Assembly: GCF_018420025.1 (NCBI RefSeq)
Contig: NZ_JAEDAM010000038.1
Span: forward strand, 1 to 11,676
DNA length: 11,676 nucleotides
Origin: Candidatus Vampirococcus lugosii
GTDB taxonomy: Bacteria; Patescibacteriota; Gracilibacteria; Absconditabacterales; Absconditicoccaceae
Direction: 5' to 3'
Part shown: one piece after another, positions 1-11,676 of the stretch
Layout of the letters: each line of letters starts with the position of its first letter
Numbering within the stretch: position 1 is the first letter of the stretch
The notes under the pieces: model-generated
Told to the model about the DNA's origin: nothing
Seen by the model: the letters and a program-made list of their open reading frames with translations, nothing else
The model's database searches: none
Made by a program: the position numbers and the translations under genes

Positions 1-127
1 TGGAAATCATAGCTAAAGTACAAATTAATTTTAAATAATTCTTATATTATGCTTTTATAATTAAAACATAAAAAAGGTTAATTTTTTTCTATAAATTAAT
101 ATAAGTAAGTTACCACTTAAGCAAAGT

Positions 128-136
128 AAAGAGGTG
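128..136 (+). promoter_or_regulatory. Shine-Dalgarno-like ribosome binding site (AAAGAGGTG) for the 141..347 ORF
   Basis: AAAGAGGTG ends 4 nt before the ATG at 141. The other gene starts I checked in this window (441, 7501, 6220, 5084, 2133, 1358, 7221) have no comparable purine-rich SD, so this one stands out. Confidence 0.5.
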
Positions 137-140
137 TAAC

Positions 141-347
141 ATGTCAAAAAACGATGCTCCCAATAGCTTCCATGGAAGGGAAGTTATCGAATCCAGAACT
201 GGCAATGCAAAAACAATTGTCAGCAATACTGACCGAACCAGGGATCCTGGTAAAGGTTCCACCGACAAGGTACACCAAACCGACAAGGGTCACACTACTG
301 TGCATCCAGATGGTAAGGTCAATTCCCACGGAAACCACGGAAAGTAG
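141..347 (+). CDS. Small hydrophilic hypothetical protein (68 aa, His/Gly/Lys/Thr/Asp-rich); family not recognised
   Basis: ATG at 141 follows an SD, TAG stop at 345-347, and a strong hairpin terminator lies directly downstream. There is no in-frame TGA; all 8 glycines are GGN codons. The region is much more GC-rich than the rest of the window. It has an internal near-repeat, accgacaaggtacac (261-275) and accgacaagggtcac (279-293), giving TDKVH / TDKGH. Two other standard-code ORFs overlap it (154..366 +, 144..338 -), as expected for any GC-rich patch, so coding status is not certain. Confidence 0.45.
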   Translation: MSKNDAPNSFHGREVIESRTGNAKTIVSNTDRTRDPGKGSTDKVHQTDKGHTTVHPDGKVNSHGNHGK

Positions 348-365
348 TATTTCTACATTCCTATA

Positions 366-404
366 GTGTCTCTAGTTCTACTTGAATTAGAGACACATTT
401 TATT
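366..404 (+). terminator. Rho-independent terminator
   Basis: The left arm gtgtctctagttc (366-378) pairs with gaattagagacac (384-396) as a 13-bp stem with one G-U pair and a 5-nt loop (tactt). It is followed by ATTTTATTATTATTTT. Confidence 0.8.
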
Positions 405-440
405 ATTATTTTCAATAATTATTTATAATAAAGCAAAAAA

Positions 441-977
441 ATGAATACAAAAAATTATCAACTATGATACGAAGAAGCAAAAATCAAACTACCCAAAAGA
501 GACGATAGATTTTGAATTTCTATAATATTAAATAATGTATCTGACCCAATTAATGTTGGTTCATTTTTTCGTTTATCTGATAATGCATATTTAGAGAAAA
601 TATATTTATGCTGAAACACACCTACTCCAGAAAATAACAAAAAAGTTAAAATCACATGAAAATTTAGTAAAAAAACTACTCCATATACATACCATGAAAA
701 CATACATGATTTGTTGGATAATTTAGAAAATCAGTATGATATTTATATAGTAGAAATAACTAATCAAAGTATATCTTATTTTGAAAACAACTTCAAAAGC
801 AATAAAAAGATAGCTTTAATATTTGGTTCTGAATCAAGGTGAGTAGAACAAAGTCTATTAGATAGAAATTATAAATGTATTCATATACCAATATATTGAT
901 ATGATTATTCAATGAATGTTGCAAACTCTGCATCAATAATAGTTTATGAAATAATTAGACAAAATACTAGTAAATAA
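441..977 (+). CDS. SpoU/TrmH-family (SPOUT) RNA 2'-O-methyltransferase, 178 aa (table 25)
   Basis: The table-25 translation is MNTKNYQLGYEEAK...DPINVGSFFRLSD...IALIFGSESRGVEQSLL...CIHIPIYGYDYSMNVANSASIIVYEI...*. This carries the three SPOUT motifs: N-x-G-x-x-x-R, (I/L)xFGxExxG, and IPMxGxxxS(L/M)NVAxAAxIxxYE. Five in-frame TGAs fall at Gly-type positions (e.g. SESR-G-V, IY-G-Y). Length is 537 nt, a multiple of 3, with a TAA stop. Confidence 0.85.
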
Positions 978-1118
978 ATTTACAATATTTAATAAAATTA
1001 TAGCTAAATCATGGTGTGGAGTTTGAGGGGGCAATTAAATACATTTATTGTTTAAATAATTACAATATTCTATATAATCTTTCTTAATTTTCATAGTTTA
1101 TTTTTATCAAATTAAATT

Positions 1119-1358
1119 TTAATGGACTTTATCTTTTGGAGGACAAGGATCATTTCAAGGTGCAACTGTATCAGAATCGTTTATTTTTCAATTTTTTGAA
1201 TGAATTTTAACTTCTCATCATCAAGAATTTTCACACATTTTTTTGGCTAATTTTTCAGCTTCTTTTTTTGTGGAAATATTTATTTTACTATATTTTTTAG
1301 ATCATTCTTTTTTGATTTTGTATTTTCAAGTTTTTCAAGATAGGTGATAATTTGTCAT
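1119..1358 (-). CDS. DUF2188-like small protein, 79 aa (table 25)
   Basis: Translation is MTNYHLSGKTGKYKIKKEGSKKYSKINISTKKEAEKLAKKMCENSGGGEVKIHSKNGKINDSDTVAPGNDPCPPKDKVH*. It matches the DUF2188 pattern as I recall it: W/YxVkxeG...f.Tk.eAi..A..la...g.e..iH..dG.I...d....DP.PPkD. It contains three consecutive TGA codons (1215-1223) read as GGG. It starts 25 nt after the upstream HEPN gene stop. Confidence 0.7.
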
Positions 1359-1383
1359 TTTTAGTATTTTTTAGTTTATAAAA

Positions 1384-2133
1384 TTAATTTAAAGGAAATT
1401 TTTCTTTAACTTCTTTTATTAACTGATTAACAAATAAAAAAGTTTCAAGATATTCTCAGGTATCAATTTTTAAATCATCTGATTTATTATGAGCTAAAAT
1501 ATTTCTATAATTTTTAAAAGTTCAAAGTAATAATTTGTATAATCATTCTTTTTTAGACTTTCAATCTGTTGTAGTTAAATCAATTCAAGTTATTTTTAGT
1601 TTTGGATTTGTAAAAATAGCTTCAACTGCATCTCATTCTTTCTTTTCTCAAGATAATCAAATCTTATTATGGTAATCTTTAAGATAAATACTTAAATAAT
1701 TTAATATTTCTCTCAAATAAACTCAATAATCTTTTGTTTTTAGTCAATTAAAAAAGAACTTTTTAATATCATTATCAAGTGTTTTTCAAATTTCTTTATA
1801 AATTAAATCTCAAAAATTATTCTCTTTTACTACTTCATTTTTTACTTCTTTCTTGTCAACTCTAGGATCATTTTTTACATCGTCAGGAACTCATAATCTC
1901 ACTAATAAATCTTCATATTTATCTGAATGATTTCTTTCAAAGGAATTTAACAAACTATAAAAAAACTCAACATCATTTTTATTTTGATATTGTCCTAATA
2001 CTACATCAGTAAATCTTGTAGGATTTTCAAGTTTTAATTCATCAAAAAAACTTAATCTATCAGGCATAGTATAAAATCATGGGTATTGTCATGATAAATA
2101 CAAAGCTATCCAATGATTTTGAGTTTTATCCAT
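1384..2133 (-). CDS. HEPN-domain protein of the TIGR02391 / Hypoth_Ymh type, 249 aa (table 25)
   Basis: The C-terminal region reads ...GLSGEKKEGDAVEAIF...TDGKSKKEGLYKLLLGTFKNYRNILAHNKSDDLKIDTGEYLETFLFVNQLIKEV. It contains the HEPN Rx4-6H motif as R-N-I-L-A-H (1489-1506), in the context typical of the Ymh family (..eG...l..G....RNp.AH....i...ea......s.L). The N-terminal roughly 110 aa are not recognised. Length is 750 nt, a multiple of 3, with a TAA stop. Confidence 0.65.
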
Positions 2134-2200
2134 AATTTAAGAATTGGAAGTAAATTATTTCATGATATTATACTATTTTTTGGGATTTTTCGCAAAAAAG

Positions 2201-3983
2201 TTAAGAGTTTTTATTTATTCATAAAAAAATTTCTAATTTATCTGAAAACAAATCTTCAGTTATTTGAAAATTTTCTTTGTTTATATGTTTCCATATTTGA
2301 AAAGGGTTTTTATCATCTTTTTCATATCAAATAACCGTTTCAAGTTTTTTTATATTAAAATGAATATTATTTTCTCAAGATTCATTTATAAGATTCCAAT
2401 TATTTGTAATTATTGGTTTATTTTCTGCATTTTTATATTCATTTCATTTTTTCATATCTTCTAGTGTTTCATATTTTTTTAATTTTCAAACTAGCTCTTT
2501 ATCATCTAGATCTAAATCAGTTATTATAAAACAATCTATTTCAAACCATTTACATAATTTTATAAGCAATAAAGCTGTAGTTTTTCAATGATGTGGAATT
2601 ATTGAAATATTATGAAAATTTAAATATGTTTCAGCATATTTTTCTTTATTTTCAATATCTGAACTTTCTTCAATATTTCCTAAAACCTTTTTATTTATTA
2701 CATGATTATAAACCATTAAATCATTTGGTCATTCAACAAGTATAACTTTTTTACTAAACAATATTTTGTTTAAATTTGGTTCAATATTTTTAATAAAACT
2801 ATTATATTCATTTAATCCAATATTATCTGGCTCTTGAATTTTATTATATTTTTTAATAGTTCATTTTGCTTCATCATGTTCAAGTCTTATTATTCATTTG
2901 GTATCAAACATATCAATCATTTTATCAGAATGAGTTGTATATATTACTTGATGTCATTTTTCAGTTAATCAACAAAGAACCATTTTATAAAAATATTCTT
3001 GATGATTTTCATGTAAAAAGCTTTCAGGCTCTTCAAATAAAAATAAACATTTATCATCTTCTTCTGTTTCAGCTATTGCTTGAATTACTGCCATTACAAA
3101 CATTGAAATATAACCATCTCAAAAATGATCTATTGGAATTAAATTTTTATCATTTCAATTAAGTCATATTTTAAACATCATTTGCAGAAAAATATCTTCA
3201 TAATCCGGTAATCAAAAATCTATTTTACAAGCTGTATTTCTAAGATTATTTTTATAATTATTTTGAATTTTTTCTATAAAATTTTGTAATTTAGTTTTAT
3301 TGTTTTCTTTTTTATCTTCTTCTCAATTTAAAACTTTTTTAGTAGCATTAGATATTTCATCTTTAAAATTATCTTTTCTTTCTTTCATTGATTCATCAGT
3401 TTTAACAAGTTTATCAATATGTTTTCCTAAAAATGATTTTAGATTTCCCCAACTTGTTTTTTGAGTAGATATTTCATTTTTTATATTATGAAAATTTATA
3501 TAATAAATAGGTGCTTTTTGTTTTATTGACCATTTTTTACCATAACTTGAACTTTCTCAATAACAATTACAAGTGTCACTTACAGATTTTATTGAATCAT
3601 TTTCAATATTAATTTTTATTGTATTTTTATAAAATTTATTATCTTCTATTTTATTATCTCATAATCAACAAGTTGCAAATTCTAATTCAAAAAAAGGTAG
3701 ATTATTCCAATCTTGGTTATGAAAATCTTTTATATCAAAAGTATCTTCTCTAACTGATTCATATAATCAATATTTTATAGCATTTAGTAAATTTGTTTTT
3801 CAAGCATTATTATATCAAATAATAGCAACTGGTTTTTTTATAAGTTTTATCTGGAAATTCAAAAATTTCTGCTTCATTATTATCTTCATTTTCATACAAA
3901 GGAAAATCAAAGTCTTCTTGTCTTATTCAAAAAGACCTATAATTTTTTACTTTAATATTTTTGATTCTTATTTTAACTGGCAT
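2201..3983 (-). CDS. OLD-family nuclease (N-terminal ABC/AAA_15-type ATPase plus C-terminal TOPRIM), roughly 590 aa; reading frame broken by 1 nt in a homopolymer at 3833-3839 (longest intact ORF 2201..3895)
   Basis: Frame A from the ATG at 3983 gives MPVKIRIKNIKVKNYRSFGIRQEDFDFP...FPDKTYKK, the typical IKN(F/Y)RSF N-terminal strand. The body, in the adjacent frame, gives PVAIIGYNNAGKTNLLNAIKYGL, with the Walker A GxxxxGKT at 3794-3817 and both Gly encoded by TGA. It continues HFGDGYISMFVMAVIQAIA (signature-like), CLFLFEEPESFLH (Walker B/D-loop), KVILVEGPNDL (TOPRIM E-G, 2729-2734) and IIPHHGKTTALL...CFIITDLDLDD (TOPRIM DxD). I verified the body line by line as open from 3841 to the TAA at 2201-2203. 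Confidence 0.85.
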
Positions 3984-4008
3984 AAAAAAACCTTATTAAA
4001 CTTTAAAA

Positions 4009-4197
4009 CTATAAATACCTCATCAAAAACCCCTCCTTCAACTCCTTCGCACCTTCAACAATTTTTCTATTTTCCTCAATTTTTTTCTCAATTTCTTCAA
4101 TTTGTGAAACAATTTCTTTTTGCTTTTCCAAAGAAGTAAGTGGGATTTGTAAAGTTTTTAAATATCTTTTAATTCTTTTTCTATATCTAACCAAGAT
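4009..4197 (-). pseudogene. Remnant of the C-terminus of an HsdS-like specificity subunit or domain (about 60 aa, no proper start)
   Basis: The stop-to-stop frame reads I(L)VRYRKRIKRYLKTLQIPLTSLEKQKEIVSQIEEIEKKIEENRKIVEGAKELKEGFLMRYL*. This is the classic TRD-to-conserved-helix junction of HsdS (IP(L/P)PxLxEQxxIVxxLxxxxxxI...L...kqglLq.l). It is bounded upstream by TAA at 4198-4200, has only a TTG as a possible start, and overlaps the 3' end of the endonuclease gene by 40 nt in another frame. Confidence 0.55.
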
Positions 4198-5084
4198 TTA
4201 GTAGTTAAAGGATGTTTTTGTTTGATTTCTTGTATTTTTTGTTTTATACTTTCATTATGATAATTTAATTCTTCCTCTAATTTCTCTATTCTCATCTTTT
4301 GTTTTATTATCCTTTTGTATAATTGATTATTTTTATCTTCTGCTATTTTTAGTAGTGATAATTTTTTAATAAATTCATCATTAAATATATCTTCATCAAG
4401 ATATTCATTAAAATTTTCATTTATTAAGTTTTTTATTTCATTTTTAGGAACTGGAAAATCATAACAAAGTTGTCATTCCATTCTTTGATTTACAAAAGGT
4501 CTATTTGATTTAAAAAAATTCAATCATTTTAAGTCATAAGATCAAGTTAAAAGGTCTATCATTAATATTAAGGTTATTTTTCAATTATATGCACAAGATT
4601 TTGAAAGTTGATCAATATTTCATTTTTTTATTGAAAAAATTCATTTTGAAGCAGATTTTAATTCTAATAAAAACTCTTTTCAATTATTTAATTTAATTAT
4701 ATAATCAGGTTGTGTAGTTTTACTTCAATATATTTCAATTTGATTTTTATCGTTTATAAAAAAATCGTGTTTACTATCATCACCAAATCATTCTATCAAA
4801 TTAATACTTAAATTTTTAGATAATAAATAAAAAAGTAAATCCTCCAAAAACCAACCATAAAGCATATTTCTTCAATATGTTATTGGGGATCTTCACATTG
4901 CTCATCATTTAAATTTATAACCTTTATTTATATATTCTTGTAATAACTTATATTTATCATAGTTTTCTTTCTCTATTTTTTCAAATTTATTTTTTCATAT
5001 TAAATCAGAAAATATTGTTTGATATCTAGATGAAATTTCAACAAACTCCATTTCGTCCAATCTTTTTTCTTCAAAGTTAAACAT
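4158..5084 (-). CDS. Putative type II restriction endonuclease (PD-(D/E)xK-like core plus C-terminal coiled coil), 308 aa (table 25)
   Basis: It lies 26 nt downstream of the C5-MTase on the same strand. The translation contains ...YGWFLEDLLFY...GFGDDSKHDFF...TTQPDYIIKLNNGKEFLLELKSASKG..., a PD-x15-E-L-K arrangement at 4656-4709. The last roughly 90 aa are Lys/Glu-rich heptad-like sequence (KIAEDKNNQLYKRIIKQKMRIEKLEEELNYHNESIKQKIQEIKQK). No specific REase family was recognised. I verified it line by line as open, 927 nt, with a TAA stop. Confidence 0.55.
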
Positions 5085-5110
5085 AATTAAATATTGTTAA
5101 ATTAGTTAAA

Positions 5111-6220
5111 TTAAGCTACTGTAAATAATTCCCTTTCTTTAAATTTGTTTTCTTTAAATCATTTAATATGATTTTTATAATTTGGCATTGTTCAAAGTAA
5201 AGAAGAAATTAATTTAGGAGGAACTCATTCTCATATTACTTGTCTAATTAAATTTTCACTTGCCCAATTTGGAAAAGATATATTATCAGGCAATCAAGTA
5301 AGAATAAAAATTTCTTTTAAACTTAAAACTCTAGCATCTGAATATGTTCAATCACTTTTTTTTCTTCAAGGATGAACATTATTTTGACTAGATACTCATC
5401 AATTACACATTGTAATAGTAGGAGCAGGTTTATCCCAATTAATTCTTTTATAAGTTGTTCTATATCATTTTATAGTTTCTCAATTTTCTTTTTGAGGATA
5501 ATATATTTTATTATCAAATGCAGTTTTTCAAGTTGGAGTATGTCTCATCCATAATATATGTTTATCATTATGTTTTTTAGCAAAATGATAAGGTATATGT
5601 GATTTTTCTCAACTTTCCAAACTTGGCAAATATCATATCGCCTCTTGAACTGTTATTTGTTTTTGTTTTTTCGGAAAATCCCATAATGGGATAGGTTTTT
5701 TTGTTAATATCGCAATAGCTCTTTTTCTTATTTGAGCTGTTCAATAATCTCAAGCATCTAATATTGATTTATTGATATTATATATTTTTGATAATTCCTT
5801 ATCTAAATAATCTGAAATTATAATTTCTTTTCAATCTATAATCAATTTTGTTTTAAAAAAAGATGGAACATTTTCTAATATAACATAATCAGGTTTTAAA
5901 TCTTTAATAAAATTTACTGCTTTAACTACAAGATTATTTCTTGGATCATCTTGTTGCCTTTTTCAAGCAAAAGACATTCATTGACAAGGAGGTGTTGCAA
6001 TTAAAAACTTACACTTTTTATCAATAGCACTTTTCAAAACTTTATTATAAATATTTTCATCTGTAATATCTCAACAAATCATATTAGAATTAGGATAAAA
6101 TCGTGAATATAAATCAGCTCTTTTAGGTATTAACTCATTAGCAACTTTTATATCAATTCAAAAATTATTTAAATAAAAATCTGATATTCAAACATTAGAA
6201 AACAAAGATACTCAATTCAT
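5111..6220 (-). CDS. DNA (cytosine-5)-methyltransferase, 369 aa (table 25)
   Basis: Canonical C5-MTase motifs appear in order: I VSLFSNVGISDF (degenerate FxGxG), IV ATPPCQGMSFAGKR (catalytic Cys; PPCQG at 5978-5992), VI YVILENVPSF (5867-5875), VIII GTAQIRKRAI, a TRD with TYKRINWDKPAPTIT, IX ARVLSLKEIFILTGLPD, and X RQVIGEGVPPKL. I count 23 in-frame TGAs and no GGN codon at all in this gene. I verified it line by line, 1110 nt, with a TAA stop. Confidence 0.93.
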
Positions 6221-6231
6221 TTTAAATAAAA

Positions 6232-7221
6232 TTAAATTATAAAATATAACACATCTTCTCAAAGAAATTTTTTCATTCAAACACTATAAAGTTTTTGCAG
6301 TCTATCTTGCAAAGAAAAAGGATCATCATAAGCCTTTCACTTCCAATAAAAACTTAAATCTTTTGAGTTATCTTTTTCATCAACTACCTTGCACAAAAAT
6401 AAATTTACAAGTTTATCAAAAGCATTTTCTCTTCAACTTACATTATGTTGTCTTAAAATCGTTGCAAATTCATGGTATTTTCAAGCAATATCTTTTGAGG
6501 AAACAGTTTTTAAGTCGTCAGTCGAAAATTTATTTTTTCAAATATCATAAGCTCTAGCATTTTCAAAAAGTCAAAGTCTAGCATATTCCTGGTCATAAGT
6601 ATCAACCCAAACTTTATAAATTTCTTCTACACTTGTTGCATCTCTGAAAGATTTTAATTTTGAATTATTTTTTAGTAAATCTTCATTGTCTTTCAAAGAT
6701 ATAAGATAATATTCTGGTCTTACTTCATTATCTACAAAATCACTTGCATAAAGAGCTATAAACTCTGTTGATTTTGCTTGTTGAGCATAAGAAAATATTT
6801 GAGTTGGTTTAGTTTGAGCTTGTTTCCAAGCATTATTAAATTCTCACACGGCAGTTTTACATTCAATAATTAAATAAGAATTTCATAAGTTGTTTTTTAC
6901 CAAAACATCAGCCTTTCATCAACTTGCACCGTGTCATACTTGCCATTTTGGTTCAAGTTCAATATGTTTTGGATTATATCATTGTTCAAGTAATCTATTT
7001 ACACATTCAAAAACTACAAAATTTTCTGGAGCTTTAAAATTACTTATAGTTCTATCATTTATTTTTAATCAAGAATTTTCTGGATAAACAAGTTTTTCAT
7101 TTTGAAAATCTACTTCTAAATTACAATCAAAGTTTTCAAATTTTTTAGAAAAATAATTTTCTTTAATTTCTTGAAAGTTTAGTTTTTTTAAAACCTCTTT
7201 AAGATTTTGTTTTGTTATCAT
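6232..7221 (-). CDS. Truncated RM protein: HSDR_N-type PD-(D/E)xK-like N-terminal domain plus HsdM-type N-terminal helical domain, with no methyltransferase catalytic domain, 329 aa (table 25)
   Basis: The translation has ...ELEPKWQVGHGASGGKADVLVKNNLGNSYLIIECKTAVGEF..IFSYAQQ, the HSDR_N-like D-x14-E-C-K at 6856-6909. It then has ...YHEFATILRQHNVSGRENAFDKLVNLFLCKVVDEKDNSKDLSFYWKGKAYDDPFSLQDRLQKLYSVGMKKFLGEDVLYFII*. That pattern precedes the AdoMet-binding domain in N6-adenine RM methylases. The ORF stops (TAA 6232-6234) before any FxGxG or NPPY/F catalytic motif, 11 nt upstream of the C5-MTase start. Confidence 0.7.
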
Positions 7222-7500
7222 TAATTAATTTTTTTTATATAAAAACACTTATAATACTAGCTTTTTTGGACAAAAAATCAAATATAATAAAATTAACAAG
7301 ATAATTATTTTTTATTTTTTCACAAATCATTAGTTTATTTTCAAATTAAAAAATTATACTTTATAATAATTAGTTTCTCATTTTTTTCAATCAAAAAACT
7401 ATAATTTATATTTTACTAAATTAACAAATTTTAAATTGACTTTTTAAATAAAAAAAATAAATAATAACTATATTTTTATTTAATTAAATTATAAAAAATT
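7222..7500. promoter_or_regulatory. Divergent AT-rich intergenic region, presumed to carry promoters for the minus-strand defence operon and the plus-strand surface-protein gene
   Basis: This 279-bp non-coding spacer lies between divergently oriented starts at 7221 (-) and 7501 (+). TATAAT-like and TTGAC-like strings are present, but such strings are expected by chance at this composition, so no individual box is called. Confidence 0.3.
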
Positions 7501-10500
7501 ATGAAAAAAATATTTTTGTTTTTATTTTTTATTCTATTTACAAATTTTTCTTATTGAAATTGAGTTGATATAAATTCTTGATTATCGGATCAAGCATTAG
7601 AATGAGTTCAATGATTTGCAAAAGATAGTGAATGAAATGTTTATGTTTGAGTTGCTAATGTAAAATGAAATTGACTTTATAAATTTGATTTTGATAATAA
7701 TTCTTGGGAAAAAATAATTTGATCACCGACATATTGATCTACAAGAAAACCTGAAATTATTCAATGAAGTGATTGAAATGATTATTTATTCTCTAGATCT
7801 CATATTTTAAATTTGTCAGATATTGAATCTGGTTGGTATAGTCCTAAAAAAATACCTGATAAAATTATTGATAAATATGATCCAGAAGAATACAAAGAAG
7901 CAAAAAGACTAAAATCACATTTGTATATGCAATTTGTTAGAGCTTGAGAATGAAGATTTTTGTTGGCAACAAGGAAATGATGAAATCCTATTATTTTGGC
8001 TTATGATCCAGTAAATCAAGAATGGGAAGACTTAAATTTTCCATATAAAGATTTGGATGGCAAACCTCATATCACACTTACAGAAATAGATTGAGTAGTT
8101 TTTTATAAAAGTAATTATTCTTGACTTTTTGCTTATCAAAATTGAATTTGGAACAGAATTACTCATAACAGAAGAGTTTTTAGATGAGAAACAAAATCAG
8201 AACATTCTTCTATGGCTTTTGGTTGGAATTGAAATAAAGATGATAGAGAAATTTATTATTCATATACTCCGATAAATGCAACACAAATCACAAGTGATAA
8301 ATTATTAAAAATGAATTGATATACTTTTAGTGAAAAAACTTCTGGTAAATGGGAAATTAGAGATAATTGATGAAGATTTGCAGAACATGTTTTGATAGAT
8401 TCTTCTTGGAAAGAATACAATAAATGATCTTGATATTGATTTTCTTGTAGACCACTACTTGATATAGCATATTGTATAGATGGTAGATTTTGATGATATT
8501 TTAAATTAGATAATTGAATATCTCAAATTCCAGATTATACTAATTGACTTTGATTAAATTTATGAAATACTTCATTATGAGTTAGAAGCAGTATAACTAA
8601 TGGAAATGATATATTTTTATTGATTAGATATAATTGAAAACAAACTATCAGAAAAATGACTTTTGATAAAAATGAAAATTGACAAATTGCAACTAATTTT
8701 GATAGTAATTACTCTTCTTATCTTGATTTTATATCTCCAAAATGATGAGCAATTTTGGAAAATTGAGATATTTTAATTTGATGAAATTTGAATAATAAAT
8801 CTTATTTATTTAGATATTCAAAAGATTATGAACAAAAAGATAAATATTTATTAACTTGAGATTTGGTACATATACAATGAAGTATAAATAATAAATATAC
8901 TTGAATTCTTACTACCGAAAAACTTTATTTATATGAAAATTGAAAAAAAATTTGGACTAGTGATATGAGTTGAAAATGAATTAAAGTAAATGATTACAAT
9001 AATGATAAACAACAAAAAAATCGTATTTCTGTATGAAATAATTGAAAAATTGCTATTTTGTATAATAAAAATATTGCTGTATTTCAAGATTGAAAAAGTA
9101 TTTTTGAAGAATATTTTGATAAAACCTATACTAATGATATAGCAATAGATAGTGATAAAAATAATATTTATGTTACTGGTTATCAACAATTTAATAATTT
9201 ACAAGTAGCTGTAATTTTTGCTTATGAAATTTGAAAAGAATGAATAATTTGGGATACTTGGAATTTCAATAAAAATGAACTTTCTGAAACTGAAAATATG
9301 GCTGATACTAGATGATATAGAATACAAATTTGACAAAATTGAGATTTATATTTTGCTGGTGAATCTGCTGGATGAAATACTATTTTTAGATGGAATTGAA
9401 AAAATTTAAAAACTTGAACTTTAAATGGGTGAGATATGTATAATGCATCTTGGTGAATAAGTGGTGCGGCTCATTTGTGATATTTATGAAGAATAGATAC
9501 TGATACTTGAGAAGTAAAACAATGACAAATTATAGTACCGAGATTGTCAAATTGAAATTGAAACACTTTTAGATCAAAAAATTGAGAAATAAATATTGAT
9601 AAAGATTGAAATGTAATTTTTATGGCTATATCTGCTTGTTGTGGACCAAATAGAGATTTTTTGTCAATAAATTGAGAAAGACTTGGTAAATATAGTTGAT
9701 GAGATAATATACTTTATATAACTGATAAAACTTTGAACGAAAGAATTCTTTGGACAAGTTTATCTGCTAATTTGGAATGACAAGAACAATGAAAATCCGT
9801 TTCTAGATGAGTTTTGGTTTGAGATGATATTTTTTATATTTTGAATGAAGTTGAAGAATGAGAAGTTTTTACTACTGATAATGCAAATATTTCTTCAAGA
9901 GATAAAGAATTACAAGCACAATTATTGGAAGTAATTTTACCATGATCCGAAAATCCTTGAAAAGATGAAAATTTTGAAGAAAAAGATCAAAAATCTATTA
10001 TGATAGATGAAATTTCTGTTAAAGATTCTATTAATTATAATGATAATTTTTTGGATATTGATATTCAACTTTTGGATGTAAATAAATTTGATAAACTTGA
10101 AATTTATTTAAAAAATAAAAATGATGATTTATTTGAACAAAAGAATATTTCTTTGGAAAAAAATCAAAATAATTTATCTATAAAATTGGAACTTAATTGA
10201 TTATATGATTATAATCAAGATCAATTAAAATTGGAAATAAATGTTTTTGATAATGATTTATCGGAATATAGTGATATGAAATTGATTAATATAACTTTCA
10301 ATTGAGAAGAAAAAGAAGAAAAAGAAGAAAAAGAAGAAAAAGAAGAAAAAGAAGAAAAAGAAGAAAAAAAATATGAAATAAAATTTGATTTAGAGCCACA
10401 AGGTTTAAATTTGGAAATAAAAGATAAAGATTGAAATATAATTGATTGAGAAAATAATAATTTTTGTATAAATTCTCTTTGAGATTTAGTTAAAAACTAT

Positions 10501-11676
10501 AATAAAGAAACAAGTGTAGTAAATAATTATGAAGAATTAAAAAATGCAATAAATATAGCTAATAATCGTTCAAATAAAGATAAATGGTATGAAATAATTA
10601 TTAAAAAATGAAATTATAATTTAAAAAATTGATTTAAAGTTAATTGAGATAAAATAATTTTTAGATGAGAAACTGGAAATCCAGAAGATGTAATATTAAA
10701 CTGAAAATGAATGAATTGATCAATATCTCATTGATTTTGGATATTATGAAATGATATTATCATATGAGATATGAGTATAGGGAAAGTAGCAAATCATGCA
10801 ATTCAAATTCATTGAGAAAAAGATGCAGATAATTTTTGGCTTTATAATTCAAAAATTTTTGATACTTGAGAACAAATGATAAAATGATCTTATGCAAACA
10901 ATGATTATTGAACAGATAATTGAATTATACAATGTAGTAAATTTGAATATACTGCTTGAATTTGACCACAATTTTATATATGATGAATAGATGTGCATTT
11001 TTGAAAAAATTGGATAATAAAGGATAATATCTTTAAAAATATAATAAGTCCAGAAAAAAAATTAGCTGAACATGCAATACATTTTTGGTCAAATAGTAAA
11101 TGAACAACAGTAAAAAGAAATAAAATATATAATTGCGATAGATGAATATGATTTTGAATGTGATCAAAAGCAAATAAATGACATAAATGATGAATAATAA
11201 TTGACAATATTATTTATACTAATTCTAATAAATGAGATGTTTGAATATGATTAGAAAACTCATATTGAACAGAAGTATTGAATAATACAATTTTTTTGGA
11301 TAATAAATATCAAAATGCTATAGAATATCGTTTTTCTTGAACAAAAGATGTAATAATAAAAAACAATTTGACAAATAAACTTATAAAAAGTAGAAATTCT
11401 TGAAAAGCAAAACTTGAAAATAATATTAATAATGCAGAAAAAAAATGGTTTAAATCAGTTGATAATTATAATTTTGATTTAAATGAAGAATATAAAAATT
11501 CATTAAAATTAGATTGAATATGAGCAAATACATTTAATAATCTTTATAATTTGAAAAATTGAGAATATACTTATATTGCAAGCTTAACTTGATATATTGA
11601 AAAACAAAATAATTTTGTAGTTGACTGAAAAAATAAAGAAATAATAATTAAACTACAAAAAGAAATAGAAAAAGAA
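7501..11676 (+). CDS. Very large secreted or surface protein (3' partial, at least 1392 aa): signal peptide, beta-propeller-like repeats, (EEK)7 linker, right-handed parallel beta-helix-like C-terminal region (table 25)
   Basis: The ATG at 7501 gives MKKIFLFLFFILFTNFSYG.., a Sec-type signal peptide. The frame is open to the window end when TGA is sense (4176 nt, a multiple of 3). The N-terminal part has recurring D/NxxGN(I/V)Y(V/F) strand motifs: DSEGNVYVGV, DGNDYLFS, DSDKNNIYVTGY, QNGDLYFAGESAGGN, DKDGNVIFMAIS. These resemble SBBP/NHL-style propeller blades. After the EEK repeat comes YEELKNAINIANN...YEIIIKKGNYNL...IIFRGETGNPEDVILNGKG...ANHAIQIHG...NSKIFDTGEQ...NKIYNCDRGIGFG...GGIIIDNIIY...IGLENSYGTEVLNNTIF, typical of PbH1 / pectate-lyase-fold beta-helix coils. 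Confidence 0.85.
10306..10368 (+). repeat. Perfect tandem repeat (GAAGAAAAA)x7, in frame, encoding (Glu-Glu-Lys)7
   Basis: Seven exact 9-bp units were read directly from the sequence. They lie in frame with the 7501 ORF (10306-7501 = 2805, a multiple of 3) and are followed by AAA TAT. Confidence 0.95.

What the first reader, a model, noticed from the sequence alone, without database searches (positions are those of the whole stretch)
1..11676. UGA is decoded as glycine (table 25): the whole window is invisible to standard-code gene calling
The supplied standard-code track finds only short, mostly Ile/Phe/Leu-rich ORFs in 11.7 kb. If TGA is read through, long ORFs appear on both strands, and TGA sits on invariant glycines of unrelated families. 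Examples: both Gly of the Walker A GxxxxGKT in the OLD ATPase (3794-3817), the E-G of its TOPRIM motif (2729-2734), PPCQ-G and GE-G-VPP in the C5-MTase, FGSESR-G in the SPOUT methylase, and a TGA-TGA-TGA run (1215-1223) at the Gly-rich loop of DUF2188. TGG remains in use at Trp-like positions (e.g. RINWDKP in the MTase). Reading TGA as Trp would give proteins with implausibly high Trp content and broken P-loops, which argues against table 4. The C5-MTase uses 23 TGA and no GGN codons. UGA=Gly is established for Gracilibacteria and Absconditabacteria (SR1), so the window probably derives from such a CPR lineage or one of its phages or mobile elements.
Basis: partly seen in the sequence, partly recalled or inferred. 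Interest (0 to 1): 0.7.

Follow-up and report, generated by a model that had tools for sequence, protein, structure and literature searches.

The report
Known UGA-to-glycine code, Vampirococcus contig

Summary
The observation and the interpretation both hold, but neither is new. Under table 11 the window has 4 ORFs of 100 aa or more (446 aa in total). With TGA read through it has nine tidy genes covering 91% of the sequence. TGA sits on conserved glycine columns: all 15 conserved Gly columns of the C5-methylase family are TGA, as are both Walker A glycines and the TOPRIM Gly of OLD. TGG sits on Trp columns. Log-odds and Pfam scores all favour Gly over Trp. TGA plus GGN is 7.4% of codons and TGG is 1.0%. 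Only TAA and TAG end genes.

The OLD and methylase proteins are GenBank entries MBS8122074.1 and MBS8122079.1 of Ca. Vampirococcus lugosii, on an 11,676-nt contig. NCBI's methylase equals the window's table-25 translation. Moreira et al. 2021 state UGA=Gly and used Prodigal table 25.

The locus is a chromosomal defence island plus a giant surface protein, not a phage. tRNA-Gly(UCA) and RF2 loss could not be tested.

Side observations:
- TGA makes up 86% of Gly codons.
- One orphan GC-rich ORF uses only GGN.
- A homopolymer indel splits the OLD gene.
- An AGG codon and a CGA codon sit in columns that are never Arg.

The parts
141..347 (+). Orphan 68-aa ORF. It is independent of the code: 0 TGA, 8 GGN, TAG stop. 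GC is 47% and GC3 0.46, against 0.08-0.13 in every other gene. A strong SD-like aaagaggtg lies upstream.
   Evidence: Fisher p=7.8e-8 for GGN vs TGA against the rest. No Pfam, no Rfam, no PHROG. The only database hit is itself. Not in the NCBI annotation. The ORF body folds at z=-1.54 (55).
366..396 (+). Intrinsic-terminator-like hairpin (13 bp) followed by a T-run, just after the small ORF.
   Evidence: It accounts for most of the fold z-score of -5.65 for 110-400 (compared).
441..977 (+). SpoU/TrmH-class RNA 2'-O-methyltransferase, 178 aa, 6 TGA and 2 GGN. The motif FGSESR-TGA-V is at 822-842.
   Evidence: Pfam 1e-24. 97.0 bits with Gly against 82.5 with Trp (64). PDB alignments place Gly opposite the motif TGA. 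NCBIfam matches fall below all equivalog cut-offs.
1119..1358 (-). DUF2188 protein, 79 aa, 8 TGA and 0 GGN, including TGA-TGA-TGA at 1215-1223.
   Evidence: Pfam 1.1e-11 with Gly; 19.0 bits with Trp, below the 22-bit cut-off. PHROG 3220, function unknown.
1384..2133 (-). 249-aa Ymh/HEPN-like protein directly downstream of OLD, 15 TGA and 1 GGN.
   Evidence: Pfam Hypoth_Ymh 1e-06, weak HEPN families. TIGR02391 below its cut-off. Weak PADLOC PD-Lambda-3_B.
2201..3895 (-). OLD-family ATPase/TOPRIM nuclease, main reading frame, 22 TGA and 6 GGN. Walker A at 3794-3817, TOPRIM E-G at 2729-2734.
   Evidence: (PADLOC Old 1.5e-37). GenBank MBS8122074.1 / RefSeq WP_213349216.1 (54).
3810..3983 (-). Canonical OLD N-terminus (MPVKIRIKNIKVKNYRSFG...), stranded in another frame by one extra base in the T7 run at 3833-3839 (+ strand). 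Independent Logan assemblies have one base fewer and give an intact 593-aa OLD.
   Evidence: (P0122).
4158..5084 (-). 308-aa partner of the methylase, 14 TGA and 3 GGN. It is probably the restriction endonuclease of a type II R-M cassette. That is inferred from conserved adjacency and a PD...ELK motif (QPDYIIKLNNGKEFLLELK).
   Evidence: A 308-aa neighbour of the methylase homolog occurs in L003, L005 and L006. No Pfam, PADLOC, NCBIfam or PHROG hit. The motif was read from the translation.
5111..6220 (-). Type II DNA cytosine-5 methyltransferase, 369 aa, 23 TGA and 0 GGN, 4 TGG. Odd codons: CGA at 6101-6103 (residue 40) and AGG at 5957-5959 (residue 88).
   Evidence: (MTase_II 1e-136). GenBank MBS8122079.1, identical to the table-25 translation.
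6232..7221 (-). 329-aa ORF equal to the N-terminal ~324 residues (nuclease domain) of ~1,271-aa type IIG restriction-methylases. It is a truncated remnant or a stand-alone domain. 14 TGA and 1 GGN.
   Evidence: PADLOC REase_MTase_IIG 1e-147, model positions 1-324 of 1271. Pfam HSDR_N_2 weak.
7501..11676 (+). Giant secreted or surface protein with an N-terminal hydrophobic leader and beta-propeller-like repeats. 123 TGA and 16 GGN. The ORF runs off the contig end, so 1,392 aa is a minimum length.
   Evidence: A 1,392-aa protein, VAMP_98_96, is listed in Supplementary Table 1 of the source paper.

Best explanation
The window is a chromosomal contig of Candidatus Vampirococcus lugosii (Absconditabacteria/SR1). 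This organism uses NCBI genetic code 25: UGA is a glycine codon, UGG remains tryptophan, and only UAA and UAG terminate.

Shown here: UGA occupies glycine positions in several unrelated protein families. All genes end in TAA or TAG. The sequence is identical to the published V. lugosii record.

Inferred from what is established for the clade: a tRNA-Gly with anticodon UCA, charged by GlyRS, reads UGA. Release factor 2 has been lost, so nothing competes for UGA. RF1 handles UAA and UAG.

Inferred from my data: under code 25, GGA to UGA is a synonymous single transversion that removes a G. Strong AT mutational pressure therefore drives glycine codons towards UGA. The UGA share of glycine codons is 86% in this window (22% GC) and 80% in a 23%-GC Gracilibacteria MAG locus, but 44-50% in two 32%-GC relatives.

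The genes themselves form a defence island followed by a giant surface protein: an OLD nuclease with a Ymh/HEPN-like neighbour, a type II C5-methylase with its probable endonuclease, and a type IIG remnant.
For: Code:
- ORF structure and shuffles.
- Stops are 7 TAA and 1 TAG, with no TGA-terminated gene.
- TGA+GGN = 7.4% of codons and TGG = 1.0%.
- Methylase columns, OLD columns, PDB motif alignments.
- Pfam bits, Gly vs Trp: 167.9/127.9, 69.6/50.9, 50.6/35.3, 97.0/82.5, 45.2/19.0.

Source:
- NCBI names, an 11,676-nt contig, accessions.
- P0243 equals the table-25 translation.
- Taxonomy.
- The paper states UGA=Gly and used Prodigal table 25.
- Independent Logan assemblies of SRR13241708/9 are 99.95-100% identical to the window.

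Clade mechanism from the literature:
- tRNA-Gly(UCA) present and RF2 absent in reassigned members (PMC8629427; PMC6851277; gTranslate preprint).
- Peptide evidence in BD1-5 (PMC4032931).

GC trend.

Not phage or plasmid. Relatives of the methylase sit among rpoB, EF-G and tRNA synthetase genes.
Against: No tRNA gene lies in the window. I could not reach the rest of the V. lugosii genome: it is absent from the species-representative collection, and the paper and its supplements do not mention tRNA-Gly(UCA) or RF2. The decoding machinery is therefore inferred for this organism, not shown. There is no peptide-level evidence for V. lugosii. A few TGA codons fall in variable or non-Gly columns (methylase 157 Ala, 275 Ser/Ala, 343 Lys; OLD 79 Asp, 345 Gln, 470, 484), as expected for ordinary substitutions. 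The GC trend rests on four loci only.
Confidence: 0.97

Rival explanations
1. UGA is read as tryptophan (table 4, as in Mycoplasmatales and several insect endosymbionts).
For: Table 4 opens the same ORFs. The large public protein collection translated these genes that way: P0001 and P0122 carry W at every TGA.
Against: TGA columns are Gly, not Trp: Trp log-odds are -67.2 for the methylase and -19.6 for OLD. TGG already occupies the Trp columns. Trp would make up 7.4% of residues and Gly 1.0%. Every Pfam score drops, and DUF2188 falls below its cut-off. The Walker A and TOPRIM glycines would be destroyed.
Confidence: 0.01
2. The window is a phage or mobile element of a recoded host, not host chromosome.
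For: OLD nucleases, R-M cassettes and DUF2188 (PHROG 3220) occur on phages and mobile elements. In 32%-GC relatives the methylase/308-aa pair is compositionally foreign, so at least that cassette moves between genomes.
Against: There are no capsid, terminase, portal, integrase or replication genes. No DNA match to 50,697 phage or 72,556 plasmid records. The contig was binned and published as V. lugosii chromosome and carries one of its catalogued giant surface proteins. Composition is uniform at 20-26% GC across all genes except the 68-aa ORF.
Confidence: 0.04
3. UGA is a genuine stop and the window is decayed, pseudogene-rich DNA.
For: Table 11 leaves only short ORFs. One gene (OLD) does carry a frameshift in this assembly.
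Against: 225 in-frame TGA codons coexist with zero in-frame TAA or TAG across 3,535 codons. Full-length matches to family models run straight through the TGAs. Shuffles never give ORFs longer than 173 codons.
Confidence: 0.005

Closest known systems
[quoted passage not shown] 2013, Rinke et al. 2013, Hanke et al. 2014
   Same: UGA=Gly, UGG=Trp, UAA/UAG as stops, a low-GC reduced CPR genome. The source organism is itself a published member of this group (Moreira et al. 2021).
   Different: Nothing in kind. The degree is extreme: UGA supplies 86% of glycine codons here. I found no such figure in the papers I could read, and Campbell et al. 2013 was not available to me. A named Gracilibacteria MAG of the same GC shows 80%.
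Table 4 (UGA=Trp: Mycoplasmatales, Hodgkinia, Zinderia, Nasuia, Stammera and others)
   Same: The same codon is captured, in low-GC reduced genomes that have lost RF2. Gene callers that choose by coding density cannot tell it from table 25.
   Different: The amino acid differs. Here the TGA columns are Gly and the TGG columns are Trp.
Predicted extended Absconditabacteria code with CGA and CGG read as Trp (Shulgina & Eddy 2021, PMC8629427)
   Same: Same phylum. CGG is absent and CGA is very rare in the window (0 and 2 of 3,535 codons), as that paper describes. The one alignable CGA lies in a column with F/E/H/Y, two W and no R.
   Different: One codon cannot decide the question. The window neither confirms nor refutes the extension.

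Membership tests
Code-25 organisms (Absconditabacteria/SR1 and Gracilibacteria/BD1-5) | Abundant in-frame UGA in intact conserved genes, with genes terminated only by UAA or UAG | tested here: met
   225 in-frame TGA, no in-frame TAA or TAG, stops 7 TAA and 1 TAG. ORF lengths are far beyond those in shuffles.
Code-25 organisms (Absconditabacteria/SR1 and Gracilibacteria/BD1-5) | UGA aligns with conserved glycine in family alignments | tested here: met
   Methylase: 19/23 columns, and all 15 conserved Gly columns. OLD: 16/22 columns. PDB motifs. Pfam scores for Gly exceed those for Trp in 5 models.
Code-25 organisms (Absconditabacteria/SR1 and Gracilibacteria/BD1-5) | UGG retained as tryptophan | tested here: met
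   All four methylase TGG codons sit on Trp columns (96-118 of 119). OLD W149, W500 and W535 likewise.
Code-25 organisms (Absconditabacteria/SR1 and Gracilibacteria/BD1-5) | tRNA-Gly with anticodon UCA and glycine identity elements (G1:C72, C2:G71, G3:C70, U73) | not testable with these tools
   No tRNA in the window or in the fetched relatives' loci apart from one tRNA-Arg. Not mentioned in the paper or its supplements.
Code-25 organisms (Absconditabacteria/SR1 and Gracilibacteria/BD1-5) | Loss of release factor 2 (prfB) | not testable with these tools
   Needs the whole genome. Reported for BD1-5 genomes in PMC6851277.
Code-25 organisms (Absconditabacteria/SR1 and Gracilibacteria/BD1-5) | Placement in the Absconditabacteria/Gracilibacteria clade | tested here: met
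   Met by record identity, not by a phylogeny of my own. NCBI proteins of Ca. Vampirococcus lugosii lie on an 11,676-nt contig and match the window's translation exactly. Lineage Candidatus Absconditibacteriota.
Table 4 (UGA=Trp) | UGA aligns with conserved tryptophan | tested here: not met
   Trp log-odds -67.2 and -19.6. The only W residues in the TGA columns come from relatives mistranslated with table 4.
Extended Absconditabacteria code (CGA/CGG=Trp) | CGA and CGG align with tryptophan columns | tested here: inconclusive
   CGG 0, CGA 2. One alignable column has F42 E34 H22 Y12 W2 R0. The same codon is present in two further assemblies.
OLD-family nucleases | N-terminal ABC-type ATPase with Walker A, plus a C-terminal TOPRIM domain with the conserved Glu-Gly | tested here: met
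   AAA_15 and OLD-like_TOPRIM. PADLOC Old 1.5e-37. Aligns to 6p74. GYNNAGKT and LVEGPND.
DNA cytosine-5 methyltransferases | Full-length PF00145 match with the PCQ catalytic motif and the ENV motif | tested here: met
   PF00145 positions 1-321 of 324, 167.9 bits. PPCQG at residues 77-81 and ENV at 116-118.

The most novel reading that the evidence does not exclude
Table 25 may not be the complete code of this organism. Besides UGA=Gly, the rare arginine-box codons may have changed meaning. CGA would be read as Trp, as predicted computationally for Absconditabacteria but never shown at the peptide level. More speculatively, AGG would be read as something other than Arg. The window's only AGG in a conserved column (methylase residue 88) sits where 117 of 119 homologs have Met and none has Arg, and three independent assemblies agree on the codon. 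The probability given is for the AGG part, which is the novel one. CGA=Trp alone I would put near 0.4, but it is already a published prediction.
Probability: 0.04. Interest if true: 0.7.

Novelty: already known. Interest (0 to 1): 0.1.

Why it matters
As a discovery it does not matter. UGA=Gly in Absconditabacteria has been known since 2013, and the paper describing this genome states it explicitly.

It matters in practice. The large public protein collection I searched holds these genes, and dozens of relatives, translated with UGA=Trp. Those proteins carry about 6% wrong residues, placed on the most conserved glycines, which degrades homology searches, structure prediction and motif detection for the whole clade.

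The window also illustrates how far a captured stop codon can go. Under AT pressure it has become the default glycine codon, and GGN has become the exception.

Tried and rejected
- **Rfam scan of the whole window at E<=1:** no hit. This tested whether the GC-rich island at 117-366 is a known RNA. Folding showed that the low energy comes from the terminator hairpin and not from the ORF body.
- **ARAGORN on the window and on five related loci:** no tRNA(UCA).
- **Exact 30-mer search of the species-representative genome collection:** no match, so the parent genome could not be scanned for tRNA-Gly(UCA) or prfB.
- **Homology search with the 68-aa ORF:** only itself.
- **Fetching the closest methylase relative (L008, 98% nucleotide identity)** to see whether its codon 88 is an unambiguous AGA: it has the same AGG and CGA, so it is uninformative.
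- **Campbell et al. 2013:** not available. The other papers gave no figure for the UGA share of Gly codons.
- **Considered and rejected:** selenocysteine (225 sites on Gly columns, not Cys), table 4, pseudogene decay, and a phage origin.


Full report
**1. The observation**

The window is 11,676 nt at 22.4% GC.
- Under table 11 it holds four ORFs of at least 100 codons, 446 aa in all.
- With only TAA and TAG as stops it holds 13 such ORFs, 4,238 aa, the longest 1,394 codons and running off the end.
- Reading through TAG instead does nothing comparable. Reading through TAA only yields a tangle of overlapping ORFs.
- In 200 shuffles with TAA/TAG stops the longest ORF averaged 102 codons and never exceeded 173.
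- The TGA-read-through ORFs form a clean, non-overlapping gene map covering 91% of the sequence.

**2. What TGA encodes**

I translated TGA as X so that searches would not be biased.
- **Families.** Pfam recognised a C5 DNA methylase (1.4e-40), a SpoU methylase (1e-24) and an OLD-type ATPase with its TOPRIM domain.
- **Methylase.** In an alignment with 119 database homologs, 19 of 23 TGA columns are dominated by Gly. All 15 conserved Gly columns of the family are TGA in the window. The four TGG codons fall on Trp columns. After removing homologs that were themselves mistranslated, a Codetta-style log-odds over 22 TGA columns gives Gly +47.9 nats, Ser -44.0 and Trp -67.2.
- **OLD.** 16 of 22 TGA columns are Gly-dominated, including both Walker A glycines (108/109 each) and the TOPRIM glycine (100/109). 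Gly scores +42.0 and Trp -19.6.
- **Solved structures.** Against standard-code proteins, AIIxYNNAxKT aligns with AIVGPNGAGKT and LVExPND with LVEGYGD in Thermus OLD 6p74. GSESRxV aligns with GNEGAGV, GRETNGL and GRETSGL in SpoU enzymes.
- **Pfam bit scores, Gly vs Trp.** Methylase 167.9/127.9, AAA_15 69.6/50.9, TOPRIM 50.6/35.3, SpoU 97.0/82.5, DUF2188 45.2/19.0, the last below its cut-off.
- **Composition.** TGA plus GGN is 7.4% of codons and TGG 1.0%, which are normal Gly and Trp frequencies. Under table 4 they would be inverted. Genes end in TAA (7) or TAG (1), never TGA.

**3. Where the window comes from**

- The OLD search returned 'putative OLD family ATP-dependent endonuclease [Candidatus Vampirococcus lugosii]' from a contig of exactly 11,676 nt.
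- The cluster look-up gave accessions MBS8122074.1/WP_213349216.1 (OLD) and MBS8122079.1/WP_213349231.1 (methylase), both on an 11,676-nt contig.
- The NCBI methylase is identical to the window's table-25 translation.
- The species belongs to Candidatus Absconditibacteriota.
- Its genome paper (Moreira et al. [quoted passage not shown]
- Independent Logan assemblies of runs SRR13241708 and SRR13241709 reproduce 1-1346, 1317-4035 and 4006-10306 at 99.95-100% identity.

The finding is therefore correct and already published for this organism.

**4. What the locus is**

With the Gly translation the genes are:
- an orphan 68-aa ORF (141-347);
- a SpoU-class RNA methyltransferase (441-977);
- a DUF2188 protein (1119-1358);
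- a Ymh/HEPN-like protein (1384-2133);
- an OLD nuclease (2201-3895, plus a displaced N-terminus at 3810-3983);
- a 308-aa protein (4158-5084) that is always adjacent to the methylase homolog in relatives, so it is probably the restriction endonuclease;
- the C5 methylase (5111-6220; PADLOC MTase_II 1e-136);
- a 329-aa ORF (6232-7221) matching only the first ~324 of 1,271 positions of a type IIG restriction-methylase model (1e-147);
- a giant secreted protein (7501 to the contig end).

There are no phage hallmark proteins and no DNA match to phage or plasmid collections. A methylase relative lies among rpoB, EF-G and tRNA synthetase genes. This is a chromosomal defence island, which agrees with the paper's remark that Vampirococcus carries several R-M systems.

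**5. Mechanism**

- *Inferred from the literature on the clade:* a tRNA-Gly(UCA) reads UGA, and RF2 is absent. Peptide evidence exists for a BD1-5 bacterium. I could not test either feature for V. lugosii.
- *Inferred from my counts:* AT pressure pushes glycine codons to UGA, because GGA to UGA is synonymous under this code.

| Locus | GC | UGA share of Gly codons |
|---|---|---|
| Window | 22.4% | 86% |
| L005 (GCA_030683605.1, named Gracilibacteria) | 22.7% | 80% |
| L003 | 31.7% | 50% |
| L006 | 32.7% | 44% |

**6. Things beyond the finding**

(a) The 68-aa ORF at 141-347 is a sharp outlier. It has 8 GGN and 0 TGA, against 29 GGN and 225 TGA elsewhere (Fisher p=7.8e-8). Its GC3 is 0.46, against 0.08-0.13 in every other gene. 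It has the only strong SD in the window and a clean terminator. It has no homolog anywhere and NCBI does not annotate it. It is either a highly expressed gene that avoids UGA or recently acquired standard-code DNA. In L005 ribosomal protein L19 likewise has 0 TGA and 8 GGN.

(b) The deposited contig has one more T in the run at 3833-3839 than the Logan assembly. This detaches the canonical OLD N-terminus, so the NCBI protein starts about 40 residues late.

(c) In the 32%-GC relatives the methylase/308-aa pair has 20-25% GC and almost only TGA for glycine. The cassette therefore appears to move between code-25 genomes.

(d) Methylase codon 88 is AGG where 117 of 119 homologs have Met and none has Arg. 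Codon 40 is CGA where homologs have F/E/H/Y and none has Arg. Three assemblies agree on both codons. CGA=Trp has been predicted for this phylum. Two codons prove nothing.

(e) The public protein collection holds the window's methylase and OLD, 18 methylase relatives and at least 9 OLD relatives, all translated with UGA=Trp.

**7. Verdict**

The novelty class is 'already known', and interest is low.

Noticed in passing
window 141-347 (+), terminator 366-396: Orphan 68-aa ORF with 47% GC, GC3 0.46, 8 GGN and 0 TGA. It has a strong SD and a clean terminator. There is no homolog among 5.8 billion proteins and NCBI does not annotate it. Its codon usage is unlike every other gene in the window. It may be a highly expressed gene that avoids UGA, or recently acquired standard-code DNA.
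   Followed up: partly
window 3833-3839 (T7 on + strand); OLD gene 2201-3983 (-): The deposited contig has one more base in this homopolymer than the independent Logan assembly (L007). This frameshifts the OLD gene and strands its canonical N-terminus in the 3810-3983 ORF. With one base fewer the gene is an intact 593 aa. It is either an assembly error or real length variation.
   Followed up: partly
window 5957-5959 (-), methylase codon 88: AGG sits in the motif PPCQGMSxAGK-M, where 117 of 119 homologs have Met and none has Arg. The same codon is present in L002 and in a 98%-identical JGI contig (L008). It is most likely a Met-to-Arg substitution, but it is the kind of column that would flag a sense-codon reassignment.
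   Followed up: partly
window 6101-6103 (-), methylase codon 40: CGA sits in a column with F42, E34, H22, Y12, W2 and R0. All 18 same-code relatives have H, F or Y. This is compatible with the published prediction that Absconditabacteria read CGA as Trp, but it is a single codon. CGG does not occur in the window's genes.
   Followed up: partly
window 6232-7221 (-): This 329-aa ORF equals only the N-terminal nuclease part (~324 of 1,271 model positions, 1e-147) of a type IIG restriction-methylase. It ends 11 nt before the C5-methylase gene. It looks like a remnant truncated when the type II R-M cassette arrived, or a stand-alone nuclease domain.
   Followed up: no
L003 10001-12080; L006 10001-12084; L005 8717-11050; window 4158-6220: The methylase and its 308-aa partner travel together. 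In 32%-GC relatives the pair has 20-25% GC and 90-100% TGA among Gly codons, while flanking housekeeping genes are about 35% GC with roughly 50% TGA. The cassette seems to spread horizontally within the set of UGA=Gly genomes.
   Followed up: partly
Proteins P0001, P0122; P0003-P0065 (18 methylase relatives); P0123, P0154, P0159, P0170, P0194, P0198, P0204 and others: The public protein collection holds these genes translated with UGA=Trp (table 4). Trp replaces every conserved glycine encoded by TGA. This is a systematic mistranslation of code-25 organisms in metagenome-derived protein sets.
   Followed up: partly
window 7501-11676 (+): The giant surface protein has no stop codon; the contig ends first. 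The source paper lists a 1,392-aa protein (VAMP_98_96) as the tenth largest in the genome. That length matches this ORF, so the published length is probably a truncation.
   Followed up: partly
L005 11098-11451 (-): In a 23%-GC Gracilibacteria MAG where 80% of Gly codons are TGA, ribosomal protein L19 has 0 TGA and 8 GGN. This hints that highly expressed genes avoid UGA.
   Followed up: no
window 6688, 6694, 8174: Three single-base differences between the deposited contig and the Logan assembly of SRR13241709 (L002). Two of them lie 6 nt apart in the type IIG fragment.
   Followed up: no

What the first reader, a model, noticed from the sequence alone, without database searches (positions are those of the whole stretch)
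1119..3983. Candidate three-gene defence cassette: OLD-family ATPase/TOPRIM nuclease + Ymh-type HEPN protein + DUF2188
Three co-directional genes are separated by only 67 and 25 nt and sit directly downstream of RM genes. The first is a fused ABC-ATPase/TOPRIM (OLD) protein. The second carries a HEPN Rx4H motif (RNILAH) in a TIGR02391/Hypoth_Ymh-like context behind an unrecognised roughly 110-aa N-terminal domain. The third is a small DUF2188 protein. Known OLD-containing systems pair the OLD or OLD-like ATPase with a UvrD-like helicase (Gabija), a separate DUF4435 TOPRIM protein (PARIS) or retron components, or it acts alone (P2 Old). I do not recognise OLD + HEPN + DUF2188 as a named system. 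The logic is attractive: an ATPase/DNA-nuclease sensor coupled to a predicted HEPN RNase effector would resemble an abortive-infection design. The small third protein could be an antitoxin or regulator. This is inference from domain content and synteny only.
Basis: inference. Interest (0 to 1): 0.8.

Follow-up and report, generated by a model that had tools for sequence, protein, structure and literature searches.

The report
Defence-island neighbours, not a three-gene system
Three real anti-phage-type genes (an OLD nuclease, a HEPN RNase-type protein and a small DUF2188 protein) lie side by side in a Vampirococcus defence island, but their relatives elsewhere never travel together, so they look like separate modules left over from a decayed restriction-modification operon, not one new system.

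Summary
The window is a whole contig of Candidatus Vampirococcus lugosii, where TGA codes for Gly. On the minus strand it carries an OLD ATPase/TOPRIM gene, a Ymh-type HEPN gene with an RNILAH motif, and a DUF2188 gene, separated by 67 and 25 nt. The OLD frameshift is one extra A in an A7 run. An independent assembly has A6 and an intact 593-aa ORF.

The interpretation as a three-gene system is not supported.
- Across 69 OLD orthologue loci plus the closest relative, no partner recurs downstream, and Ymh and DUF2188 each occur in at most one locus. The recurrent context is type I R-M, with hsdS directly upstream.
- About ten other contexts of the HEPN protein's family lack both OLD and DUF2188. 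These genes mostly sit next to R-M genes.
- DUF2188 (PADLOC PDC-S16) turns up in unrelated defence operons, including CBASS-like and type I R-M operons.

The HEPN protein looks self-contained. Its conserved 92-aa N-terminal domain is fused elsewhere to a second HEPN variant, a PD-(D/E)xK nuclease fold or a TIR domain.

Best reading: independent cargo modules of an eroded R-M island. Interest is low to moderate. The swappable N-terminal domain is the most original by-product.

The parts
2201..3983 (-). OLD-family ABC-ATPase/TOPRIM nuclease gene. It encodes 593 aa once one A is removed from the A7 run. Class 1-like: single polypeptide, no helicase, RT or separate TOPRIM partner.
   Evidence: Pfam AAA_15, AAA_21 and OLD-like_TOPRIM; PADLOC 'Old' 3.7e-37 against best GajA 6.9e-25. 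The best solved relative is Thermus scotoductus class 1 OLD, 6p74, at 1.3e-15, against GajA at 1e-8. Walker A K62, Walker B E317/E318, H351, TOPRIM E417 and D489/D491 are invariant in 25 orthologues.
3833..3839 (-). A7 homopolymer that causes the +1 frameshift in OLD. It separates codons 1-50 from the rest of the gene.
   Evidence: Three-frame translation and sequence. The independent assembly L010 has A6 here and an intact ORF, and is otherwise identical over 2,718 bp.
3794..3817 (-). Walker A motif GYNNAGKT. Two of its glycines are encoded by TGA.
2510..2761 (-). TOPRIM domain of OLD (residues 408-491), with the catalytic E417 and the DxD at 489-491.
   Evidence: Pfam PF20469, 3.6e-13; invariant columns; coordinates.
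1384..2133 (-). 249-aa two-domain protein: a conserved N-terminal domain plus a Ymh-type HEPN domain. NCBI annotates it as a TIGR02391 family protein.
   Evidence: Pfam PF09509 at 29 bits (cut-off 25); weaker hits to HEPN_RiboL-PSP and MAE_28990; PADLOC PD-Lambda-3_B at 3.9e-5 and Aga_HEPN at 5.6e-4.
1858..2133 (-). N-terminal domain, residues 1-92, all-helical. It is a swappable module fused elsewhere to other effector domains.
   Evidence: Alignment A4. AF2 pLDDT is 72-89 over residues 1-90. No Pfam hit. Alternative fusions.
1489..1506 (-). HEPN R-x4-H motif RNILAH (residues 210-215).
   Evidence: H215 is invariant in the full 21-row alignment, which also contains the non-HEPN fusions. The Arg of the motif is present in the 13 HEPN-bearing rows: RNILAH, RNILFH, RNILSH or RNPSAH. 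Coordinates.
2134..2200 (-). 67-nt spacer between OLD and the HEPN gene. It contains a promoter-like TTGCGA-17-TATAAT.
   Evidence: One search gives a 10/12 match, but promoter-like sites are not enriched over shuffles. A TATAAT-like box about 35-40 nt upstream of the ATG recurs in homologous loci that have different upstream genes. This is weak evidence.
1119..1358 (-). 79-aa DUF2188 protein, equivalent to the PADLOC single-gene defence candidate PDC-S16.
   Evidence: Pfam PF09954 at 1.1e-11; PADLOC PDC-S16 at 5e-17. At least 1,222 homologues, many about 80 aa long and 55-65% identical.
4009..4197 (-). Probable remnant of an hsdS (type I specificity subunit) conserved region, directly upstream of OLD.
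   Evidence: Pfam Methylase_S at 0.0034, below threshold. The better BLASTP hits in the local ORF set (E 6e-5 to 0.09) are all the ~350-560-aa genes lying directly upstream of OLD orthologues, of the kind that score as HsdS (Methylase_S). OLD orthologues commonly follow hsdS.
4158..6220 (-). Type II R-M pair: a C5 cytosine methyltransferase (5111-6220) and a 308-aa ORF (4158-5084) carrying a PD...ELK motif, a putative restriction endonuclease.
   Evidence: DNA_methylase at 5e-49. The 308-aa ORF has no family hit, so its nuclease assignment rests on the motif only (inference).
6232..7224 (-). Truncated type IIG R-M gene. Only the N-terminal ~325 aa of a ~1,270-aa enzyme are present.
   Evidence: PADLOC REase_MTase_IIG at 1e-147, covering profile positions 1-324 of 1271.

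Best explanation
The three genes are independent single-gene defence modules that have accumulated at the 3' end of a decaying restriction-modification locus in Ca. Vampirococcus lugosii. They may be co-transcribed, but they are not a dedicated three-component system.

1. The OLD gene belongs to a tightly conserved, horizontally mobile, class 1-like subfamily whose usual home is just downstream of hsdS in type I R-M operons. By analogy with P2 Old and Thermus OLD, it would act as an ATP-dependent DNA nuclease. This function is inferred.

2. The second gene encodes a self-contained Abi-type protein. Its conserved N-terminal domain would act as a sensor or adaptor, and its Ymh-family HEPN domain would act as an RNase that cuts cellular or phage RNA once triggered. 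This is inferred from the R-x4-H motif and from HEPN family precedent.

3. DUF2188 is a promiscuous small defence-island protein of unknown activity. It appears next to many different effectors, so it is unlikely to be a dedicated antitoxin for this HEPN protein.

Shown: domain identities, the intact catalytic motifs, the lack of recurrent co-occurrence, and the R-M association. Inferred: all biochemical activities and the abortive-infection logic.
For: - OLD orthologues have no fixed downstream partner. Among 124 downstream proteins from the OLD orthologue loci that have downstream sequence, the commonest Pfam family occurs 4 times, and Ymh and DUF2188 occur at most once each. phmmer found none.
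- The OLD context is R-M. Among the 76 proteins of at least 150 aa at positions -1 and -2 (standard-code loci), 13 hit Methylase_S and 10 hit HsdM. At least 19 of 69 loci have type I subunits within 6 kb. The closest relative shows hsdS-OLD-Fic, and the window keeps an hsdS remnant directly upstream of OLD.
- The HEPN gene family sits after hsdS (L004) or after hsdR (L005, L094), next to type IIG plus HsdS (L001) or a C5 methyltransferase (L006), and never with OLD or DUF2188. This matches the published Ymh description, 'in operon with R-M' (PMC3710099).
- The N-terminal domain is modular. The same domain is fused to two HEPN variants, to a PD-(D/E)xK fold (Foldseek MspJI 5e-4) and to a CAP12/Pycsar-type TIR domain. 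This is the signature of one-protein sensor-effector Abi genes.
- DUF2188 homologues lie in CBASS-like operons (S24 peptidase, DUF2188, CD-NTase), in a type I R-M operon, and next to Fic/AbiEii. The literature also links the family to diverse defence operons (bioRxiv 10.1101/2022.04.27.489752).
Against: - The three genes are co-directional with 67- and 25-nt spacers and no predicted terminator between them, so co-transcription and functional cross-talk remain possible.
- The sample of HEPN-family contexts is small (about ten), and many contigs are short.
- No experiment exists for any of the three proteins.
- The HEPN call rests on a modest Pfam score plus the motif. The AF2 model of that domain has low confidence, and Foldseek gave no significant match.
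Confidence: 0.75

Rival explanations
1. One reading: a dedicated three-component abortive-infection system. OLD is the ATPase/DNA sensor, the Ymh-HEPN protein is the RNase effector, and DUF2188 is an antitoxin or regulator.
For: Tight co-directional arrangement with 67- and 25-nt spacers. All three families are defence-associated. ABC-ATPase plus HEPN is a known logic in PrrC/RloC (PMC3710099).
Against: No recurrence: none of the OLD orthologue loci carry the trio, with Ymh and DUF2188 each in at most 1 of 124 downstream proteins. None of about ten HEPN-family contexts has OLD or DUF2188. None of four DUF2188 contexts has OLD or Ymh. The HEPN gene seems to carry its own promoter-like box, and its domain architecture is that of stand-alone Abi proteins.
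Confidence: 0.07
2. A lineage-specific two-gene partnership: either HEPN toxin plus DUF2188 antitoxin, or OLD plus HEPN, newly formed in Vampirococcus and therefore invisible to synteny analysis.
For: The 25-nt spacing between HEPN and DUF2188 and the small size of DUF2188 resemble toxin-antitoxin layouts. HEPN toxins often need a neutraliser (general knowledge of HEPN-MNT and RnlAB).
Against: Orthologous HEPN genes at 72-85% identity exist without any DUF2188 neighbour (L001, L005, L006, L009), so the protein is tolerated without it. DUF2188 at 55-65% identity serves in CBASS-like and R-M contexts.
Confidence: 0.1
3. A decaying, non-functional island: OLD is a frameshifted pseudogene and its neighbours are relics.
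For: The deposited record has the A7 frameshift. The type IIG gene is truncated and hsdS is reduced to a remnant.
Against: An independent assembly has A6 and an intact 593-aa ORF. All catalytic residues of OLD and the HEPN R-x4-H motif are intact. The HEPN and DUF2188 ORFs are full length.
Confidence: 0.08

Closest known systems
Class 1 OLD nucleases (P2 Old; Thermus scotoductus OLD, PDB 6p74; E. coli YbjD)
   Same: [quoted passage not shown] Walker A/B, the TOPRIM Glu and the DxD are intact. There is no helicase, RT or separate TOPRIM partner. The best PADLOC model is 'Old' and the best solved relative is 6p74.
   Different: Class 1 OLDs are described as isolated single genes away from defence genes (PMC10568477). 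This subfamily is often embedded in type I R-M operons, just after hsdS. Activity is untested.
Gabija (GajA/GajB), PARIS (AriA/AriB) and retron-OLD systems
   Same: The OLD-type ATPase/TOPRIM core is shared; GajA and AriA models give secondary hits.
   Different: No UvrD-like GajB, no DUF4435 AriB and no RT or ncRNA in the window. GajA scores are far below the 'Old' model.
Ymh (PF09509/TIGR02391) HEPN family and AbiJ-type NTD-HEPN proteins (Anantharaman et al. 2013, PMC3710099)
   Same: A C-terminal Ymh HEPN domain with R-x4-H, an alpha-helical N-terminal domain, and a location in or next to R-M operons. The N-terminal domain's fusion partners (Ymh HEPN, restriction-endonuclease fold, flavodoxin/TIR-like fold) overlap those reported for AbiJ-NTD1.
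   Different: The N-terminal domain matches no Pfam model, including AbiJ_NTD3/4/5. Identity with AbiJ-NTD1 could not be tested. So far the family was seen mostly in TGA-recoded, low-GC CPR-type contigs, plus two contigs (L092, L093) that do not look TGA-recoded.
PrrC/RloC anticodon nucleases in type I R-M loci
   Same: A HEPN RNase kept next to a type I R-M system together with an ABC-type ATPase, proposed as a second line of defence (PMC3710099).
   Different: In PrrC/RloC the ATPase and HEPN are fused in one protein and are conserved together. Here they are separate genes that do not co-occur elsewhere.
DUF2188 / PADLOC PDC-S16
   Same: Full-length match at 45 bits in Pfam and 5e-17 for PDC-S16, in a defence-island location.
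   Different: Nothing distinctive. Its function is unknown in every setting.

Membership tests
OLD family nuclease | N-terminal ABC-type ATPase with Walker A, Walker B and H-loop | tested here: met
   AAA_15 9e-18 and AAA_21 6e-14. GYNNAGKT, LFLFEEPE and TTHS are present, and K62, E317/E318 and H351 are invariant in 25 orthologues.
OLD family nuclease | C-terminal TOPRIM domain with a conserved Glu and DxD | tested here: met
   PF20469 at 3.6e-13, residues 408-491; E417, D489 and D491 invariant.
OLD family nuclease | ATP-dependent nuclease activity | not testable with these tools
   Needs biochemistry.
Class 1 OLD (context-based class) | No adjacent UvrD-like helicase, retron RT/ncRNA or separate DUF4435 TOPRIM gene | tested here: met
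   All window ORFs were scanned and none of these was found. No Rfam hit. Best PDB relative is the class 1 TsOLD.
Class 1 OLD (context-based class) | Stand-alone gene not proximal to other defence genes, as the review states | tested here: not met
   The gene lies in a defence island here. At least 19 of 69 orthologue loci have type I R-M subunits within 6 kb.
Gabija | GajA paired with the UvrD-like helicase GajB | tested here: not met
   No helicase gene in the window. Among the 124 downstream neighbours of up to 450 aa, no family recurs more than 4 times and none of the recurring families is a helicase. Larger downstream genes were not scanned.
Ymh / TIGR02391 HEPN | Match to the family model above its curated threshold | tested here: inconclusive
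   Pfam PF09509 scores 29.0 against a cut-off of 25, so it passes. NCBIfam TIGR02391 scores 26.3 against 39.45, so it fails.
Ymh / TIGR02391 HEPN | Conserved R-x4-H catalytic motif in a C-terminal helical domain | tested here: met
   RNILAH at residues 210-215. The Arg is present in the 13 HEPN-bearing homologues and H215 is invariant in the whole alignment. The region is predicted all-helical.
Ymh / TIGR02391 HEPN | HEPN four-helix fold | tested here: inconclusive
   The AF2 model has pLDDT 40-78 in this domain. Foldseek gave only non-significant HEPN hits: 2hsb, AbiV and Csm6', all with E above 6.
Ymh / TIGR02391 HEPN | RNase activity | not testable with these tools
   Needs biochemistry.
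DUF2188 (PF09954) / PDC-S16 | Full-length match to the family model | tested here: met
   45.2 bits against a cut-off of 22, covering profile positions 1-62 of 62; PDC-S16 at 5e-17.
Proposed OLD+HEPN+DUF2188 three-gene system | Recurrent co-occurrence of the three families in unrelated genomes | tested here: not met
   Never seen together in the OLD orthologue loci, in about ten contexts of the HEPN protein's family, or in four DUF2188 contexts. The only repeat is the same organism.

The most novel reading that the evidence does not exclude
The evidence does not exclude that Vampirococcus has wired the three neighbours into a lineage-specific circuit. For example, OLD activity or DNA damage might trigger the HEPN RNase, with DUF2188 as a modulator.

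More solidly, the 92-aa N-terminal domain of the HEPN protein defines an undescribed family of one-protein sensor-effector Abi genes, seen mostly in code-25 CPR-type contigs. One conserved N-terminal domain is combined with HEPN, PD-(D/E)xK or TIR effectors and parked at the ends of R-M operons.
Probability: 0.1. Interest if true: 0.6.

Novelty: new member of a known kind. Interest (0 to 1): 0.27.

Why it matters
The cassette as proposed would have been a new OLD-based defence system. The synteny test shows it is instead an ordinary defence-island juxtaposition, which saves an expensive recoding and phage-challenge experiment on the wrong hypothesis.

Useful by-products:
1. The OLD 'pseudogene' in the deposited genome is probably an assembly or homopolymer artefact, or a phase variant.
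2. This OLD subfamily is habitually embedded in type I R-M operons. That qualifies the textbook picture of class 1 OLDs as isolated genes and suggests R-M-coupled function.
3. A swappable N-terminal domain links HEPN, restriction-endonuclease-fold and TIR effectors in CPR bacteria, a group once thought poor in defence systems.
4. DUF2188 recurs between an S24 peptidase and a CD-NTase in CBASS-like operons, which hints at a regulatory role that could be tested.

Tried and rejected
- Table 11 ORF calling gave only fragments, so I switched to TGA read-through. Table 4 (TGA=Trp) was rejected because TGA codons align with Gly in orthologues.
- Sequence search of the HEPN protein and DUF2188 against PDB found nothing meaningful.
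- Pfam on the isolated N-terminal domain and on the PD-(D/E)xK-type C-terminus gave no hits. The nuclease fold was later supported by Foldseek.
- A viral-contig scan for the HEPN/N-terminal-domain family found no relatives. The metagenome scan added only 6 new loci.
- Promoter and terminator scans were not enriched over shuffles in this 21% GC DNA, so they count only as weak support.
- tRNA and Rfam scans of the window found nothing.
- Direct similarity between the window's hsdS remnant and the hsdS of the closest OLD relative was not significant. The remnant does, however, hit many other HsdS-type proteins.
- Burroughs & Aravind 2020 on DUF2188 could not be retrieved.
Full report
**Source and genetic code**

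The window is the complete 11,676-bp contig of Candidatus Vampirococcus lugosii, an Absconditabacteria-related CPR predator. The exact proteins are in NCBI under that name, on a contig of this length.

GC content is about 21%. Under table 11 there are no long ORFs. Reading TGA as sense gives a compact gene map. Of the 23 TGA codons in the OLD gene, 17 align with a majority Gly in 24 orthologues, including the Walker A glycines, whereas TGG aligns with Trp. This fits the published reassignment of UGA to Gly in this organism (PMC8080830).

**Checking the observation**

Three genes lie on the minus strand:
- OLD, 3983..2201.
- A 249-aa protein, 2133..1384.
- A 79-aa protein, 1358..1119.
- The spacers are 67 and 25 nt.

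- OLD matches AAA_15, AAA_21 and OLD-like TOPRIM. Its best PADLOC model is 'Old' (3.7e-37), well ahead of any GajA model. Its closest solved relative is the class 1 Thermus scotoductus OLD, 6p74.
- The OLD Walker A Lys, Walker B acidic pair, H-loop His, TOPRIM Glu and DxD are invariant across 25 orthologues.
- The second protein passes the Pfam Hypoth_Ymh threshold (29 bits against 25) but not the stricter TIGR02391 threshold. It carries RNILAH at residues 210-215. The His is invariant in the whole alignment, and the Arg is present in the 13 HEPN-bearing homologues.
- The third protein is a full-length DUF2188 (45 bits) and matches the PADLOC single-gene candidate PDC-S16.

The OLD frameshift is a +1 shift inside an A7 run at 3833-3839. 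An independent Logan assembly (L010) is identical to the window over 2,718 bp except that it has A6 there, and it encodes an intact 593-aa OLD. The 'pseudogene' is therefore most likely an assembly or homopolymer error, or a phase variant.

**Surroundings**

Upstream, on the same strand, the window carries:
- The first ~325 aa of a ~1,270-aa type IIG R-M enzyme (PADLOC 1e-147).
- A C5 methyltransferase (5e-49).
- A 308-aa ORF with a PD...ELK motif and no family hit.
- A 62-aa reading frame directly before OLD. Its better hits in my local ORF set (E 6e-5 to 0.09) are all the ~350-560-aa genes lying directly upstream of OLD orthologues, of the kind that score as HsdS. Pfam Methylase_S scores 0.0034.

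All seven minus-strand genes from 1119 to 7224 are tightly packed. Close co-directional spacing is therefore the local norm and not a sign of a dedicated operon.

**Test 1: neighbours of OLD orthologues**

This OLD belongs to a strikingly conserved subfamily, 50-67% identical across Bacteroidota, Bacillota, Patescibacteria and other groups. I fetched 69 genomic loci, called genes in each (TGA-recoded where needed), and scanned 124 downstream proteins against Pfam.
- No family occurs more than 4 times. The commonest are RhuM, PDDEXK_4 and Schlafen/AlbA_2.
- Hypoth_Ymh and DUF2188 each occur at most once.
- phmmer with the window's own proteins found neither family in any locus.

Upstream the picture is different. 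Among 76 scanned upstream proteins, 13 hit Methylase_S and 10 hit HsdM. At least 19 of 69 loci carry type I subunits within 6 kb. The closest non-self relative (67% identity, also a recoded organism) shows hsdS-OLD-Fic. The ancestral layout is thus hsdS-OLD followed by variable cargo, and the window's hsdS remnant fits that layout.

**Test 2: neighbours of the HEPN protein's relatives**

Only 22 homologues exist in 5.8 billion clusters, mostly from TGA-recoded, low-GC CPR-type contigs. Their contexts are:
- hsdR-GHKL ATPase-hsdM-hsdS-HEPN (L004).
- hsdR-HEPN-Panacea toxin-antitoxin (L005).
- Type IIG-AAA_15-HsdS...HEPN-Panacea toxin-antitoxin (L001).
- HEPN-C5 methyltransferase (L006).
- HEPN-Panacea toxin-antitoxin (L009).
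- A non-defence context (L002).
- hsdR-NTD/nuclease-GHKL ATPase (L094).
- Fic-NTD/TIR (L093), and others.

None has OLD or DUF2188. This matches the published description of Ymh as 'in operon with R-M', sometimes with paraMORC GHKL ATPases (PMC3710099). A TATAAT-like box about 35-40 nt upstream of the start codon travels with the gene into different contexts. This hints at an own promoter, but the evidence is weak in such AT-rich DNA.

**Test 3: neighbours of DUF2188 relatives**

Homologues of about 80 aa at 55-78% identity lie in four kinds of context:
- Next to Fic/AbiEii (L080).
- Inside a type I R-M operon, next to PDC-S42 (L082).
- Between a LexA-like S24 peptidase and a CD-NTase with a TIR effector (L084-86).
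- Between an S24 peptidase and a CD-NTase with a Cap15 effector (L087-89).

The literature likewise reports DUF2188 in assorted defence operons with HTH/peptidase regulators and cyclases, and as a putative Thoeris-island effector. DUF2188 is promiscuous and not tied to OLD or Ymh.

**Anatomy of the HEPN protein**

Residues 1-92 form a highly conserved all-helical domain (AF2 pLDDT 72-89) with no Pfam match. The same domain is fused to four alternative C-termini:
- The window's Ymh-HEPN (RNILAH).
- A second Ymh-HEPN variant (RNPSAH).
- An alpha/beta domain whose model hits MspJI (5e-4), EcoT38I, Avs4, Can2 and Shedu nucleases, that is, a PD-(D/E)xK fold.
- A CAP12/Pycsar-type TIR domain (PF10137, 26.6 bits).

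These fusions are documented. This is the classic architecture of one-protein sensor-effector Abi genes. It also mirrors the partner list given for AbiJ-NTD1 in Anantharaman et al., although I could not test homology to that domain. The architecture argues that the gene is self-sufficient.

**Mechanism (inferred)**

The island most likely arose from a type I or type IIG R-M operon that carried OLD and an Abi-type HEPN gene as cargo, and whose R-M core has since eroded.
- OLD would act as an ATP-dependent DNA nuclease, like P2 Old and TsOLD (PMC10568477).
- The HEPN protein would be held inactive until its N-terminal domain senses a phage cue, possibly interference with R-M as in PrrC, and would then cleave RNA.
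- The role of DUF2188 is unknown.
- None of these activities has been shown.

**Comparison and verdict**

The locus is not Gabija, PARIS or a retron, because the partners that define those systems are absent. No named system combines these three families, but the reason appears to be that the combination is a one-off.

I rate the finding as new members of known kinds in a defence island, and the three-gene system hypothesis as about 7% likely. The swappable N-terminal domain and the S24-DUF2188-CD-NTase arrangement are the items most worth a follow-up.

Noticed in passing
window 1858-2133 (-); also L004, L092, L093, L094, L096, P0013, P0016-P0022: The 92-aa N-terminal domain of the HEPN protein is a swappable module. 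It is fused to two Ymh-HEPN variants, to a PD-(D/E)xK nuclease fold and to a CAP12/Pycsar-type TIR domain. It was seen mostly in TGA-recoded CPR-type contigs (L092 and L093 do not look recoded) and matches no Pfam model.
   Followed up: partly
L084-L089 (DUF2188 at 5001-5243 in L084-L086, 625-867 in L087/L089, 514-756 in L088); L082 5001-5234: DUF2188/PDC-S16 homologues sit between a LexA-like S24 peptidase and a CD-NTase in two different CBASS-like operons, one with a TIR effector and one with a Cap15 effector. Another sits inside a type I R-M operon next to PDC-S42. This suggests a regulatory or accessory role across defence systems.
   Followed up: partly
window 3833-3839 (-): The OLD frameshift is a single extra A in a homopolymer: A7 here, A6 in an independent assembly of the same organism. 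NCBI annotates a 553-aa N-terminally truncated OLD as a result. It could be an assembly error or phase variation.
   Followed up: yes
window 6232-7224 (-): Only the N-terminal ~325 aa of a ~1,270-aa type IIG restriction-modification enzyme are present. The ORF stops where a C5 methyltransferase gene begins, as if a type II R-M pair had replaced the rest of the gene.
   Followed up: partly
window 4158-5084 (-): A 308-aa ORF downstream of the C5 methyltransferase has no family hit in Pfam, NCBIfam or PADLOC but carries a PD-x12-ELK motif. It may be an undescribed cognate restriction endonuclease.
   Followed up: no
window 4009-4197 (-): A 62-aa frame directly upstream of OLD resembles the conserved region of HsdS subunits. 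It appears to be a relic of the hsdS-OLD arrangement seen in OLD orthologues.
   Followed up: yes
69 OLD orthologue loci (L011-L079) and L097: This class 1-like OLD subfamily is frequently embedded in type I R-M operons: an HsdS gene lies within the two genes upstream in up to 13 of the scanned loci, and type I subunits lie within 6 kb in at least 19 of 69. This is at odds with the review statement that class 1 OLDs are isolated genes away from defence loci.
   Followed up: partly
window 141-347 (+), hairpin 367-394: A 68-aa Gly/His/Lys/Thr-rich ORF has a strong Shine-Dalgarno sequence and a clean hairpin terminator. Local GC is far above the genome average, and the ORF has no TGA codons although it has several Gly. 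No Pfam or Rfam match.
   Followed up: partly
window 7501-11676 (+): A very large ORF (over 1,390 aa, running off the contig) has a signal-peptide-like start, 123 TGA (Gly) codons and an (EEK)n repeat near 10290-10430. It is probably a surface protein and gave only a sub-threshold beta-propeller repeat hit.
   Followed up: no
L001 9156-10230; L005 4261-5320; L009 1278-2346: A SocA/Panacea-domain antitoxin plus a ~130-aa partner follows the HEPN gene in three related Gracilibacteria-type loci. This recurrent neighbour is absent from the window.
   Followed up: no

What the first reader, a model, noticed from the sequence alone, without database searches (positions are those of the whole stretch)
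4009..7221. A type II m5C restriction-modification pair appears to sit inside the wreck of an older HsdM/HsdS-like (or type IIB R-M-S fusion) gene
Read 5' to 3' on the minus strand, the first element is the N-terminal 329 aa of an N6-adenine RM methylase-type protein. It has a nuclease-like HSDR_N domain plus the HsdM N-terminal helical domain, and ends abruptly (...GMKKFLGEDVLYFII*) just where the catalytic domain should begin. Next come a complete C5-MTase, a putative PD-(D/E)xK endonuclease, and an unstartable roughly 60-aa frame that is an unmistakable HsdS C-terminal conserved helix (IPLTSLEKQKEIVSQIEEIEKKIE...). The missing parts (AdoMet and catalytic domain, TRDs) correspond to what the roughly 2 kb MTase/REase pair now occupies, between about 4198 and 6231. 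This looks like replacement or insertion of one RM system into another, a record of RM turnover. No transposase, integrase or flanking repeats were seen to explain the mechanism.
Basis: partly seen in the sequence, partly recalled or inferred. Interest (0 to 1): 0.65.

Follow-up and report, generated by a model that had tools for sequence, protein, structure and literature searches.

The report
Restriction system nested inside dead one
In a tiny uncultured bacterium that reads UGA as glycine, a compact two-gene cytosine-methylase/nuclease defence module has replaced the middle 70% of a large single-protein restriction enzyme gene, leaving both gene ends as scars; it is a clean, base-mapped example of one defence system replacing another, a process that is already known in general.

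Summary
The window uses code 25 (UGA = Gly). The 329-aa ORF (6232-7221, minus strand) is residues 1-326 of a ~1260-aa single-chain type IIB/IIG R-M-S enzyme of the AloI/TstI size class. It is 92% identical to an intact 1261-aa gene in another Gracilibacteria genome (L004). The 61-aa frame (4009-4194) is the extreme C-terminus of the same protein: it matches L004 at E = 1e-13 and matches the C-terminal end of 45 of 57 intact family members. About 880 codons are missing (MTase core and both TRDs). In their place sits a 2.08-kb module: an intact m5C MTase (5111-6220) and an intact PD-(D/E)xK REase (4158-5084). Elsewhere these two genes are always adjacent (26 of 26 loci) and never lie next to R-M-S fragments (0 of 27). 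The breakpoints are at about 6242-6250 and 4160-4190. There are no flanking repeats, mobility genes or compositional contrast. The stub shows no pseudogene-like decay (omega about 0.1), so the event is recent or the stub is still constrained. The mechanism of entry is unresolved and was probably illegitimate recombination. RM-by-RM substitution is a known process, so this is a new, unusually clean member of a known kind. Interest is moderate to low.

The parts
6232..7221 (-). 5' stub of a single-chain type IIB/IIG R-M-S gene: 329 codons plus stop. It holds the PD-(D/E)xK nuclease domain (D105, E120-C-K122) and a helical linker. Residues 1-326 are ancestral; FII and the stop codon come from the insert.
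   Evidence: PADLOC REase_MTase_IIG 1e-147, profile positions 1-324 of 1271. 92% aa and 91% nt identity to the intact L004 gene. Catalytic residues invariant in A1. BsaXI matches.
7222..7237 (-). Conserved 16-nt leader upstream of the stub's ATG; upstream limit of homology to the intact L004 gene
   Evidence: The blastn alignment window 6253-7237 to L004 7896-8885 begins 21 nt before the L004 ATG at 7917.
6242..6250 (.). 5' breakpoint. Homology to both intact Gracilibacteria genes ends here (GAAGAT|GTGTTATAT). An in-frame TAA follows at 6234-6232, and the m5C ATG is at 6220.
   Evidence: Three-way DNA alignment of the window, L004 and L005.
5111..6220 (-). Intact C5-cytosine DNA methyltransferase, 369 aa; first gene of the inserted module
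   Evidence: Pfam DNA_methylase 5.1e-49, full length. M.HaeIII 4e-13. Homologue at 54-78% identity directly upstream of the REase homologue in 26 of 26 loci.
4158..5084 (-). Intact putative type II restriction endonuclease, 308 aa, PD-(D/E)xK fold, from an uncharacterised family with no Pfam, NCBIfam or PADLOC model; second gene of the inserted module
   Evidence: 66-member family, 300-317 aa. Invariant D127, E141, K143. AF2 pLDDT 93.3. Foldseek hits HincII, RecU, Hjc and SwaI. No Pfam, NCBIfam or PADLOC hit.
4158..4190 (.). 3' breakpoint zone. Cassette homology to L090 ends at 4173. Family C-termini begin aligning at about 4161, with a weaker YRxxxxR TRD-end motif from 4185. The REase stop codon is at 4160-4158.
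4009..4194 (-). 3' remnant of the same R-M-S gene: the end of TRD2, the C-terminal conserved helix and the native stop codon. About 50 codons (4161-4012) are securely ancestral.
   Evidence: tblastn against L004 residues 1205-1261, E = 1e-13. 87% nt identity over 4010-4128. Matches the C-terminal end of 45 of 57 intact proteins.
2201..3895 (-). Context, not part of the scar: Old-family ATPase/TOPRIM nuclease immediately downstream. It shows that the locus is a defence island.
   Evidence: Pfam AAA_15 5e-19 and OLD-like_TOPRIM 3e-13. PADLOC Old 1.5e-37.
1384..2133 (-). Context: HEPN-type protein (Hypoth_Ymh, R-x4-H motif RNILAH) downstream of the Old-family gene
   Evidence: Pfam Hypoth_Ymh 1e-6. 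PADLOC PD-Lambda-3_B 4e-5.

Best explanation
An ancestor of this code-25 (Gracilibacteria-type) bacterium carried an intact gene of about 1260 codons for a single-chain type IIB/IIG restriction-modification-specificity enzyme of the AloI/TstI class. Its domain order was an N-terminal PD-(D/E)xK nuclease, a helical linker, a gamma-type N6-adenine MTase and two HsdS-like TRDs. A gene-sized 2.08-kb module, consisting of an m5C methyltransferase followed by its cognate PD-(D/E)xK endonuclease, then replaced codons ~327 to ~1210 of that gene (about 2.6 kb). The module came from another low-GC, code-25 organism. The replacement removed the AdoMet-binding and catalytic core and both TRDs, so the old enzyme is dead. 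Its first 326 codons and last ~50 codons remain as scars. The new module begins only about 25 nt after the 5' breakpoint and ends at the 3' breakpoint. It therefore lies in the old gene's transcription unit and is most likely expressed as a stub-M-R operon from the old promoter; this step is inferred. The joining mechanism was most likely illegitimate (non-homologous or microhomology) recombination in one step, or an insertion followed by a deletion; this is also inferred, because no recombinase, repeat or target duplication is present. The event is either recent relative to the split from the L004 lineage, or the stub remains under constraint. Shown: the identities of all four pieces, the breakpoints, the intactness of M and R, the M-R linkage and the uniqueness of the nesting. 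Inferred: direction and order of events, expression and mechanism.
For: The stub equals residues 1-326 of a 1271-position profile and is 92% identical to the intact L004 gene. The remnant equals L004's last 57 residues (E = 1e-13) and the C-terminal end of 45 of 57 intact relatives. 57 of 80 reference-genome copies are intact at 1180-1345 aa, and L004 has N6_Mtase plus two Methylase_S stretches. The 5' breakpoint is sharp in a three-way DNA alignment, and the 3' edge is bounded by L090 and by the family C-termini. The MTase is full length. The REase is full length and has a nuclease fold. M-R adjacency holds in 26 of 26 loci, between unrelated housekeeping genes, and 0 of 27 carry R-M-S fragments. 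The cassette uses UGA for 82-100% of its Gly codons and has GC3 of 0.08-0.11, like the flanks, and a 75%-identical copy lies in another code-25 contig. Both junctions recur in an independent assembly. Substitution of one RM system by another at a locus is documented (PMC2853133).
Against: No empty-site or intermediate genome was found, so the order of events (one-step replacement versus insertion plus deletion) and the assumption that stub and remnant come from one gene copy rest on parsimony. L004 itself carries an orphan second 3' end, which shows that such fragments can arise in other ways. The stub shows no excess non-synonymous change (8.5 non-synonymous and 18.5 synonymous on the window branch versus 5.5 and 18.5 for intact L004; p = 0.76), which fits a wreck only if the event is recent. 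No promoter can be called reliably in this AT-rich DNA (38 sites versus 29.6 +/- 5.5 expected). Neither enzyme's activity is tested.
Confidence: 0.85

Rival explanations
1. The stub and the 3' remnant derive from two different R-M-S gene copies or alleles, for example a truncated copy plus an orphan 3' end left by an earlier turnover event. Under this reading the M-R module landed between them rather than replacing the interior of a single gene.
For: L004 has exactly such an orphan 3' end (14534-14637, 84% identical to the window's) about 2.8 kb downstream of its intact gene, separated from it by three unrelated genes. The TRD-proximal part of the window's remnant differs from L004's TRD2 end. 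The Logan contig ends right at the remnant's stop codon, which hints at a repeated or variable junction.
Against: It requires more events. The stub and remnant are in the same orientation and order. They are similarly diverged from L004 (91% versus 87% nt). Nothing lies between them except the tightly fitting cassette. TRD divergence is expected between alleles of one gene family.
Confidence: 0.1
2. The 329-aa stub is not a wreck but a retained, selected product. It might act as a stand-alone nuclease-domain protein, or as a leader ORF needed for expression or translational coupling of the new M-R operon.
For: There are no internal stops or frameshifts in 326 codons. Window-branch omega is about 0.1 and cannot be distinguished from the intact L004 branch. 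Both polymorphisms against L001 that fall in the stub are synonymous. The m5C ATG lies 11 nt after the stub's stop codon. The catalytic D...ExK residues are intact.
Against: The same pattern is expected if the event is recent. If the stub evolved neutrally after the event, solving for the neutral fraction with the L004-branch omega as baseline puts the disruption in roughly the last 4% of the window branch (one search counts; small numbers). The stub's C-terminus is unique. Other truncated copies are random nonsense, frameshift or deletion decay with no shared end-point. Type IIB nuclease domains depend on the MTase and TRD parts for DNA recognition (established knowledge; TstI, PMC4027205).
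Confidence: 0.12
3. Metagenome assembly chimera: the junctions join reads from different genomes that share R-M-S or cassette sequence.
For: R-M-S gene ends are conserved among Gracilibacteria (87-91% nt) and could confuse an assembler.
Against: An independently assembled Logan contig (SRR13241709) spans both junctions and 3 kb beyond the stub at 99.95% identity. A chimera would not produce clean ORF boundaries, with a stop codon 10 nt after the breakpoint and an M start 25 nt after it, at both ends.
Confidence: 0.02
4. HSDR_N plus helical-domain proteins of about 329 aa are a natural stand-alone family, and the 61-aa frame is a chance coiled-coil match.
For: Databases list about 300-340-aa 'HsdR N-terminal domain-containing proteins'.
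Against: Those are contig-end fragments or nonsense-truncated copies. Genomic ORFs are 1250-1340 aa. The 61-aa frame matches the C-terminal ends of 45 of 57 intact proteins.
Confidence: 0.01

Closest known systems
Single-chain type IIB R-M-S enzymes (AloI, TstI, PpiI, CjeI; TstI native 1251 aa, PMC4027205)
   Same: The ancestral gene's intact relatives are single polypeptides of 1250-1340 aa. Their domain order is N-terminal PD-(D/E)xK nuclease, gamma-type N6-MTase (NPPY), then two HsdS-like TRDs ending in a conserved helix.
   Different: In the window only 26% at the N-terminus and about 4% at the C-terminus survive. No direct sequence comparison with AloI or TstI was possible here, because their sequences are not in the libraries used. 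Double-sided cleavage is untested.
BsaXI (two-subunit type IIB; PDB 8w0p; PMC11997821)
   Same: It is the best solved-structure match to the family (E = 8e-15), with matches in the nuclease, helical and MTase regions.
   Different: BsaXI has a separate S subunit. This family fuses S to RM.
Allelic substitution or insertion of RM systems ('mobile forms of RM systems', Furuta, Abe and Kobayashi 2010, PMC2853133)
   Same: One RM system occupies the place of another with no linked mobility gene. The RM unit is a compact, horizontally moving module found between housekeeping genes.
   Different: Here the substitution is intragenic: both ends of the displaced gene survive and map the breakpoints to within about 10-30 nt. 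No long target duplication, inverted repeats or short target-site duplication were found.
Classical type II m5C RM pairs (M.HaeIII/M.HhaI-type MTase plus a PD-(D/E)xK REase)
   Same: A full-length C5-MTase with motifs I, IV (PCQ) and VI (ENV), an adjacent co-oriented PD-(D/E)xK nuclease, and strictly conserved linkage.
   Different: The REase family is uncharacterised, with no Pfam, NCBIfam or PADLOC model. The recognition sequence is unknown.

Membership tests
Single-chain type IIB/IIG R-M-S enzymes (AloI/TstI-like) | N-terminal PD-(D/E)xK endonuclease domain | tested here: met
   D105 and E120-C-K122 are invariant in A1. HSDR_N_2 is weak at 2.6e-4. The BsaXI nuclease region aligns. PADLOC REase_MTase_IIG 1e-147.
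Single-chain type IIB/IIG R-M-S enzymes (AloI/TstI-like) | N6-adenine MTase catalytic domain (AdoMet motif, NPPY) in the same polypeptide | tested here: not met
   Absent from the window: the stub ends at residue 326, and tblastn finds nothing for L004 residues 327-1204. Present in the intact relatives (N6_Mtase 2.5e-28, residues 400-637, ANPPYS). The window therefore holds a dead remnant of a member, not a member.
Single-chain type IIB/IIG R-M-S enzymes (AloI/TstI-like) | Two HsdS-like TRDs with conserved spacer and C-terminal helices | tested here: not met
   Only the last ~50 residues survive in the window. L004 has two Methylase_S stretches.
Single-chain type IIB/IIG R-M-S enzymes (AloI/TstI-like) | Length of about 1250 aa as a single ORF | tested here: not met
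   The window has 329 aa plus an orphan 61-aa frame. 57 of 80 relatives are 1180-1345 aa. TstI is 1251 aa.
Single-chain type IIB/IIG R-M-S enzymes (AloI/TstI-like) | Cleavage on both sides of a bipartite recognition site | not testable with these tools
   Biochemical property.
Type II m5C restriction-modification pair | Complete C5-MTase with the conserved motifs | tested here: met
   Pfam DNA_methylase 5.1e-49 over profile positions 1-321 of 324. FSNVG, PPCQG and ENV are seen in the translation.
Type II m5C restriction-modification pair | Adjacent cognate endonuclease with a nuclease fold and catalytic residues | tested here: met
   D127, E141 and K143 invariant. AF2 pLDDT 93. All top Foldseek hits are PD-(D/E)xK nucleases, although weak (E = 4e-4 at best, TM 0.24-0.64).
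Type II m5C restriction-modification pair | Conserved M-R gene linkage across genomes | tested here: met
   26 of 26 loci with upstream sequence.
Type II m5C restriction-modification pair | Sequence-specific cleavage blocked by the cognate methylation | not testable with these tools
   Requires expression and methylome or cleavage assays.
Recognised mobile forms of RM units (Furuta et al. 2010) | Flanking direct repeats, long target duplication, or terminal inverted repeats | tested here: not met
   Only AT-rich chance matches flank 4160-6245. None were found in 7 of 8 other cassette contexts, and one weak 65-nt, 71%-identical pair was found in L104.
Recognised mobile forms of RM units (Furuta et al. 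2010) | Linked integrase, transposase or tRNA target | tested here: not met
   No such Pfam hit among the seven window proteins scanned. No tRNA. The cassette is absent from viral contigs.
Recognised mobile forms of RM units (Furuta et al. 2010) | Substitution of one RM by another at a locus | tested here: met
   category described in PMC2853133.

The most novel reading that the evidence does not exclude
The M-R pair is a gene-sized, recombinase-free mobile cassette that preferentially overwrites resident restriction genes, a form of direct inter-system competition. Under this reading the open, slowly evolving 329-aa nuclease stub is retained because it now serves the invader, as a promoter and leader or as a partner protein. 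The conserved ends of type IIB genes would then act as reusable landing pads for defence-gene turnover in Gracilibacteria. The orphan 3' end and the DUF2188 stub in L004 hint at this.
Probability: 0.06. Interest if true: 0.7.

Novelty: new member of a known kind. Interest (0 to 1): 0.33.

Why it matters
The window gives a base-resolved snapshot of defence-system turnover in a candidate-phyla-radiation bacterium with an alternative genetic code. The displaced system, the incoming system and both junctions are all identifiable, and an intact copy of the displaced gene (92% identical over the stub) exists in another genome for comparison. It shows that both the large type IIB gene and the small m5C RM pair move as gene-sized units without recognisable mobility machinery. 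It shows that the incoming module came from within the code-25 gene pool, since UGA-Gly codons sit inside its conserved motifs. It also defines an uncharacterised PD-(D/E)xK REase family of 66 members that is always paired with one C5-MTase clade. Practically, it warns that database 'HsdR N-terminal domain-containing proteins' of about 320 aa are fragments of type IIB genes. It does not change how RM evolution is understood.

Tried and rejected
(1) Table 11 translation gives only short ORFs; it was rejected in favour of code 25. (2) I first read the 236-576-aa length spectrum of protein-database homologues as possible recurrent truncation or a cassette hot spot. I rejected this because genomic ORFs are 1250-1340 aa, so the spectrum is a database or contig-end artefact (versus 19). 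(3) I looked for recurrent insertion of foreign genes into this gene family. The 11 short copies among the 80 loci are nonsense mutations, a frameshift, deletions or shorter variants, with no inserted RM. Calothrix has an internal deletion. (4) I asked whether the cassette travels with R-M-S fragments: 0 of 27 loci. L090's 61-aa ORF after the REase looked like a parallel but is unrelated sequence. (5) I looked for synteny with the intact Gracilibacteria copies and found none beyond the gene itself. (6) I searched for flanking repeats or target duplications in the window and in 8 other cassette contexts and found none that were convincing. (7) The compositional and codon-usage contrast between cassette and flanks showed no difference. 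(8) Promoter and terminator scans did not exceed shuffle expectation for promoters. (9) tRNA and Rfam searches for an integration target or ncRNA found nothing. (10) The relative-rate test for pseudogene-like decay of the stub showed no signal. (11) No cassette relative was found in viral contigs. (12) The literature searches found the general category (RM substitution) but no exact precedent in the searchable library for a type II pair nested inside a type IIB gene.
Full report
GENETIC CODE AND GENE MAP. Under table 11 the window has almost no long ORFs. Reading UGA as sense raises the total length of ORFs of at least 100 aa from 446 to 4238 residues. UGA falls at conserved glycines, for example C5-MTase motif IV PPCQ-UGA-MS, so the code is table 25 (Gracilibacteria/Absconditabacteria). 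GC is about 22%. The minus strand carries, in order: a 329-aa ORF (6232-7221), a 369-aa C5-MTase (5111-6220), a 308-aa ORF (4158-5084), a 61-aa frame (4009-4194), an Old-family ATPase/TOPRIM nuclease (2201-3895), a HEPN/Hypoth_Ymh protein (1384-2133) and a small DUF2188 gene (1116-1358). SpoU (432-977) and a protein of more than 1390 aa (7501 to the window end) lie on the plus strand.

THE 329-AA ORF IS THE FIRST QUARTER OF A LARGE R-M-S FUSION. Pfam alone is weak (HSDR_N_2 2.6e-4, below threshold). However, residues 1-326 align to positions 1-324 of a 1271-position PADLOC profile, 'Type IIG restriction enzyme-methyltransferase', at E = 1e-147. A scan of one genome per species found 411 loci encoding relatives. 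Of the best 80, 57 are single ORFs of 1180-1345 aa, 12 run off their contigs and 11 are shorter. A Gracilibacteria MAG (L004, JASMTS010000011) has an intact 1261-aa ORF. Its first 326 residues are 92% identical to the window's ORF (91% at the DNA level). The intact protein has N6_Mtase (2.5e-28, residues 400-637, with ANPPYS) and two Methylase_S stretches. The closest solved structure is the type IIB enzyme RM.BsaXI (8w0p, 8e-15). The size matches single-chain type IIB enzymes such as TstI, which is 1251 aa (PMC4027205). The stub keeps the PD-(D/E)xK residues (D105, E120-x-K122, invariant in alignment A1). It ends 74 residues before the N6_Mtase domain begins.

THE 61-AA FRAME IS THE C-TERMINUS OF THE SAME PROTEIN. 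tblastn of the L004 protein against the window gives, besides the stub, one significant hit. Residues 1205-1261 match window 4185-4012 (E = 1e-13), and both end ...EGAKELKEG-L-RYL followed by the stop codon. At the DNA level, 4010-4128 is 87% identical to the 3' end of the L004 gene. The frame matches 45 of 57 intact family members, always at their extreme C-terminus. The missing part is about L004 residues 327-1204/1212, roughly 880 codons or 2.6 kb: the whole catalytic core and both TRDs.

BREAKPOINTS. In a three-way alignment with L004 and L005 (a second Gracilibacteria copy, open for 835 aa until its contig ends), homology ends at window ~6242-6250 (...GAAGAT|GTGTTATAT...). An in-frame TAA follows at 6234-6232, and the MTase ATG is at 6220. 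At the other end, an independent code-25 contig (L090) carries the same M-R cassette at 75% nt identity over window 4173-5966, but has unrelated sequence downstream. Its REase C-terminus (...W-EIEKE...) is conserved with the window's. The R-M-S family C-termini begin to align at ~4161, abutting the REase stop codon at 4160-4158, and a weaker TRD-end motif may extend the remnant to 4185. The insert is thus about 2.06-2.09 kb and consists of two ORFs, with about 25 nt of leader and essentially no trailer.

THE INSERT IS AN INTACT, CONSERVED TWO-GENE RM MODULE. The MTase matches Pfam DNA_methylase end to end (5e-49) and M.HaeIII (4e-13). The 308-aa protein has no Pfam, NCBIfam or PADLOC family. 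It belongs to a 66-member family of 300-317-aa proteins that cover 97-99% of it, so it is intact. D127, E141 and K143 are invariant in that family. An AlphaFold2 model is confident (pLDDT 93.3, pTM 0.85). All its leading Foldseek hits are PD-(D/E)xK nucleases: HincII, RecU, Hjc and SwaI. They are weak (best E = 3.7e-4) but consistent. In every one of 26 loci with enough upstream sequence, the REase homologue is directly preceded by a homologue of this MTase at 54-78% identity. The pair sits tightly between unrelated housekeeping genes, for example Peptidase_M17|M|R|RraA and TrwB-like|M|R|EF-P. None of the 27 loci contains any R-M-S fragment, and no relative of the cassette was found in viral contigs. 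The nesting is therefore a one-off event in this lineage, not something the cassette carries with it.

MECHANISM: WHAT IS AND IS NOT SEEN. No transposase, integrase or tRNA was found. No Rfam family matches. No meaningful direct or inverted repeats flank the insert. Eight other cassette contexts show no convincing target duplications, apart from one weak 65-nt, 71%-identical pair in L104. Codon usage, GC3 (0.08-0.11) and UGA-for-Gly usage (82-100%) in the cassette cannot be distinguished from the flanks. Together with L090, this means the donor was another code-25, low-GC organism. The most economical mechanism is illegitimate recombination replacing the gene's interior, or an insertion followed by a deletion; this is inference. 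The MTase start lies 11 nt after the stub's stop codon, and nothing else intervenes, so the pair probably uses the old gene's promoter. This is also inference, because promoter scans are uninformative in this AT-rich DNA. The old enzyme carried R and M in a single polypeptide, so its loss should not trigger the classical post-segregational killing described for two-protein type II systems (framework in PMC2993543; its application here is inference).

AGE AND STATUS OF THE STUB. With L005 as the outgroup, the window branch has 18.5 synonymous and 8.5 non-synonymous changes. The intact L004 branch has 18.5 and 5.5 (Fisher p = 0.76), and omega is about 0.1. There are no internal stops. The only two differences from the near-identical Logan contig that fall inside the stub are synonymous. 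Either the replacement is recent, or the stub is still constrained. If the stub evolved neutrally after the event, the disruption would fall in roughly the last 4% of the branch, on small counts. The data cannot separate these two readings.

ARTEFACT CHECK. A Logan assembly of SRR13241709 (L001, 6301 nt) is 99.95% identical to window 4006-10306 and spans both junctions, so an assembly chimera is very unlikely. It is the same strain and does not count as an independent evolutionary observation.

A FALSE LEAD WORTH RECORDING. The protein-database search returned only fragments of 236-576 aa, which at first suggested recurrent truncation. The genome scan showed this to be an artefact. The database's '~323-aa HsdR N-terminal domain-containing proteins' are nonsense-truncated copies. 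For example, in Psychrobacter sp. Cmf 22.2 the 1309-aa relative aligns straight through the stop codon.

COMPARISON WITH KNOWN SYSTEMS AND VERDICT. The displaced gene is a dead remnant of a single-chain type IIB/IIG R-M-S enzyme. The window's copy fails the defining features, having no MTase core and no TRDs, so it is a relic rather than a member. The incoming pair meets the sequence-level criteria of a type II m5C RM system with a new, uncharacterised REase family. RM-by-RM substitution without linked mobility genes is an established category (Furuta et al. 2010, PMC2853133). The distinctive points here are that the substitution is intragenic, that both ends of the victim gene are preserved, and that the junctions are mapped to about 10-30 nt in a CPR bacterium with a reassigned stop codon. 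I found no exact precedent in the searchable library, but the phenomenon would not surprise a specialist. Classification: new member of a known kind. Interest: about 0.33.

Noticed in passing
L004 14534-14637 (and L004 11718-14547): The Gracilibacteria genome with the intact R-M-S gene also carries an orphan second copy of that gene's last ~105 nt (84% identical to the window's remnant). It lies about 2.8 kb downstream, after a 215-aa ORF, a 355-aa ORF and a RhuM-family gene (Pfam 1e-105). This looks like another turnover scar at the same conserved 3' segment.
   Followed up: partly
window 1116-1358 (-); L004 13480-13547: A 68-nt window-to-L004 match turned out to be the 5' end of an 80-codon (79 aa plus stop) DUF2188 gene (Pfam 1e-11). 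The gene is intact in the window. In L004 it is reduced to a 22-codon stub directly upstream of the RhuM gene, which is more evidence that these islands are mosaics of gene fragments.
   Followed up: partly
window 7222-7237 and 4009-4011 versus L004 7896-11702: Homology between the window and L004 is confined to the R-M-S gene itself, from about 16-21 nt before the ATG to the stop codon. The flanks are unrelated, so the 3.8-kb type IIB gene also seems to move as a gene-sized unit. Family members are 50-70% identical across Campylobacterota, Bacteroidota, Cyanobacteria, Gammaproteobacteria and CPR.
   Followed up: no
window 1384-3895 (-): An Old-family ATPase/TOPRIM nuclease (PADLOC Old 1.5e-37) is followed by a HEPN/Hypoth_Ymh protein (RNILAH motif; weak PD-Lambda-3_B hit). 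This may be a two-gene defence pair immediately downstream of the scar.
   Followed up: partly
L003 8001-10453 (Calothrix sp. 336/3, CP011382); L051 (Psychrobacter sp. Cmf 22.2): Public annotations 'type I restriction enzyme HsdR N-terminal domain-containing protein' of 394 aa and 323 aa are pseudogene pieces of this type IIB family. The Calothrix copy has an internal deletion of the catalytic core, and the Psychrobacter copy has an in-frame stop at codon 324.
   Followed up: yes
L001 end = window 4006: The independent Logan contig stops 3 nt after the remnant's stop codon. This could mark an assembly-graph branch at a repeated or strain-variable junction.
   Followed up: no
L104 4874-4938 and 7058-7122: A 65-nt imperfect (71% identical) direct repeat flanks the M-R cassette in one of the eight other contexts examined. 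It may be a target duplication or a promoter-like AT-rich coincidence.
   Followed up: no
window 1-430: The left end has 33-35% GC against about 22% elsewhere. It contains a UGA-free 68-aa hydrophilic ORF (141-347, plus strand). There is no Rfam or tRNA hit, and its nature is unknown.
   Followed up: partly
(tool behaviour): The 5.8-billion-protein search listed no homologue longer than 576 aa, although genomic ORFs of the family are 1250-1340 aa. The length distribution from that tool should not be read as biology.
   Followed up: yes
window 7501-11676 (+): A very large secreted or surface protein (over 1390 aa, signal-peptide-like N-terminus, (EEK)n repeat near residue 860) is very rich in UGA-Gly codons (123 of 139 Gly codons). 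It was not analysed further.
   Followed up: no
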